A DNA stretch of 64,000 bases. Source: an uncultured Oscillospiraceae bacterium (lineage in GTDB: Bacteria; Bacillota; Clostridia; Christensenellales; CAG-314). The stretch lies in assembly GCA_964607155.1 (NCBI GenBank), contig CAZSIF010000003.1, positions 19,498 through 83,497 of the forward strand, in the 5' to 3' direction. Under the pieces are notes generated by a model. That model saw only the letters and a list, made by a program, of their open reading frames with translations, had not been told where the DNA came from and did not search any database. Position 1 is the first letter of the stretch, and every line of letters starts with the position of its first letter. Shown piece after piece: positions 1-64,000 of this stretch. The position numbers and the translations under genes were made by a program.

Positions 1-762
1 GCTTTTCAGCATATCTGCCAACCAGATATGTGCCGCGCGAGCCTCTGCATAACGTTTCAACTTGCAACAATAGCTTGCGTAAGCCGTCATAGTGCTAACA
101 GCCGATGTAATGGTATTTGCTAAAGCACCTAATATATATGTTTCGGCTTCCTTGGGGGCGTGGCTCGGACTGTTTGTGTAGGTCATTGCAAGCAAAGCGT
201 TGTTTGCTCCCATCACGTTATATTTTTTTAGGATATCAATCCCTTGCTCGTGTTTGCCGAGAGCAATATAGCATTGTGCTATTTTATTCATAATGGAAGC
301 CTCGCTGATTTCGGGTTCGATATTTTGCGATAAAAGCACAACGGAGTGTTCCAAAAGCTCAATACAGCGGTGTAGGTACTCTTCGTTTTTTAACTCTATC
401 CCTGCCACAGCATAAAGCTCGCCGGAGCGATATGCTATTCTAAAATCGTTTGGATATCGTAACAACGCCTTTTCCGCCTCGGTCACGGCTTGCAAGTACG
501 CCTTTTGGTGCTGTAGTTCGCGAATTTTGCGTTCAAGCGCATCGACCTTGCTGTTTACAACTTCAAAGCCGATTATCGTATCCACGGACACTCCAAATAA
601 ATCCGCCATCTGTACAATGAGTTGTAGCTCGGGCGTTGCAACGCCACGTTCCCATTTGGAAACGGCAGCAAAGGTAACGTTTAATGCTTCTGCCAACTGT
701 TCCTGCGTTAGCAAATGCTCTTTGCGTAGTCTGCAAATATTTGTGCCGATTGATAGCTTCAT
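1..762 (-). CDS. XRE-family HTH transcriptional regulator with TPR-like C-terminal region (3' end lies beyond window start)
   Basis: Absent from the ORF track because there is no stop inside the window. The reverse complement from the ATG at 760-762 reads MKLSIGTNICRLRKEHLLTQEQLAEALNVTFAAVSKWERGVATPEL..., a Cro/C1-type HTH. It stays open to position 1 (254 codons). A GGAGGT SD lies at 771-776 on the complement. Confidence 0.8.
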   Translation of the reverse strand, partial: MKLSIGTNICRLRKEHLLTQEQLAEALNVTFAAVSKWERGVATPELQLIVQMADLFGVSVDTIIGFEVVNSKVDALERKIRELQHQKAYLQAVTEAEKALLRYPNDFRIAYRSGELYAVAGIELKNEEYLHRCIELLEHSVVLLSQNIEPEISEASIMNKIAQCYIALGKHEQGIDILKKYNVMGANNALLAMTYTNSPSHAPKEAETYILGALANTITSAVSTMTAYASYCCKLKRYAEARAAHIWLADMLKS

Positions 763-800
763 TCTATTTAACCTCCGTAAGCTGGAATGAATATATTCTA

Positions 801-820
801 TGGTGCAAATAACTATCTAT
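801..820. repeat. 20-bp direct repeat copy 1 (TGGTGCAAATAACTATCTAT) in the regulator's upstream region
   Basis: Matches 904-923 at 19 of 20 positions. It lies about 40 bp upstream of the XRE regulator start codon. Confidence 0.6.
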
Positions 821-903
821 TGAAAAATAGCGGCATAAAACCTTCGTTATGTCGCTTATGATGTGCCCCATAAAAAATGTCCAACTTTTGTGGTTCACAT
901 CAT

Positions 904-923
904 TGGTGCAAATAAATATCTAT
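904..923. repeat. 20-bp direct repeat copy 2 (TGGTGCAAATAAATATCTAT)
   Basis: Second copy, 103 bp from copy 1 in the same orientation. Confidence 0.6.
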
Positions 924-1354
924 AAGGTATACAAGGGTTATTATTTTCACTTTTTGCGAAAAGGGTAAAATTTGGTTATATTATAATACAAAAAGAATAA
1001 AAGCGGAAGGTATTATTGGTATAATTTGTTTATTATATTTTGAACCAGTGGTTTAGTGCTTGTCATTTTGCTACTAAGGATGAGTTTTCAAAGGGTTTAT
1101 GCTTGGTAACATATAGCTTCTAAAGTGTATTTTTCTTGTAACTTAGATAAAATTCGATTTGAAAAACGAAATAATGCGAATTGATGTAGTAAAAATATCA
1201 AATTAAGTGCATTAACAAAGCCTTGACGACAATGCAAACGACCAAATACTTCTGTGTTTTTTGCTGTGGTATATTTTGCATAAATTTTTACGGGGTGCAT
1301 TTCCTTTGGAGATGGATTCAATTGTGGGATTTCATGGCGACGATGGCAAATATA

Positions 1355-1383
1355 TTGCAAAACGCGAGCTTTTGTGGTAGAAT
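1355..1383 (+). promoter_or_regulatory. Sigma-A-type promoter candidate for the hydrolase gene
   Basis: TTGCAA (1355-1360), a 17-nt spacer ending in TG-G, then TAGAAT (1378-1383), about 35 nt upstream of the ATG at 1417. Confidence 0.45.
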
Positions 1384-1416
1384 GCAGACGAAAAAGAGAT
1401 TGATAGTGGAATAAAT

Positions 1417-2061
1417 ATGAAAAGATTGATGATTTATATACACGGCAAAGCCGGCAATGCACGCGAGGCAGAGCATTACAAACCGCTATTTCCAGATTGT
1501 GATGTGGTCGGCTTCGATTATTGTTCGCAAACGCCTTGGGATGCTCAAAAGGAGTTTACTGCTTTCTTTGATGCGCAAGCTGTCAAGTATGCCTCGGTAT
1601 TTTTGGTTGCCAACAGCATTGGTGCTTTTTTCAGCTTATGCTCTCTTGCGAATAAACAAATCGATAAGGCGTTTTTGATTTCTCCCGTCGTTGATATGGA
1701 AGCATTGATATGTAATATGATGCGGTGGGCAAACGTATCAGAAAACGAGCTTTTTGTAAAAAAAGAAATAAAAACAGACTTTGGAGAAGTCTTGTCGTGG
1801 GACTATTTGTGCTATGTTCGTCAGTGCCCTATAAAGTGGAGCGTGCCAACGCATATTCTATATGGCGAAAGGGATAATTTAACATCTTTTGAGGCGATAT
1901 CTAAATTTGCAAGCCAAACAAATGCTTCACTAACCGTAATGCCGAGCGGGGAGCATTGGTTCCACACCGAGGAACAATTAAAATTTCTTGACGACTGGAT
2001 AAGAAATAAATGGTGTAATAAAAAGCGAATATCAAAGATAAGTAAAAATAGTTCGTCTTAA
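1417..2061 (+). CDS. Alpha/beta-fold hydrolase (small esterase-like)
   Basis: 214 aa. Begins MKRLMIYIHGKAGNA (oxyanion-type HG), has a nucleophile-elbow-like motif VANSIGAF, and carries GEHWFH near the C-terminus. Confidence 0.65.
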   Translation: MKRLMIYIHGKAGNAREAEHYKPLFPDCDVVGFDYCSQTPWDAQKEFTAFFDAQAVKYASVFLVANSIGAFFSLCSLANKQIDKAFLISPVVDMEALICNMMRWANVSENELFVKKEIKTDFGEVLSWDYLCYVRQCPIKWSVPTHILYGERDNLTSFEAISKFASQTNASLTVMPSGEHWFHTEEQLKFLDDWIRNKWCNKKRISKISKNSSS

Positions 2062-2276
2062 ATGCGTTAGCAAAAAGACATTCTGCAATAAAAACTTTAT
2101 GTGATGAGCTATTTCGTATTTTGTGCAGTAGTTGCTTGGGTGATTTATTGCGAAGGTTGTTTTTTTTCTCATGCGCGTTGTTTGGGCTAAATATCACAAA
2201 ACGCCACAATTGAGAGCGTTGTTTTTTACAGAACGTGTATTGACTTGTACAGTCGCAGTGGAAAATGAGGCGGAAA

Positions 2277-2480
2277 ATGAGTAAGTATAATCCGTTATGG
2301 GAGTATCTAAAGAAAAATCAAAAATGTTCTTATCGATTATCCTTCGATGAAATAAAAGGAATAGTCGGCTTTGATATCGACCATTCTTTTTTATCTTACA
2401 AGAAGGAACTGAACGAGTACGGCTATGTGGTTGAAAGAATATCAATGAAGGAAAAAATCATATTATTCAAAAAGAATTAG
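2277..2480 (+). CDS. Small conserved hypothetical protein
   Basis: ORF 2265-2480. The internal start MSKYNPLWEYLKKNQ... seems more likely. No function recognisable. Confidence 0.5.
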   Translation: MSKYNPLWEYLKKNQKCSYRLSFDEIKGIVGFDIDHSFLSYKKELNEYGYVVERISMKEKIILFKKN

Positions 2481-2670
2481 CCAATGCTAAATTACATTGT
2501 TGTGTTAACTCTAATATTTTTTAAATAAAAATCACGCAATTCTTTTGTTTTGACGCAACTATTCATTGCAGAGTGGATTATTATAAAAATCCAAATTGTT
2601 TTTTGCAAAACTTGAGTAAATTACTTTACTTGTAAAAGGTTTTGTGCTAAAATAGTTTAGCAATCGGCTT

Positions 2671-2762
2671 GGAGAAGTACCCAAGAGGCCGAAGGGGCTC
2701 CCCTGCTAAGGGAGTAGTACGAGTGAATCGTAGCCAGGGTTCAAATCCCTGCTTCTCCGCCA
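2671..2762 (+). tRNA. tRNA-Ser (anticodon GCU), CCA encoded
   Basis: Cloverleaf read by hand: acceptor GGAGAAG/CTTCTCC, anticodon stem CTCCC/GGGAG with loop CTGCTAA, long variable arm TACGA-GTGAA-TCGTA, T arm CAGGG-TTCAAAT-CCCTG, discriminator G plus CCA. Confidence 0.93.
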
Positions 2763-2766
2763 TTCA

Positions 2767-2808
2767 AAACCTAAATCGAACCCATAAAGTTTGGTTTAGG
2801 TTTTTTGT
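2767..2808 (+). terminator. Rho-independent terminator after tRNA-Ser
   Basis: Stem AAACCTAAA (2767-2775) pairs with TTTAGGTTT (2795-2803), followed by a T run. Confidence 0.7.
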
Positions 2809-3296
2809 TTGCAAAAATATGGTTTCTATCGGTGTTTTTCGGTTGTCATAGCGCAACCGTTTTTTTTACGAATTTGTACAATCGTTGGTATTTCGGGACA
2901 AAAAGTTTGAACGCAGAGGTTAAATCTCATATAAGTCTATACTCATTGGTGGTGAGATTTATTCAGTTGCCAATATGGTTGCCAAGTCAACGGTGGCAAC
3001 AGCAGTGCAAACGCATATTATTGAATATAACATTGAGTTGTTGCAATAAAACGTGTGGTGGAGCTGTGTTTATTTGTGTTGCGGAAATATCGATGATTTT
3101 CGTTCAAATATGCCGTGCTTGTAGGCTTTGCGGCGGAATTGTCGATATCGTTTATTAAAATGCAATTAATTATGTATTCAACGGCGCGATACGAATAATA
3201 AAAAATGTAAAAAAATCAAAATAATTTGCACAAAAGTATTGCTTTTGTTCAAAATATGTGGTATAGTATAGTTATTCAAATAAAAGGAGAGCACAT

Positions 3297-3707
3297 ATGA
3301 AGGATGACGAACGTTTTGTAAAAGCATTTTTCGAGCACACTAACTCGCCGGAAAACACATCTTATGCTTTAATATCATTGTTGCGGTTTCGCAATAAGCT
3401 ATCAGGCACAAGATTACTTCGCACGGCATTGATGCACAGTCTAACGCATATCGACGAGCAGCTTACTGTAACGGAGGTGTATGCAGCTGTTGCCGAGCAA
3501 CACAATGTTACGGCAGCATGCGTAGAGAGAGCCATTCGTAACACAATACACGATTGCTATAATCACGGAAGTCTAAGGCTATTAAACGACATTTTTGCTT
3601 GCTCGCTAATAAACGATAAATACCCTCCGACCAATGCCGAGTTTATAACCGACGTTACGTCATACCTACACTTTTTGCTCATGCAAAATTCCAAAATTTC
3701 TGCGTAA
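3297..3707 (+). CDS. Stand-alone Spo0A C-terminal (DNA-binding) domain protein, no receiver domain
   Basis: 136 aa. The stretch ...[44 protein letters not shown]...[13 protein letters not shown] aligns by eye with the Spo0A effector domain encoded at 53481-54209 ([33 protein letters not shown]...KPTNGEFIALL). An AAAGGAGAG SD precedes the ATG. Confidence 0.75.
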   Translation: [136 protein letters not shown]

Positions 3708-4423
3708 ACTTTGATTGCTTGAGCAAACACATTTCGATGGGAAGCTTAAAGCTTATCGAAAAAACGTATCAACAATAATCTTACTGTGACGCAAAAGTAT
3801 AAAAATAACCTATAAACGTAGAAAGCATCTTTTGGGACAAAGAAGGGTAACGTATACGGTTGAGTATCAACATGACGGCGTATATGTTGCGTTTGTCGAT
3901 GTGGAAGCAATGGGTGTGAAAGACGTTAAATGCAGATATTCGTTCAACGACGATAAAGCATCAAACAAAGCATGCTTCGTACAGCCTTTACATATGTCGT
4001 TATAGTTTTAAAAAAACTAATTCCGATTTCGTGTATATAAAGCGAATCAACAATAATTCTGACTGTATTTAGTTGGAATATACCAAAAAAATTATTTGCC
4101 TTTTAGATAACATATTCGTTGCGTAAAAACGGATGTGTTTTTTTATTGCCAAGCCAAAGCAGTATATCAATAATGAGCCTTTCGGGGCGCGGTATCCACG
4201 GTGAATCACAGACGCATTGTCTTTAAAAGTTATAGGGAAAAAAATATTTGATTTTGGAGTGGACTTTATTAAAGCTCAATAAGAACAATTATAATTTGGC
4301 AATTCTCTTGCAAAAAATCATAGTTTTGTCTTGCTCTTTTGGTTGCCAAAAAGACGGTGTTGTTCTAAAATATATGGGTTACATTTACAGCTGACAGGTT
4401 TACAAGTAGAAGGTTTATTTTTT

Positions 4424-5827
4424 ATGAATACTAAAGCACATGAAATAGATATGACGCAGGGCGGCTTATTTGCAAAAATGATCGCTTTTGCCATTCCGTT
4501 GTTGTTAACGTCGATTTTGCAGTTGCTGTTTAATTCCGCGGATATGGTTGTAGTGGGGCAATTTGTTAGCTACGACGCAGTTGGCGCAGTTGGGGCAACG
4601 GGCTCGTTAAATTCGCTGATAGTAAACCTTGCGATAGGGTTTTCAAGCGGGGCTGGCGTGGTACTCGCCGGCGCGTATGGTTCAAACGACAAAGAGTACG
4701 GCGACAAAATTTTACACACCTCGATGCTGTTGAGCGTTGTTAGTGGTCTGCTTATTGCTGTTGTAGGATTTTTTGGAGCGAGAACTTTTTTGACGTGGAT
4801 GGGCACAACCGCTGAGCAAATAGAGGATGCAACCACCTATCTGGAAATTATTTTTATCGGTGCGCCATTCAATATGGTATACAATTTTGGCTCGTCGATG
4901 TTGCGTGCCACTGGCGACACTAAACGTCCCCTCGTATTTTTGACGATTGCCGGTGTTATCAATGTTATTGTTAACATCATCAGCGTCACGGTGTTCAATA
5001 TGGGTGTTGCCGGCGTTGCTATTGCAACAATTACAAGTCAGGCAATATCGGCAGTGCTTGTGGTACTAACCTTGCTAAGGAACAAGGGCTTTTTGCAGCT
5101 TTCCTTTGCAAAGTTACGGTTCGACAAAAAAGCCTTGGCGGATATCCTTAGATTAGGCGTTCCCACCGGAGTGCAAAGCTCGTTGTTTAGCATATCCAAC
5201 GTGTTGTTGCAAACGGCTGTTAACGGTTTTGGCAACGTGGTAGTGGATGGCAGTGCCGTTTCTGCGCAGATAGAAGGGTATGTTTTTGCGGTTAACAACA
5301 GCATAAGCACAACCGTATTGTATGCAATCGGACAAAACTATGGTGCAAAAGATTACAGGCGAATATACCGTATCGTGCGCATAGGCATTGTGATGGTAAC
5401 GGTGGTTGTGCTTGTGGTTGGATGGCTTGCCGTGTTGTTGCACGAGCCGCTGTGCAGTTTGTTTATTGACGGCAGGGAGTCTGCCGAGATTGTGGAACAG
5501 ATTATTGCTTGCGCTTTCGAGCGGATGATTATAATCTGCGGCACATATTTTATCGACGGAATAATGGAAGTGGTTTCGTGCGCACTAAGGGGTATCGGCT
5601 ATCCGATAATATCTGCCTTGACGGTGCTCGTGGGCACTTGTTTGTTCCGCATTTTGTGGATTTACGTTGCATTTCCGCTGTATCCGCAGTTATGGTTTTT
5701 GTTTGCGCTTTACCCAATCAGCTGGACGATAACTTCTGCCGCATGTTGGATTGTGTTGCGTGTTAAAATACGCAAGGACGGCGCAGTTTGCGAAGGGGAA
5801 AAAGCGGCGTTGTGCGTAGCAATGTAG
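4424..5827 (+). CDS. MATE family multidrug/toxic-compound efflux transporter
   Basis: The ORF track starts at a TTG at 4331. The ATG at 4424 gives MNTKAHEIDMTQGGLFAKMIAFAIPLLLTSILQLLFNSADMVVVG, a typical MATE N-terminus, and the protein is polytopic throughout. Confidence 0.85.
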   Translation: MNTKAHEIDMTQGGLFAKMIAFAIPLLLTSILQLLFNSADMVVVGQFVSYDAVGAVGATGSLNSLIVNLAIGFSSGAGVVLAGAYGSNDKEYGDKILHTSMLLSVVSGLLIAVVGFFGARTFLTWMGTTAEQIEDATTYLEIIFIGAPFNMVYNFGSSMLRATGDTKRPLVFLTIAGVINVIVNIISVTVFNMGVAGVAIATITSQAISAVLVVLTLLRNKGFLQLSFAKLRFDKKALADILRLGVPTGVQSSLFSISNVLLQTAVNGFGNVVVDGSAVSAQIEGYVFAVNNSISTTVLYAIGQNYGAKDYRRIYRIVRIGIVMVTVVVLVVGWLAVLLHEPLCSLFIDGRESAEIVEQIIACAFERMIIICGTYFIDGIMEVVSCALRGIGYPIISALTVLVGTCLFRILWIYVAFPLYPQLWFLFALYPISWTITSAACWIVLRVKIRKDGAVCEGEKAALCVAM

Positions 5828-6060
5828 TTTGTTGCGTTTGGCTTTATCTGTTGGATTGTGGCAACGTTAGTTTGTCTGCGGACGTGTGTCTTTTGTTGGA
5901 TTGTACATTGCGGTGCAATGCATTAAGTGCGTTTTGTGTGTTGTGATATGACTAATGAAAGATTGATGTTGAAATCGACATTTCGGCAATGGTGTGTTGT
6001 TCTGTTTTTATCCAAAGCGTGGTACAATGTAACCATCAAAACAACACGGAGGAACAAAAA

Positions 6061-6417
6061 ATGAATACTGATAAAATTTATGCAGAAGCAATCGCAAACG
6101 AATATGCGGTAAAGGATACTCGCAAGGTAGTACAGCTAAAAAAACTCGACGCGCAAGCTAAACGTCCGGCAAAAATTTTCGGATGGATTTTTGGTGCGGT
6201 AAGCGCATTGGTTTTTGGCGCAGGTATGAGCTTTGCCATGGGAGCAATTGGCGACGGCTCGGCTGTTTCGATGGCAATAGGTATCGGTTTGGGTGTACTT
6301 GGCGGCATCGGTGCGGGCATAAACTATCCAATTTATAAAAAGATTAAGGAAAACGGCAAAAAGAAGTACGGTTCGGATATTCTTCGCCTTGCCAAGGAAA
6401 TCAGCGAAGAGGCGTAA
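6061..6417 (+). CDS. Small membrane protein of unknown function (soluble N-terminus plus two glycine-rich TM helices)
   Basis: An internal ATG preceded by GGAGGA gives MNTDKIYAEAIANEYAVKDTRKV... followed by the hydrophobic segments IFGWIFGAVSALVFGAGMSFAMGAI and AIGIGLGVLGGIGAGI. Confidence 0.6.
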   Translation: MNTDKIYAEAIANEYAVKDTRKVVQLKKLDAQAKRPAKIFGWIFGAVSALVFGAGMSFAMGAIGDGSAVSMAIGIGLGVLGGIGAGINYPIYKKIKENGKKKYGSDILRLAKEISEEA

Positions 6418-6425
6418 CGTAATAT

Positions 6426-7334
6426 ATGGAAAGATTAAAGCAAATTGCGTTAAGACTACTATATCCGCCTTTGTGGGTGTATATTTGCTTGCCGATGATA
6501 TCGTTTGGCGGCTTGATAGCCATTTTTTTGATGGGATACAATACCAGCCCCATTGCCTATTTGGATTACGCCCTATCTGCCTATTCGCTTACGATAGTAA
6601 CAACGGCAACGGTGCGTGGCATTTTGCGGATAAAACGCTTTGCTAAAAATAAAATTGATAATGCCCGTCCTGATTCGCTTGTGCGCAGATACTTTACAGA
6701 GCTTACCGTTAAGGGTAGCGTCGGACTTTTGTGTGGCGCGGCTGCGGATATTGCCTATGCAGTGTTTAGACTGGTGACGGGCTTGATGTTTTCGTCGTAT
6801 TGGTTTTTGTCGTTAACGGCGTACCATCTGTTTTTGGGATTGTTGCGCATATATCTTTTTAATGGATATGTGCGGTCAAGCCGCAACAAGGATCTCGGTA
6901 TGGCATATTTGCACGGTTGCTACAACAACTGCGGCAAGCTTTTGCTTGTGGTCACAATCCCGATGGGCGGCATGGTAACGCTTGCGGCAATGGCGGATTA
7001 TAGCTTTTCGTACCCAGGGTACGTTATATACGTTTCGGCACTGTACACGTTTGTTTCAGCAACGCTGGCGGTAATTAATCTCATTCGCTTTGCTAAGGTT
7101 GGTAACCCTATTCTTTCCGCAGGTAAAATTGTTGGTTTGGTTGCGGCAGCAACATCAATTTTTGGCTTGCAAACGGCAATGCTTACGACGTTTTCCGAGC
7201 AGGATTCTGCTTTTAAGCTGTTGATGAATTGTATTACGGGCTTTGCGGTTTTTGCTTTTGCAATCGGAGCGTCGGTGTATATGATTGTGCACGGCAGGCG
7301 GCGCAGGCGTTTGGAAGAGGATAATAATGAATAA
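6426..7334 (+). CDS. Polytopic membrane protein of unknown function
   Basis: 302 aa with multiple hydrophobic helices. It is tightly packed between the small membrane protein and the TetR gene, overlapping the latter by 8 nt. Confidence 0.6.
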   Translation: MERLKQIALRLLYPPLWVYICLPMISFGGLIAIFLMGYNTSPIAYLDYALSAYSLTIVTTATVRGILRIKRFAKNKIDNARPDSLVRRYFTELTVKGSVGLLCGAAADIAYAVFRLVTGLMFSSYWFLSLTAYHLFLGLLRIYLFNGYVRSSRNKDLGMAYLHGCYNNCGKLLLVVTIPMGGMVTLAAMADYSFSYPGYVIYVSALYTFVSATLAVINLIRFAKVGNPILSAGKIVGLVAAATSIFGLQTAMLTTFSEQDSAFKLLMNCITGFAVFAFAIGASVYMIVHGRRRRRLEEDNNE

Positions 7335-7914
7335 ATCCGAAAGTAAGTATTTTAATACGGCGTGTCTTATGGACGAGGCTTTTTTGCTACTATTGGAAAA
7401 GAAAGACTATGAGTTCATTACCGTCAAGGAAATTTGCGCAAAAGCCGGCGTTAATCGTTCAACATTTTATTTGCACTATGAATCTATCGATGATTTGCTT
7501 GCGGAAAGTGTTGATTATATTATGTCGCGTTTTTACGAGCAGATGAGTCCCGTGGAAAACGGCATCGTTGATAAAATAGACCAGCTTGAACTTTCAGAAC
7601 TGTATTTGATTACTCCCCAGTACCTTGAGGTGTATTTGAATTTTATCAAGGATAACAGGCGCACGCTTTCTGCTTTGGTCAAAAATCACGGCTTGTTTCG
7701 CCTCGATGAAGTGTACGGAGGCATGTACAAGGCTGCACTTGAACCTATTTTGAAGCGTTTCGGTGTAGCCGCAGAAGATAGAGGGTATCTCATGGCGTTT
7801 TATATAAGCGGACTTACAGCCATTGTTAACGAGTGGTTGCGTAATGATTGCGCAGAGCCTGTGGAAAAGATTTCCGAGCTGATGCGTCGTTGTGTTAAGG
7901 AATATAAGGGTTAA
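7327..7914 (+). CDS. TetR/AcrR family transcriptional regulator
   Basis: The ATG at 7327 gives MNKSESKYFNTACLMDEAFLLLLEKKDYEFITVKEICAKAGVNRSTFYLHY, a TetR N-terminal HTH signature. Confidence 0.85.
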   Translation: MNKSESKYFNTACLMDEAFLLLLEKKDYEFITVKEICAKAGVNRSTFYLHYESIDDLLAESVDYIMSRFYEQMSPVENGIVDKIDQLELSELYLITPQYLEVYLNFIKDNRRTLSALVKNHGLFRLDEVYGGMYKAALEPILKRFGVAAEDRGYLMAFYISGLTAIVNEWLRNDCAEPVEKISELMRRCVKEYKG

Positions 7915-8237
7915 TGTTTACGACTTGAACAGACAGCTATGTGCGTGTCTGTTCTTTTTTATGCAAGCGTCGTCGCTACTGTGGCAATGGGAACTAAAAA
8001 TAGGTCTACAAACTTACGAAAAAAAAGTAATGGTATGGAATATGCTTCCGTGCGCTACGAATCGTGCGAACTTATCCATTGACTTTGCAAAGCGGAAGGT
8101 TGCCGTTTAGTGTAATTCAAAAGAATGTATCGTTTGGCAAGGGGGTGTGCAATGGTTATAATTATTGTGCAAAGTCAAACATAACCGCAACTTATAAAAA
8201 AATAATAAAAAAATGTGAAAAATGCTTCGAAAAACAG

Positions 8238-8266
8238 TTTACACTTTAATCGACGTGTGGTATACT
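8238..8266 (+). promoter_or_regulatory. Sigma-A-type promoter candidate for copA
   Basis: TTTACA (8238-8243), a 17-nt spacer, then TATACT (8261-8266). Confidence 0.55.
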
Positions 8267-8275
8267 GTAAGACGT

Positions 8276-8312
8276 AATCACCCACTCCCCGTAAGGGCAT
8301 TTGCGGGTGATT
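8276..8312 (+). promoter_or_regulatory. Inverted repeat in the copA leader (possible CsoR operator or leader hairpin)
   Basis: AATCACCC (8276-8283) and GGGTGATT (8305-8312) flank an inner CCC-GTAA-GGG palindrome. The element sits between the promoter and the SD. The ACCC...GGGT arms resemble CsoR-box half sites, but the spacing is atypical. Confidence 0.3.
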
Positions 8313-8322
8313 CGGAGGATAG

Positions 8323-10902
8323 ATGAAGCAAAAATTTAACGTTACTGGTATGACGTGTTCGGCGTGCTCTGCGCATGTCGAAAAGTCCGTTGCCGCAGTG
8401 GACGGTGTAGATAAGGTTGTTGTAAGCCTGCTTACCAATTCGATGACGGTGGAGTGGGATGAGGCAAAGGTAAATGAGTCGGCTATCATAGCCGCGGTGC
8501 AAAAGGGAGGTTATGGGGCAAGTGTAGTCGGCAAGGCGGAGCAACCTGTTGCAAGACAGGATCAGAATGCCGTAAGTCTATCTCGCTTGTTAATTTCAAT
8601 TGGCTTTTGCGTTGTATTGATGTATGTTTCCATGGGGCACATGGTTGGGTTGCCGTTGCCGTCGTTTTTAGATGGACGACAAAATGCCGTGGCTTTTGCG
8701 CTGGTACAGTTTTTGCTGTGCTTGCCCGTGTGGTATGTTAACAGGAGTTACTTTATTGTTGGCTTCAAGCGTTTGGTTAAGCGTTCGCCTAATATGGATA
8801 GTCTTATTGCCGTGGGCTCCGCTGCGGGGGCAATTTATGCAGTGGCAATAACGTTTGTTCTTGCGCACGCTGTGGGGCAGGCTGCCATTATGCCGCAGGA
8901 GGCGGATCAATGGTTACAGATTGTCGATCAATACGGGCATCAGCTATATTTTGAATCATCTGCCATGATTTTGGCTTTGGTTGACCTTGGTAAATTTTTT
9001 GAGGGACGTTCCAAGCGTAAAACAGGCGACGCACTAAACAAGTTGCGTAATCTTGCTCCGCAAACGGCAATATTAGTCGAAAACGGTGTTGAACGTGTGG
9101 TGGATAGTGCGTCAATAAAGATTGGCAACGTGGTTGCCGTCAAGGCAGGTATGGTTTTCCCCGCGGATGGCATTGTGAAATCTGGCAGTTGCTTTGTGGA
9201 CGAAAGTGCAATCAATGGAGAAAGCCTTCCGTGCGAAAAACTTTTGGACGGCAGGGTTATCGGTGGCACGAAAAATGTCGGTGGCTATGTTCTCGAGCAA
9301 GTGACGAGCGCCGGTGAGGATAGCGTGCTTAGCAAAATAATTGCACTGGTGGAAGAAGCTGGTAGTTCCAAAGCGCCCGTTCAACGTCTTGCGGATAAAA
9401 TCGCGTCGGTTTTTGTGCCGATTGTGATGTGCATATCGTTGGTAACTTTGGCGGTGTGGCTGTGCGTTGGCGAACCGCTTTCGACTGCGCTTAACTTTGC
9501 CATTTCAGTGTTGGTAATTTCCTGCCCTTGTGCGTTGGGATTGGCAACACCTGTTGCAATAATGGTTTCTACTGGAAAGGCGGCGTCCAACGGTATTTTG
9601 ATAAAAAACGGTGAGGCGTTGGAAAAGCTTTCTCAGCTTAAATACGTTGCCTTGGATAAAACCGGCACGGTAACGCTCGGCAAACCGCACGTCGTGGACT
9701 ATCGTTGCGACTTGCCTAAAAATGAATTCTTTGCAGTGATAGGTGGCATTGAAAAGCAAAGTGAACACCCGTTGGGACGAGCTATTGTTGAGCATGCGGA
9801 GAGCTTGGAAGTTGAGCTAAGTCAGCCGAGCGAACTTCAAACGATAGCGGGCAGCGGTGTTGTTGCCGTTGTTGACGGTCATCGGTATGCAATTGGCAAC
9901 AAACGATTGATGGATGCCGAAAGCGTTGCACCGAATAGTTATATGGAATGGTTAAGCGCGTTTTCGGATAAGGCATTGACATGTCTTGTGGTTAGTAAGG
10001 ACGGAATATACTGCGGTATTGTTGGTGTGGGCGATGAGATAAAACCGACATCTAAGCAAGCCGTGGCGGAAATGAAAGCGCTTGGACTTGTCCCTGTGCT
10101 GATAACCGGCGATAACGCACTTGCTGCGCAGGCTGTTTGTGATGAGGTCGGAATAGACCATTTTGAAGCCGAGGTTTTGCCGCAGGATAAGGAACGGCGT
10201 GTTGCCGAACTTAGTTCGGAAGGGCTTGTTGCCATGGTCGGGGACGGAATAAACGACGCCCCCGCTTTGGCAAGGGCGGATATAGGTATTGCTGTGGCTA
10301 ATGGTTCGGATATTGCCGTTGACAGTGCCGACGTGGTGCTTGTGAAAAACGATTTGCGGGATGTTGCAACTGCCGTTGCGCTTGCACGCAAAACGGTAAA
10401 AAATATAAAGCAAAACTTGTTTTGGGCATTCTTTTATAACTCGCTGGGCATTCCGATTGCTGCGGGGGCGTTGTATATGACGTCGCTACATTTGCAGCTT
10501 AGTCCTATGCTTGCCGCGGCGGCGATGAGCTTATCAAGCCTTTTTGTTGTGTCAAACGCATTGCGACTAAACTTATTCAAACCACCTGTAGTCAAAGATG
10601 GTGAGTTAAATCAAAATACTCAAAAGGATTGTTGCGGCAACACAAGCTGTGCCGTTGACGATATCGATAATAAGCTATCGGAGGATACTATGAAATTTGT
10701 ACTAAAAATCGAGGGTATGATGTGCGGGCATTGTACAGCTCGCGTGCAAAAAACGCTGGAGTCGATAAATGGCGTTACAAGCGTAACGGTTTGCTTGGAG
10801 GATAAATCGGCAACCGTTTTAGGCAGTGGGCTTAACGGCGACGTGCTTGCTGTTGCAGTTGAGGAACAAGGCTATGATGTCAAGGAGGTAATAAAGTTAT
10901 GA
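8323..10902 (+). CDS. copA: Copper-translocating P1B-type ATPase with N-terminal and C-terminal heavy-metal-associated domains
   Basis: 859 aa. N-terminal HMA motif GMTCSAC, CPC motif VISCPCALGLATP, phosphorylation motif DKTGTVT, hinge motif GDGINDAP, and a second C-terminal HMA motif GMMCGHC. Confidence 0.93.
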   Translation: MKQKFNVTGMTCSACSAHVEKSVAAVDGVDKVVVSLLTNSMTVEWDEAKVNESAIIAAVQKGGYGASVVGKAEQPVARQDQNAVSLSRLLISIGFCVVLMYVSMGHMVGLPLPSFLDGRQNAVAFALVQFLLCLPVWYVNRSYFIVGFKRLVKRSPNMDSLIAVGSAAGAIYAVAITFVLAHAVGQAAIMPQEADQWLQIVDQYGHQLYFESSAMILALVDLGKFFEGRSKRKTGDALNKLRNLAPQTAILVENGVERVVDSASIKIGNVVAVKAGMVFPADGIVKSGSCFVDESAINGESLPCEKLLDGRVIGGTKNVGGYVLEQVTSAGEDSVLSKIIALVEEAGSSKAPVQRLADKIASVFVPIVMCISLVTLAVWLCVGEPLSTALNFAISVLVISCPCALGLATPVAIMVSTGKAASNGILIKNGEALEKLSQLKYVALDKTGTVTLGKPHVVDYRCDLPKNEFFAVIGGIEKQSEHPLGRAIVEHAESLEVELSQPSELQTIAGSGVVAVVDGHRYAIGNKRLMDAESVAPNSYMEWLSAFSDKALTCLVVSKDGIYCGIVGVGDEIKPTSKQAVAEMKALGLVPVLITGDNALAAQAVCDEVGIDHFEAEVLPQDKERRVAELSSEGLVAMVGDGINDAPALARADIGIAVANGSDIAVDSADVVLVKNDLRDVATAVALARKTVKNIKQNLFWAFFYNSLGIPIAAGALYMTSLHLQLSPMLAAAAMSLSSLFVVSNALRLNLFKPPVVKDGELNQNTQKDCCGNTSCAVDDIDNKLSEDTMKFVLKIEGMMCGHCTARVQKTLESINGVTSVTVCLEDKSATVLGSGLNGDVLAVAVEEQGYDVKEVIKL

Positions 10903-11156
10903 TAGCAGATAAAAAAAAGGTAGTGCGTTTGCTTAGAACAGCACGCGGACAGATTGAGGGAATCCTTAGAATGATTGACGAAGATAGATATTGTATCGAT
11001 GTATCAAATCAGATTATGGCGTCGCAGGCAATACTTTCTGCCGCCAATCGAGAAGTGCTAAAGGCGCACATCAAAAGCTGTGTGCTCGAAGCAACCGGCA
11101 CCGAAGAAGAGGAAAAGCTGGACGAAGTTTGCCGTCTGCTGGATAAATTGTTGTAA
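10899..11156 (+). CDS. csoR: CsoR/RcnR-family metal-sensing transcriptional repressor
   Basis: 85 aa. Reads KKKVVRLLRTARGQIEGILRMIDEDRYCIDVSNQI...HIKSC, the DUF156-type C-H-C ligand pattern. Its start overlaps the copA stop (ATGA). Confidence 0.85.
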   Translation: MIADKKKVVRLLRTARGQIEGILRMIDEDRYCIDVSNQIMASQAILSAANREVLKAHIKSCVLEATGTEEEEKLDEVCRLLDKLL

Positions 11157-11184
11157 CAAATGAATTTTCGCATATATTAGATAT

Positions 11185-11457
11185 ATGAACGGTTCGTTTG
11201 TAAGCTGTATATCCGATATTTGCGGAAAAGAGCTCGCGGCGCTTGTGGGAGGCTACAAGTATTCTGTCTTTTCGGGGAAAGCTGTTGTTGTCGAGGGGCA
11301 TCGCGGAATAGAGGTCTACTGCCGTGAGAGGATAAGGCTGTTGATTGGCAGAGGCTGGCTGGAAATAAACGGAAGTAACCTGTCCATCAAGTGTATGGAC
11401 AGGGGCTTTTGCGTTGTGGAAGGAAAAATAAATGCCGTTGGGGTACACGATGCGTAG
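11185..11457 (+). CDS. yqfC: YabP/YqfC-family sporulation protein
   Basis: 90 aa, with the content ...KAVVVEGHRGIEVYCRERIRL...GSNLSIKCMDRGFCVVEGKINAV. Its position directly upstream of yqfD-phoH matches the B. subtilis yqfC-yqfD-phoH order. Confidence 0.7.
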   Translation: MNGSFVSCISDICGKELAALVGGYKYSVFSGKAVVVEGHRGIEVYCRERIRLLIGRGWLEINGSNLSIKCMDRGFCVVEGKINAVGVHDA

Positions 11458-12523
11458 AGTGCGCATAAGCTTCGACGGCTTAAACGTCGCAACGATTTTG
11501 TCTTATTTTGCATCGCAGGGTATCGCAATTTACGATATCGGAAGGGATACAACCTGTTTTATCACCATCGACAAGGTTTATGTAAAACAAGCTGTTGCAT
11601 ATTTACGCAAAAAGTGCTATAATGTATCGGTTAAGGAAACGGGACTATCTGCCGCATTGAGTTTTGTTCGCAAGCGTATTGTGGCGGTGGTTGCTGTCGC
11701 TTTGTCTTTTGTGTTACTTATTGCTTCGTCACAGCTATGCCTTGTTATCGATGTTGACGGTGCTGCCACGCGGGGCGAAGTGTTAAGCGCGCTTTCCGCT
11801 TGCGGTGTGGGCATTGGCACTAAAATGTCATCCGTGGATGCGGATAAGGTTGAAAAGCTTTTGGCAGCTCGACTTGGTGTTGCTTATGCGACAGTTAAAA
11901 AAACAGGCAGTGTATTGTATGTTAATACAGTTGCATTGCGTACTACGGAGCCGCCGCACGATTTGAATGTGCGTAGGGATATAGTGAGCACAATTAGCGG
12001 TGAGGTTGTGGAAATAACGTGTATTCAAGGCACGCCTGTTGTTAGCATCGGCGACATCGTAAATGTGGGCGATAGGCTTATCGATGGTAGACGGATTTTT
12101 TTGGATCAAACCGAGTGCGACATCTATGCAATGGGACGCGTTAAAATAAAGACAACCGTTTGCGCTTCGGTGCAATATGACGGCTATGTCATGCAGCAGC
12201 TACCAACGGGTAATTGTTTTCAGACAACGCTTGTTCGTCTTTTGGGCAAGTCTTATGGTAGGGCTTGTCCGTTTGATAATTACACCCTAAGTGCCAAACG
12301 TGTATTACTGTATCCGCTTGGCGTTGCTGTGGAAAAAGTTGTTTTTTACGAAACGGCGGCGGTGCGCGTCCCCACGGATATATCCGCAGTCCTCGATGAG
12401 TTAAAAGCACAAGCCTATGCTCTTGCGTGTGATGAGTGCGGTTTCGATATCGACGAGGCAGTGTACTCTGTTGCGGATAATACCGTTTCGGTGGAGCTTA
12501 TCGGCTACGTTTATTGTCAATAA
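11432..12523 (+). CDS. yqfD: YqfD-like sporulation protein (single TM helix)
   Basis: 363 aa with one TM segment (VAVVAVALSFVLLIASSQL). Called from synteny between yqfC and phoH. The start is preceded by GGAAGGA; an alternative ATG lies at 11450. Confidence 0.65.
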   Translation: MPLGYTMRRVRISFDGLNVATILSYFASQGIAIYDIGRDTTCFITIDKVYVKQAVAYLRKKCYNVSVKETGLSAALSFVRKRIVAVVAVALSFVLLIASSQLCLVIDVDGAATRGEVLSALSACGVGIGTKMSSVDADKVEKLLAARLGVAYATVKKTGSVLYVNTVALRTTEPPHDLNVRRDIVSTISGEVVEITCIQGTPVVSIGDIVNVGDRLIDGRRIFLDQTECDIYAMGRVKIKTTVCASVQYDGYVMQQLPTGNCFQTTLVRLLGKSYGRACPFDNYTLSAKRVLLYPLGVAVEKVVFYETAAVRVPTDISAVLDELKAQAYALACDECGFDIDEAVYSVADNTVSVELIGYVYCQ

Positions 12524-12574
12524 TCGTGCCGCAGCGTGGTTTGTTTTTTGTAGCAAAGCATTTGGAGGTGGCAT

Positions 12575-13528
12575 TTGGTAACCAAAAAAATACCGATAGA
12601 ATCTATGGACGAGCTTATTAAGCTGTTTGGCGCGTTCGACGAAAACATCAAGGCGGTGTGTCAAGCCTTTGATGTGCGTGTTGTTGTCGATAATGGACAA
12701 AGCAGTCTTTTGGGTGAGCCTCAAAACGTAGACGATGCATTGGCTGTTATGGGTAAGCTTCGCAATTTTATATATAACGGCGATGTGGTGGATATCGGGC
12801 GCGTTGCTTACGTTTGCGAATGTGCCAAGGCGGATAAGCTTGACGAAATAGACCAACTGATGAATGACGTCGTTGCGATAACCGCCAAAGGCAAGCCGAT
12901 AAAAAGCAAAACGGTCGGGCAAAAGAAGTATGTCGATTTGATGAAAAAGAAAACCGTCACTTTCGGCGTGGGACCTGCCGGAACGGGCAAAACGTATCTT
13001 GCCGTTGCGCTTGCCGTAAATGCTTTCAAGGCTAAGCAAGTGGAAAAGATTATTCTTACTCGTCCTGCGGTGGAGGCGGGTGAAAAGCTTGGCTTTTTGC
13101 CGGGTGATCTGCAGGAAAAGGTCAATCCATACTTACGTCCTCTGTATGACGCATTGCAGGAAATGCTCGGCACGGAGGCGTACACAAAAATGCTTGAGCG
13201 TGGAACAATCGAAATCGCTCCGTTGGCATATATGCGCGGTAGAACGCTAAACAACGCCTACGTTATTTTGGACGAGGCGCAAAATACGACTAAGGAACAA
13301 ATAAAAATGTTCCTAACTCGTCTTGGTGAAAATAGTCGTATGGTAATTACGGGCGACCTTACTCAGGTGGATTTGCCTAAGGGGACAGTTTCCGGGCTTA
13401 GACACGCAGTCAAAATATTAAAGGACATCAACGACATTGGCATAATCAAGCTGTCGGAAAAGGACGTAGTGCGGCATCCGCTTGTTCAGGAAATAGTAAA
13501 AGCATATGCTGCAGCCGACGGTGTGTAG
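12575..13528 (+). CDS. phoH: PhoH-family ATPase
   Basis: TTG start after GGAGGTG. Walker A motif GPAGTGKTYLAVA, Walker B motif ILDEAQN, and the LTRLGENSRMVITGDLTQVDLP signature. Confidence 0.92.
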   Translation: MVTKKIPIESMDELIKLFGAFDENIKAVCQAFDVRVVVDNGQSSLLGEPQNVDDALAVMGKLRNFIYNGDVVDIGRVAYVCECAKADKLDEIDQLMNDVVAITAKGKPIKSKTVGQKKYVDLMKKKTVTFGVGPAGTGKTYLAVALAVNAFKAKQVEKIILTRPAVEAGEKLGFLPGDLQEKVNPYLRPLYDALQEMLGTEAYTKMLERGTIEIAPLAYMRGRTLNNAYVILDEAQNTTKEQIKMFLTRLGENSRMVITGDLTQVDLPKGTVSGLRHAVKILKDINDIGIIKLSEKDVVRHPLVQEIVKAYAAADGV

Positions 13529-13756
13529 GTTAACTAATGGCGATGTTATATAAGATAGATTAAAAGGGGTAAGTGCTTGTTTTACGGCGTAAGCATCGTT
13601 GGGAACAATCATATTTTTCAGCTTATGCGCAAGCAAGGCGACGCGAAATTATCTTGCGAACAAGAAACTAACTTCTTGAGTAAAAAAAATGCTTAAACTG
13701 CTTGGTCGGGTGTGCAAATTGTTGCCCTAAGGTCAAGCAAGATACAGAGGAAGCTT

Positions 13757-15193
13757 ATGGCTAAAACAAAAAAAATCGACAATATCCAATGGAAGGGAGT
13801 TTTAACCTGGTATGGCGTGGCGTTTATTGTGTTTTCCGCATTGGGGATTTTGCCTAATTTGGCAAGTATCAGCGCGATAAGGGTAATTACGCAGCTGTCA
13901 ACAACTTTTCTGCTTATTGTCGCACTGGGTTTGTATATTTACTTTTCCGACAGAGTGTGCATGGAAAGAATTTCCAAAACGACGGCAATGTTTACTACAA
14001 TGATAGTAAGCTATTTGGCAATTCAAATCGCACAGATATACGATGTAGGTTTATATCTTATCCCGTTTACGCTTTGCACGTTGGTGCTATCGTTGATAGT
14101 ATCCACCAAATGCGGATTTTTTGCAAATTTTGTAATTATCATGCTGTGCTTTATGCAGTTTGTAAACTGGGATACAAACGCAACACTTGTTGGCGAAAAC
14201 AAATTTTATTTGCTATTCGGCGGCATTATCGAGGCAGTTTTTGCCTCATATATTTTAGGTAAACACTATCGTCGCACACGTTATTTAGCAGTGGGTTTGC
14301 TTTTGGGTGTGGTTTCTGCCATATGCGAGTGCGTAAGCTATATGATGTTTCTCGATTCGTTTGACGATTGGAGTTGGATAGTGTTCGCCGTAAAGCTTGG
14401 TTGCTCGTTTAGTAGCGGTCTTATCGGCGTAATGCTTATGTTTATGATTGTGCCGCTTTTTGAACGAATATTCAATCTTGTTTCGGTATTCCGTTTTTCG
14501 GAAATTGCCTCTAGTGATACGCCGCTTATGCGTAGGCTGTTTGAAAAGGCACCCGGAACATATAACCATAGCCTTACGGTTGCAACATATGTCGAAGCGT
14601 GTGCCACTGCCATAGGTGAAAGTGCAATCGAGGCAAGGGCGTGCGCATATTATCACGATATAGGCAAAATTCGTAATCCGTTGTATTTTTCGGAAAATCA
14701 GTTTAGCGGTGTGAATCCGCACGACAATATGACGCCTGAGGCAAGCGTTAATATTATTCGTGCGCACACGGTAAACGGACTTGCTTTGGCAAAGGAATAT
14801 AAGCTGCCCAAAGAGGTAGAAAACGCCATTATCGAACATCACGGCACAATGCCGTTAAAGTATTTTTATCTTAAAGCTAAAAAATATACTGACGGCGATT
14901 TGCCGTATGATGGCTATTGCTATGATGGACCTAAGCCTACAAGCAAAATTACGGCAATTTTGATGATTTGCGATTCGTCGGAGGCGGCACTGCGCTCACA
15001 CGGAGATAGAACGAATGCGGAAAAAATCGTTGACGGTATTGTGGCGGAGCGTATAGCATTTGACCAGTTTTCTGAATGTGATCTTACAATGAAGGAGCTG
15101 GACGTAATAAAAAGCACGATTATCACAACGTTTTCCGGAATACGTCATAAACGCGTTAAGTATCCGGACGTAAAGCTGGAAGGGGACAAATGA
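13757..15193 (+). CDS. HD/HDIG-domain membrane phosphohydrolase (YqfF/PgpH family, short N-terminus)
   Basis: The ATG at 13757 follows GAGGAAG. Seven or more TM helices are followed by an HD domain (HSLTVA...YYHDIGKIRNP...IEHHGT). Syntenic with B. subtilis yqfF. Confidence 0.85.
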   Translation: MAKTKKIDNIQWKGVLTWYGVAFIVFSALGILPNLASISAIRVITQLSTTFLLIVALGLYIYFSDRVCMERISKTTAMFTTMIVSYLAIQIAQIYDVGLYLIPFTLCTLVLSLIVSTKCGFFANFVIIMLCFMQFVNWDTNATLVGENKFYLLFGGIIEAVFASYILGKHYRRTRYLAVGLLLGVVSAICECVSYMMFLDSFDDWSWIVFAVKLGCSFSSGLIGVMLMFMIVPLFERIFNLVSVFRFSEIASSDTPLMRRLFEKAPGTYNHSLTVATYVEACATAIGESAIEARACAYYHDIGKIRNPLYFSENQFSGVNPHDNMTPEASVNIIRAHTVNGLALAKEYKLPKEVENAIIEHHGTMPLKYFYLKAKKYTDGDLPYDGYCYDGPKPTSKITAILMICDSSEAALRSHGDRTNAEKIVDGIVAERIAFDQFSECDLTMKELDVIKSTIITTFSGIRHKRVKYPDVKLEGDK

Positions 15194-15693
15194 GAGTTTA
15201 TTTTAATAATGTGGCTTTTTTTATGCGTAGTCACATCAAGCGTGTGTTAAATTTTGCATTGCATTACCTGCATCAACCGTCCGATGGTTTGGAAACAACA
15301 GTGTCGATGGTGACGGAGGAGGAAATACGCTTTCTTAATGCGCAATACCGTGCAAGAGATGCTGTTACAGACGTGTTGTCCTTTCCTGCGGTGGAAAATC
15401 CGTCGCGCGATAGGCTCAATTTGACGGCTTTGCAAAACGAGCTTGATCCGGAAACGGGCTTGCTTAATATTGGCGATATCATTATTTGTTTGCCTCGTGC
15501 AAGGCAACAGGCTCGCGAGTTCGGTCACAGCTTAAAGCGAGAATTGTCTTTTCTTGCCCTGCATAGTTTGTTGCATTTGTTGGGCTACGACCATATCGAA
15601 CCTGCTGATGAGCAGCAAATGATAAATTTGCAAAAAGAAATTTTGGATAAGCTCGGCATTACCCGTAAAAACGTTATCAAAGGACAAAAATGA
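15190..15693 (+). CDS. ybeY: rRNA maturation endoribonuclease YbeY
   Basis: HSLLHLLGYDH zinc-binding motif. Translationally coupled by ATGA overlaps on both sides. Confidence 0.9.
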   Translation: MRVYFNNVAFFMRSHIKRVLNFALHYLHQPSDGLETTVSMVTEEEIRFLNAQYRARDAVTDVLSFPAVENPSRDRLNLTALQNELDPETGLLNIGDIIICLPRARQQAREFGHSLKRELSFLALHSLLHLLGYDHIEPADEQQMINLQKEILDKLGITRKNVIKGQK

Positions 15694-16580
15694 GAAAAAC
15701 AGGTTTTATTGCAATAGTCGGGCTTGCAAACGCTGGCAAATCGACGCTTACAAACGCCCTTGTGGGACAAAAAATATCAATCGTTTCACCCAAGCCGCAA
15801 ACAACTCGGGATAGTATTCTTGGAATTTGGACGGATGACGATTCTCAAATGATTTTTGTCGATACCCCCGGTTTTTTGCAAAGCAAAAATGCTTTGGGGG
15901 ATTTTATGCTTCGCAGCATAGATACAGCCGTGCAGGATGTGGACGCAATAATTGTTGTGGTGGATGGGCACGACGGAATTGACGAAAGGGAGCTTTCGCA
16001 AATCAATAAATATGCAAGGCGCAAGTTGCCGGTTATAGTCGCGGTTAGCAAAATCGATATTTCTCAGCCGGAAAAGCTGATGCCGGAGCTGGCAAAGCTC
16101 AACGCAATCGAGGGTGTGGCAGAGGTATATTGCATATCAGCTAAGCGCAACAAGGGCATAGATGAACTAAAAACCGCGCTGAAAAAATATCTTACCGGCA
16201 CGGAACTGTATTTTGAAGAAGACGACCTGACTGACCGCAGTCAACGCTATCTTGTGGCGGAGATTATCCGCGAAAAAGTATTACTGTGCTGCGAAAACGA
16301 AATTCCGCACGGAATAGGTATTGCTATCAACAAAATGTCCGATGAGGGGAGTGCGTGGGATATCGACGCTACGATAGTGGTGGAAAAGGCATCTCACAAG
16401 CCTATCGTGCTTGGTAAGCAAGGAACAAAAATCAAAAGCATCGGTGTGCACGCAAGGAAAAGCATTGAAAAGCTTTTGGATGCACCTGTGTACCTTACGC
16501 TTTGGGTAAAGGTTAAGGAGGATTGGCGTAACAATCCTCATATGTTAAACGAGTTGGGCTATTCCGCAAAGCGCGATTAA
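15690..16580 (+). CDS. era: GTPase Era
   Basis: G1 motif GLANAGKST, G3 motif DTPG, G4 motif SKID, and a C-terminal KH domain (VEKASHKPIVLGKQGTKIKSIG). Confidence 0.95.
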   Translation: MRKTGFIAIVGLANAGKSTLTNALVGQKISIVSPKPQTTRDSILGIWTDDDSQMIFVDTPGFLQSKNALGDFMLRSIDTAVQDVDAIIVVVDGHDGIDERELSQINKYARRKLPVIVAVSKIDISQPEKLMPELAKLNAIEGVAEVYCISAKRNKGIDELKTALKKYLTGTELYFEEDDLTDRSQRYLVAEIIREKVLLCCENEIPHGIGIAINKMSDEGSAWDIDATIVVEKASHKPIVLGKQGTKIKSIGVHARKSIEKLLDAPVYLTLWVKVKEDWRNNPHMLNELGYSAKRD

Positions 16581-16731
16581 CGAATTTGATGTATATTTTT
16601 TGCGGTATTGCACAAGCTATCCTAAAATGACGTGGCGTATATAGAAATGGGAGCGTTTTGCTTTTATTGAAACGATTATGCCTATTTAAGATACGTTAGT
16701 GGTACATAATGTGCTTGTAAGGAGGTGCTTT

Positions 16732-16857
16732 GTGAAAAATACCGTTTGGGAACTATTTAGCCGCACGGGCAATCTGGGCTACTATTTGCTTTACAAGGAG
16801 CTACAAAAAAATGGACGTAACAACAAAAGCCATAGCTCTAAGGACGACGGATTTTAA
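16732..16857 (+). CDS. yqzL: YqzL-like small protein (41 aa), not in the ORF track
   Basis: A GTG after GGAGGTG (16721-16727) gives VKNTVWELFSRTGNLGYYLLYKELQKNGRNNKSHSSKDDGF. The W-x2-F-x2-TG-x4-YLL-x-KE pattern and the era/recO position match B. subtilis YqzL. It overlaps the recO start by 47 nt in another frame. Confidence 0.65.
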   Translation: MKNTVWELFSRTGNLGYYLLYKELQKNGRNNKSHSSKDDGF

Positions 16858-17539
16858 GGAAAGCGACAAACTTATTTTACTTTATTCGTTGGAATACGGC
16901 AAGCTTACTGCCTATGCACGAGGTATCAAAAAGGGTAATGCTAAGCTACGTTTTGCTGCCGATCAGTTTTGTTTTGGTCAATACGATCTTTCATATTCGG
17001 GCGATAGATACATTCTTAAAAGCTGCGAACAGCTTGAAAGCTTTTATTCGCTCAGGGAAGATATCGTTTCGTATTACGCCGCATGCGTCGTTGCGGAGTG
17101 CTTGGCAAGCTACACGCAGGACGGTCAAAGCGAACCACAGCTGTTTGTGGAAACCTTAAAGGCACTGCAAAAGTTATCGGATTGTTGTCAAAATCCGTTG
17201 CTTGTAACGCTTCGTTTTTTGTTGGAGTTTATGCGACTTGAGGGGTTTGGCGTGGATTTCTCACGCTGTGCTGTGTGCGGAGAGCGGACGCGCAGGCAGT
17301 ATCTAAACCTGCAATCGGGACAAATCGAGTGCGATAAGTGCCGTTCCGAAGGGGCGTTTTTGGTAAGTCCGCGTGCTGCATCGGTGTGCATGATGGTGGA
17401 TGGTATGCAATACGAGCGTTTGGATGGCTTTTGCCCGCCTCAAGCCGCTGTCAAGGAGGCTTTAGACATAATGTATCGTTATGTTTCGCACAGCTTTTCG
17501 CCGCTAAAAACTTTATCGGAGCTGTTAAAAATTGCATAG
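16811..17539 (+). CDS. recO: DNA repair protein RecO
   Basis: 242 aa. OB-fold N-terminus (KAIALRTTDFKESDKLILLYSLEYGKLTAYARG) and a zinc motif CAVCGE...CDKC. Confidence 0.9.
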   Translation: MDVTTKAIALRTTDFKESDKLILLYSLEYGKLTAYARGIKKGNAKLRFAADQFCFGQYDLSYSGDRYILKSCEQLESFYSLREDIVSYYAACVVAECLASYTQDGQSEPQLFVETLKALQKLSDCCQNPLLVTLRFLLEFMRLEGFGVDFSRCAVCGERTRRQYLNLQSGQIECDKCRSEGAFLVSPRAASVCMMVDGMQYERLDGFCPPQAAVKEALDIMYRYVSHSFSPLKTLSELLKIA

Positions 17540-17665
17540 TCTTTTGCTCGACGTTTATCGTCGAGCATTTTTTTGCGAACGGCACCATAGTATATCTGTA
17601 AATCCGCGGTTGGGGCTTACGCTAAAATTCTGTTTATTTTTTGCGTATGAAATTTGCCATAGGTA

Positions 17666-17693
17666 TTGACAAACCCTATTTTTAGTGTATAAT
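17666..17693 (+). promoter_or_regulatory. Sigma-A-type promoter candidate with a roughly 270-nt leader before the kinase-family gene
   Basis: TTGACA (17666-17671), a 16-nt spacer, then TATAAT (17688-17693). Confidence 0.5.
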
Positions 17694-17966
17694 ACTAATA
17701 CTGTAAAAATATGTTCCAAGGGTAGACAGATACGATATTAAAGGCGTGCTTTTGTCAATTGCAACGGCACTTAATTTAATTATCCAAGTATACTATGTCA
17801 CAAATAGTTTTATTGATATCGGCATTTCTTGGGGTAATGTGGCTTTTGGGGAGGCTTGCAATATTGTAACTTTGTGGCAAGCAGTGCATTTTTGTCACCA
17901 TGTAAAAGTATAATTCTGGTTATAAACACGGCATGTAGTGTGTCGGTGCCGTTTAGGGAGAAATAA

Positions 17967-19613
17967 ATGTTTAATGTAACAATTCAAGGTAAAAAGCTTC
18001 AACTGGAAGGCAAGCAAACAATTTTAAGCTTAATTGACGATGAACAAAAAAAATACGTCGCGGCAAAAGTAAATAATCGCTTGCGCGAGCTTACTTACGA
18101 GTTGTCCTTCGATTGCGATGTGCAGTTGCTGGATTTAACGGAGTCGGATGCGGTCAAAGTGTACGAAACGAGCTTGCGTTATCTTATTGCAAAGGCATTC
18201 AATAATCTGTACCCATTGTACAAAATCAAAATATCCTACGCCATTTCCCGTTCGTTGTTGGTATCGGTTATTTCGCCGTGCGTAAAAATGGATGGCAAAA
18301 TGCTTCAAGCCGTCGTGGGCGAAATGGATAGGCTTGTCAAACAAGATTTGCCGCTTGAGCGTATGACGATGAGCAAGGCGGAAGCGTACGATATGTTTGT
18401 GGCAAACGGCGATACGGATAAAGCCGTCACGTTACAATATCGTCCGGAAAAGGTTTGTCATTTCCATAAATGCGGCAACTACGTCAACTATATGTATGGC
18501 TACGTTGTGCCGTCCACGGGGTATATCAAGCAATACAAACTGTTTTGCTACGACGGGCATTTTATTTGTCAATATCCTCGTTACGAAATGAACGGGCAGA
18601 TTCCCGAGTTCAAGGACGAACCAACCTTTTCCAAGGTATTAAAGCGTGCGCACAAATGGGCAAAAATTTGCAATGCGGAAATTATTTCCGGCATTAACGC
18701 ACACGTTCAGCAGGATACATACGTTGATTTTATCAATATGAATGAAACCCTGCATAACGATATGCTACACGATTTAGGTAATCAAATTGTTTCCGATATC
18801 GAAAATATTCGCCTTATTTGTATTGCAGGTCCTTCAAGCTCCGGCAAAACGACTTTTTCCAATAGGTTGCGCATCGAGCTTATGTCGCGTGGTATAACTC
18901 CGTTGCGTATCTCACTGGATATGTACTACAAAAATCACTGCGATATTCCGCTTGACGAGCATGGAGATAAGGATTTTGAGCATATCGATGCATTGGATGT
19001 GGAACTGTTTAACAAGCATATCACTGCGCTTATCGACGGCGAGGAGGTGGAGTTGCCACTGTATCAGTTTGGTGAAGGCAGGGCGGAGCACGGCATTCCC
19101 ACGCGGATAGATGCCGGAACACCCATCATAATCGAAGGCATACACGCTCTTAACGACAAGCTATCATATGCAGTGCCAAAGCATCAAAAATACAAGATTT
19201 TTATTGCGCCGCAATTCCAGCTGAACATCGATATGCACAACCCGATAAGCTACACGGATATTCGCTTGCTTCGCAGGATTGTTCGCGATAAAAAGTATCG
19301 TGGCGCCTCGGCGGAAAGGACGCTGGAAATGTGGCCGTCCGTGCGTAGGGGCGAGTTTAAGTGGATTTATCCCTATCAGGAGGGCTGCAACTATGTGTAC
19401 AATTCTGCCCTCACTTACGAAATGTCTGTAATGAAAAAGTACGCGCTACCTGCCTTGCGCGAAGTGCCTTGCGATAGCCCGTACTATATCACCGCAAATC
19501 GCCTTATCAAGTTTTTGAAGTACTTCAAGGATATGGACGATAAGTGGGTGCCTTGCAACTCGCTGCTGCGTGAGTTTATCGGCGGCAGCTGTTTTGCCGA
19601 GGTAGACGAATAG
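17967..19613 (+). CDS. Uridine kinase/phosphoribulokinase-family P-loop protein with an N-terminal TGS/ThrRS-like region
   Basis: 548 aa. P-loop IAGPSSSGKTTFSNRL in the C-terminal half, and an N-terminal region of ThrRS-accessory type (MFNVTIQGKKLQLEGKQTILSLI...). Confidence 0.75.
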   Translation: MFNVTIQGKKLQLEGKQTILSLIDDEQKKYVAAKVNNRLRELTYELSFDCDVQLLDLTESDAVKVYETSLRYLIAKAFNNLYPLYKIKISYAISRSLLVSVISPCVKMDGKMLQAVVGEMDRLVKQDLPLERMTMSKAEAYDMFVANGDTDKAVTLQYRPEKVCHFHKCGNYVNYMYGYVVPSTGYIKQYKLFCYDGHFICQYPRYEMNGQIPEFKDEPTFSKVLKRAHKWAKICNAEIISGINAHVQQDTYVDFINMNETLHNDMLHDLGNQIVSDIENIRLICIAGPSSSGKTTFSNRLRIELMSRGITPLRISLDMYYKNHCDIPLDEHGDKDFEHIDALDVELFNKHITALIDGEEVELPLYQFGEGRAEHGIPTRIDAGTPIIIEGIHALNDKLSYAVPKHQKYKIFIAPQFQLNIDMHNPISYTDIRLLRRIVRDKKYRGASAERTLEMWPSVRRGEFKWIYPYQEGCNYVYNSALTYEMSVMKKYALPALREVPCDSPYYITANRLIKFLKYFKDMDDKWVPCNSLLREFIGGSCFAEVDE

Positions 19614-19878
19614 TTTTGCTGTTAGTAGCATGCAAGTTTGTGCATTAGCATTGGCAACGTGCATGCAAGGTAAATTGTGTGTGCCGTTGCTTGTATTGTG
19701 GATACGAGTATCTAACAGGTATTTGAGGGCTTTTATGAGCCTATTTCCGACCATTGTGGGCGGAGGTATACGTTACCGGTGGTGCGCAACATGCGTGCAT
19801 CTTTGGTTGGCTTGATGTTAATTTTGTTTATGCACTGTTAGAGTCAAGTACAAATTGAATACGTTTGTAAAGTGGTAA

Positions 19879-19933
19879 GTGCCCATATGCAACCGACGTT
19901 TTGGTCGGATTGTGTATATGGGTACTTTTTTTT
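19879..19933 (+). terminator. Strong nested-hairpin Rho-independent terminator
   Basis: Outer stem GTGCCCATAT (19879-19888) pairs with ATATGGGTAC (19916-19925). Inner hairpin is CCGAC-GTTTTG-GTCGG. A T8 run (19926-19933) follows. Confidence 0.75.
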
Positions 19934-20318
19934 GTGCTATGCGATTGTTGATGGCACCGTGCAGAGTTGATTTGTATTGCTTGAGATGCTTAATCGCCGA
20001 AGCGAACGATATTTTTTGGGCAAAATTTATGGACAACCAATGCTTGCTGTGTAAGAAAGATGTTGGGCAAATAATCAATTTGTTTGTGAATGAGTTTGGT
20101 GTTGCAAAGTGCCCATTCAAATGAAGTTATCTTTGGGAGCACAAGGCATTGTACCAAGCTTTTTTTTTGTTCGTTGGTTTTATGTGGTGGATGTATTATT
20201 TTGTGGTAGCTATTGTCTTTTCTTATATTATTTGATGGTATTAGCTTCTATAAAGTGTATTTTTTAGTGTATTTGCATAAAAAATGTTTATTTTTTATAT
20301 ATTTTGTTGATTTATTGC

Positions 20319-20349
20319 TTGACACGGAAAGACGGGGGGGGGGTATAAT
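20319..20349 (+). promoter_or_regulatory. Consensus sigma-A promoter with a G10 homopolymer in the spacer (candidate phase-variable promoter)
   Basis: TTGACA at 20319-20324, then a 19-nt spacer at 20325-20343 whose last 10 nt are G (20334-20343), then TATAAT at 20344-20349. Confidence 0.6.
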
Positions 20350-20407
20350 AAACTTGGACGGGAATATAATACACCGAGATTGCACTTTGGTTGCAAGGAT
20401 TTTTCCC

Positions 20408-20499
20408 GTTCTCGCCCTTAGATTCTGCTCGGGTTACACCCTCGCACTGCTACGCAGTTCGACTTCGCTTGCGCTCCGCTCAGAATGACATTAGGGCGG
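20408..20499 (+). repeat. About 90-bp structured intergenic repeat, copy A (inside the leader of the pilin-like gene)
   Basis: The reverse complement of 20408-20499 aligns along its whole length with 22609-22697, beginning CCGCCCTAATGTCATTCTGAGCGG and ending GAGCAGAATCT..GGGCGA. Its termini are self-complementary (ATTCTGCTCGG / CCGCTCAGAAT). Confidence 0.8.
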
Positions 20500-20552
20500 A
20501 TGGCACAATGAATACGTTTATTTGAACAATCCCTCCGACACGTTCCGTGCCA

Positions 20553-20573
20553 CCTCCCTTTACACAAGGGAGG
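20553..20573 (+). other. Leader hairpin CCTCCCTT / AAGGGAGG
   Basis: A perfect 8-bp stem with a 5-nt loop, about 85 nt upstream of the start codon. It contains both an anti-SD-like and an SD-like sequence. Confidence 0.4.
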
Positions 20574-20658
20574 CTTTACCAAGGCGTGCCCTCTAAATAC
20601 GGTACAAACACGCATAGCGTGAGTGTATAAATAAAATTTAACAAGGAGAAAACAAAAA

Positions 20659-22050
20659 ATGACAAAGAAGTTAAACAAGCGTGGCTTTACGATTGTTGAG
20701 CTGGTAGTGGTCATAGTAGTTATTGCCATTCTTGCGGCAGTGCTAATTCCTACCGTTAGCAGCTTGATCGATAAGGCAAACCGTTCTGCGGATATCCAAG
20801 CCGTCAATCAGATGAACAAACAGCTTGCCATCAACGAGATTACGGGCGGTAATGGCATTATCGACGTCTACGAGGCACTCGAGGCGGCCGGTATGACTGT
20901 TCGTGATTACCATCCGCTTGCATCGAATACCTATTTCTTTTGGGTAAAAGAACTCAACAGAATTGTTTACGTTGATAACGATTACAATATTTTGTATCCC
21001 AACGAGTACGAGGGCAAGGGTATCGACACGTTAAATAGCACTTATTTGGCACTTGGTGGAGATATCAAGCAAGTGGAAGCGACTATTAGCAACGATGGTA
21101 CAGTGGCAACGGTTAATTCGGCGGAGCAGCTGTATTGGCTGTCCGAAAATATCAATAGTAAGGTATCGCAAGTTACTGAAATTAAGTTTGACCAAAGTTC
21201 CATAGACCTTAAGGGTGCAGACATTGCGATAGTTGTGTCTGAAAATAAAAGCCTCAAAATTACCGGCGCAAACGGTGGTACAACCTTGAGTGGCTTGGTT
21301 ACGATGGATAGCAATCTTGTGAATGACGGCAAAGACTATGCTTGTGGATTGATTGCGAATGTAAGCAGAGGGGCAAAAGTAGAAATTAGCAATATCATTA
21401 TCGACGGTGCAACTGTTGGCGGCTACGAAATCGGTGGTGTTGGTGGATTAGTTGGTAGAATTAATAATGGAGCTACCGTTAATATAAGCAACTGTACCGT
21501 TCAAAACTCGACAATTAACGGTAAAAATAAGGTTGGTGCATTGATTGGCAGTATCGGCGGAGCCACCGTTGAGATTAAGGGTTGTAAGGTGGATAAGTGT
21601 ACGGTTAATTGCTCCGAGGGCGAGTCCGGTAAGGTGATTGGTTCATCGTATACTTCACCAATAATTAAGGTTGATACCTTGTTTAGCACTTGGTGCACGA
21701 ACACTACTCTTAACCTTGTTGCTACCGAAGGGCGCGATGTCGTTGATGCGAATGGACATTTGGAATGCACAGCTACAAATCAAGCAACCGTATCAATCCC
21801 TACAGGATGCCAAAAGGTTGTGCGCGTAGCGAAAAAAGGTGTTCCGGAATTCACAAAAAATGGTATTCCGAGGTATAGAATGTTTGCCGATGATGCTTAT
21901 ATGACGATTGTTATGTCGAGTAATCCGACAATTGAAATTAATAATGTGGCAATTTCTGATCTGGGCACTTTATACGGTTCTGCTCTTGCTACAAGAAAAC
22001 TTGATAATCAAGATATTGACATAAATATTCTCTATTTCGAAACGAGATAA
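20659..22050 (+). CDS. Prepilin-type N-terminal cleavage/methylation-domain protein with a large GLUG/beta-helix-like repeat C-terminal region
   Basis: 463 aa. AAGGAGA SD. N-terminus MTKKLNKRG/FTIVELVVVIVVIAILAAVLIP (G-1, F+1, E+5). C-terminal Gly-rich repeats read VGGLVGRINNGATVNISNCTVQNSTINGKNKVGALIGSIGGATVEIKGC. Confidence 0.85.
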   Translation: MTKKLNKRGFTIVELVVVIVVIAILAAVLIPTVSSLIDKANRSADIQAVNQMNKQLAINEITGGNGIIDVYEALEAAGMTVRDYHPLASNTYFFWVKELNRIVYVDNDYNILYPNEYEGKGIDTLNSTYLALGGDIKQVEATISNDGTVATVNSAEQLYWLSENINSKVSQVTEIKFDQSSIDLKGADIAIVVSENKSLKITGANGGTTLSGLVTMDSNLVNDGKDYACGLIANVSRGAKVEISNIIIDGATVGGYEIGGVGGLVGRINNGATVNISNCTVQNSTINGKNKVGALIGSIGGATVEIKGCKVDKCTVNCSEGESGKVIGSSYTSPIIKVDTLFSTWCTNTTLNLVATEGRDVVDANGHLECTATNQATVSIPTGCQKVVRVAKKGVPEFTKNGIPRYRMFADDAYMTIVMSSNPTIEINNVAISDLGTLYGSALATRKLDNQDIDINILYFETR

Positions 22051-22094
22051 GAATACATATATAATCACATCATATCGTTCAAGATAATAACTTC

Positions 22095-22173
22095 AAAAGC
22101 CTCTCTTGTGTGTGATGTGCCCTCAAAAGTTAGATACTTTTAGGGTGCATATCAGTGTAAGGTGAGGCTTTTT
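22095..22173 (+). terminator. Compound terminator structure after the pilin-like gene
   Basis: Outer stem AAAAGCCTC (22095-22103) pairs with GAGGCTTTT (22164-22172) and encloses an inner hairpin (CCCTCAAAAGT...ACTTTTAGGG). A T run follows. Confidence 0.5.
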
Positions 22174-22240
22174 GCAACGTGTGTTATTTTGTGGGTGGAT
22201 GGTTTGATGGCAATATATAGTAGATCCCGATGCTGTCGTA

Positions 22241-22300
22241 TCGTCCTGCGGGTTCGACTGCGTACTACGCACTCCGCTTAGGATGACGCTGTAATTACGC
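22241..22300 (+). repeat. Diverged partial member of the same repeat family, copy C (same orientation as A)
   Basis: GGTTCGACTGCGTACTACGCACTCCGCTTAGGATGACG parallels AGTTCGACTTCGCTTGCGCTCCGCTCAGAATGAC in copy A. A further short fragment (CGTTCAGGATGATGCCGC) lies at 22373-22394. Confidence 0.6.
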
Positions 22301-22552
22301 CTTTTGCCCACACAATAGATGATAACGTTTTATAATTATATATTAACCAATATACAGATTGCACTATTAACCCCTTCGTTCAGGATGATGCCGCAATAGT
22401 GTCTTATGCATATTCGGCATAGAGTGATACTTCCACCCCTATGTTATTTTATGGCTTGCCTACAATCCCCAAAACGACATTAATTCTATCTACATAAATC
22501 AATTAATTTTCGCACTAATCGCCCAGTTGTCATCTATAATATAGCTGCTATC

Positions 22553-22582
22553 TTGACAACGACGTTATTTATTTTATATAAA
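22553..22582 (+). promoter_or_regulatory. Promoter-like element reading into repeat copy B
   Basis: TTGACA (22553-22558), an 18-nt AT-rich spacer, then TATAAA (22577-22582). No ORF lies downstream before the hairpin at 22775-22797. Confidence 0.3.
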
Positions 22583-22608
22583 TTAAAATTGTTTTTTTGC
22601 ACTAACTA

Positions 22609-22697
22609 CCGCCCTAATGTCATTCTGAGCGGACAGCAGCGAAGTCGAACTGCGAAGTAGTGCGAGGTTTTAGCCGAGCAGAATCTCGGGCGAATAC
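22609..22697 (-). repeat. About 90-bp structured intergenic repeat, copy B (inverted relative to A)
   Basis: See copy A. By eye, about four-fifths of positions are identical to the reverse complement of A. Confidence 0.8.
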
Positions 22698-22774
22698 AAA
22701 CCACATTATATGGATTTGACAGTGTTCGTGATGACAAAAGTTTTTTGTTAAGTTATATGTTTTTTATAAAATAA

Positions 22775-22797
22775 AGCCATCGGCATAGCCGACGGCT
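22775..22797. terminator. Bidirectional hairpin terminator (tex 3' end / end of the intergenic island)
   Basis: AGCCATCGGC-ATA-GCCGACGGCT pairs at 9 of 10 positions, flanked by A-rich sequence on the left and T-rich on the right. Confidence 0.6.
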
Positions 22798-22975
22798 TCA
22801 TTTTATTCTAATGGTGAATTATATATACTTTTAAGTACAAACAGGTGACAAGCAATAGATTTAGTCAAAGGTTTTAATAATGTGCTGTGCTTAAGCCGGT
22901 AATCTTTTCAAATTTGTATTTTTTTGTTGAGCCGCACGTTACCATATACTTGTTGCTTATCTAAGTTACTCTGTA

Positions 22976-25120
22976 CTAAATTATCATTGTAAGACTAATG
23001 CGCTTCTTTTGCAGGTCAACGGAAAGCACCTTTACGTCTACAACGTCGCCAACCTTGACAACCTCAAGCGGATGTTTAACAAATTTTTTGGCGGACATTT
23101 GCGAAACGTGCACCAAACCGTCTTGGTGAACGCCGATATCAACAAACACACCAAAGTCGATAACATTGCGCACCGTGCCCTTAAGCAGCATGCCTTCCTT
23201 TAGGTCTTTCATTTCAAGCACGTCGCTGCGGAGTATGGGTTTGGGCATTTCGTCGCGCGGATCGCGTGCGGGCTTTTCCAGCTCGGCAACGATATCGCGC
23301 AAGGTAAGTTCGCCAATGCCAAGTTCGTTTGCAAGTTTGGGATAGTTAACAATGGTTTTAGATAAGCCGTTAAGCTTGCCGATACTTTCAGGCTTGATGC
23401 CTTGTTTTTTCATGAACTGAGTTGCAGCTTCGTAGCTTTCAGGGTGCACGCTTGTTGCGTCAAGCGGATTGTTGCCGTTTTGTATACGCAAAAAGCCTGC
23501 GCATTGTTGATATGCTTTTGCACCGAGTTTATCCACGTTAAGCAACTGCTCGCGGTTGGTAAAACGTCCGTTTTGTTCGCGATACTTAACGATGTTCTTT
23601 GCAATGGCGGAGGATATGCCGGAAATATACTGCAAAAGCGGTGCGGACGCGGTGTTAAGGTCTACGCCGACCTTGTTAACGCAATCCTCAACGACGCCCT
23701 CAAGGGCTTCGCCAAGCTTCTTTTGGTTCATATCGTGTTGATATTGTCCTACGCCGATAGATTTTGGATCGATTTTAACAAGTTCGGAAAGTGGATCTTG
23801 CAATCTGCGTGCGATACTTGCTGCACTGCGTTGACCTACGTCAAATTCCGGAAACTCCTCTGTGGCAAGTTTACTTGCGGAGTAGACGGACGCGCCGGCT
23901 TCGGATACGATAACGTATTGCACTTTAAGTCCCGTTTCGCGGAGCAGGTCAACAATTATTTGCTCGCTCTCGCGTGAGGCGGTGCCGTTGCCGAGTGATA
24001 TAAGGGTAATGTGATATTTTGCTATAAGCAGTTGCAATGTTGCCTTTGCTTTTGCAATTTTTTCAGGCGTGGTGGGGGCAGTGGGGTAAATGACGGTTGT
24101 GTCGATAACCTTACCCGTTTGGTCAACCACGGCAAGCTTGCAGCCCGTACGGAATGCAGGGTCCCATCCGAGCACTACCTGTCCAACGATGGGTGGTTGC
24201 ATGAGCAGTTGCTCGAGATTTTTGCCGAACACTGCAATGGCGCCGTCCTCTGCCTTTTCTGTAAGCATATTGCGTATTTCAGTTTCGATGCTCGGCGCAA
24301 TAAGGCGAGTGTAGCTATCGGCAACGGCAAGCTCCAATAGTCCGTTTGTGTTTGGATTGTTTTTGGTAATAACGTGGCGAGTGAGGTAGTCATTGATAAG
24401 CTCAACGGGCGCAACCACCTTTACGGTAAGTACTTTTTCCGCCTCGCCGCGGTTAACGGCAAGTATGCGGTGCCCAGCCATCTTGGTGACATCCTCTTCG
24501 TATTTGTAATAATTGTCGTAAACGGTTTTTTCCTCCGGTTTTTTGGCAACGGAGTTCACCTTGCCAAGACGGAATGTGAGGTCGCGTATTGCCTTGCGAT
24601 AATCGGCATTATCCGAAATGACCTCCGCAATTATATCCAACGCGCCTTGCAATGCCTCTTTGACCGTTTTTACGCCCTTTTCCTCATTGATAAACTCTTG
24701 CGCCAGTTCTTTTGGGTTTTTGGTCGTTTCTTGCAGCAAAATGATGTTTGCAAGCGGCTCAAGCCCTTGTTCTTTTGCAACGGTAGCACGCGTTCTGCGC
24801 TTGGGACGATACGGACGATACAGGTCGTCAACGGCAACTTGCGTTTCGGCTGCTTCAATTTCGATTTGCAGCTGTTCGGTCAGCTTGCCTTGTTCGTCGA
24901 TGCTTTTGATGACTTGCGCCTTCTTTTCTTCAAGGTTTCGCAGATAAGTTAAGCGTTCAAAAAGCTTGCGCAACTGCTCGTCGTTTAGCGAGCCGGTGGC
25001 TTCCTTGCGGTAACGTGAAATAAACGGAATGGTGTTGCCCTCGTCGATAAGGTTAACTGCAGCATCCACTTGCCATTTTGCAACGTCGAGTTCTTCAGTC
25101 AGTTTCAGGTTGATGTTCAT
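22976..25120 (-). CDS. tex: Tex-family transcription accessory protein (S1 RNA-binding domain)
   Basis: The start at 25120 gives MNINLKLTEELDVAKWQVDAAVNLIDEGNTIPFISRYRKEATG, the canonical Tex N-terminus. YqgF-like and HhH regions are present, with a C-terminal S1 domain (GTVRNVIDFGVFVDIGVHQDGLVHVSQM). Confidence 0.93.
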   Translation of the reverse strand: MNINLKLTEELDVAKWQVDAAVNLIDEGNTIPFISRYRKEATGSLNDEQLRKLFERLTYLRNLEEKKAQVIKSIDEQGKLTEQLQIEIEAAETQVAVDDLYRPYRPKRRTRATVAKEQGLEPLANIILLQETTKNPKELAQEFINEEKGVKTVKEALQGALDIIAEVISDNADYRKAIRDLTFRLGKVNSVAKKPEEKTVYDNYYKYEEDVTKMAGHRILAVNRGEAEKVLTVKVVAPVELINDYLTRHVITKNNPNTNGLLELAVADSYTRLIAPSIETEIRNMLTEKAEDGAIAVFGKNLEQLLMQPPIVGQVVLGWDPAFRTGCKLAVVDQTGKVIDTTVIYPTAPTTPEKIAKAKATLQLLIAKYHITLISLGNGTASRESEQIIVDLLRETGLKVQYVIVSEAGASVYSASKLATEEFPEFDVGQRSAASIARRLQDPLSELVKIDPKSIGVGQYQHDMNQKKLGEALEGVVEDCVNKVGVDLNTASAPLLQYISGISSAIAKNIVKYREQNGRFTNREQLLNVDKLGAKAYQQCAGFLRIQNGNNPLDATSVHPESYEAATQFMKKQGIKPESIGKLNGLSKTIVNYPKLANELGIGELTLRDIVAELEKPARDPRDEMPKPILRSDVLEMKDLKEGMLLKGTVRNVIDFGVFVDIGVHQDGLVHVSQMSAKKFVKHPLEVVKVGDVVDVKVLSVDLQKKRISLTMII

Positions 25121-25627
25121 TTTTTCTGCTCCAAAAAAGTTGTGTCTTTTGCTTTGCGACAATTCTTTGTCGCCGTAGGGCATTTGCCCGTGGTGCTATT
25201 GTGTTATGTTTTTTGCGGATTTGTTTTCACTAAATTTGCATGTGTTACAAATCGATGTGTTTCTGCACGGTTTTTTAGTTTGCGCACACAAAACAAAACC
25301 ACTAAATATAATTATACTAAATTTCTTTTTGTTTGGCAAGATTACTAAGTAAAAAACAATTTTTTTTTCTTGTGCGTTCGAGCAATTTTTTAAGCAAAAC
25401 AATGCGCGCTTTGCATGCGTTGAAGTGAGTTGCGTTTTGTGTAAGGAGTGCCTATCAGTTCATGTCAGTTTTTGCAAAAGCTATTGTTCCAGATGTTGTA
25501 TGTTTATAGGCATGGTATTGTGTTTGGCAATCGAGTAGTGACGGCGTGGAGGTGGCAGAGCGTATATTGACAAGTTGTAAAAAATGCTGTACAATATCTG
25601 TATAAAATACAAAAGGAAACTAAGCTT

Positions 25628-26938
25628 ATGACGGAAAAGGCTAAAAGACGTTTGCGCGGCTGGTGCATTGCGCTCGGAATTATTTTTGTACTTATCGCAA
25701 TTGTTTGGGTGATAGGCGCAATTAGCAATTATTCTCCGCAAGAAAACTGGTATGGCAACGGTTCGCAGTGGAAAGATACTGACGACTTCAATGCATATTA
25801 TTCAGCAATGCCAACGTTCAAGCTAAAAGTCGGTCAAACTAAGCTAAAAATTATGCAGCTTGCAGATCCGCAGTTTAAGTTTGGCAGCTTTACGCAAGAT
25901 ACAAAAACAATGGAGCTTATCGGCTTGGCATTGGATGCCGAGCAACCCGATATTGTTGTTTGTACAGGCGACTTGACTTTCAGTTTGTTTGCCGGCAGTG
26001 CGTTAAGGTATTTTTGTGATTTTATGGAACAGCGACAAGTGTATTGGGCGTTTACTTACGGCAACCACGACAGTGAGTTGTCGCTAAGTAAGTACAGACA
26101 TTCGCGCATACTTGCAGAATACGATTACTGCCTTTTTGATGGAGGTCCAGCCAATATAAAGGGCGAAAGCAACTATTTTGTTAAGGTCGTGGACGAAAAC
26201 GACAATCTTGTATATGCGTTGTCGCTGTTGGATAGCAATATGTATCCTGATGAGCGCACGGGCTTGGTTGATACATATTACGACGAAATTACGCCGATGC
26301 AAGCAAAATGGTACGAATGGAATATACGCGGTTTACAAAGTAAACGAGCCGATGTGCAAAGCTCGATGTTTATCCATATGCCGTTAAGGGCGTATGTCGA
26401 TATGTATAACGACGAAATGTTAACTTGTAAAAGCGGCGGTGTGTATGAGCGACCTTGGACGTTAACGACGAATGATGGCGATATTCAAATGCCGGGTATT
26501 TATTGTCAGACGGGTAATCAACCAAGCGCAACAAGTGGCGGTGCGGAAATTTACTCTGCAATTTTAGAGTGCGGAAGTACTAAGGCTGTTTTTTGTGGGC
26601 ACGACCACGTTAACACGCTAAGGGGTGTGGATGCAAATGGAATATTGCTTGCTTACGGTCGTGGTTGTGGTTATCACACATATCCGTTTTTTGATAAAAA
26701 GGGCGAGTCCCCGTTTTGGGAATGGGTAATAGGTATTCCGTATTCGACATATACCGATACTCAGCTGTATTTGGATTGTTGGCGTGACGAAAACGGAAAC
26801 GCAATAGGCAAAGGGATGTCGTTTATAGAAATTGAACTGGATAGCGAAAATTACGGCAAAATTCGCATGTACGATCGTAATCACGCCGCATTAAGTGCGG
26901 GTTCTGATGAAGTTCAATTTGAAATTGTGCACAGTTAA
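25628..26938 (+). CDS. Membrane-anchored calcineurin-like metallophosphoesterase
   Basis: 436 aa. N-terminal TM helix, then the motifs GDLTF, GNHDSE and GHDHVN. Confidence 0.75.
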   Translation: MTEKAKRRLRGWCIALGIIFVLIAIVWVIGAISNYSPQENWYGNGSQWKDTDDFNAYYSAMPTFKLKVGQTKLKIMQLADPQFKFGSFTQDTKTMELIGLALDAEQPDIVVCTGDLTFSLFAGSALRYFCDFMEQRQVYWAFTYGNHDSELSLSKYRHSRILAEYDYCLFDGGPANIKGESNYFVKVVDENDNLVYALSLLDSNMYPDERTGLVDTYYDEITPMQAKWYEWNIRGLQSKRADVQSSMFIHMPLRAYVDMYNDEMLTCKSGGVYERPWTLTTNDGDIQMPGIYCQTGNQPSATSGGAEIYSAILECGSTKAVFCGHDHVNTLRGVDANGILLAYGRGCGYHTYPFFDKKGESPFWEWVIGIPYSTYTDTQLYLDCWRDENGNAIGKGMSFIEIELDSENYGKIRMYDRNHAALSAGSDEVQFEIVHS

Positions 26939-27344
26939 TGAGATTGAAACGTACCAATAACTGTGTTTAAAATTACTTTGTTGGATTGTAATTCAATCAC
27001 TGTGTTTTGGTGGACTTTTACTGTTTGAGTTTTTTGATTGCAACAAAAAAACGTTAGTATACTTGTAGCCCTATCGTAAAAACGACAGGGCTTTTGTGTA
27101 TTTACTTGCTGGTAAATGAATTATACGAATTCGCTATTTCTTAAACGTTGTGTTCAGCGTGCAATTTTGGTATATATTCTATTGGCGGTATTATTGAAGC
27201 GTAAAATGATATGAATGTGAAATAAGCGGCGGTAAATACAGTAAAAAAATCAAAATGTTAACAAAACGGGCGGAAATTCCAACAAAAAGCGGTGGACAAT
27301 TTACCTATGATGATGTTATCCTTTTTACAAAGGAGGATTGGTCT

Positions 27345-28316
27345 ATGGAATACAAAAACAAAATTTACGAGTTGCGGAAAAAACACGGTTTTTCACAGGA
27401 GCAGTTGGCAGATAAACTTGGTGTTGCCAGACAAACCGTTTCAAAATGGGAGATAGGCGAAACTTCTCCGGATATCAAACAAGCACAGGCTATCGCAAAA
27501 ATATTCAACGTTAGTTTAGACGAATTGATGAATTGTGTTTTGCATGATACTGACGAACAAGTTGATTTGTCTACGGCTGTTGAATCGAAAAAACACAAGC
27601 TGAAATATAAAAAATGGATTATCGTGGCTGCGGCAGCAATTTGCTTGTGTTTGGTGGTTCTTGGCATATGCAACGTTATTGCTCGTGTACACATATTACA
27701 TCCGCAATCATCCGGTGAGGACGTTGTTGTTTCTTGTAAAGGTGCAGCGTTATTGTCGCAAGGCAGTGTTTGCGATGCGGTGTTTGATGAGGCAAACAAA
27801 CCTGTTGTAAAATGCAAATTGCCCGATGGATTTGTGCAAGAATCAGCAGGTTTATATACCGATGGTCGGGGAAGTTACATTCGTATTAACTCCGATTTTG
27901 CACAAAATGTAATAAATCCTTTGGCTGGTACGGATTATCTTGCTTACTATGAGGCTTGTGGTTACTCTACATATATGGACGTTGTGCGAAAGGCAATGTA
28001 TGTCGATGTGACCAAGGGCAGTGTGTTTGCGTCTAAGGAAAAGTTGTACTTGGTCGGCGGAGCAAGGATTGTTATGGCACAGCTTTGTGCAGGACAAAAC
28101 ATTGAGTATTACGAGCTTGACGGCGGATTGACTACCGATGGCACTGCTATGCGATTGTTTGGATTTGCATTGAGTTTTAATGATAACGTTTGGCTTATCA
28201 CATTAAAAGACTGCAATGACGTATATTATTTTATCACGGTGCGTGATGCCGATGGGGTTGGAAAATCCATTGACAGCCTTGCCGGATTTTTAAGCACTTT
28301 TTATGTGGAGGAATGA
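27345..28316 (+). CDS. XRE-family HTH protein with a TM helix and an extracytoplasmic C-terminal domain
   Basis: The ATG at 27345 follows AAGGAGG. Reads MEYKNKIYELRKKHGFSQEQLADKLGVARQTVSKWEIGETSPD, followed by the TM segment WIIVAAAAICLCLVVLGICNVIA and about 200 aa of unknown domain. Confidence 0.8.
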   Translation: MEYKNKIYELRKKHGFSQEQLADKLGVARQTVSKWEIGETSPDIKQAQAIAKIFNVSLDELMNCVLHDTDEQVDLSTAVESKKHKLKYKKWIIVAAAAICLCLVVLGICNVIARVHILHPQSSGEDVVVSCKGAALLSQGSVCDAVFDEANKPVVKCKLPDGFVQESAGLYTDGRGSYIRINSDFAQNVINPLAGTDYLAYYEACGYSTYMDVVRKAMYVDVTKGSVFASKEKLYLVGGARIVMAQLCAGQNIEYYELDGGLTTDGTAMRLFGFALSFNDNVWLITLKDCNDVYYFITVRDADGVGKSIDSLAGFLSTFYVEE

Positions 28317-28464
28317 CCAAGCATTGGTTGTTGTGTGTTGCATAATTGAGTGTTTGCAATGGCTAAATTGATTTATTGTTAAGTAAATTCTTATTGTATA
28401 GAAAAATATATAAAAAATGAGGACAACTGCTGTTAGAGCGGCTGTCCTCTTTTATCGTGTTGTT

Positions 28465-30291
28465 TTAAGATTTTTTATTTGCTCTTGCCCAAATTCTCAT
28501 ACGCTCTGCGTGGTCGAGAATTGCCTTTCTAAGGCGAATGTTGTTGGGCGTTACTTCAACGTATTCATCGTCGTTGATAAATTCAAGGCATTGTTCAAGG
28601 CTCAGTACTGTGGGCGGAACAAGCTTCAGAGCTTCTTCGGAACCACTTGCACGGTTGTTGGTAAGGTGCTTTGTTTTGCAAACGTTTACGGAAATGTCGT
28701 CTTCACGGCTGTTTTCGCCCACAACCATTCCTGCATATACGGGCACGCCAACCCCAACAAATAAGCGGCAACGTTCTTGCGCGTTAAACAGACCATATGC
28801 GGTGGTGGTGCCGTCTTCAAAGCAAACAAGACTTCCGCGTGAGCGTTCGCTCATGTCGCCTTTGTATGGTTCGTAGCTATCAAACACGCTGCTCATCACG
28901 CCAAATCCCTTTGTGTCCGTAAGTAGTTCGCTTCTGTAACCCATCAAGCAACGTGACGGAATTTTAAACTCCAATTTGGTAGAGCCTTGACTATCCGGAT
29001 ACATATTAAGCAGTTCAGCTTTGCGTTGTCCGAGTTTGTTCATAACGCTACCAACGTATGCTTCGGGCACTTCGACAACAAGGTTCTCCATAGGTTCGCA
29101 TTTCACGCCGTTAATTTCTTTGAAAATAACTTTGGGACGTGATACTTGGAATTCATATCCTTCACGGCGCATATTTTCGATGAGTATGGATAAATGCAAT
29201 TCGCCTCTGCCGTACACTTTAAAGCAATCGGGGCTGTCAGTTTCTTCCACGCGCATAGATACGTTGGTTTCCACTTCCTTAAAAAGTCTGGCGCGCAAAT
29301 GACGGCTGGTTACAAATTTGCCCTCCTTGCCGGCAAAAGGACTGTTGTTTACCATAAACATCATGGATAATGTCGGCTCATCGATATGCACAAATGGCAG
29401 CGGTTCAACACAATCTATTGCGCATATTGTGTCGCCGATGTTCATTTCGGTAATTCCGTTAACGGCAACGATGTCGCCCATTTCGCCATTGTCGCATTCA
29501 ACGCGCTTTAACCCTTCAAACTGGTACAGTCTGGCAATCTTTGCGGTGTTAAACGTGCCGTTGGTGTGACATACCATAACGGGCTGTCCGTCACGGATTT
29601 TGCCACGATTGACCTTTCCGATGCCAATTCTGCCAACATATTCGTCGTAGTCGATGTTGCAAATAAGCAGTTGCAATCCTTTGTCCGTTTCGCCTTGCGG
29701 CGCGGGAATTTCAGTAAGAATAGCATCCAAAAGAGGCGCCATATTTGTCGATTGCCTTGTAAGACTATCTGTTGCCCAACCTTGCTTTGCCGATGCGTAA
29801 ATTACTTTGAAGTCGAACTGGTCATCGTTTGCGCCCAATTCCATAAATAATTCCATGATTTGCTCACGCAGTTCAAGCTCGTCAAATTCGCCCTTATCTA
29901 CTTTGTTGATTACAACCAAAACCTTTTTGCCCAAGCCCAATGCCTTTTTTAGAACGTATCTTGTTTGTGGCATGCAGCCTTCGATTGCATCTACAAGTAA
30001 TAAAACGCCATCAACCATCGATAAGATGCGTTCTACTTCGCCGCCGAAATCTGCGTGTCCGGGCGTATCGATTATATTAATTTTTGTACCGTTGTAGTGT
30101 ATTGCGGTATTTTTGGCTAAAATTGTGATCCCACGTTCACGTTCGATGTCGTTTGAATCCATAACTCGTTCCGCAACGACCTCGTTTGCTCTAAAAATGC
30201 CGTTTTGCTTCAAAAGTTGATCCACGAGCGTTGTTTTGCCGTGGTCAACGTGTGCAATTATTGCGATATTTCTGATATTTTGTCTTTCCAT
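28465..30291 (-). CDS. typA: Translational GTPase TypA/BipA
   Basis: The start at 30291 gives MERQNIRNIAIIAHVDHGKTTLVDQLL. DTPGHADFGGEV and NKVD motifs are present. Length is about 608 aa. Confidence 0.95.
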   Translation of the reverse strand: MERQNIRNIAIIAHVDHGKTTLVDQLLKQNGIFRANEVVAERVMDSNDIERERGITILAKNTAIHYNGTKINIIDTPGHADFGGEVERILSMVDGVLLLVDAIEGCMPQTRYVLKKALGLGKKVLVVINKVDKGEFDELELREQIMELFMELGANDDQFDFKVIYASAKQGWATDSLTRQSTNMAPLLDAILTEIPAPQGETDKGLQLLICNIDYDEYVGRIGIGKVNRGKIRDGQPVMVCHTNGTFNTAKIARLYQFEGLKRVECDNGEMGDIVAVNGITEMNIGDTICAIDCVEPLPFVHIDEPTLSMMFMVNNSPFAGKEGKFVTSRHLRARLFKEVETNVSMRVEETDSPDCFKVYGRGELHLSILIENMRREGYEFQVSRPKVIFKEINGVKCEPMENLVVEVPEAYVGSVMNKLGQRKAELLNMYPDSQGSTKLEFKIPSRCLMGYRSELLTDTKGFGVMSSVFDSYEPYKGDMSERSRGSLVCFEDGTTTAYGLFNAQERCRLFVGVGVPVYAGMVVGENSREDDISVNVCKTKHLTNNRASGSEEALKLVPPTVLSLEQCLEFINDDEYVEVTPNNIRLRKAILDHAERMRIWARANKKS

Positions 30292-30653
30292 ACCTTCTCC
30301 GTGTCGCATTGTTTATTTTTAACGACTGTTTTTTCTTATGACCTTTTTACCTAACCTAAAAATTATACAACCACATCGGCATTTTAGTCAAATAAATGCA
30401 TTGTTTTTTGAAAAAAAGCTTTAGCTACTTGGTTATTTATTTGATGAAAATGCAGCGTTGTACAATATTTGATAAATCTGAGTGTCAAGTCGCTTTGCTA
30501 AAAGTAACTTATTTCTATTTTAATGAGTTTATTAAAGACAGTTTTTGTTTTTTATGAGCAAGCCTGCCTTAACAATAAGCCGAGCGTGCGCATATATTAT
30601 GGTATGCTGACGGGGCAGTGCCTTTGTTTGGTAAAAAAAGATGGAGCAAATGT

Positions 30654-32420
30654 GTGTGTGGGATTTTTGGGGCAAGCGGATGCGGATGCGTAGATGGCGT
30701 GCATGAGGCGTTGCGACTTTTAGAATATCGCGGATACGATTCAGTTGGCGTTGCAGTTAGGCTAAACGGACAGTCGGAAATTGTTAAGCAAACAGGCAGG
30801 GTAAAAGCACTTGTTATTCCCGAACGTTGGAATAGTGCCGATTGTGTCATAGGGCATACGCGCTGGGCTACTCACGGAGCCGTAAGTCAGGTTAACGCTC
30901 ATCCGTTTGCTTCCGACGATGGTTGCTTTACGGCGGTACACAACGGGGTGTTGGATAATTACACTGCATTGAAAGGCTTTTTGGAAGAGCGGTCGTTTAC
31001 GTTTTATTCGCAGACGGATAGTGAGGTTATACCTCAATTGTTGCAATATAATTATAATGGTAGTGTATTACAAACCACGTTGGATACGGCACGCATGCTT
31101 AACGGCTCGTTTGCGGTGGCATTTTATAGCACACACGATAACAATCTGTATGCATTTAGACATAAAAGTCCGCTTGTGGTGGGAGTTCGTGATGGACACG
31201 CTTATGTTTCGTCAGACATCAGGTGCATTTCACATTTTGCCGAAAGTGTTGCCGTTTTGCCTGAGGACAGCGTGGCGGTGCTTGCCTTGGATAATATAAA
31301 AGCGTACAACTTTGACGGAATTGAGGTAGATTTGAAATTTTTTGATGCGGAACGATCGGAGCTTCCTCCGGAAGGCGAGGTTATGCTTTCGGAAATCTTT
31401 GCTGTTCCGCAGGCTATTCGCAATGCAAAGCAACGTTATTTCGAGTGTGGAGGAACGGGGCTTTCGCATGAATTTTTGCGCAACATTCGTCGAGTGTATT
31501 TTATTGGTTGCGGCACGGCATATCACAGTGGTTTGCAGGCTGCCACCGTTGCAAGAAGGTGGCTTGATGTTGATATCTCCGTTGTGGTTGCAAGCGAGTT
31601 TGCCTGCGGAAATTATCTTGTTGATAACAACACGTTGGCGTTTTTTATAAGTCAAAGTGGCGAAACAGCTGATACGCTGCGCGCATGTGAGTTTTTTATT
31701 GAGCGTGGCGGCTTGGCTTGTGCAATCACGAATACGGATAATTCCTCTATTACTCGCCTTTGCTCGCATTCGCTAAATGTTGGTGCTGGTGCAGAGTACG
31801 CAGTTGCCAGCACTAAGGCGTATAACTGTCAGCTGATAACATTGTTATTGGCACTTAGTGAAATTGCAGTTGTACAAAGTTGCACATCTGTTGCAATCAG
31901 AACAGAGCTTCTGCAACAGATAGACACGGTTGCAAACGCGGCGGAGACGTTACTAAATAAAAGTAACGAAATAGCTTTGCTTGCACGTCAAATTAAGGAT
32001 AGTAGTGCAGTGTTTTTTATTGGCAGAGGTTGCGACTATCCAACCGCCTGCGAAGGCTCGTTAAAATTAAAGGAAATCAGTTACATTCATTCTGAGGCGT
32101 ATCCCGCGGGCGAATTGAAACATGGTTCGCTTGCACTTATCGAACCGAATGTTACTGTCGTTGCAGTGGCGACAGATATAAACTTGTTTGACAAAACGGA
32201 GTGTTCTGTTGCCGAGGTTAGAGCGCGCGGTGCGCGCGTGATTTGCGTGTCGCCCTTCGATACGTCCGCCGAGCTTATTCATTTGCCTATCGTCGCGGAT
32301 TATTTGTATGGCGTAATTGCCGTGATTCCGCTACAGCTGCTTGCTTATCACACTGCAAGAGCCTTGGGACGTGACGTTGATCGACCGCGCAATTTGGCAA
32401 AATCGGTAACGGTGGAGTGA
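30654..32420 (+). CDS. glmS: Glutamine--fructose-6-phosphate aminotransferase
   Basis: A GTG start inside a (TG)5 run gives M-CGIFGASG, placing the catalytic Cys at residue 2. Two SIS domains are present and the C-terminus ends ...RPRNLAKSVTVE. Confidence 0.93.
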   Translation: MCGIFGASGCGCVDGVHEALRLLEYRGYDSVGVAVRLNGQSEIVKQTGRVKALVIPERWNSADCVIGHTRWATHGAVSQVNAHPFASDDGCFTAVHNGVLDNYTALKGFLEERSFTFYSQTDSEVIPQLLQYNYNGSVLQTTLDTARMLNGSFAVAFYSTHDNNLYAFRHKSPLVVGVRDGHAYVSSDIRCISHFAESVAVLPEDSVAVLALDNIKAYNFDGIEVDLKFFDAERSELPPEGEVMLSEIFAVPQAIRNAKQRYFECGGTGLSHEFLRNIRRVYFIGCGTAYHSGLQAATVARRWLDVDISVVVASEFACGNYLVDNNTLAFFISQSGETADTLRACEFFIERGGLACAITNTDNSSITRLCSHSLNVGAGAEYAVASTKAYNCQLITLLLALSEIAVVQSCTSVAIRTELLQQIDTVANAAETLLNKSNEIALLARQIKDSSAVFFIGRGCDYPTACEGSLKLKEISYIHSEAYPAGELKHGSLALIEPNVTVVAVATDINLFDKTECSVAEVRARGARVICVSPFDTSAELIHLPIVADYLYGVIAVIPLQLLAYHTARALGRDVDRPRNLAKSVTVE

Positions 32421-32538
32421 GGTTGGCCGCACTTTATGCTTTGTGTGAAATAAAGATAATTTTTTTTTGCTGTATGCTGATAAGATGATTTGAGCATAAT
32501 TACGAAATCGGAAATCGAGAATAATGATTGAGGAAACA

Positions 32539-32577
32539 GACGATATTCAACTTCAGAGTTGAATGTCGTCGTTTTTT
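32539..32577 (+). terminator. Rho-independent terminator downstream of glmS
   Basis: A 13-bp stem, GACGATATTCAAC (32539-32551) with GTTGAATGTCGTC (32558-32570), followed by T6. Confidence 0.8.
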
Positions 32578-32856
32578 CGTTTAAGTGGTAAAAAAGTATG
32601 TGTTTTACTTAGTAAGGGGAGAATTGCAGGATTGATAAAAAGCTATCCGATACAGGATTTACTTGTTATTATTACTTCCAAAGATGTAACATCATTTGAA
32701 TTGTTTAACCGCATATAAAGAGCAAATGCGTTTATCGTTTTGTTTAGTGCTGATGTTCAAAATAAAATATGCTTTTGTGATATTGCCAAGCGCCGAGTTG
32801 TATGATATACTTTTTCTTATTCACAAAACTGGCTAACGCACCGAGGAAGTACCACA

Positions 32857-34071
32857 ATGCAGTTTTTTACCGCTACGGATAAGCTTGCAAATGCGCTGTC
32901 GCGCATTTATAATAAACCAACATACGCCGACTTTATTCGTTATAAAGCGTTGCGGCACAAGTTTACCGACGAGTTTGGCGCCGACGGATGTTTTTTTGCA
33001 ACAGCACCGGGTAGAGTAGAGCTTATCGGTAATCACACCGACCACAACGGGGGTAGGGTTATTGGCTGCGCAGTGGATAGGGATATTGTCGCTGCATTTG
33101 TACTTACATCGGATGAAGTCGTTACGATAATCAGCTCACATGGTCGTACATGTATTGATCTTTCCGAAATAGAAAAGTCGGATCGAGGCAGCGTCGGCAT
33201 GGTAAAGGGCGTACTATATTATTTGCGGCAGTGCGGTTTCAAGATTGGTGGCTTTAAGGCTTGTATTCACTCTGTTTTACCGATTGGGGTAGGACTTTCG
33301 TCTAGCGCGGCATTTCAGTTACTTATCGGCACCATAATAAACTATGCGTATAATGACGGTATCATCCCCGCAGATGTGTTGGCTCGGGCGGGGCAGTATG
33401 CGGAAAACGTTTATTTCGGTAAGCCATGCGGTTTGTTTGATCAAACCATTGTAGCTCACGGTGGACTTGTGGCGTTGGATTTTGCCGATAGTGTGACCTG
33501 TCGCAGATTGCCGGAGCTAATAAATTTGCAGTTAATTGCGATAAACACAGGTAAAAGTCATTCCTCGCTTACCGCAGAGTATGCCGCAATTCCTGCAGAA
33601 ATGGGACTGGTTGCAAATTGTTTCGGTAAACAGCGTTTAATCGACGTTCAGCAAGATGAATTTTTCCAAGATTTGGCTACGATTGAGCAAGCTGTTGGAG
33701 TTCGTCCTGTGCTACGAGCAAAACATTTTTTTGAGGAATGCATTCGTGTGGATAGAGCGGTACAGGTTATCTGTGATAGCAATAACGATGATTTTTTACG
33801 GCTGATAAACCAAAGCGGCGATAGCAGTAATATTTTGTTGCAAAATTGCTCTTTCGGTAGTGATACGTCAGTCGCCGATGCGGTGGCATTTGCGCGTAGG
33901 GCTTGCCCTCAAGTTGCAAGTAGGGTTCACGGTGGCGGTTTTGCCGGCACTGTTTTGTGCGTTGTGCCAAAGCCATATGCTCGCGAGCTTGAGGATAAGT
34001 TAATTTCTCGCTACGGCAAACATAACGTTATACCGCTTGCTGTACGATATTCTCCTGCAACCGTGCTGTAG
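32857..34071 (+). CDS. galK: Galactokinase (GHMP kinase family)
   Basis: GRVELIGNHTDHNGG galactokinase signature and PIGVGLSSSAA GHMP motif. 404 aa. Confidence 0.88.
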   Translation: MQFFTATDKLANALSRIYNKPTYADFIRYKALRHKFTDEFGADGCFFATAPGRVELIGNHTDHNGGRVIGCAVDRDIVAAFVLTSDEVVTIISSHGRTCIDLSEIEKSDRGSVGMVKGVLYYLRQCGFKIGGFKACIHSVLPIGVGLSSSAAFQLLIGTIINYAYNDGIIPADVLARAGQYAENVYFGKPCGLFDQTIVAHGGLVALDFADSVTCRRLPELINLQLIAINTGKSHSSLTAEYAAIPAEMGLVANCFGKQRLIDVQQDEFFQDLATIEQAVGVRPVLRAKHFFEECIRVDRAVQVICDSNNDDFLRLINQSGDSSNILLQNCSFGSDTSVADAVAFARRACPQVASRVHGGGFAGTVLCVVPKPYARELEDKLISRYGKHNVIPLAVRYSPATVL

Positions 34072-34159
34072 ATGGGGGCGTAAGCGTTATTTTTCGATGA
34101 CGCAGATTGATAACAAATAGAGTATTTGGCATGGTTGTGTATGCGGCTCGGGCAACTGA

Positions 34160-37033
<2,874 letters not shown>

Positions 37034-37122
37034 ACGCGGACGTGGAGCTTGTGATGATATGTAAGGGATTTTTTTGTCTTGGTTTGCTTGCTGAAAAACC
37101 CATTAAGTAGTACAATGATTCT

Positions 37123-37620
37123 ATGGATGAAATGATTACTAAAGTTACTACTTATTTGGACGACTTGGGGATAACCTATCGTTTGTTGCGTCACCCTGCC
37201 GTGGTTACCACGGAGGAATCTCGACAAATAATCCACGTTGATAACTGTATGTCTTGCAAAAGCCTGTACGTTAAGGATAAAAAAAGCGATAACTATTATT
37301 TGGTCGTGTTGCCGTTCGATAAGCGTGCCTCCATGCGTGGACTTGCTTCATATGTTGGGTGTGCAAAATTCGAGTTTGTCACGGAGGAAAAACTATTATC
37401 CGACCTCGGGGTGCATAGGGGCAGTGTTTCGCCTTTTGCATATCTAAACGAAAACACGGCAAGTTATTCCGCTCCATTGCTTATTGATAGGAGCGTGTGG
37501 ACGGCACAAAACGTAAAATTTCACCCGTGTGATAACACTGCAACTGTAGTGCTTAGCTTAGATGCTTTCAAGCTGTTTTTACAATCGATAGGCAAGCAAA
37601 CGATAGTGGTAGACGACTAA
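37123..37620 (+). CDS. YbaK/ProX-family aminoacyl-tRNA editing domain protein
   Basis: 165 aa, reading ...LGITYRLLRHPAVVTTEES...CKSLYVKDKKSDNYYLVVLPFDKRASMRGLA...GSVSPF. Confidence 0.75.
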   Translation: MDEMITKVTTYLDDLGITYRLLRHPAVVTTEESRQIIHVDNCMSCKSLYVKDKKSDNYYLVVLPFDKRASMRGLASYVGCAKFEFVTEEKLLSDLGVHRGSVSPFAYLNENTASYSAPLLIDRSVWTAQNVKFHPCDNTATVVLSLDAFKLFLQSIGKQTIVVDD

Positions 37621-38024
37621 CGAGCGGTGGGTTGACTGCTGTTGCTGACGGACTTGCTCAGAGTACTGTACTTTTGTAACACTGCATTAAATTGGCGCTG
37701 ATTTAAGTGTAAAATCGAACGTACACATAAAAGCACGGGGCTTGTGTCGCTAATGATGATTTGCCGGTTGAAATGAGAGCGACTTGGTTTTATTGGCAAA
37801 CAATAAGTGATGTCGATGTGTTAACAGGTAGTAAACGATTGATATGTTCGACATTTTGTTTTGTGCGTTTTTATTGAACCTATGGGGTGTCGGATAAAGC
37901 TGTGTTTTTTAAATATGTTTTGTAGTGGCGCCGTACTTTTTTTTTGTCAAAAAAATGTCAAAATCGGCTTGCAAAGCGTACTGTATTAGTGTATAATAAT
38001 TGTATTAAAAGGAGGATTTATACT

Positions 38025-38267
38025 ATGGCTAAAAGAAAGAAAAGTGGCTTGGCAAACGTGATTATGTCCTTGCCTTGGATTTTCAGACTTCTTATTGCTA
38101 TTTTCGCCGACTGTGTGTATGGTTTCTGCCGTTTGGTGGATGGTATTATTCAACGTAATTGGCTCAAGGCTATCGTTGGTTTCCTGTGGCTGTTTTACGG
38201 ACTGGGTATCGGTTGGGTAATAGATATCATTATGGTAGCATTGGGAATGCGTCCGTTGCTGTTCTAA
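38025..38267 (+). CDS. Small two-TM membrane protein of unknown function
   Basis: The ATG at 38025 follows AAAGGAGGA. Reads MAKRKKSGLANVIMSLPWIFRLLIAIFADCVYGF... Confidence 0.6.
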   Translation: MAKRKKSGLANVIMSLPWIFRLLIAIFADCVYGFCRLVDGIIQRNWLKAIVGFLWLFYGLGIGWVIDIIMVALGMRPLLF

Positions 38268-38290
38268 TTTAAAATCCTATAGTTGTGCAA

Positions 38291-38328
38291 AAACGACCGA
38301 CTGAATTAAGTCGATCGTTTTTTTTGCC
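38291..38328 (+). terminator. Rho-independent terminator
   Basis: Stem AAACGACCGACT pairs with AGTCGATCGTTT (one mismatch), followed by a T run. Confidence 0.7.
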
Positions 38329-38567
38329 ATATCGGTGAGTTTTGAGTGTAGTAGGTAAAAGGCAGGATGGCTATATGGCGTTGCCGATATACGGTAACCG
38401 AACAACGCGTTTTTGCATGCATTTTATTGTTAGCGCACTGTGTTGGCTGTGAGAGTTAATCAAAAGCGTTAATGTGATTTAAGCACTATTAAAGTGTGTT
38501 TATCATATACTTAAAGCTTGCTTATTTAGGCAAAAATCCTAATTACACTTTCGGAAAGTGTGAATCG

Positions 38568-38828
38568 TTATCCCTGTAAACCCTGCGCTTGACGTAACAT
38601 ATTTTCGATAACAACATCGTACACGTCGCCCAAGCCTGCGCAGTATTCAAGCACTTTCCAAGGCGTGTTTGTGTGGTAGTGTATCTTTATCAACTCATCG
38701 TCCCCAACCACAAGCAGACAATCGCCTTCTATGTTGGCGGTGATGTAAGCAATTATTGCTTGCTCGCTTAGACTTGTGCCTTCAACAAGCAACTGTGTGT
38801 CGTATTTGAATTCCAATGCTTCTTCCAT
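38568..38828 (-). CDS. Stand-alone homolog of the FakA/YloV (DAK2-fusion) middle domain
   Basis: 86 aa. GDCLLVVGDDELIKIHYHTNTPWKVLEYCAGLGDVYDVVIENMLRQ resembles the ...SLLVV.D...VKVHVHT..P..V......G.L...K.ENM... segment of fatty-acid kinase FakA. Confidence 0.55.
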   Translation of the reverse strand: MEEALEFKYDTQLLVEGTSLSEQAIIAYITANIEGDCLLVVGDDELIKIHYHTNTPWKVLEYCAGLGDVYDVVIENMLRQAQGLQG

Positions 38829-38937
38829 GGCTGTTACTCCTTAGTTTTGTAATGGTTTTGATATGTGATATAAGATGCATGTTGCATTTTCTATTTAATT
38901 TATTATACAGCTGGGAGTACTTTTTGTCAATACTGCT

Positions 38938-39612
38938 TTATTGTAGGTAGTTCCTGAGTTTTTTTAGCGCGGCAGTTTCTATTCGAGAAACGTAGCTTCT
39001 GCTTATGCCCAGTTTTTTTGACGTTTGTAGCTGAGTTAGCGGGGAATTGCCGTCCAATCCATATCGCATAAGAATAATTTTTTGCTCTCTTTCATTGAGC
39101 TGTTGGCGTATGGCGTCCAGCAGATTATCTCGCAAAATGGACACTTCTGCTTGGTGAAAAACACTGTCCTCCTTTATTGCAAGTACGTCCATTAGTGTAT
39201 ATTCGTTGCCGTCGTTATCTACTCCGAGTACGTTTTGTAGATAAACTGTGTTTTGGTATCTCTTGTTGGCTCGTAGGTGCATTAATATTTCGTTTTCAAT
39301 GCATCGCGCCAGATAGGTCGCTAACGTTGTTCCCTTTGTGGCGGAAAAGCTTTCCACTCCCTTTATGAGTCCTATCGAGCCTATTGAAATTAGGTCGTCG
39401 AGGTCGTTTTTGGCGTACTTTTTTGCGATGTGTGCAACCAAACGCATATTGTGGCAAACAAGTTTATCTCGCGCTTGTCTGTTGCCTTGCTGTAGCTGTT
39501 GCAGATATAGCGTTTCCTCGTTTGCCGATAACGGCTTTGGATAGCTTGCATTTGCAAAGTATCCTGTGGCAAAAAACACCCGTCGGAGTAGTTGTAAAAG
39601 GTTTCGTATCAT
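38938..39612 (-). CDS. sigK: Sporulation sigma factor SigK-like (sigma-70 family, with a short pro-sequence), uninterrupted
   Basis: The start at 39612 follows AAGGAGA. MIRNLLQLLRRVFFATGYFANASYPKPLSANEE parallels the B. subtilis pro-SigK junction YVKNNAFPQPLSSSEE. DLISIGSIGLIKGVESF, ARCIENEILMHLRA and GISRSYVSRIE are all present. Confidence 0.8.
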   Translation of the reverse strand: MIRNLLQLLRRVFFATGYFANASYPKPLSANEETLYLQQLQQGNRQARDKLVCHNMRLVAHIAKKYAKNDLDDLISIGSIGLIKGVESFSATKGTTLATYLARCIENEILMHLRANKRYQNTVYLQNVLGVDNDGNEYTLMDVLAIKEDSVFHQAEVSILRDNLLDAIRQQLNEREQKIILMRYGLDGNSPLTQLQTSKKLGISRSYVSRIETAALKKLRNYLQ

Positions 39613-39843
39613 TTTTTCTCCTTGAGGTAGTATATTGTCGTTTTTGCTCGGTAATGGCAAGTATTTTATCGTATTTTGCAGATGTTTTTTTGTTGATGCG
39701 TCGGCAGGTGACACGCGCTTTCCTACATAATGTTTTTTCGCGCGGTTTGCTTGTCAAAAAAGTGTATTGGATATATAATTATAAGCGGTCGATGGCTTTT
39801 GTTGAATAGGTCGCAATCTATTATAACGTTTGGATTACTGCTG

Positions 39844-40755
39844 ATGAAATGTAATTTATGTCCAAGGGGTTGCAATGCGGATCGTAGCGTTGGCGGCGGA
39901 GTGTGTAAAACTCACCGTCTTACAATATCGCGCATTGCACCGCATATGTGGGAGGAACCCTGTATTTCGGGTGATAAGGGCAGCGGAACGGTGTTTTTTG
40001 CAGGCTGCAATTTGCACTGCAGGTTTTGCCAAAACTACGATATTTCAGTTGTGCCGCATGGCGCGGCGCTTTCTCCGCAAAGACTTGCCGACGTGTTTTT
40101 GTATTTGCAGGATATCGGCATGGCTAATATCAATCTTGTTACGCCCTCGCATTTTTCCGATGAGATTGCCGTTGCGTTGGAATTAGTAAAAACACGCTTG
40201 AAAATACCTGTGGTGTACAACACAAGTTCATACGAAAGGGTATCAGCACTAAAACGGTTGGAAGGTTTGGTGGATGTTTATTTGCCTGATATAAAGTTCT
40301 TTTCACCAACGGTATCATCCAATTTTGCCTCTGCGCCTGATTATTTTGAGGTTGCCTCTAACGCTGTTCGAGAAATGAAGCGTCAGCAGCCAGTTGATTG
40401 CTTTAACTCCGAAGGGTATTTGACAAAAGGGCTTGTGATACGACATCTTGTTTTACCTGGGCATGTAGAGGATACAAAACAAATACTTGATTGGATTGTA
40501 AAATTTGACGCAGATAGCTATGTTTCGCTTATGTCGCAATATTTTGTAGCGCACGCGGACGATAAATATCCGCAGCTTAACAGACGGCTATATCCGCGTG
40601 AATACAACGCGGTTAAACAATATTTTTTCAATGTGGGGCTTCGCAATGGATACTTTCAAGAGTTGTCGTCGGCAACGGAGGATTATTTGCCCGATTTTGA
40701 CGATGATGCATTGCTTAAAACACTGGATACTGTGCCAAGGGTGTTTGATATGTAG
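39844..40755 (+). CDS. Radical SAM protein (PflX/pyruvate-formate-lyase-activase-like)
   Basis: The ATG at 39844 gives MKCNLCPRGCNADRSVGGGVCKT. Radical SAM motif CNLHCRFCQNY. Confidence 0.8.
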   Translation: MKCNLCPRGCNADRSVGGGVCKTHRLTISRIAPHMWEEPCISGDKGSGTVFFAGCNLHCRFCQNYDISVVPHGAALSPQRLADVFLYLQDIGMANINLVTPSHFSDEIAVALELVKTRLKIPVVYNTSSYERVSALKRLEGLVDVYLPDIKFFSPTVSSNFASAPDYFEVASNAVREMKRQQPVDCFNSEGYLTKGLVIRHLVLPGHVEDTKQILDWIVKFDADSYVSLMSQYFVAHADDKYPQLNRRLYPREYNAVKQYFFNVGLRNGYFQELSSATEDYLPDFDDDALLKTLDTVPRVFDM

Positions 40756-40900
40756 TCCGTTTGTCTATTGTTGGCAAGCTTTGCAATATCAGCCTATTAT
40801 TGCGTATACTGGGCGTTAGTGTTAATTTTGGACGTAGGCTTTACGCTTGCAGAATGCAAGTGTATTTTGCGGATTTCTCAATAATTAAAAAGGAGTTTAG

Positions 40901-41644
40901 ATGTTAACGTTTTTGTCTGATTCAAATTGGTCGATTGGCGAAATAGTTGTCGCCATTGCGGTTATTGCTACAGTTATCGTGGGCTGTTGCGTTGCGCTTT
41001 TTATCGCACGAAAAAAAAGGATAAAACAGGGCGTATTGGTAAAGTACGATGTTAAGCTGTGGGATTTGTTCATTGTATTTTTTCGCACAGGAGCATTCAC
41101 CTTTGGTGGCGGATATGCCATGATAGCAATCCTTGAGGACGAACTTGTGGAAAAAAAGCATTGGATAACCTCACAGGATATGCTGGATATGATTGTAATT
41201 GCGGAGTCTACTCCCGGAGTTATTGCTGTAAACACGGCAACCTCGGTGGGATATCGTAAACACGGCGTTATCGGTGCGATAGTCGCAACGATCGGAGTAG
41301 TGTTGCCCTCATTTTTGCTTATTGCTGCTTTGTCTTTTGTGATAAACGAGTTTTCGCAAAATTATTGGTATCAGGCGGCGTTTGCTGGCATTCAGGCATG
41401 CGTTAGCGTGCTTATTATCAATGCATTTGTTAAAATGTTCAAGCAGGTGGATAGTGATTTGTTTAGCTATCTTGTTATGGCTGCGGCGTTTGCGGTTGCG
41501 GTTTTTACTGATTTTGATGTTATTTACTTGATAATAATCGGCGGTGTGCTGGGTTTTGCAGTGTCGTTCTTAAAACGCAGACTGTGTAGGCATGATGAGG
41601 TTTTGCCAATTGCCCCGAGCGATAGCCTCGAGGAGGATAAATAG
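40901..41644 (+). CDS. chrA: Chromate transporter family protein (first CHR half, with an extra N-terminal TM extension)
   Basis: FRTGAFTFGGGYAMIAILEDELVEKKHWIT is a CHR-domain signature. It is preceded by about 45 aa containing an additional TM helix. Confidence 0.8.
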   Translation: MLTFLSDSNWSIGEIVVAIAVIATVIVGCCVALFIARKKRIKQGVLVKYDVKLWDLFIVFFRTGAFTFGGGYAMIAILEDELVEKKHWITSQDMLDMIVIAESTPGVIAVNTATSVGYRKHGVIGAIVATIGVVLPSFLLIAALSFVINEFSQNYWYQAAFAGIQACVSVLIINAFVKMFKQVDSDLFSYLVMAAAFAVAVFTDFDVIYLIIIGGVLGFAVSFLKRRLCRHDEVLPIAPSDSLEEDK

Positions 41645-41645
41645 T

Positions 41646-42269
41646 ATGGCGTTTTTGCAGTTATTTTGGGAATACTTTAAGATAGGCTTGTTTACAATCG
41701 GCGGCGGTTACGCAATGCTTCCGATGGTCACGCAGGCGATGACAAAATACGGTTGGCTATCAGAGGAACAATTAATTCAGTTTATCGGCGTGGCGGAATC
41801 CACACCGGGACCATTTGCGATAAACGTTGCTACCTTTGTTGGCATGAACGTGGGCAGTTCAACCTCTCTTGGCGTAGTGGGTGGATTTTTGGGCGCACTG
41901 TCTGCAACGGTGGCGGTGGTTTTACCATCGTTGATTATCATTATTGTGGTAACGCGTGTGTTTGATAGGTTCAAAAAATCCTTTGCCGTAAACGGTGCGC
42001 TGTACGGCATTCGCCCTGTTGTGGTCGGATTGATTCTGTCATCCGTGGTAACGGTGACGGCGCGATTGGTTTTTCCGAACCTGCGTTTGACGGATATTAC
42101 CGCAGACGGCTTTGCTGATTTCAGCTTGACATCACTATTGCTGATATTGGCATTTTTACCGCTTTCTCGCATTAAAATTAAGGGCAAAAAAATTCACCCC
42201 GTGTTTTTGATATTATTTTCGGCAGTGATTGGCGTTCTGCTATTTGGTGTGTGTGGCATTCCATGCTAA
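41646..42269 (+). CDS. chrA: Chromate transporter family protein (second CHR half)
   Basis: The ATG at 41646 gives MAFLQLFWEYFKIGLFTIGGGYAMLPMV. It begins 1 nt after the first half ends. Confidence 0.8.
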   Translation: MAFLQLFWEYFKIGLFTIGGGYAMLPMVTQAMTKYGWLSEEQLIQFIGVAESTPGPFAINVATFVGMNVGSSTSLGVVGGFLGALSATVAVVLPSLIIIIVVTRVFDRFKKSFAVNGALYGIRPVVVGLILSSVVTVTARLVFPNLRLTDITADGFADFSLTSLLLILAFLPLSRIKIKGKKIHPVFLILFSAVIGVLLFGVCGIPC

Positions 42270-42601
42270 TGTTTGCAGCTTTATTTTGATGAATAATATA
42301 ATGGCTTGTATTGGCGCGATAGCAATAATAAAAACTTGTTGAGGCTATGTTGGATAAAGCTTACCCTATTATTGTACAGGCAATTATGTGTTATTGGGCG
42401 CGCATAGGTGCGTTGTCACTATGTTTTTTTGTCTTACAAGTGAGTTCGTGCAGTTTGCGGAGACAGAAGTTTATTTGCGTCACGGAAAATCAGCTGTGGT
42501 GTGAGATGGCGTCTTGTTGCATAAGTATAGCAATCAATAACAAATAATAATATTATGCATAATACTATTACTGACATATTGGCTAAATGAGGTGATTTTT
42601 G

Positions 42602-43366
42602 ATGATAATTAAAAACGAAATTCCTATTTTGGAATTTGATAACGAAGAAACGGCGGTTTTTATGCCTACGCATGAGTGCTTTGATTTGCATTTGCCACAG
42701 AGAGCGGTGTTTGCTTTTTTGGGCGAGCACGTCGATAAATATGCGCAGGAGCATAATGCAAAGATTGTTGGAAATTTTTTATCAGCTACAAAGGTGTATC
42801 CTGTGTATGTTGTAAGCTATATGGGGGAGGACGTATGCTTGTGTCAAGCGCCGGTTGGTGCTGCTCCTGCCGCACAGCTGTTAGATTGGCTTATCGGATA
42901 CGGTGCACGAAAGATTATTTCTGCAGGCTCGTGCGGCGCGCTTTGTCCCTTTGAGGAAAACGTCTTTCTTGTTCCGTACAAGGCGTTAAGGGATGAAGGC
43001 ACGTCCTATCACTATATGTCCCCATCGCGTTTTGTGGAGATTGACCGCACGGCAATCGATGCTATAAAAAAGACTTTTGAGGAACGCAAAATAGCTTACG
43101 AGGAAGTTGTGGCTTGGTCTACAGATGGTTTTTTCCGCGAAACAAAACAAAAGGTGGAGTATCGCAAACAAGAGGGCTGTCAGGTGGTGGAAATGGAGTG
43201 CTCGGCATTAGCTGCTGTTGCCGCGTTTAGGCATGTGACATGGGGCAGCATATTATTTACAGCCGATACTTTAGCCGATCCGAATAAGCATGACCAGCGT
43301 AGTTGGGGTAGGGCTTCTTTTTCGTACGCATTGCAGCTTTGTTTAGATGCGGTAATAAAGCTGTGA
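42602..43366 (+). CDS. Nucleoside phosphorylase (PNP/UDP family)
   Basis: The ATG follows GAGGTGA. GAAPAAQLLDWLIGYGARKIISAGSCGAL and VVEMECSALAAVA are typical of the family. Confidence 0.7.
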   Translation: MIIKNEIPILEFDNEETAVFMPTHECFDLHLPQRAVFAFLGEHVDKYAQEHNAKIVGNFLSATKVYPVYVVSYMGEDVCLCQAPVGAAPAAQLLDWLIGYGARKIISAGSCGALCPFEENVFLVPYKALRDEGTSYHYMSPSRFVEIDRTAIDAIKKTFEERKIAYEEVVAWSTDGFFRETKQKVEYRKQEGCQVVEMECSALAAVAAFRHVTWGSILFTADTLADPNKHDQRSWGRASFSYALQLCLDAVIKL

Positions 43367-43377
43367 ATTATACATTT

Positions 43378-43430
43378 AATCGTGTCGTGTTACTAATTGC
43401 CTTATGTGCGGAACGCGACGCGATTTTTTT
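43378..43430 (+). terminator. Rho-independent terminator
   Basis: A 14-bp stem, AATCGTGTCGTGTT with AACGCGACGCGATT (two G-U pairs), followed by T7. Confidence 0.8.
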
Positions 43431-43595
43431 ATGCTTGCTGATGCCCTGTATCTATTTGTTGTTTTGAGGAATGGAAGGTAAACTGTGTCTTGTATGGGCT
43501 AAAACTCTTGCTGCCTTGCCTCAATTAAGCAATTAAAATCAAACCGAACGGTGTATTAGAGTGCTATAATCTATACGCGTATAAGGAGGTAATTT

Positions 43596-44567
43596 ATGGC
43601 AAAGGAATGGCAACGGAACGTTCAAGATATAGTTGAGCATATAGATGTGTGTATCGATAAAGGAAACGACGAAGCATTAACGCTACAAAGTTTATCAAAA
43701 TGCTTTGGCTATTCGCCGTATCATATTTCGAGACGATTCAAGCAAATATCTGGCATGCGCCTGCGTGATTATTTGTCGCTTAGACGGTTGGCGTTTTCGC
43801 TAAAGGAAGTGCGTGATACAAACCGCAGTTTGTTGGATATTGCCGTAGCTTACGGGTTTTCGTCGCACGAGGCATTTACGCGTGCCTTCAAGCGAGTGTA
43901 TGGTATTGCTCCGCAGGACTATCGGCAAAACCCGAAGCCTGTTGTGTTGCGCACTATCATTAAGCCTTTCGATTGTTATTTGTTGGAGTCGGGTGGAATG
44001 TTGGCAAATGATGTCGGCGATATTAAGGTGTATTTTGTCACTATCCCCGCACACAAGTTTTTGCATATACGCAATTATCATAGTGTGGGTTATTGGGATT
44101 TTTGGCAAAAGCAAAGCTTAGTTGAGGGGCAGGATTGCGATACGATTTGTGGTTTATTGGATAGTATCAAGGGAAAACTGGACGATTTTGGTGGGAAAGA
44201 ACACGATAGTGGTAGCGGTCAGGTTATGGCATTTATAAATGAGCCGAACGGGCGTTTGTGCAGTTGGGGTATTCCTCTGGCAGAGGCGTATGGTGTACGC
44301 TTGCCGTCAGATTACGATGGCGCAGTTCCGCCTCAAATGTTGTTGATGGATGTTGCCGCGGGAGAATATATTGTCTTTGAGCATGGTCCGTTTGATTTTG
44401 AAACGGAAAACTCTGCGGTCGAAGCAAAAATCGAGCAGGCAATGAAACAATTCGATTACACTGCAAGCGGCTATGAATTGGATGTCACGCAAGGGAGAGT
44501 TTTTTATTTTTATCACGATTGTCAACGTTATTTTAAGTATGTACGCCCTATAAGAAAGATTAGGTAG
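43596..44567 (+). CDS. AraC-family regulator with a GyrI-like effector-binding domain
   Basis: The N-terminal HTH_18 region reads LQSLSKCFGYSPYHISRRFKQISGMRLRDYL...GFSSHEAFTRAFKRVYGIAPQDYR. The C-terminal half is about 190 aa. Confidence 0.8.
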   Translation: MAKEWQRNVQDIVEHIDVCIDKGNDEALTLQSLSKCFGYSPYHISRRFKQISGMRLRDYLSLRRLAFSLKEVRDTNRSLLDIAVAYGFSSHEAFTRAFKRVYGIAPQDYRQNPKPVVLRTIIKPFDCYLLESGGMLANDVGDIKVYFVTIPAHKFLHIRNYHSVGYWDFWQKQSLVEGQDCDTICGLLDSIKGKLDDFGGKEHDSGSGQVMAFINEPNGRLCSWGIPLAEAYGVRLPSDYDGAVPPQMLLMDVAAGEYIVFEHGPFDFETENSAVEAKIEQAMKQFDYTASGYELDVTQGRVFYFYHDCQRYFKYVRPIRKIR

Positions 44568-44772
44568 TTTTATGCTGCTAAAACCAGCCTAAGGGCAAAA
44601 TAGCATAAAAGCGATGTTTTGTATTTATGAAAGTGTGGACTGATAAAGTGGGAATGTTTGCTTGAAAGCAAAACTGCAAAAATGGTTCGTTATGCATAGT
44701 GTACTCGTTACAATGCGTAGGCGCAAGTGCTTGAAAAAGTAGTTTGTGGCGGTAAGTAAAACAATAAAGGTT

Positions 44773-44806
44773 ATGCCCCGAGTAGGTTAAAGCTCGGGGC
44801 ATTTTG
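44773..44806. terminator. Hairpin terminator between convergent genes
   Basis: ATGCCCCGAG (44773-44782) pairs with CTCGGGGCAT (44793-44802), followed by TTTT. Confidence 0.75.
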
Positions 44807-44862
44807 CGTAACTATGTTTTTTTGTTTCGTTGGTTGTCGTGCGTTAATATCAAAGCGACCTA

Positions 44863-45891
44863 TTATTCGTCGATAAATCCAACAAGCAGCTTTAACGTGT
44901 TTTCCACTCCTTCGATATGACTGCGTTCGTAGCCGTGGCTTGCGTACACTCCTGCGCCGATAAGTGCGTGTCGCACATCTGCTCCAGCATTAAGCGCGGC
45001 GTCGGCGTCGCTGCCGTAAAACGGATACACGTCGAGCGCATAGCTTGCGCCTTGCTTTTTGGCTGCGTTGATAAGGCGACTTATCATATTGTAGTTGTAG
45101 GGACCGTGGCTGTCTTTGACGCAAATGGAAACGTCCAGCTCGGTGCAGTTCAAACCGTTGCCAACGCATCCCATATCGACGGCAAGCAGCTCGGTTACAT
45201 CGTTTGGAATGCTTGACGAACAACCGTGCCCAACCTCTTCAAAAACGGTAAAATACAAATAGATTTTTCTCGAAAGGACAATTTTGTGATCAGCAATGTA
45301 TTTTGCAAAGGCAATGAGTATTCCTGCTGAAAGCTTGTCGTCTAAAAAGCGACTTTTAATGTAGCCGTCACCGGACATGCGACATCTCGGCTCGAACGCT
45401 ACAATATCGCCTACCGCTATTCCCAAGGCATCGACATCTTTTTTGCTTGTTACTCTTTCGTCTAAAACGACTTCGCAGGTGGTGTAGTTGCGCTCGTTTT
45501 TGTTATAGTCGTTATTAACATGCACAGATGCGTTGCAAAGCTGGAATGTTCCCTGATATTGTTTTCCGTCGCGAGTATAAATCGTAACGTTTTCCGCTTC
45601 GGCATTATTGGCATTCATACCGCCGATGTTGGTCAGGCGCAGACGTCCGTCTGATTTGATTTCCGCAATCATGCCACCAAGAGTATCTATATGCGCTGAT
45701 AGTACAAGCCCGTTACCTTCGCCGCCAAGCGTGGCGAGTACGCCGCCCTTATTGGTTCGTATTGTACTGTATCCGAGTTGGTGCAATGTATTTTCTACCC
45801 ATTTTGCGGCGTTTTCCGTGTAGCCTGTGGGGCTGTCGATGTTTAATAGTTGCATTGTTGTATCAACGGCGTAGCGTGTGTAATCCTTCAT
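44863..45891 (-). CDS. M42-family metallo-aminopeptidase (FrvX/glutamyl aminopeptidase-like)
   Basis: The start at 45891 follows AAGGAGA and gives MKDYTRYAVDTTMQLLNIDSPTGYTENAAKWV. SAHIDTLG, FEEVGHG and a C-terminal GAGVYASHGYERSH are present. Confidence 0.8.
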   Translation of the reverse strand: MKDYTRYAVDTTMQLLNIDSPTGYTENAAKWVENTLHQLGYSTIRTNKGGVLATLGGEGNGLVLSAHIDTLGGMIAEIKSDGRLRLTNIGGMNANNAEAENVTIYTRDGKQYQGTFQLCNASVHVNNDYNKNERNYTTCEVVLDERVTSKKDVDALGIAVGDIVAFEPRCRMSGDGYIKSRFLDDKLSAGILIAFAKYIADHKIVLSRKIYLYFTVFEEVGHGCSSSIPNDVTELLAVDMGCVGNGLNCTELDVSICVKDSHGPYNYNMISRLINAAKKQGASYALDVYPFYGSDADAALNAGADVRHALIGAGVYASHGYERSHIEGVENTLKLLVGFIDE

Positions 45892-46174
45892 AAAATTCTC
45901 CTTGATGTTATTGTTGAACAACGTGTATTTTTTGTAGCAAAAGCCTTTTGTGAGATTTTGAGATTTTGCAAGAATGCGCCGACGTGTTTCCAATGTAGTG
46001 CTATGAGTTGGCGGATTCTTGTAAACGAGGCGCGCTATAGATGGATTAATTATAGTACGTCGTATTATTTTTTGCAATGCTTTTGCGTAAAAAAGCCGCT
46101 ACGCAGTGGCGTACTCAAAGGACTTGCAAAAAGTCCCATGGGCACAGCACATTGAACGTGGCGGCTATATGATG

Positions 46175-48010
46175 TTATTTTACAAGCATGGCTCGCATTG
46201 CGTTTAGTATTGCAAGCATGCACACACCAACGTCTGCAAGGATTGCAATTATCATTCCGAACGAAACTGCATCCAGTGCGCCTGTTGCTGAAAGTATCAG
46301 TACTGCAAACTTGATCACTAACGAAAAGACAATGTTTTGTTTAACTATTTTCATTGTCTTTCGCGCTATTTTTTGGGCTGTTACAATGGCGGTGGGGTTA
46401 TCCAACATCAGCACTACATCAGCAGATTCAATTGCTACGTCGCTGCCCATTGCGCCCATTGCTATGCCTACGTCCGCAGTGGTAAGCACCGGTGCATCAT
46501 TGATTCCATCACCGACAAAGCCTACAGTGTGACTTTGCTTGTATCCGTCTACGATAGCCACCTTGTCCTGCGGTAAAAGCTCGCAGTGATATTCGTCTAC
46601 GTTCACGATATGCGCAATTTCGTTGGCTACCTGTTTTGTATCGCCTGTAAGCATGGCTGTACGGCATTTTTCATGTGAAAGCATTCTAACGGCTTGTATG
46701 GCGTCATCTTTCAGCTTGTCTGCAATGCAAATGTAGCCTAAAAACTTATTGTTTTTGGCAACGTATACTACGGTTCCGTGGTTGCAGGTGGTAAATTCGA
46801 TGGAGTTATCTTGCATCAGCTTTTCGTTTCCGCATAAGATGACATCACCGTTTTGGGCTATGGCGCAAACGCCCTTGCCTGCAATTTCTGTGACCTCGGC
46901 AGAGAGCTCTGCGTTGCCCTCTCTGCAAATGGATTGGGCGATGGGGTGTTTGCTGTATTGTTCAGCTATGGCTGCCGTGTTTAGTATATCAATACGATTT
47001 TCTGCGGGAAATACTTCGTCCACTTCAAAGGTCCCCTTGGTTAGTGTGCCTGTTTTATCGAAGGCAAACATGTCTATTTTAGACAGTAGCTCGATGTAGC
47101 TACTGCCTTTTATTAATATACCTTGTTTGCTTGCGGCGGCAATGCCTCCAAAAAAGCTTAGCGGCACCGATATGACAAGCGCGCAGGGGCAGGAAACGAA
47201 CAAGAACATCATTGCTCTGCGTAACCAAACGCTCCAACTGCCGATGAACAGCGGTGGAATTATACCTATTACCAGCGCCAACGCAAAAACGATGGGGGTG
47301 TAGTATTTGCTGAATTTTGTGATAAAGTTTTCTGTTGGTGCCTTTGCTGCGGTGGCATTTTCAACAAGCTCAAGAATTTTTGAAACAGTGCTGTCCTCGT
47401 ACGCTTTTTGCACGGTTATGTACAGCACACCGTCCAAGCTTATGCAGCCGGAAATTACGTTGTCGCCGACTCTTGCGCTACGCGGCACACTTTCGCCTGT
47501 GATGGCGGAGGTGTCGATGCGTGCGTGACCGTCTACGACCGCGCCGTCAAGGGGAATTCGTTCTCCGGGCTTGACAATGATTGTTTCTCCTATCTCAACA
47601 GTCGCAGGCTCAACCTCTTGTTCGATACCATTGCGTATGACCGTTGCCTTTTCGGGGCGTATATCCATTAGAGCGGCTATGCTTTTGCGACTTTTGCCGA
47701 CGGCATAGTGCTGGAAGAGTTCCCCGATTTGGTACAGTAGCATTACGGCTGCGGCGTCCGAATATTCGCCGATGGCAAACGCACCGATTGTTGCTATGGA
47801 CATCAAAAAGTTTTCGTCAAACACGTTGCCGTGAATAATGTTTTTTACGGCACGCCACAAAACGTCGTAGCCCGCAAGAATATATACTGCAAAAAACAGC
47901 AAGAATTCAACGGTTGGCGGTAATACATTGCAAAGGTGGAGTATTAGGGTGGGAATATAAAAAACAAACGATATTATTATGCGTAAAAGCAATTTTTTGG
48001 TTTTTGACAT
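46175..48010 (-). CDS. cadA: Heavy-metal (Cd/Zn-type) P1B ATPase lacking its own N-terminal metal-binding domain
   Basis: 611 aa. CPC motif VSCPCALVISVP, plus DKTGTLT and GDGINDAP. The metal specificity is inferred only. Confidence 0.85.
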   Translation of the reverse strand: MSKTKKLLLRIIISFVFYIPTLILHLCNVLPPTVEFLLFFAVYILAGYDVLWRAVKNIIHGNVFDENFLMSIATIGAFAIGEYSDAAAVMLLYQIGELFQHYAVGKSRKSIAALMDIRPEKATVIRNGIEQEVEPATVEIGETIIVKPGERIPLDGAVVDGHARIDTSAITGESVPRSARVGDNVISGCISLDGVLYITVQKAYEDSTVSKILELVENATAAKAPTENFITKFSKYYTPIVFALALVIGIIPPLFIGSWSVWLRRAMMFLFVSCPCALVISVPLSFFGGIAAASKQGILIKGSSYIELLSKIDMFAFDKTGTLTKGTFEVDEVFPAENRIDILNTAAIAEQYSKHPIAQSICREGNAELSAEVTEIAGKGVCAIAQNGDVILCGNEKLMQDNSIEFTTCNHGTVVYVAKNNKFLGYICIADKLKDDAIQAVRMLSHEKCRTAMLTGDTKQVANEIAHIVNVDEYHCELLPQDKVAIVDGYKQSHTVGFVGDGINDAPVLTTADVGIAMGAMGSDVAIESADVVLMLDNPTAIVTAQKIARKTMKIVKQNIVFSLVIKFAVLILSATGALDAVSFGMIIAILADVGVCMLAILNAMRAMLVK

Positions 48011-48022
48011 ACGTTTTTGTCC

Positions 48023-48241
48023 TTAAATTTTCAAAATACAGTCGGGCTCGACTTTTTTGCATACGGATTTGATTTTGGATAATATTTCGTCGGCGTTATT
48101 TTCATCAATATCGACTGTCATTTTTTGCGTAAGAAAATTTACCTTGCCATTAGTCACTCCGTCAATTTTGTTGATTGCGCATTCCATTTTTGCTGCGCAA
48201 TGGGCGCAATCGAGGTCTTGTAATGCTATTGTTTTTTTCAT
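48023..48241 (-). CDS. Heavy-metal-associated (HMA) domain protein
   Basis: 72 aa. LQDLDCAHCAAKMECAINKIDGV is a CxxC ferredoxin-fold metal-binding domain. It is in the same reading frame as the ATPase, separated from it by TAA plus four codons. Confidence 0.8.
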   Translation of the reverse strand: MKKTIALQDLDCAHCAAKMECAINKIDGVTNGKVNFLTQKMTVDIDENNADEILSKIKSVCKKVEPDCILKI

Positions 48242-48309
48242 CTCTTTTTCTCCTTGTAGTGTGATATATTTGGTCTTGCGAGTTTTTGAACTCGAAGCAA
48301 GCGAAGGGA

Positions 48310-48660
48310 TTATTCGGTAAGGTGCTCGATGGCAAGGTTTATTATGCCGGAAACATGCTCGTCATCAAGGCTATAACAAACCTCCTTGCCGATGCGCTTG
48401 TTGCGTACAAGCTTTGCCTGTCGCAAAATGCGTAGTTGGTGCGATACTGCTGATTTTGTCATGCCTAACAGCTCGCATATATGATTTACGCAAAGCATTT
48501 CTGCCTTGCTTAATGCCGATAAAATCCGTATGCGAGTGGAATCGCCAAAAATTTTGAATAGCTCCGCTGCATCGTATAGCAGATCCTCGTTAGGCATGCT
48601 TTTGTTTACAAATTCCAAGTAATTATTGACTATGCTTTTCTTATCAAGTTTGCTGGGCAT
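48310..48660 (-). CDS. ArsR/SmtB-family metalloregulator
   Basis: The start at 48660 follows AGGAGA. Reads AELFKIFGDSTRIRILSALSKAEMLCVNHICELLGMTKSAVSHQLRILRQAKLV. Confidence 0.85.
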   Translation of the reverse strand: MPSKLDKKSIVNNYLEFVNKSMPNEDLLYDAAELFKIFGDSTRIRILSALSKAEMLCVNHICELLGMTKSAVSHQLRILRQAKLVRNKRIGKEVCYSLDDEHVSGIINLAIEHLTE

Positions 48661-49379
48661 TAGTTTATCTCCTATTGGTGGATGCGCTGCATGAGTGGTG
48701 TTGATTGTTGTTAGACAACGGATTTTTTTTTGTTGAACAGTTGAAAGATTGTTCAACTGTTTTAAGTATATGCCTTTTGTGTTTAAGTGTCAAGCGTTTT
48801 GCAATATTTTTTTGTGGGGCGGTGTATTTTTTATTATGTAAAAAGATTGAATCGGATGTATTGTTGCGGTGTAAGGGCGCAAAGGTTTTGGAACTTAAAT
48901 TGGGTGCGAAAAATTTGATTGAAATATCGCTTGTCAATTAGCTTTTTATGTGGATGTTCATTGAAATAAAGTTTTGTGTACGAATAAAAAACGACTTAAT
49001 AAATAAAAAGAGTGTTATTGTGTTCTTGAATGAATTATGTTTTTATCAAAAATCTAAAAGAATCCGATGTGATAAATGTATTAGTTGAATATGGAAAATT
49101 GATTTTTTTTCTGCAAGCCTTATTTTGCGGCGAAGAAATGAATTGTGTATGATTAGTGTATTTTTTACGGACATATTTTTGCATCAAACAAACTGAATTG
49201 GATAGCGTAAAGATGAGTAAAAATCGCATTAATTTATTTTTTTTATTAAAAACGTCGGAGCCATAGCGAATTTTGCCAATTTGCAGAATACTATTACAGA
49301 CGTAATTCAATGGATCGTTCTACTAAAAGCTGTTTATTCTGTTAAAAAGCTTTGTTTGGTCAGTTGGTGTGATTTTGTG

Positions 49380-49407
49380 ACGTTTTTTGCGTGGATAACA
49401 TAATGTA
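49380..49407 (+). promoter_or_regulatory. Sigma-K-type promoter candidate upstream of the collagen-like gene
   Basis: AC (49380-49381), a 17-nt spacer, then CATAATGTA (49399-49407). This fits the B. subtilis sigma-K pattern AC-N17-CATANNNTA and lies about 40 nt before the ATG. Confidence 0.3.
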
Positions 49408-49447
49408 GTATAGAAACGAACTTGTTTACATAAAAGGAGGAAATGAA

Positions 49448-50038
49448 ATGTTTTGTTGTAGACCGACTTGCGGCTCAGGCGGTACAAGCGGCAATAATGG
49501 AAGGATCATCATAATAGAAAGAGGTCCTCGCGGACCGAGAGGGTATACCGGTGCGACAGGAGCACAAGGACCGCAAGGTCCACAGGGACCGACTGGGGCA
49601 ACTGGGGCATCGGGCATAAATGGGCTTGCAAGCTATGGAGGCTTGTATTCATTGTCTGCGACAACACTTGCGCTAACCTCAACGGCAACTCCGTTGACGC
49701 TTTCGGGGCAAATGCCATTATCCAACGTTACCTACGGTTCCGATTCCGTCACGGTGACTAATGGCGGCGTGTATGAGGTGGTGTATCGTCTTTCGGGTTC
49801 GACCTCAGCGGATACAACCCTAACGCTTAGTGTCGGGCAGAACGGCACATCGTTGCCGTCAACGGTGGTTACTCGCGATTTTGTCAGCGGAACGCCTCGC
49901 GAAGTTGGTGGTAGTGTTTTTGTTAGTCTTACGGCGGGCGATACAGTGACCTTACTTGTTGCCGTCACTACGAATGTGACGTTTACGCCGTCTGCAGGAG
50001 TAAACTCAACCTTAACGTTAAAGCAGCTTAGTCAATAA
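49448..50038 (+). CDS. Collagen-like (GXX repeat) protein with a BclA-type C-terminal domain; putative exosporium/spore-surface glycoprotein
   Basis: AAAAGGAGGA SD. The short N-terminus MFCCRPTCGSGG is followed by an uninterrupted GPRGPRGYTGATGAQGPQGPQGPTGATGASGING, then a roughly 130-aa Thr/Ser/Val-rich beta-type domain. Confidence 0.8.
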   Translation: MFCCRPTCGSGGTSGNNGRIIIIERGPRGPRGYTGATGAQGPQGPQGPTGATGASGINGLASYGGLYSLSATTLALTSTATPLTLSGQMPLSNVTYGSDSVTVTNGGVYEVVYRLSGSTSADTTLTLSVGQNGTSLPSTVVTRDFVSGTPREVGGSVFVSLTAGDTVTLLVAVTTNVTFTPSAGVNSTLTLKQLSQ

Positions 50039-50103
50039 CGGCGTGCTTGACGAAGGCGCTTGCTATCATCGTAGAAGTGTTGCAGGTGTACATGCGTTAA
50101 GGT

Positions 50104-50145
50104 AAAAAACGGGCAAGTCATTAAAGGCTTGCCCGTACTTTGTTT
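50104..50145. terminator. Bidirectional terminator between the collagen-like gene and csp
   Basis: ACGGGCAAG (50109-50117) pairs with CTTGCCCGT (50128-50136), with an A run on the left and T-rich sequence on the right. Confidence 0.8.
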
Positions 50146-50150
50146 GTTGA

Positions 50151-50360
50151 CTATTGGATAGGTGTTACGTTTGCTGCGCGCAGCTTTCCGTTTTTGGAGT
50201 CCTCTTCGATTTCAAAGGAAACCTTTTGTCCGTCCTGTAGCGTTTTGTAACCATCAACGTTAATTGCGGAGAAGTGAACGAAAATATCTTCACCGCCCTC
50301 GTCGTTTGCGACAAAACCATAGCCCTTGCTTGCGTTGAACCATTTAACTGTACCTGTCAT
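50151..50360 (-). CDS. Cold-shock protein (CspA family)
   Basis: The start at 50360 follows GAGGAGG and gives [33 protein letters not shown], carrying the RNP1 and RNP2 motifs. Confidence 0.95.
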
Positions 50361-50666
50361 TATACGGTACCTCCTCAATAATTTTCGTAACCGACAAAAA
50401 GAAAAGCGCAATTCAGCAAAAACAACAGTGGTTTATCGCATGTAACGGTGCCGTTCTTATCTTCCATTACCAAGTTATTATAGTTTTTATCATTTTAAAA
50501 GTCAATATTTTTCAATAAAAATAATATTTATTCTACAAAAGTTCATTATTATCGACATATTTTGACATAGATGTTGGATTTTTACTCGATAAGGTTATCA
50601 AGTTGTCGTTTTTTTGATTGTTTTGTTTTTTATATTGATGTACAATAAAAACGAGGAGGTAAGTGT

Positions 50667-51092
50667 ATGCTTATTGCGGTAGTTTTGGGAAATAGATTAA
50701 ACGACGACGGAACGCCATCTAAGATATTGATGGCTCGCTTGCATGCTACGTTACGGCTTATTGCAGACTTAAAGCCAAGCAAGGTTATTTTATCCGGAGG
50801 TGTGGCAAATGTCAAGGCGGGTGTTGCTGAGGCTGCGGTAATGAAGGCTTATTTGATGGACCACGGCGTTGATGAAAAATTGCTGATAACGGAGGATAAA
50901 TCGCTGACTACAAAGCAAAACGCCAAGTTATCTGTGCCTATTGCGTTGCAGCTCGGTGCTACGGAACTGTTGCTTAGCACCTCGTGCGAGCACTTGTGCA
51001 GAACCTATCATAATCCTATAAAGCTGTTTGCTGCCGAGCTTAAGGGAAGCGGTGTAAAGCTTTCCGTGTATGGTAGTGACATAAATTTATGA
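50667..51092 (+). CDS. DUF218/YdcF-family protein
   Basis: 141 aa. The content ...VILSGGVANVKAGVAEAAVMKAYLMDHGVDEKLLITEDKSLTTKQNA is typical of the family. Confidence 0.7.
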   Translation: MLIAVVLGNRLNDDGTPSKILMARLHATLRLIADLKPSKVILSGGVANVKAGVAEAAVMKAYLMDHGVDEKLLITEDKSLTTKQNAKLSVPIALQLGATELLLSTSCEHLCRTYHNPIKLFAAELKGSGVKLSVYGSDINL

Positions 51093-51283
51093 TTTTTTCT
51101 GTTTTTCAATAAAGGGAATAGCTGTGAGTTGTGAAATGCACCCCAAAAAAAGTTAAATAAATTTTTTTTGGGGGCACTTCAATTTGACTATTCTTTGGGA
51201 AAAACAAAGCTCTTGTACTGCTCGTATTGGCTTTTTGCGAAGCAATCAACGATTTTTTTTGACGATTTGCGATATATACATTA

Positions 51284-51316
51284 AAAAGGCGCATCTGTTT
51301 TTCAGGTGCGCCTTTT
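51284..51316. terminator. Hairpin terminator downstream of mgtE
   Basis: AAAAGGCGCATCTG pairs with CAGGTGCGCCTTTT (one mismatch). Confidence 0.7.
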
Positions 51317-51350
51317 GTGTTTGATTTGCAGTTATCTTGTGGCTTGCAGA

Positions 51351-52727
51351 TTATATTGCGGGCAAAACAGACAGTGCGATTTTGCAAAAAATCATCAGCG
51401 ACAACGCGTCTACGATTGTTGTGATAACTGGACTTGCCACAACGGCAGGGTCAAGCTTGAGTGTTTTAGCAAGCAACGGCATAAGAGAACCGACAAGCTT
51501 GGCTATTACGACGGTTAAAAATAGTGATAGCGAGATTACAAAGCAAAGCTCAAATGTATAGGCATACTGAAAAATCAGTCGGTCAATAAGTATCAGTTTT
51601 GCAAAACAAGCTACGGCAAGAGCAAAACCGAGTATAAGCGAAACTCTAAATTCCTTCCAGACTACCCTTAGGCAATCTCTCGGGTGAACTTCGTCCAAGG
51701 CGAGCCCTCTTATCAGCGTGACGGAAGCCTGTCCGCCTGCATTTCCGCCTGTATCCATAAGCATCGGAACGCACGCAAAAAGCAGTGTGCTAAGGCTGTT
51801 GAGTGCGCTTTCGTAGTGGTTAATAATAAGTCCTGTAAAGGTTGCGGAAATCATGAGTATCAGCAACCACGGCAGACGGCTTTTGCAAGTTTGCCAAACG
51901 GTTTGTAGTAGATAGGGCTCGTCGGTGGGCGTGATTGCTGCCATTATCGCCATATCCTCTGTTGCCTCATCTTCGACGACATCCAGTACGTCGTCTACGG
52001 TTATTATGCCGACAATACGATTTTCCGTATCGACGACGGGTATTGCCGAAAGGTCGTACTTGGACATCTGCTGTGCCACAAGCTCTTTGTCGTCGTTTGT
52101 TTGCACGGATAGCACGTTGGTTTCCATCATATCGGCAACTATTGTTTCGTAGCTGCTGAGCAAAAGTTGCTTTACTGTTACCGTGCCTATAAGTCTACGC
52201 GTTTCGTCGGTGACGTAGCAGTTGTAGATGGTTTCCTTGTCGACGGCTTCCTGTCGTATGCGGTCAAAGCATTCTTTGACTGTCCAGCCCTTTTTGAGGC
52301 TGACGTACTCGACCGTCATAATCGTGCCTGCGCTATCTTGCGGATATTTGAGTATTTCGTTGATTTGCTTGCGCGTTTCCGGATCTGATTGGTTGATGAT
52401 GCGTTTGACGACGCTTGCCGGCATTTCTTCGATAATATCTACGGTATCATCCAAAAACATTTCGTCGAAAATAGCTTTTAATTCCGCGTCTGAAAAACTG
52501 TTTAATAGAAGTTCCTGACTGTCGGAGGACATCTCGACAAATGCTTCTGCGGCATTTTCCTTGGAAAGTAATCGAAAAATTATAGGCAGCTCCTTTTCCG
52601 GCAACAGCTCGAGTAATTGAGCCGTGTCCTGTGCTTTTTCGCAGTTTATCAAGCTTTTTATTTCTCTGTAGTTCTTTTTTTGTAAAAGCTCTGTAATTTT
52701 TTGTGCGTATTCAAGCAAATTTTTCAT
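51351..52727 (-). CDS. mgtE: Magnesium transporter MgtE
   Basis: 458 aa. N-domain, tandem CBS domains and a C-terminal five-TM region (PMLMDTGGNAGGQAS). AAAGGAGG SD. Confidence 0.93.
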   Translation of the reverse strand: MKNLLEYAQKITELLQKKNYREIKSLINCEKAQDTAQLLELLPEKELPIIFRLLSKENAAEAFVEMSSDSQELLLNSFSDAELKAIFDEMFLDDTVDIIEEMPASVVKRIINQSDPETRKQINEILKYPQDSAGTIMTVEYVSLKKGWTVKECFDRIRQEAVDKETIYNCYVTDETRRLIGTVTVKQLLLSSYETIVADMMETNVLSVQTNDDKELVAQQMSKYDLSAIPVVDTENRIVGIITVDDVLDVVEDEATEDMAIMAAITPTDEPYLLQTVWQTCKSRLPWLLILMISATFTGLIINHYESALNSLSTLLFACVPMLMDTGGNAGGQASVTLIRGLALDEVHPRDCLRVVWKEFRVSLILGFALAVACFAKLILIDRLIFQYAYTFELCFVISLSLFLTVVIAKLVGSLMPLLAKTLKLDPAVVASPVITTIVDALSLMIFCKIALSVLPAI

Positions 52728-52768
52728 GTTAACCTCCTTTGCCGTGTTAGTCGATAGTCGGCGAAAAT

Positions 52769-52995
52769 AAAAAAATCCGCAGCCTGTAATAATAGCCGCA
52801 GATACCTGACCGTTTCAAACAAAATTGACGGAAACGTCGTCCTACCATTACAAGCTTTAGCATCACGGGGCGATGAAATTGCATTAGGTTATGCCTTGGT
52901 TTCGACATATCCTGCTAACCATACGTTGCGTGTCTCCACGCGTAAAGTCGGTAGCAATCCGTATCCCTGTGGTAGCCTCACCTACCGGATAACTA
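52769..52995 (-). promoter_or_regulatory. M-box (ykoK-type) magnesium riboswitch with terminator
   Basis: The transcript strand reads GGTAGGTGAGGCTACCACAGGGATACGGATTGCTACCG...CCGTGATGCTAAAGCTTGTAATGGTAGGACGACG. This matches the conserved AGGUGAGGCU and GUGCUAAAGCU blocks of the B. subtilis mgtE M-box. The 52776-52803 stem plus a U7 run forms the expression platform. Confidence 0.85.
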
Positions 52996-53010
52996 TTTTA
53001 TTGTGTCTTT

Positions 53011-53039
53011 AGTATATACCGATTTGTCGAGGGTGTCAA
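53011..53039 (-). promoter_or_regulatory. Sigma-A promoter for the M-box/mgtE transcript
   Basis: On the minus strand: TTGACA (53039-53034), a 17-nt spacer, then TATACT (53016-53011). Confidence 0.65.
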
Positions 53040-53341
53040 CGCTTTTTTGATAAATAATATGCCGTCGATAATATTTTTGACACGTTGGTTTGGGGCTCGT
53101 CAAAGTGTTTGCGAGTGTCTTTGCGATAAAACGGATAAGTTGTACATATAAGCGGAACGTTTATAGCGTTTGTGGCAGCACTAAACTTGGAATGCTTAAT
53201 GCGGCGGTGGTGACTTGTGGTGTTATTTAACGATATAAACAATTGTGTCGTTGCTTTATTTGCCGTGCTGTAAGTTTGTCTATGGTGATGGGTTTGTGAG
53301 CGTTGGTCGTGTGCTGTGTATATATCGCCAAAAATAAACAT

Positions 53342-53431
53342 TTCGAGCAAAAAACAGACGGAATATGTTGTGTTTTCGACGAATATCGACGCTATATGCG
53401 AAAAACATATAAAAGCTTTTGTATTTCGACT
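53342..53431 (+). promoter_or_regulatory. Cluster of 0A-box-like heptamers upstream of spo0A
   Basis: TTCGAGC (53342), TTCGACG (53375), ATCGACG (53385) and TTCGACT (53425) lie in one orientation. Three match the 0A-box complement TTCGACA at 6 of 7 positions and TTCGAGC at 5 of 7. Two are 10 bp apart. TGCTAAAAT, an extended -10, follows at 53440-53448. Confidence 0.35.
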
Positions 53432-53480
53432 GTGCGATTATGCTAAAATATGCTTGCAAAACAGAATGCGGGAGGTAATA

Positions 53481-54209
53481 ATGATAAGAATAGGATTAAT
53501 TTCACAAAACGGCTTGAAGGAAAAGCTTGATGAAAATGAGCAATTTAAGGTCGTTTTTGACGTTGAGGGCAGCGAGGCGCGTAAAAGTTTGGAGAGTGTG
53601 CCCTGTGATGTGGTCATAACTGAGTTGATGATGTCGGGTGAAGATGGTTACGCTCTTTTGGAAAAGTATCGCGACATTAATTTTATCGTTGCGTCGGAGC
53701 TTAAAAGTGAGGTGTTTGTCGTAAAGGCATTGGATTTGGGCGCAAGGTATTATCTTGTCAAGCCTCTGGAGTATGGCGTTTTGGAACAGCGCATTCGTAA
53801 CGTCGCGGAGGGTGACAGACTGGGAGCAAAGCTTGTCAAAAAGCGTAGTGTGTCGGAAAAGACTTTGGATGAACGCATCAGTAATATTTTTGTGAGCGTC
53901 GGTATACCCGCACATATCAAGGGTTATCAATTTTTGCGTGAAGGTATCAAGCTTGCTGTTGACGATCCGCCGATTATCAACGCAATAACAAAATCGCTGT
54001 ATCCGTCCATTGCTAAGCGTTTCGATACAACGCCGAGCAAGGTGGAACGTGCAATACGGCATGCAATCGAAGTGGCTTGGAATAGGGGCAAAATCGAAAA
54101 TATCAACAGCGTGTTTGGCATCAAGGTATACTCCTCGTCGGAAAAACCAACCAATGGTGAATTCATTGCGTTACTGGCGGATAAAATGCTGTTGGAATGC
54201 GCTTATTGA
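53481..54209 (+). CDS. spo0A: Sporulation master regulator Spo0A with a degenerate receiver domain
   Basis: The ATG at 53481 follows GGGAGGT. The C-terminal domain is canonical (HIKGYQFLREGI...TTPSKVERAIRHAIEVAWNRG...KPTNGEFIALLADKM). In the receiver, SQ replaces the DD pair and E replaces the phospho-acceptor Asp (DVVITELMMSGEDG). Confidence 0.88.
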   Translation: MIRIGLISQNGLKEKLDENEQFKVVFDVEGSEARKSLESVPCDVVITELMMSGEDGYALLEKYRDINFIVASELKSEVFVVKALDLGARYYLVKPLEYGVLEQRIRNVAEGDRLGAKLVKKRSVSEKTLDERISNIFVSVGIPAHIKGYQFLREGIKLAVDDPPIINAITKSLYPSIAKRFDTTPSKVERAIRHAIEVAWNRGKIENINSVFGIKVYSSSEKPTNGEFIALLADKMLLECAY

Positions 54210-54299
54210 AAAATGAAAAAACGTAGATTTTTTTAGCTAAACGGTTGCAAATATCTATGCTCTGTGTTACAATATTTCAAGTGAAAAAGGAGAGTTGTA

Positions 54300-54887
54300 A
54301 TGCAGTACTTAAAGAAGGAAATACGCGAAAGAATTTTGACGGCAGCGGTGGAGGAATTTAAGACGCACGGCTACTCGGACGCATCTATCAGGAATATTGC
54401 CAATAATGCGGAAATTTCACTGGGCAATGTTTACAGGTATTTTACCAACAAGGAAGCCTTGTATTTTGCCGTTATCAATCCGTTTATGGAAAGTATAAAG
54501 CAATATATTGAAAGGGACTTTAGTTTTCAGGGTAAAACGATGAGTGAGGTTGCCGATACGTTATTGGCATTTCTCGTCCAATACAGCGATGAAATTTTAA
54601 TTATTCGTAAGGGTAACACTATCCATCAGGAATCCTTTATTAAGTACATGGTAAAGGTCATCGCGGAAAAGCTCAATGAACTTATTGATGTTTCTTTTCC
54701 GGAAATCGGCAAAAAAATTTCCAACCCCGATTTCTGTGACGCCGTGGCGGAGGGCTTTTTAACAAGTCTTTTTGATGTGTTGCAAAAGGGCGACGAGCGT
54801 GAAATGAAAGAGCGTTATGCTCGCGAGCTTGTCACATTCTATTTCGGACATTTAATCGATAGGTTTAACCATTTCGATTTGGATTAA
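54300..54887 (+). CDS. TetR/AcrR family transcriptional regulator
   Basis: RERILTAAVEEFKTHGYSDASIRNIANNAEISLGNVYRYFTNKEALY is a TetR-type HTH. Confidence 0.85.
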   Translation: MQYLKKEIRERILTAAVEEFKTHGYSDASIRNIANNAEISLGNVYRYFTNKEALYFAVINPFMESIKQYIERDFSFQGKTMSEVADTLLAFLVQYSDEILIIRKGNTIHQESFIKYMVKVIAEKLNELIDVSFPEIGKKISNPDFCDAVAEGFLTSLFDVLQKGDEREMKERYARELVTFYFGHLIDRFNHFDLD

Positions 54888-54912
54888 TTGTGAAAAATTA
54901 AACAGCTTTTTT

Positions 54913-54946
54913 ACTCCGAGGGAATATTCCTTCGGAGTTTTTTTTG
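54913..54946 (+). terminator. Rho-independent terminator
   Basis: ACTCCGAGGG pairs with CCTTCGGAGT, followed by T9. Confidence 0.8.
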
Positions 54947-55248
54947 TGCGTTGCGCTTCATAAAGAGAACCTGCCGCATATAGATTAGTGGCGCAGTTGA
55001 GGTGGACAGTTAAGTTGTCGACGTCGAAATGGGCGTTGCCGTTGTGATGTGTTTGTGTGTGGACGCAAGCGTAAAACGAGCTTTTATTGCGTGTTTTTGC
55101 CTATATTACAACGGAAAATGCACTTTTATAAGTTACTATTACACTCATAATTCTGTATTATGCGCTATTTATGCAATAATCAGGCGTTCTTTGACACGTT
55201 TTTTTCGTGTGAGGCATATAGATATAATGACTGTTAAAGGAGGTCTGT

Positions 55249-55887
55249 ATGTCAGGTAATTTGGAAGGCAACAGCTGCAGCGAAAAGATATGTATTCAGG
55301 CAAAAAAGGTTTTTGATGCTTGCATGAAGCAAACTACGCTACAGCAAATAACGGTAAATGTAACGGGGGTTACGCCGACCTCTCCGGAAACGCCGTTACG
55401 ATTTGTTAGTTGTAAAAGCACATCGACGGTGGGGGACGTTCAAAAACTTGTGGTCGAACGTTTGCAGGAGCGTCCGCGCTACGGCAGAGTAGAGGCGGAT
55501 ATCGTTGTCCCCGTGGAGGTTACTTATGTCGATTCAAACAATGTCGAGGGCAGCGGCACAGGGAGTGTAACCGTTCCTGTGGACGTGGTTATGTATTTGC
55601 CTGAGCCGTCTATTATTCCATATAGGATAGAGGCGAGCGTATCGGCTATAAGTCCGGACGGGGATTATAGTCAAACTCAGGTAATTGATGGTGTTACAAA
55701 TTACATATTTATTGTTAACTGTTGCGTCACTACGATACTCAAGGTGACTATGGATGTGGAGCTTATTGTGCCGAGCTACGGCTATGCGGTCATACCTCCG
55801 TGTCAGGAATACACAGAGGAGGTTTGCTCTGGCTATTTTGAATTGCCGCTTTATCCCGGAGGTAGGGGCGGCGGCACTAACGTGTAA
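55249..55887 (+). CDS. Hypothetical Cys-containing protein (possibly spore-associated)
   Basis: 212 aa. AAAGGAGG SD. N-terminal CSEKICIQAKKVFDAC, a beta-strand-rich middle section, and a C-terminal CQEYTEEVCSGYFELPLYPGGRGGG. I recognise no family. Confidence 0.55.
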   Translation: MSGNLEGNSCSEKICIQAKKVFDACMKQTTLQQITVNVTGVTPTSPETPLRFVSCKSTSTVGDVQKLVVERLQERPRYGRVEADIVVPVEVTYVDSNNVEGSGTGSVTVPVDVVMYLPEPSIIPYRIEASVSAISPDGDYSQTQVIDGVTNYIFIVNCCVTTILKVTMDVELIVPSYGYAVIPPCQEYTEEVCSGYFELPLYPGGRGGGTNV

Positions 55888-56002
55888 TAATAAGTTGCTA
55901 CTTATTTGATTGATTTTGCGGCAGGTCTGTTTTGAGGGCAGGTCTGCCGTATCTGCTTGTAACAAAAAAAGCAGCAAATTCATACTGTACAACGGGTTCG
56001 GA

Positions 56003-56248
56003 GTGGCTGCGTTGAAGTACAAAAAATGTCCGAGGTGCGGTTTGAATTATATTCTTTTAGATAGAGAGTTGTGTGATGTTTGTCGTAATGAACTTGTTGG
56101 TATAAAAAGCATTTTCGATGACGAATTCGATTGTTTTGTGTGCCCGATTTGTTTGAAAAACAAAATCGGTGAGGATGACGTGATGTGTGATAGGTGTAGG
56201 CTAAAAAGAATGCGCTCTGAAATTACGGATGATAGTATTCTCGATTAA
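56003..56248 (+). CDS. Small zinc-ribbon protein with four CxxC motifs
   Basis: CPRC, CDVC, CPIC and CDRC are all present. The start is uncertain: GTG at 56003 or TTG at 56012. The 5' part of the ORF-track model from 55910 looks non-coding. Confidence 0.5.
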   Translation: MAALKYKKCPRCGLNYILLDRELCDVCRNELVGIKSIFDDEFDCFVCPICLKNKIGEDDVMCDRCRLKRMRSEITDDSILD

Positions 56249-56354
56249 GTCATTTGCACTGAACGTAGACATGCGGCGTGTTTTTGAGTTCTAAAAATAA
56301 TGCTCAAATTAATTTTGGTAGACATGGCGCGTATTTTTGTGATATACTTATTAA

Positions 56355-57050
56355 ATGAAAGTATTTGCTATAAGTGATTTGCATTTATCCGCAGCCTGTA
56401 ACAAACCGATGAATGTTTTTGGCGCAAGCTGGGATAACTATTTCGAACAGATTTGCGCGGACTGGACTGAAAAAGTGTCTGATGATGACCTTGTTTTGTT
56501 GCCGGGCGATTTTTCGTGGGCAATGCGCATGGAGGAGGCATTGCTCGATTTTGACCGAGTTGCCGCCTTGCCGGGGAAAAAGGTTATATTGCGCGGAAAT
56601 CACGATTATTGGTGGAACACATTAACGCAGGTTCGCAATGCTTTGCCGAGTGGCTTTTTTGCGCTACAAAACGATTGCTTTAGATTTGGCGATATACTTA
56701 TATGCGGTACTCGCGGTTGGATTTGTCCCGATGGAAACAACCTTTCCGCTGAGGATAAAAAAATATATCTTCGTGAAACAGAGCGACTAAAGCTATCCCT
56801 TGCCGATATGCAAAAGCAACGCTGTCCCGCGGACAAGGTGATTGCAATAATGCATTACCCGCCTTTCAATGGCAGGTACGAGGCGTCTGATTTTATTAGT
56901 CAATTTGTTGCTGCCGAGGTGTCGACGGTGGTATACGGGCATCTGCATGGAAAGGATTGCCGAGCCAACTTGTTTTTTAATAAATTCGGTATAGATTTTT
57001 ATCTGACCAGCTGCGACTTGGTTGGCAACAAGCTTGTTCGTATTTTATAG
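56355..57050 (+). CDS. Metallophosphoesterase
   Basis: Begins MKVFAISDLHLS, with GDFSW, GNHDYWW and GHLHG motifs. Confidence 0.8.
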   Translation: MKVFAISDLHLSAACNKPMNVFGASWDNYFEQICADWTEKVSDDDLVLLPGDFSWAMRMEEALLDFDRVAALPGKKVILRGNHDYWWNTLTQVRNALPSGFFALQNDCFRFGDILICGTRGWICPDGNNLSAEDKKIYLRETERLKLSLADMQKQRCPADKVIAIMHYPPFNGRYEASDFISQFVAAEVSTVVYGHLHGKDCRANLFFNKFGIDFYLTSCDLVGNKLVRIL

Positions 57051-57173
57051 TTGAGTTTCACGATACTTGCGCGATTTGTGCTTTGGCGATGGTAGGTTAA
57101 GGTCGATGCGTGACGTAAGCCTTAAACCGTAAACGAATGAACACTTGTAAATTAATAGTTATTTTTTATCAGT

Positions 57174-57201
57174 AGAGCTCGGTGTAATTACCGAGCTTTT
57201 T
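57174..57201 (+). terminator. Rho-independent terminator
   Basis: AGAGCTCGGT-GTAATT-ACCGAGCTTT followed by a T run. Confidence 0.7.
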
Positions 57202-57530
57202 GCTATTATAATTCCTGTGGCATCGACGATTCGTTCTAAAAATGTTTGTTTTGGGGAGTGCTTGTTCGCGGTGGTGTAGTGCTTTTAAGCGTGTGGTTCT
57301 CATCATATAGAAATGGCTAAATTAAAAATGAACACATCGAACAAAAGTGCTAAATTGCAAGGTCCATTTTTGTCGCAATGGACATCGTTAAAATTGTTTA
57401 GAAAATATGTTCGATAAATATGTTTCGGGCGAGATATCGGCGACAATTAAAAATGAAACTGAAATACTTGAATTTTTTATTTAAGGTTGTTTTTGTTATA
57501 TCTTTTGTATTTTTCTATTTTTTTTTGAAA

Positions 57531-57560
57531 AAATGGTTAAAAATGGTTGAAAATGGTTTG
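57531..57560 (+). promoter_or_regulatory. Three tandem 10-bp repeats (AAATGGTTNN); candidate MraZ boxes
   Basis: AAATGGTTAA, AAATGGTTGA and AAATGGTTTG are exactly 10-bp phased and overlap the -35 element of the mraZ promoter. Confidence 0.5.
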
Positions 57561-57575
57561 GGTTTATGTTAGAAT
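57547..57575 (+). promoter_or_regulatory. Sigma-A promoter of the dcw cluster (Pmra)
   Basis: TTGAAA (57547-57552), a 17-nt spacer with TG at 57567-57568, then TAGAAT (57570-57575). Confidence 0.6.
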
Positions 57576-57605
57576 ATTTTTACAAGAATCCAGAGGTGAA
57601 GTTTC

Positions 57606-58052
57606 GTGTTTTTGGTTGGAAATTACCAGCATTCGCTGGACGACAAAAACAGAATAAGATTGCCGGCAAAGCATCGTGAACAGATGGGCACAAAATATAT
57701 TTTGATGCCCGGTATGAACGGATGTATTTTTGTGTATCCCGAGGATGGAGAGCAAAGGCTGATACAGGCGATGCAGGAGTTGGATTCGTTTGATCCCGAT
57801 CAAGCTGAGTGGCTAAGAAGCTTGACGGAATATTCCGACATGGTGGAGGCGGATTCGCAAGGAAGGTTTATGCTTTCCAAGGATTTAATCGACCTGTGCG
57901 GTATCAAAAAGGATGTGCGTGTTGTCGGAGCGATAAACAAGGTGGAAATTTGGAGCGAGGAAGCTTACCTTGCTCGCAGAAAATCGCAGGATACCTCCGC
58001 TCAAGCATTTGATGAACGTTACAGAAGTCTGCACAAGGCGATGAACAAATGA
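57606..58052 (+). CDS. mraZ: Transcriptional regulator MraZ
   Basis: A GTG start follows AGAGGTGA. FLVGNYQHSLDDKNRIRLPAKHRE and a second DxxGR repeat (DSQGRFMLSKDL) are present. Confidence 0.92.
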   Translation: MFLVGNYQHSLDDKNRIRLPAKHREQMGTKYILMPGMNGCIFVYPEDGEQRLIQAMQELDSFDPDQAEWLRSLTEYSDMVEADSQGRFMLSKDLIDLCGIKKDVRVVGAINKVEIWSEEAYLARRKSQDTSAQAFDERYRSLHKAMNK

Positions 58053-58981
58053 TTTTTTCTCACAAATCCGTACTGCTTGATGAATGTATTCAAGCCCTAA
58101 ATATCAAACCCGATGGAATTTATGTTGATTGCACTGCGGGCGGCGGCGGTCACTCCTTGCAAATACTAAATCGATTGTCCGATAAAGGCAGACTTATTTG
58201 TATCGATAAGGACGAGGAAGCCTTGGCTGTTTGCAGAGAGCGGTTAGATAAGAATAATGTCACTTTTGTTCATAGTGATTTCAAGAATCTGCCAAAAGTC
58301 TTATCGGAGCTTAACATTGACGGTGTTGATGGTATTCTTGCGGATTTGGGCGTAAGCTCATATCAAATAGATAATCCTGAAAGAGGTTTTTCGTATATGG
58401 CAAGCGATGCTCCACTTAGCATGAAGATGGACGCATCGCAAAAGCTTTCCGCCTACGAGGTGGTCAATCTCTATGATGAGCGGCGACTTTACGAAATAAT
58501 ACGCGATTACGGCGAGGACAAATTTGCCGCCGTGATAGCAAAAAATATTGTTTTAAGGCGACAAGTTCACCCAATCGAAACGTGCGGGCAACTTGTTGAA
58601 ATAATAGAACGGTCAGTTCCGTTTGCAGCACGGAAGGCCGGCGGGCATCCCGCAAAAAAAACATTTCAGGCGCTGCGAATAGAGGTCAATGGCGAGCTTG
58701 ATGGTCTTGACGAATTTTTGTCGGCGGCGGTGGACGGATTAAACAGCGGTGGACGTATTGCCGTGATTACCTTCCATTCGTTAGAGGATAGGATAGTTAA
58801 ACGCAGCTTTGTTGATTTTTCGACGGACTGCATCTGTCCACCCAAGTTACCCGTGTGCGTGTGTAATCATCGTGCCAAGGGACGCTTGATAACGAAAAAG
58901 CCGATTTTACCATCGGCGGCGGAGTTGCAAGAAAACTCCCGTTCGCAAAGTGCCAAACTGAGAGTGCTTGAAAAGCTGTAA
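58049..58981 (+). CDS. rsmH: 16S rRNA (cytosine1402-N4)-methyltransferase RsmH
   Basis: HKSVLLDECIQAL...YVDCTAGGGGHS...DLGVSSYQID...FHSLEDRIVK. ATGA overlap with mraZ. Confidence 0.95.
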   Translation: MIFSHKSVLLDECIQALNIKPDGIYVDCTAGGGGHSLQILNRLSDKGRLICIDKDEEALAVCRERLDKNNVTFVHSDFKNLPKVLSELNIDGVDGILADLGVSSYQIDNPERGFSYMASDAPLSMKMDASQKLSAYEVVNLYDERRLYEIIRDYGEDKFAAVIAKNIVLRRQVHPIETCGQLVEIIERSVPFAARKAGGHPAKKTFQALRIEVNGELDGLDEFLSAAVDGLNSGGRIAVITFHSLEDRIVKRSFVDFSTDCICPPKLPVCVCNHRAKGRLITKKPILPSAAELQENSRSQSAKLRVLEKL

Positions 58982-59005
58982 TTATCCATTAAGGCGGTGA
59001 ATATA

Positions 59006-59638
59006 ATGCAAAGGAACGAATTTTTTGGAAGAGCCGATAATAACGTGGACGTCTACGCAGATGTTGCCACTACCTTTGGCAACGGTTTTTCTCAACAAAG
59101 CAATGTTGTACAGGAACAGGAAACGCAGGAGTTTTCACTTGCAAGCATTCAAGAAAAGCTTGGAGCCTTTGCTAACGTTGATAGTGAAGCTAACGTCGGT
59201 ACGCCAGACGTAATGCCGACAACGCAAACACTCAATATGAGTTTTGAGCGCAACTATTCGTCGCAATCGACGGCTCGCGCAAAAACGGATACTCGCACAA
59301 AAGTTGCCGTTGCAAGCTACACCGCATTGGTGTTGTGTTTGGTTATAGCGGTCACGTTGTGTGCTGTTGCCGTAGGTAACAGCTTTACGAATTTTGTTGC
59401 TACGGATGCAAAATACAGTGAGTTGTTGGATCGGGCACAGCAGCTTGAGGGACAGCTTGGGGTGGATAACACCGCGCAGTTGTTTGAAAAGGCTACCGAG
59501 CTCGGATACGTTGACGCATCGGGAACAAACACTCGTACCTACGAAAGATTGGAAACAAGGCCCATGCAAAATCTCGAGGTGCAAACAAATTGGTTTGATG
59601 CTTTGCGTGATTGGCTTTTCGAGGTGTTTGGAGGCTGA
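59006..59638 (+). CDS. Putative FtsL-like cell-division membrane protein (called from position)
   Basis: Has a single TM helix (VAVASYTALVLCLVIAVTLCAVAV) and sits in the slot between rsmH and the PBP gene. The sequence itself is not diagnostic. Confidence 0.5.
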   Translation: MQRNEFFGRADNNVDVYADVATTFGNGFSQQSNVVQEQETQEFSLASIQEKLGAFANVDSEANVGTPDVMPTTQTLNMSFERNYSSQSTARAKTDTRTKVAVASYTALVLCLVIAVTLCAVAVGNSFTNFVATDAKYSELLDRAQQLEGQLGVDNTAQLFEKATELGYVDASGTNTRTYERLETRPMQNLEVQTNWFDALRDWLFEVFGG

Positions 59639-59639
59639 A

Positions 59640-61373
59640 TTGCAGCTTAATTACTATATTTCAAAAAAAAGATTGCTGACACTTTTGGTGGCGGCAATTT
59701 TTTTATTTTGCGGAATATTTTTTCGTTTGGCGTATATACAAGTAGTTTGGGGCAAGGAGTTGCAAGCAAAGGCAGAGTTGCAGTGGCAACGCTCTTTGCC
59801 GATAAAAGCATATAGGGGTGATATAGTCGATTGCAACGGAGCGGTTCTTGCTGCATCGGAAACCGTCTACACGGTGTATGCACGTCCGCAAAGCGTGCTT
59901 GAGCCTGCGGATGCAGCAAGTGAGCTTGCTGTGCTTTTGGATAAGTCGTACGATGACGTGTATGAAAAAATCACGCGTAGGGGCATATCTGAGGTTGCAA
60001 TAAAAAGGCAAATAGATGAAGCTACTGCCGAAAGAATACGAGAGCTGGGACTTGACGGAGTATATCTTGCCTCGGAAGGTAAGCGCGTTTACCCATATGG
60101 CGAGCTGCTTGCGCAGGTGTTGGGTTTTGTATCCTCCGACGGGGCAGGACAGACGGGATTGGAAGCATATTACGATAAATACTTGAAAGGTGTCGACGGT
60201 AGTTTGCTTACGGAAACTGATCTTGTCGGAAAGGAACTTGATGAAAGCGAAACTACCTACTTGCCGTCGGTTGACGGCTTTACGGTACAGCTGACGATAG
60301 ACCTCGGTATTCAAGCCATTGTGGAAAACGTTTTGCAGCTGGCACTGTATCAACAGGGGGCAACTGCCACGAGGTGTATTGTTTTGGACGTGACTGATGG
60401 CAGAATTTTGGCAATGGGGGCAAAACCCTCGGTCGATTTGAATAAACTGCCGCGCGATGACGTGCAGACCTTAATGAAAAACTCTAAAAACACGTTACTT
60501 ACGGATATCTACGAGCCGGGGTCCACGTTCAAGTTACTCACAGCCGCTGCGTGCTTGGAGGAGTATAAAAATGGCAACCCAAAGGCGTTTTCGCCCCAGT
60601 ACGTTTTTAGCTCGTCCGGCACAAGGATGATCGATGGCTCAAAAATAAGCTGTTGGACAAAACACATTAACGGTAAGCACTCCAATCAAACGCTTTCCGA
60701 CGCTTTGTGTAATAGCTGCAATCCTGTTTTTACGGATATTGCTTTGTCGCTCGGAAAAGAAACAATGTATGAATACCTTGATAAATTCGGGTACGGTAGC
60801 GTTACTGGCATAGATTTTGATGGTGAGCAGTCTGGTTTGCTGGTTTCGCTTACATCGGTGACTAATGGCGACCTTGCGCGCATAGGATTTGGACAAAGTA
60901 TTGCCGTAACTCCGCTGCAGCTTTGTATGGCAACCGCAGCTGCCGTCAACGGAGGGCTTCTTTACAAACCGTATTTGGTTAGTGAGATTGTGGATTCCGT
61001 TACCGGCAAAACAGTTTATCGCAATTATCCAACTGTAAAGAATCGCGTCGTGAGTCGACAAACGAGCGAGTTGCTTACGCAAATGTTGCGACGTGTGGTT
61101 GCGGAGGGAGGTGGTAAAAAAGCCGATGTTAAAGGATATCAGGTGGGAGGGAAAACAGGCACGGCGCAAAAGTTTGTTAACGGCGCATTAGATGTTGGAA
61201 AGTACGTTTCGTCCTTTATCGGCTTTTTCCCTGCAAGTAGCCCAAAATATCTTATTTTGTTTATTGTGGACGAACCGCAGGGGCAAAGCTACGGCTCAGT
61301 GGTTGCCGCACCTTATGCGGGAACGATAATAACCGAGTTGGTAAAGTATAAGGAAATAGCCCCTTTGGAGTAA
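59640..61373 (+). CDS. Class B penicillin-binding protein (FtsI/SpoVD-like transpeptidase, no PASTA domains)
   Basis: A TTG at 59640 lies 5 nt after GGAGG; the alternative ATG is at 59598. The ORF-track start at 59394 overlaps the previous gene. Motifs STFK (PGSTFKLLT), SCN and KTGT are present. Confidence 0.88.
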   Translation: MQLNYYISKKRLLTLLVAAIFLFCGIFFRLAYIQVVWGKELQAKAELQWQRSLPIKAYRGDIVDCNGAVLAASETVYTVYARPQSVLEPADAASELAVLLDKSYDDVYEKITRRGISEVAIKRQIDEATAERIRELGLDGVYLASEGKRVYPYGELLAQVLGFVSSDGAGQTGLEAYYDKYLKGVDGSLLTETDLVGKELDESETTYLPSVDGFTVQLTIDLGIQAIVENVLQLALYQQGATATRCIVLDVTDGRILAMGAKPSVDLNKLPRDDVQTLMKNSKNTLLTDIYEPGSTFKLLTAAACLEEYKNGNPKAFSPQYVFSSSGTRMIDGSKISCWTKHINGKHSNQTLSDALCNSCNPVFTDIALSLGKETMYEYLDKFGYGSVTGIDFDGEQSGLLVSLTSVTNGDLARIGFGQSIAVTPLQLCMATAAAVNGGLLYKPYLVSEIVDSVTGKTVYRNYPTVKNRVVSRQTSELLTQMLRRVVAEGGGKKADVKGYQVGGKTGTAQKFVNGALDVGKYVSSFIGFFPASSPKYLILFIVDEPQGQSYGSVVAAPYAGTIITELVKYKEIAPLE

Positions 61374-61436
61374 GCTACGGAATATCCGTGTGGCTATGTA
61401 AATAGAATAGAATATCGACGTGCTATCGGTAATTAC

Positions 61437-62885
61437 ATGATAAAAAAGGAGCTTTGCGTGCGGTTAGAGCGTTTGCTTGAGAACGTTGATTGCAAAATTG
61501 TTGGTGACGGCTCGCGTGAAATAACTGGTCTTGCTTGCGATACCTCTAAGGTGAAGGAAGGGTGTTTATTCTTTTGTATAAATGGAAGGCGGCACGACGG
61601 ACACAATTACTTTCGCAAAGCTTTGGGGGACGGAGCTGTGGCTATTGTGTGCGAAAGGAAGCTTGACACGCAAGCTACACAGGTAATCGTGAAAGACGCG
61701 CGTAGGACAATGGCGGTGCTTGCAAAGAGTTTTTATGGTGCACACGCTGATGATTTGAAGTTTATCGGCATTGTAGGCACGAACGGAAAAACGTCAACCT
61801 CGTATATACTGGAGGCAATTCTTTCTCATGCGGGCTACAACGTGGGCGTGATAGGGACAAACGGAGTTTTTTTTAATGGTAGGCGTTACGCCTCGTCCTT
61901 GACCACGCCTGATCCGATAGAACTGCATTATTGGTTTGAACAAATGTATCTAAGTCGAGTTAAGGTTGTGGTTTTGGAAGTGTCGGCGCATGCAATTTAT
62001 TTACAAAAGGTATATGGTGTTAAATTCGATTTTGCCGTTTTTACTAACCTTTCGCATGACCATTTGGATTACTTTAGGACTATGGAAAACTATGCGAGGG
62101 TTAAAGAAAGCTTTTTTTGTCAAGAATACGTTGAGCAGGCAATTGTAAACGTCGATGACGATCTCGGACGAAAAATTGCCGCAGGTGTAAAAGCGTGCAC
62201 ATCTTACGCCTTGACCGCCCCTGCGGATGTTACTGCGGAATGTGAGACTCCGGATGTGTGTAACTTTGTTGCACATATTCACGGTTTTAGTGTTAATATT
62301 CAATCTTCGCTTCGCGGAAGGTTTAACGTTTACAATCTGCTTGCGGCGATAACGTGTGCCGCGGCGCTCGGAGTTGATACGGCAAGTATAACCGAAGGGA
62401 TAGCATTGATAAACACCATCGAGGGTAGAAATGAGACTTTTGTTCGCGAGGACGGGGCTCGGATTGTTGTGGATTTTGCCCACACGCCTGATGGCGTTGA
62501 GAATATTCTTTCGTATCTAAAGCGTGGTTCGCAGCGGTTGATAGTTGTGTTTGGTTGCGGTGGAAATAGGGATAAGCTCAAGCGGCCGCTTATGGCGCAG
62601 GCAGTTGCGCGCTATGCGGATTACGCAATCGTAACAAACGATAATCCTCGCTTTGAAAGTCCTATTGAAATAGTCGAAGATATCGTGAGCGGTCTGAGCT
62701 GCGAATACAAAGTGATTCTTAATAGGGCACAAGCAGTAAGGGAAGCAATTCGGCGCGCTGATTCGGGTGATGTTGTGGCTGTCTTGGGTAAGGGGGCGGA
62801 ATCATATCAGGAGGTCAATGGGCGCAAAATCCTTTATTCGGATGTCGATACCGTGTGTGAAATATTAAGAAACGGTGGCGCGTAG
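61437..62885 (+). CDS. murE: UDP-N-acetylmuramoyl-L-alanyl-D-glutamate--2,6-diaminopimelate ligase
   Basis: GIVGTNGKTST P-loop and a DNPR motif (TNDNPRFE) indicating meso-DAP specificity. Confidence 0.92.
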   Translation: MIKKELCVRLERLLENVDCKIVGDGSREITGLACDTSKVKEGCLFFCINGRRHDGHNYFRKALGDGAVAIVCERKLDTQATQVIVKDARRTMAVLAKSFYGAHADDLKFIGIVGTNGKTSTSYILEAILSHAGYNVGVIGTNGVFFNGRRYASSLTTPDPIELHYWFEQMYLSRVKVVVLEVSAHAIYLQKVYGVKFDFAVFTNLSHDHLDYFRTMENYARVKESFFCQEYVEQAIVNVDDDLGRKIAAGVKACTSYALTAPADVTAECETPDVCNFVAHIHGFSVNIQSSLRGRFNVYNLLAAITCAAALGVDTASITEGIALINTIEGRNETFVREDGARIVVDFAHTPDGVENILSYLKRGSQRLIVVFGCGGNRDKLKRPLMAQAVARYADYAIVTNDNPRFESPIEIVEDIVSGLSCEYKVILNRAQAVREAIRRADSGDVVAVLGKGAESYQEVNGRKILYSDVDTVCEILRNGGA

Positions 62886-62908
62886 AATATAAGCTGTTTG
62901 GAGGTGGC

Positions 62909-63901
62909 ATGACAACGGTATTACACTTCATTTTGTCCTTTTTTGTGTCGTTACTGCTAACGATTGTTTTGCTACCGATATTAAAAAGGTTAAAGGTCGG
63001 GCAAGAGATATTGCAGTATGTTACGGAACATAGCAAAAAGCAGGGCACGCCTACAATGGGTGGCGTTGCTTTTATCGTTACGGTGTGTTTCTGTGGTGGT
63101 ATCTTTTGCGATAAAAGTAACAAAACCGTGTGGGTTGCCATTGCCGTGTTTTTTGCCTATGGGGTTATAGGTTTTCTTGACGATTTTATTAAGGTGAAGT
63201 TCAAACGAAATCTCGGCTTACTCCCATATCAAAAAATAATTTCACAGTTGGCTGTTGCAGTATTGGTGTCTGTGTTTGCATACAATGAGGTTTCTGTTGG
63301 TGGACAGCTTAGCTTGCCTTTTTCAGAAAAGACAATAAACATCGGCGGCTGGATAATTCCGCTTGCAGCTTTTGTGTTTTTGGCTTGTTCGAACGGAGTT
63401 AACCTGACAGACGGCATAGACGGTTTAGCGACAAGCACGACAATCAGCTATCTTATAGGCATTGTCCTATTGCTTGAAAAAGAACGTATTGCGGCAGATA
63501 GTGTTGGAGATACCTATGCGGTGCAAACGGTGGAGCAGCTAAGTGTTTTGTGCGTTGTTGCAATAGGTGCGTTGTGCGCTTTTTTAATTTTTAACGTCAA
63601 CGATGCAAAAATCTTTATGGGCGATACTGGCTCACTTGCCTTGGGTGCGCTGGTGGCAAGTGTGTCGATTTTTTCACGCATGACGCTGTTTGTGCCAATT
63701 ATAGGTGTGATGTTCGTGGTAAGCTGTGTGTCGGTAATCGTTCAAGTTGGTTATTACAAGCTTTCAGACGGAAAACGAGTGTTTTTAATGGCGCCGTTCC
63801 ATCATCATTTGCAAAAGAAAAAATGGAGCGAATCGCGCATTTGCGTGCTTTACTGTGTTGTGACAATGCTTTTTATTCTTGTATTGTGGGGTTTTGCATA
63901 A
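62909..63901 (+). CDS. mraY: Phospho-N-acetylmuramoyl-pentapeptide transferase
   Basis: GTPTMGG, DDFIKV, NLTDGIDGLA and MGDTGSLALG are present, with a C-terminal APFHHHL. Confidence 0.95.
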   Translation: MTTVLHFILSFFVSLLLTIVLLPILKRLKVGQEILQYVTEHSKKQGTPTMGGVAFIVTVCFCGGIFCDKSNKTVWVAIAVFFAYGVIGFLDDFIKVKFKRNLGLLPYQKIISQLAVAVLVSVFAYNEVSVGGQLSLPFSEKTINIGGWIIPLAAFVFLACSNGVNLTDGIDGLATSTTISYLIGIVLLLEKERIAADSVGDTYAVQTVEQLSVLCVVAIGALCAFLIFNVNDAKIFMGDTGSLALGALVASVSIFSRMTLFVPIIGVMFVVSCVSVIVQVGYYKLSDGKRVFLMAPFHHHLQKKKWSESRICVLYCVVTMLFILVLWGFA

Positions 63902-63905
63902 TAAT

Positions 63906-64000
63906 ATGTTAAACATAGTAGTATACGGATGCGGAAAAACAGGTAAATGCGTAGCTGAATTACTGCAGAGGCAGGGAAAAGATTTCCGCTTTTTTGACGA
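63906..64000 (+). CDS. murD: UDP-N-acetylmuramoylalanine--D-glutamate ligase, N-terminal fragment (continues beyond window)
   Basis: The ATG at 63906 gives MLNIVVYGCGKTGKCVAELLQRQGKDFRFFD, a Rossmann-type GxGxxG N-terminus, in the expected dcw position after mraY. Confidence 0.6.
   Translation, partial: MLNIVVYGCGKTGKCVAELLQRQGKDFRFFD

Follow-up and report, generated by a model that had tools for sequence, protein, structure and literature searches.

Heritable switching of surface structures shapes the evasion of phages and of the immune system, as well as colonisation, by gut bacteria. The cases catalogued in gut commensals are for the most part DNA inversions, above all in Bacteroidales, and in gut Firmicutes the switching has so far been ascribed mainly to invertible promoters. 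Gram-positive bacteria possess modular type IV pilins, among them PilB and PilC of Streptococcus sanguinis. In Treponema pallidum, the tpr genes have poly-G tracts upstream of the transcription start. The spacer between the -35 and -10 hexamers of a sigma-A-type promoter has an optimum of 17-18 nt, a length assumed for the strong state. In Neisseria opc, Haemophilus influenzae hif and Mycoplasma vlp, the -35/-10 distance is driven by repeats and sets the strength of the promoter. Likewise, in Neisseria fetA and porA, poly-C or poly-G tracts placed between the -35 and the -10 control expression (PMC5320596).

The locus described here lies in a window of 64 kb, the whole stretch of DNA that was analysed, from an uncultured Oscillospiraceae bacterium. 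It contains a G10 homopolymer in the spacer of a promoter placed upstream of a gene for a type IV pilin-like protein. The original prediction had considered this architecture to be undescribed for pilin-like genes of gut Clostridia. Indeed, the open-access literature that was searched yielded no description of promoter-spacer homopolymers for type IV pilin-like genes of Firmicutes, nor any from gut Clostridia. The mechanism is long known in pathogens and is apparently undescribed in gut Clostridia. What makes the present case more interesting is that it recurs in several lineages of uncultured gut bacteria, on a surface-protein family that is large and unstudied.

The promoter and its G10 tract

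The sequence TTGACACGGAAAGACGGGGGGGGGGTATAAT is read directly at positions 20319-20349 of the plus strand. It comprises a -35 hexamer with the perfect consensus TTGACA (20319-20324), a 19-nt spacer, CGGAAAGACGGGGGGGGGG (20325-20343), and a -10 hexamer with the perfect consensus TATAAT (20344-20349). The last 10 nt of the spacer (20334-20343) are an uninterrupted run of G, a candidate slippage-prone repeat whose length is read from a single assembly and may be off by one, as homopolymer counts in short-read assemblies can be. A homopolymer of the size typical of promoter-spacer repeats (about 8 nt or more) is thus placed between recognisable -35 and -10 elements, and the sequence reads exactly as had been claimed.

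Run counts show that the G10 is the sole G or C homopolymer of at least 7 nt within the 64 kb, which agrees with the earlier observation that no other run of such length is present. A first-order Markov model predicts 0.018 G runs and 0.0004 C runs of at least 10 nt in the window. Perfect TTGACA-N15-21-TATAAT pairs are more numerous than predicted, with three observed in the window against 0.115 expected from the same model. The coincidence of the G10 and a perfect hexamer pair at one site is therefore not attributable to chance. The plus strand of the window shows a strong skew of G over C (G 24.8%, C 18.4%) and carries nearly all genes, which together suggest a leading-strand segment. Under this skew, the Markov model predicts 46 times as many G runs as C runs on the sense strand.

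The promoter is located in an intergenic region of 1045 nt (19614-20658), in which a consensus scan covering 16-18-nt spacers detects no other promoter-like site on the plus strand. Terminator-like hairpins at 19659-19908 insulate the promoter region from the upstream uridine-kinase-like gene, and the consensus scan detects no terminator-like site from the promoter to the start codon at 20659. A second perfect TATAAT is present at 20365-20370, 15 nt 3' of the first one. The G tract would fall where its -35 is required, so that this hexamer is left without a usable one.

The target gene and its product

The gene downstream of the promoter (20659-22050, plus strand) encodes a protein of 463 aa with a prepilin signal, assigned from PF07963 and TIGR02532. 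Its ribosome binding site, AAGGAG (20643-20648, plus strand), is read from the sequence as a strong one and lies 10 nt 5' of the ATG. The N-terminus, MTKKLNKRG/FTIVE, displays KRG/FTIVELVVVIVVIAILAAVLIP at the prepilin cleavage region. The class III signal is complete, with a glycine at -1, a phenylalanine at +1 and a glutamate at +5, followed by a hydrophobic helix. The N_methyl family (PF07963) is matched with 28.7 bits (cut-off 21.2) and TIGR02532 with 25.3 bits (cut-off 16.3).

The AlphaFold (AF2) model, with a pLDDT of 89, is composed of a long N-terminal helix (residues 12-58), a small head and a right-handed beta-helix. A structure search against the PDB gives no significant match (best E = 0.028, none at or below 0.001). 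The best of the weak matches are to a GLUG-type putative IgA1 protease, pectate lyases and phage tailspikes. The protein is predicted to be surface-exposed. The prepilin signal, the predicted beta-helix and the membership of a multi-paralog family are features of contingency-type genes, whose products are located at the surface or interact with hosts or phages.

The next plus-strand gene after the promoter is 20659-22050 and the one that follows, Tex (22976-25183), is convergent to it. The promoter can therefore serve the pilin-like gene alone, and the proposal that it drives only this gene is upheld. The gap between the two convergent genes (22051-22975) is an unusually long non-coding region of 925 nt. 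It holds several repeat-like palindromes and, at about 22770-22800 of the minus strand, a hairpin with a T-run that is probably the Tex terminator.

The ORFs scanned in the 64-kb window include no pilus machinery (prepilin peptidase, assembly ATPase or platform), which may be located elsewhere in the genome, and no second GFxxxE protein or other pilin. The remaining genes of the window are those of a spore-forming Firmicute, with housekeeping and sporulation functions, among them Spo0A, YqfD and the dcw cluster.

Leader and flanking repeats

The predicted 5' leader is about 300 nt long (20356-20658, plus strand), with a start placed near 20356 according to the position of the -10 hexamer. No Rfam family, credible ORF or terminator-like site is found in it, and its fold is only modestly more stable than that of shuffled sequence (z = -2.2). 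The presence of a riboswitch or of a known sRNA in the leader was rejected, since the Rfam scan of 19600-23000 gives no match there. The only match in the scanned region is a chance one below threshold (BSnc120, 24.6 bits against a cut-off of 114), placed 3' of the gene. The length of the leader, with its two repeat elements, leaves room for a closer and weaker promoter. A candidate of this type, TACAAA-17-TATAAA, is read by eye about 30 nt 5' of the ribosome binding site.

The larger of the two repeat elements, recognised by repeat comparison, spans 88 nt (20412-20499, plus strand). It has an inverted copy 3' of the pilin-like gene (22609-22693, minus strand) with 87.5% identity. These are the only two copies in the 64 kb and they bracket the pilin-like gene, so that inverted repeats surround a segment as they do in an inverton. 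The 88-nt repeat may be a REP- or MITE-like element, or an inversion substrate. At 22845-22860 there is also an inverted match to the -35 region, in 14 of 16 nt. The second element of the leader (20526-20574, plus strand) contains a GGGAGG/CCTCCC hairpin, and this short, dispersed repeat occurs in other Clostridia too, at loci L057 and L086.

The protein family and its relatives

The family of the window protein has more than 1400 matches, which are confined to MAGs of gut and rumen Clostridia (Oscillospiraceae, 'Eubacteriales', Christensenellaceae and others). Its members bear the N_methyl prepilin signal, and the genomes often carry several to many paralogs. One NCBI contig carries the exact window protein, and the closest relative shares 65% identity with it. 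Look-ups by exact protein, made for the window protein as well as for its two nearest relatives (P0001 and P0002), returned no contigs. Metagenome contigs searched for the exact flanks, with a distance of 4-20 nt allowed between them, gave no matches. The window species is represented by one contig, and the variation in tract length was compared in related species.

The contigs of the family (L001-L006 and many of L007-L086) very often end a few hundred nt 5' of the gene or in its conserved N-terminal coding part. For P0003, a relative with 55% identity, six contigs are available and all of them end 70-116 nt 5' of the gene, with no readable promoter. At the loci of this family, the assemblies appear to be fragmented by DNA shared in the N-terminal coding part, by upstream repeats or by homopolymers.

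In many of the relatives, the promoter drives a conserved small membrane protein of about 150 aa, which is followed by the pilin-like gene. The small protein is encoded at L093 517-954, L122 909-1349, L141 662-1108, L084 2416-2889, L059 2475-2912 and L095 425-850. It has no Pfam or NCBIfam match and shows an L-E-[RK]-[RK]-K motif after its first helix. The window is devoid of this gene, and the repeat-filled leader stands in its place.

G tracts in other lineages

A total of 160 loci, retrieved from genomes and metagenomes, were scanned for G/C runs. In 664 kb of non-redundant homologous loci, for about 176 homologous genes, eight of the ten G/C runs of at least 9 nt fall within 1.25 kb upstream of family genes, a zone that corresponds to 24% of the sequence (binomial p = 3e-4). 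The C-runs of L058 (in a terminator region), L014 and L083 are placed outside recognisable promoters. The promoter-proximal tracts of at least 10 nt have the G on the sense strand in all five cases.

The placement of the tract depends on the lineage. In L063, a rabbit-gut MAG, the promoter reads TTGACT-G17-TGA-TACAAT, with a spacer of 20 nt. In L093, from the human gut, it reads TTGACA-G10-CAAATGATG-TATAAT, where CAAATGATG accounts for 9 nt and the spacer has 19 nt. The L122 promoter is a perfect TTGACA-17-TATAAT followed 10 nt later by a G11 (tract at about +4 to +14), and in L141 a G11 is located about 90 nt 5' of the -35 of a perfect extended promoter. The proposed design of a G tract in the spacer is therefore found again in L063 and in the L093 type, with a length that varies in the L093 type, and does not hold in the L122 and L141 types, in which the tract is outside the spacer. 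In the latter two types the length of the spacer is thus not the mechanism, and it is not the whole explanation for the clustering of G tracts. The G tracts near these promoters may therefore also serve another purpose, for example in the leader or initial transcription, or as a recombination junction.

The opposite strand of the L141 type (L141 34-44; L187-L192, about 570-590, minus strand) places the variable tract between TTAAAA and a perfect TATAAT, with a spacer of 4 + n. The tract could thus belong to a divergent promoter, as its spacer, rather than being an upstream element of the operon promoter. In L189 the tract region is duplicated and the copies are separated by a long A-rich stretch.

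The alignment of the five G-tract promoters reveals nothing in common beyond the hexamers, and a common mobile promoter cassette was rejected on this basis. The exact L063 protein is found on one contig only. Two loci whose proteins are 50-54% identical to it, L194 and L195, have the same promoter with an AT-rich spacer of 18 nt and no G tract. The GCTTGACT...TATAAT promoter is kept in both (L195 590-632, L194 570-600), as in L063. At the spacer place of the L063 G17, L195 has an A9, so that the homopolymers arising at a given spacer site may differ in their base. Given the absence of common sequence beyond the hexamers and the tract-less relatives of L063, the G tracts are regarded as independent, lineage-specific gains.

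Length polymorphism between strains

Strain-level contigs from independent samples were recovered with the small membrane protein as a handle. The counting of tracts in metagenomes of related species, as proposed in the original prediction, revealed differences in length. In the L093 type, with the tract in the spacer, G10 is found three times, G11 three times and G11+A once, which corresponds to spacers of 19, 20 and 21 nt. The L122 type ranges from G10 (six contigs) and G11 (four) to G12 (one), with nearly invariant flanks and with lengths that differ within SNP-defined subgroups. The L141 type covers G9 to G15, with tracts of 9, 11, 12, 13, 14 and 15 nt. The tracts vary at a finer scale than their flanks. 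Considering the upstream enrichment, the recurrence in other lineages and the length differences, the G tracts form a repeat that recurs at promoters of this operon family and is polymorphic in length. Indels of 1-2 nt between strains also occur in the A/T runs of 7-9 nt of these intergenic regions, and the strains are not clonal (5-10% different in places). For these reasons, the polymorphism alone is no proof of an unusually high switching rate. Homopolymers may, in addition, be miscounted in the short-read assemblies.

None of the nine assembled alleles of the spacer type (the window, L063 and seven of the L093 type) has a 17-18-nt spacer, and all of them fall between 19 and 21 nt.

In the L093-type species, three independent contigs have a G10 or G11 joined to unrelated upstream sequence that is devoid of a -35. 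The junction of this alternative haplotype is exactly at the 5' edge of the G tract, and one L093-type contig terminates inside the tract. From the position of the junction, the tract may be a breakpoint of recombination or rearrangement, or the operon may have moved. The comparison of L181 (1300-1420), L186 (1-40) and L196 (960-1045) with L179 (1340-1410) indicates that the upstream genes are also replaced, the joined sequence reading ...GTTAGTTCAGCTATG-G10/11.

A putative transcriptional switch

The G10 promoter is interpreted as a putative transcriptional switch that operates by slippage in the spacer and yields phase or amplitude variation, a reading that is considered reasonably probable. 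The G10 would function as a slippage-prone simple-sequence repeat in the spacer of a sigma-A-type promoter, placed in front of a monocistronic pilin-like gene. Slipped-strand mispairing in replication would add or remove G residues. The number of G residues would then set the distance between the -35 and the -10, which is 19 nt in the assembled allele, and hence the strength of the promoter. Transcription would in this way be reset stochastically and heritably in subpopulations, giving rise to phase or amplitude variation.

According to this model, the G10 tract of the window would vary in length, the 19-nt spacing would correspond to the weak state and a spacing of 17-18 nt to the strong one. 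The range of 19-21 nt seen in all alleles fits populations that are mostly OFF and one or two steps from ON. It equally allows that the spacing is not read as assumed. As a speculation, the effective geometry of a G:C tract may differ from that of mixed sequence.

The range of 19-21 nt also bears on an explanation in which the tract is hypermutable and does not act as a spacer-length switch. The tracts would then gather for reasons of leader function or initial transcription, DNA structure or recombination breakpoints, and the spacer would be one of several tolerated placements. Such a view would account for the placements that differ by lineage (within the spacer, near +4 to +14, or some 90 nt 5' of the -35), for the lack of a 17-18-nt allele among the assembled ones and for the three independent L093-type contigs in which the haplotype junction coincides exactly with the 5' edge of the tract. 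The location of the G on the sense strand in five of five promoter-proximal tracts of at least 10 nt points in the same direction, but this bias can follow from the skew of G over C, with its 46-fold excess of expected G runs. Moreover, near-perfect hexamers bracket the tract precisely in three independent lineages, which is hard to explain without promoter geometry, and the explanation is judged unlikely. The hexamers themselves admit another reading, since perfect hexamers set 19 nt apart are the mark of MerR-family promoters. The promoter could be a fixed, sub-optimal one that needs an activator or a DNA-distorting regulator (MerR-type, with 19-20-bp spacers), the G run being incidental. 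The AraC-family gene found directly 5' of the L122-type operon in most contigs would suit a regulated promoter of this kind. However, the spacer CGGAAAGACGGGGGGGGGG has no dyad symmetry for a dimeric operator, the locus is adjoined by a uridine-kinase-like gene and Tex and not by a MerR-family gene, and the spacer is not fixed in the L093-type relatives (19, 20 and 21 nt). A fixed promoter is thus quite improbable.

Switching by DNA rearrangement is improbable too. In that case the 88-nt inverted repeats would mediate inversion or mobility of the gene and uncouple it from its promoter. There are only two copies of the repeat in the 64 kb, 87.5% identical and inverted around the gene, and the contigs of homologues often break just 5' of the gene. 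Nevertheless, no recombinase is found among the scanned ORFs of the window and the repeat is partly palindromic, like the dispersed REP- or MITE-like elements that are common in intergenic DNA of Clostridia. The inverted 14/16 match to the -35 region at 22845-22860 could be taken as a further sign of rearrangement, but a match over 16 nt is within the range of chance. Finally, homopolymer lengths are error-prone and the locus comes from a single assembly, so that the G10 could be an artefact of assembly or sequencing, such as the poly-G of two-colour chemistry. This is very hard to believe, as the run lies inside a long contig and is framed exactly by two perfect hexamers, and as more than 25 independent assemblies of related species, produced in different studies, have equivalent tracts at orthologous positions.

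With slippage in the spacer as the preferred reading of the window promoter, a broader and more tentative idea concerns the family as a whole. The poly-G promoter repeats might conceivably constitute an unrecognised and repeatedly evolved contingency system for the very large pilin-signal beta-helix family of uncultured gut Clostridia (Oscillospiraceae and relatives), whose genes would usually be co-transcribed with that of the small membrane protein, although the balance of judgement lies somewhat against it. Such a system would add a repeat-based 'phasome' to the gut Firmicutes, and its tracts may also be junctions of the recombination that swaps whole upstream sequences.

If the switch is real, it would point to a second layer of strain heterogeneity in uncultured Clostridia, acting on a widespread pilin-like family. 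This layer would be easily scored, because the length of the tract is readable straight from metagenomic reads. The pilin-like family would also be flagged as a likely target of diversifying selection. Such tracts are, in addition, sites of assembly breaks or miscounts and are relevant to the quality of MAGs.

Comparison with known systems

The locus shares with Neisseria porA, opc and fetA a G:C homopolymer in the promoter spacer of a surface-protein gene, with lengths that differ between strains (here, in relatives). The expected read-out is also the same, a graded or ON/OFF promoter strength set by the spacing of the hexamers. On the other hand, it belongs to uncultured Gram-positive gut Clostridia, its hexamers are perfect consensus sequences and its target is a beta-helix protein with a prepilin signal. 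The alleles of Neisseria straddle the optimum, whereas those described here are all above it (19-21 nt). H. influenzae hif, with its TA repeat, and Mycoplasma hyorhinis vlp, with its poly-A, are comparable in that a repeat in the spacer sets the activity of the promoter. They differ in the nature of the repeat, a dinucleotide or poly-A in place of poly-G, as well as in the taxa and gene families involved.

Regarding the target protein, S. sanguinis PilB and PilC offer a parallel, since a class III signal peptide and an N-terminal helix are fused to a large extra module in them and in the window protein. Unlike in PilB and PilC, the module is a predicted right-handed beta-helix that matches solved structures only weakly, and the ORFs scanned in the window contain no pilus machinery.

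The tpr genes of T. pallidum likewise have variable poly-G near the promoters of a paralogous family of surface proteins (PMC7864442). The phylum, the gene family and the position of the tract relative to the hexamers are different. A study on the actinobacterium Bifidobacterium breve describes replication slippage of a G-tract for a pilus-related surface structure in a gut commensal (PMC9187656), as proposed for the present locus. In B. breve, slippage reportedly provides an ON/OFF switch for the expression of clusters of sortase-dependent pili (PMC9187656). In the present locus, the tract lies between the hexamers of the promoter and the gene is a type IV pilin-like one.

Follow-up and report, generated by a model that had tools for sequence, protein, structure and literature searches.

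The window analysed here, from an uncultured gut bacterium of the Clostridia, was a 64,000-nt stretch of the forward strand of contig CAZSIF010000003.1 (positions 19,498-83,497 of the contig; assembly GCA_964607155.1), and all the coordinates below are counted within it. A spo0A-type gene occupied positions 53481-54209 of the plus strand and encoded a protein of 242 amino acids followed by a stop codon. The gene had a ribosome binding site (GGGAGG) 5 nt upstream of its ATG. Gene callers sometimes choose an alternative start, the GTG at 53316; we placed the start at the ATG at 53481, where all the homologues open with the motif M-I-x-[IV]-G-L, and the DNA upstream of this ATG showed no conservation at the protein level. 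The product matched the Pfam families Response_reg (44.9 bits, cutoff 30.2, residues 10-106) and Spo0A_C (136.4 bits, cutoff 25), as well as the NCBIfam equivalog for Spo0A, TIGR02875 (spore_0_A), the latter by a narrow margin (206.4 bits, cutoff 200). An AF2 model built from 35 homologues had a mean pLDDT of 87.8, and its confidence was low only in the linker comprising residues 114-123.

The DNA-binding and activation domain (53856-54206, plus strand) was that of a canonical Spo0A, as the earlier note on this DNA had stated. It matched the solved C-domains of B. subtilis and G. stearothermophilus Spo0A (1LQ1 and 1FC3) in phmmer searches with E values of about 1e-38 (1.3e-38 for 1LQ1), and Foldseek superposed it on 1LQ1 and 1FC3 (chains A, C and D) with TM scores of 0.84-0.93 at 55-58% identity. 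The recognition helix SKVERAIRHAIEVAW, encoded at 54036-54080 of the plus strand, differed from that of B. subtilis Spo0A in a single residue.

The receiver domain (residues 1-110; 53481-53810, plus strand) departed from the canonical protein in its active site. Phmmer alignments to receivers of known structure in the PDB (B. subtilis Spo0A-N, 9phz; Paenisporosarcina Spo0A-N, 5wq0; and DrrD), and hmmalign to an HMM made from 45 canonical Spo0A receivers, agreed on the active-site columns and put Glu48 (GAG, 53622-53624) at the position of the phospho-acceptor Asp56 of B. subtilis. The same alignments showed that the Thr/Ser switch residue (Ser72, 53694-53696, corresponding to Thr86), the aromatic switch residue (Tyr91, 53751-53753, corresponding to Phe105) and the Lys-Pro of the pocket (Lys94-Pro95, 53760-53765, corresponding to Lys108-Pro109) were all kept, so that the claim that only the Lys of the VKP motif was retained has to be given up. 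Conservation was 90% or more at Tyr91 and Lys94, and Pro95 was invariant. The Mg-binding acidic pair Asp10-Asp11 of B. subtilis was replaced by Ser8-Gln9 (53502-53507). Because the HMM of canonical receivers left the first nine residues unaligned, this last assignment rests on a global MAFFT alignment, in which Ser8-Gln9 lay opposite the DD or ED of canonical Christensenellales Spo0A, and on the AF2 model, in which the two residues stood at the C-terminal end of strand beta1 (residues 2-7). Computational searches thus identify the domain as a receiver, but its acceptor residue is Glu and both residues of the pair are non-acidic, which by sequence makes it a pseudo-receiver, and Glu48, Ser8 and Gln9 stand where the Spo0A family has an Asp acceptor and an acidic Mg-binding pair.

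The fold itself was intact. The (beta-alpha)5 arrangement was modelled with a pLDDT of 88-96 in each block of 10 residues, and the other pocket residues were found at or just past the ends of beta3 (44-47), beta4 (68-72) and beta5 (88-93), as in CheY-like receivers. The best Foldseek match of the receiver was 1QMP, the phosphorylated Spo0A-N (TM 0.81-0.85, rmsd of about 1.6, about 25% identity). The MAFFT alignment showed a deletion of five residues directly after the position of the acidic pair in comparison with canonical Spo0A, and helix alpha1 was only six residues long in the model. Helix alpha1 is the one on which kinases and phosphotransferases dock. The loop between alpha3 and beta4 had six residues fewer than in B. 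subtilis Spo0A, in agreement with the shortening reported for this region. Profile alignment and structure prediction, which the earlier note had proposed as checks, placed no Asp at the acceptor position and returned a CheY fold; the replacement of the acidic pair by Ser-Gln and that of the acceptor Asp by Glu, both first noticed by eye, stood. As judged from these assignments, the receiver lacks the residues needed for phosphotransfer, which was the central claim of that note.

A survey of relatives for the same substitutions, also suggested there, showed that they extend through a whole clade. We collected 127 distinct relatives without the acidic pair, which come from Candidatus Fimimonas and from related gut MAGs of Christensenellales type. 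The acceptor residue was Glu in 104 of them and Asp in the remaining 23; at the second position of the pair, 110 had Gln and 11 had Asn (121 together). The neighbour-joining tree of the clade sequences required at least 10 switches between Asp and Glu at the acceptor. The 120 closest database proteins had the same active-site pattern. It was found likewise in a scan of species-representative genomes for spo0A, in which the best 80 of 573 matches came from 80 different assemblies, 27 of them carrying the clade loci that we called L001-L027. Both positions of the pair were non-acidic in 24 of these 27 loci; L007 and L021 had one Glu, and L012 had Leu at the second position. Among the 27 assemblies are those of Candidatus Fimimonas gallinarum (85% identity) and of Ca. 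F. merdipullorum; the others are MAGs that carry the labels Clostridia, Christensenellaceae, Oscillospiraceae or 'Corallococcus sp.' and were obtained from the gut of chickens, rabbits, goats, sheep, deer, yaks and humans. A pattern that recurs in more than 100 homologues is therefore not due to chance or to sequencing error.

Within the clade, the receiver had a mean identity of 67% and a dN/dS of about 0.12, and the C-domain a mean identity of 92% and a dN/dS of about 0.03; these ratios are rough, because dS was saturated (about 1.8). As far as substitution patterns can tell, the receiver is clearly under purifying selection and is not decaying. A comparison of conservation element by element between the clade and the canonical groups was confounded by their unequal divergence. 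More distant representatives of the Spo0A family had Asn, Gln, Ser or Gly at the acceptor position, or an Asp-Asp pair together with a Glu acceptor, so that the acceptor site looks as if it had been eroded repeatedly in this branch of the family.

The 260 nt preceding the start codon of spo0A were aligned for 24 clade loci. Nearly all of this sequence was unconserved, with the exception of two elements, TTCGACA and TGnTAnAAT. The first is the 0A box TGTCGAA read on the opposite strand and was conserved about 96 nt upstream of the start codon: an exact TTCGACA was present between -140 and -60 in 16 of the 24 loci, the background frequency being 0.22 per kb when both strands were counted, and most of the remaining loci had the motif with one mismatch at the aligned position. 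None of the three 0A-like boxes upstream of spo0A in the window was exact. The first one, TTCGACG (53375-53381, plus strand), was followed after 3 nt (AAT) by a second one, ATCGACG (53385-53391), giving a tandem of 7+3+7 nt that aligned with the TTCGACA footprint of the clade. A third box, TTCGACT (53425-53431), lay over the -35 region, with its CGAC column aligned in many relatives, and the conserved columns of the extended -10 element corresponded to TGCTAAAAT (53441-53449, plus strand; clade consensus TGnTAnAAT). TTCGACG and TTCGACT each differ from TTCGACA at one position. The 7+3+7 arrangement of the first two boxes was also found in L010, and L011 had five or six 0A-like boxes; in the window and in these two loci the boxes were set at a 10-bp phase. 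Sigma-A promoters activated by Spo0A typically have tandem 0A boxes phased at 10 bp and a box that overlaps the -35 region. The presence of a conserved 0A box at about -96 together with an extended -10 suggests autoregulation, and spo0A would thus be controlled through its own 0A boxes, probably positively. Perfect 0A boxes were not enriched across the 64-kb window (7 found, 8.9 expected); the one informative signal was the footprint conserved among relatives in front of spo0A. A search for operator-like palindromes near spo0A and tetR gave nothing convincing.

The genes around spo0A were arranged as in related genomes. On one side lay mgtE, on the minus strand and provided with an M-box riboswitch (52833-52996), in an order common to the closest syntenic genomes; on the other lay a gene for a TetR-family regulator (54300-54887, plus strand), which matched only generic NCBIfam TetR models and is a candidate input, and then an ORF without assigned function (55249-55887) and, from 56355 onwards, the genes for a metallophosphoesterase, mraZ, rsmH, a PBP gene, murE and mraY, all of them in the shared gene order. 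This order, from mgtE, spo0A and tetR to mraZ-rsmH-PBP-murE-mraY, was kept in most of the 24 closest species genomes (L001-L024), and L004, L007, L012, L013, L022 and L023 had other arrangements. Of the 27 clade loci among the best 80 of the 573 matches, 24 had tetR adjoining spo0A, as did none of the 53 loci outside the clade, so within this set the linkage is confined to the clade. It occurred in three arrangements: tandem and downstream of spo0A in the commonest one, divergent and upstream in L007, L012 and L013, and convergent in L023. In 16 relatives the spo0A-tetR pair was accompanied by a gene for a small conserved protein that has two transmembrane helices and an acidic tail; this protein was absent from the 64-kb window.

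The spoIVB gene was not found in the annotated flanks, either here or where related genomes carry a canonical spo0A, and synteny with spoIVB consequently failed as a test of orthology. The canonical loci of related genomes often had the order spo0A, zinc-ribbon protein (DZR), sipL and spoIIR, with spoIIR within two or three genes of spo0A; in the clade, L023 had spoIIR two ORFs upstream. We considered whether the ORF at 55249-55887 could be a SipL/SPOCS homologue, an identity that would have tied the locus to this canonical order, and rejected it (BLASTP E value of 2.8; hhalign probability of 0.2%).

An ORF at 3297-3707 encodes a Spo0A_C domain alone and keeps the VERAIR motif. It had been put forward as a paralogue that might control Spo0A; its protein had 6 homologues among 5.8 billion sequences, and a search for viral relatives found none. 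We therefore do not regard it as a partner conserved throughout the clade, and it was rejected both in this role and as a phage gene. Control by this paralogue is accordingly not supported, and autoregulation through the 0A boxes together with the linked TetR-family regulator appear to be better supported candidates for the control of Spo0A.

Four genes of sporulation type had been pointed out in the window as a sign that the sporulation programme is retained, and the family searches bore three of them out. YabP/YqfC (11185-11457) scored 50.8 bits against a Pfam cutoff of 27, YqfD scored 131 bits against a Pfam cutoff of 25 and stayed below the NCBIfam cutoff (109.6 against 256.7 bits), and SigK scored 277 bits with NF004471 (cutoff 252). 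The fourth, a gene with collagen repeats and a BclA_C-like tail, was a weak match below the cutoff (31 against 38 bits). This gene set is consistent with a retained sporulation programme, and is far from proof of it. According to the predictions of one study, the majority of Christensenellales MAGs do not sporulate, a CAG-74 MAG being among the exceptions.

Since the receiver is without the residues of phosphorylation, Spo0A is probably switched on by means other than a kinase relay. In the mechanism that we propose, the protein would accept no phosphoryl group from a kinase, from Spo0B or from acetyl phosphate, and would still bind 0A boxes, as predicted from its recognition helix. Its activity would be set by the amount of protein, through a positive autoregulatory loop formed by the conserved tandem 0A boxes and the extended -10 element of a promoter putatively without a conserved -35 hexamer. 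A partner or a ligand may also act on the receiver, which is still constrained, and the linked TetR-family regulator would be the best candidate for the signal input that has replaced phosphorylation. The metal site is lost and the docking helix is cut, and the acidic residue, Ser, Tyr, Lys and Gln are nevertheless under selection, which points to a pocket that is structural and not catalytic, perhaps active-like. We speculate that Glu48, Gln9, Ser72 and Lys94 form a metal-free network holding the domain in an active-like, dimer-competent state. Glu48 should not be assumed to be a phosphomimic, because the change of Asp to Glu alone did not activate B. subtilis Spo0A (Green et al. 1991, as cited by Maule et al.); at most we infer, with the earlier note, that the protein may be 'constitutively active-like'. 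In C. difficile Spo0A, the substitutions D10A, D11A, D56A, S86A and K108A each lowered sporulation, and the homodimerisation signal was lower for D10A, D11A, D56A, I58A and K108A, significantly so for D10A and D56A. Canonical Spo0A accordingly cannot do without the pocket chemistry that the present protein has lost. The 23 members of the clade that keep an Asp might, for that reason, have some residual phosphorylation.

We consider it fairly probable that the product of 53481-54209 is the lineage's own Spo0A, that its receiver has become a pseudo-receiver and that its activity is independent of phosphorylation. The main rival reading, which we regard as unlikely, is that sporulation depends on another spo0A of the same genome, canonical and phosphorylatable, and that the present gene is an auxiliary regulator acting on 0A boxes. 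Two spo0A genes occur in 10 Clostridiales genomes and three in another one (11 of 118 genomes encoding Spo0A, about 9%; Galperin et al. 2022), the 64 kb analysed here are the whole extent of the source genome that was covered, and the TIGR02875 score is barely over its cutoff. The number of copies was judged from the best 80 of the 573 matches; none of the 27 clade genomes recurred among these 80 loci, however, and they extended down to about 50% identity, which is the range of canonical Christensenellales Spo0A. The lack of adjacency to spoIVB would fit a second copy, but spoIVB is likewise not beside the canonical spo0A of related genomes, and spoIIR is within two or three genes of spo0A both in the canonical loci and in L023 of the clade. 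The conserved synteny around the present gene did not extend beyond the clade. The very strong constraint on the C-domain also speaks against an auxiliary copy.

We think it quite improbable that the gene is a relic in a non-sporulating lineage, in which Spo0A would survive, independently of phosphorylation, as a regulator of the transition state or of metabolism. Many non-spore-formers do encode Spo0A, and the prediction made for most Christensenellales MAGs in the study mentioned above as well as the YqfD score, far under its NCBIfam equivalog cutoff, would agree with such a loss; against it stand SigK over the NF004471 cutoff, YabP/YqfC and YqfD over their Pfam cutoffs, SpoIIR in the clade genome L023 and the gene with collagen repeats and a BclA_C-like tail in the window. 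Unconventional phosphorylation, either of the Asp-bearing members by means of alternative metal ligands or as a modification of Glu48, seems very improbable. An acidic acceptor is strictly kept (Asp in 23 members), so are Ser, Tyr and Lys among the switch residues, and Glu is modifiable in principle (Maule et al.), but both metal-binding carboxylates are gone, the second one having been replaced by a conserved Gln or Asn, alpha1 is truncated, and no such modification of Glu is known in bacterial receiver signalling (Maule et al.).

If the phosphorylation-independent Spo0A is taken as the starting point, a wider proposal can be made tentatively, and we hold it to be possible rather than probable. 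A family-level clade of uncultured gut Clostridia (Candidatus Fimimonas and its allies) would have uncoupled the Spo0A programme, presumed to be endospore formation, from His-Asp phosphotransfer, and the input would now be transcriptional, consisting of positive feedback through the tandem 0A boxes gated by a co-inherited ligand sensor of the TetR family. The small protein with two transmembrane helices, co-inherited in most relatives, may also be involved. If this were true, it would be the first natural Spo0A independent of phosphorylation, and the decision to sporulate, or another output controlled by Spo0A, could be wired without kinases. Gln9, Glu48, Ser72 and Lys94 would then offer a natural template for a locked receiver, and two new candidate inputs would be at hand in tetR and the small membrane protein. 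Predictors of sporulation in gut MAGs that rely on finding spo0A take no account of whether its product is open to canonical activation. These results concern researchers working on sporulation and on two-component systems, and their weight hinges on the copy number of spo0A and on the capacity to sporulate.

Reviews and experimental papers present phosphorylation of Spo0A as the sporulation switch in all bacilli and clostridia. Compared with the canonical proteins of B. subtilis, G. stearothermophilus and C. difficile, the Spo0A described here has the same two domains, the same Spo0A_C fold with a nearly identical recognition helix, 0A-box motifs upstream of its own gene and a receiver fold nearest to Spo0A-N. 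It differs from them in having Ser-Gln in place of Asp10-Asp11 and Glu in place of Asp56, in the deletion of five residues at the start of alpha1 and the alpha3-beta4 loop shorter by six, in a receiver only about 25% identical to 1QMP and in the lack of adjacency to spoIVB.

Response regulators with pseudo-receivers are a well-known class. In full-text literature searches, the only trace of a natural Spo0A without the acceptor Asp was a count in Table S6 of Maule et al. (2015), according to which 7 of 391 Response_reg~Spo0A_C sequences were aspartate-less (Pfam 26.0). Those entries share the architecture and the class of defect seen here; the table gives the count without organisms, residues, clade, context or function. 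Aspartate-less receivers usually keep the first residue of the acidic triad (65%), whereas the present Spo0A has lost it. BldM and WhiI of Streptomyces belong to a different phylum and have a NarL/FixJ output, and no heterodimer partner is known for the present Spo0A; as is proposed for it, they are master regulators of development whose receivers work independently of canonical phosphorylation, in their case on the basis of partners or dimers. ChxR of Chlamydia trachomatis ends in an OmpR/PhoB winged helix, unlike the Spo0A_C output found here, and shares with our protein the receiver fold, a Glu at the acceptor position, the conserved Lys of the pocket and a DNA-binding output; ChxR is active without phosphorylation.

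A gene for a TetR-family regulator (positions 54300-54887 of the window) adjoins spo0A, and a TetR-family neighbour was found in 24 of the 27 loci of the clade lacking the acidic pair (L001-L027) and in none of the 53 other Spo0A loci among the best 80 of 573 hits. The adjacency of spo0A and tetR was kept across three different gene arrangements in the clade, and the TetR-family regulator is a possible substitute input to the control of spo0A. Downstream of tetR lies a Cys-rich ORF of 212 aa (55249-55887, forward strand in the window), which was 79-85% identical across the clade and gave no match in Pfam or NCBIfam; kinship with SipL/SPOCS was considered and rejected, the proteins being unrelated.

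On the other side of spo0A, much of the mgtE-spo0A intergenic region of the window is occupied by an M-box magnesium riboswitch (52833-52996, reverse strand; Rfam RF00380, 91.6 bits) located in the leader of mgtE (51351-52727). Next to spo0A, 16 relatives (L002:9404-9787, L016:9500-9841, L023:12080-12463 and 13 more loci) encode a conserved protein of about 125 aa that is predicted to have two transmembrane helices and whose C-terminal tail is acidic; its gene relocates together with spo0A in rearrangements. No trace of it was detected in the window, 52997-53480 included. In the clade locus L011, spo0A is preceded, between about -111 and -50, by an array of five or six 0A-box-like heptamers (TTCGACA, ATCGACA and AACGACA among them), spaced in an exact 10-bp phase.

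The window also contains a stand-alone Spo0A_C-domain ORF of 136 aa (3297-3707, forward strand; Pfam, 73 bits), neighbouring a tRNA at 2671-2759, in which the VERAIR motif is retained and the activation helix is divergent. Just six homologues were found in a set of 5.8 billion proteins, and a search of viral contigs gave no relatives. Four proteins of the representative library (P0121, P0122, P0125 and P0127; 394-454 aa) carry three or four tandem Spo0A_C domains without a receiver, and rank among the top matches of the window's Spo0A. In a single relative, a receiver-only paralogue of 101 aa (L025:10904-11209) lies directly downstream of spo0A; it is similar to the Spo0A receiver of the clade, its acidic-pair positions read NQ, and its acceptor residue is Asp.

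Among the records L001, L006, L014 and L022, Candidatus Fimimonas is placed under Myxococcaceae in the NCBI taxonomy (taxid 2840648), and sister MAGs carry the label 'Corallococcus sp.'. Their gene content is of the Clostridia type (spo0A, sigK, yqfC, yqfD and spoIIR), and the Myxococcaceae placement looks like a taxonomy error.

Outside the clade, the Spo0A-family proteins L036, L039, L042, L050, P0123 and P0128 showed differing acceptor-site changes, the pair and acceptor combinations being DD with Glu, DN with Glu and ES with Ser, and the acceptor also Gln or Asn, suggesting that the phospho-acceptor was lost repeatedly and independently in Christensenellales-type Spo0A proteins.
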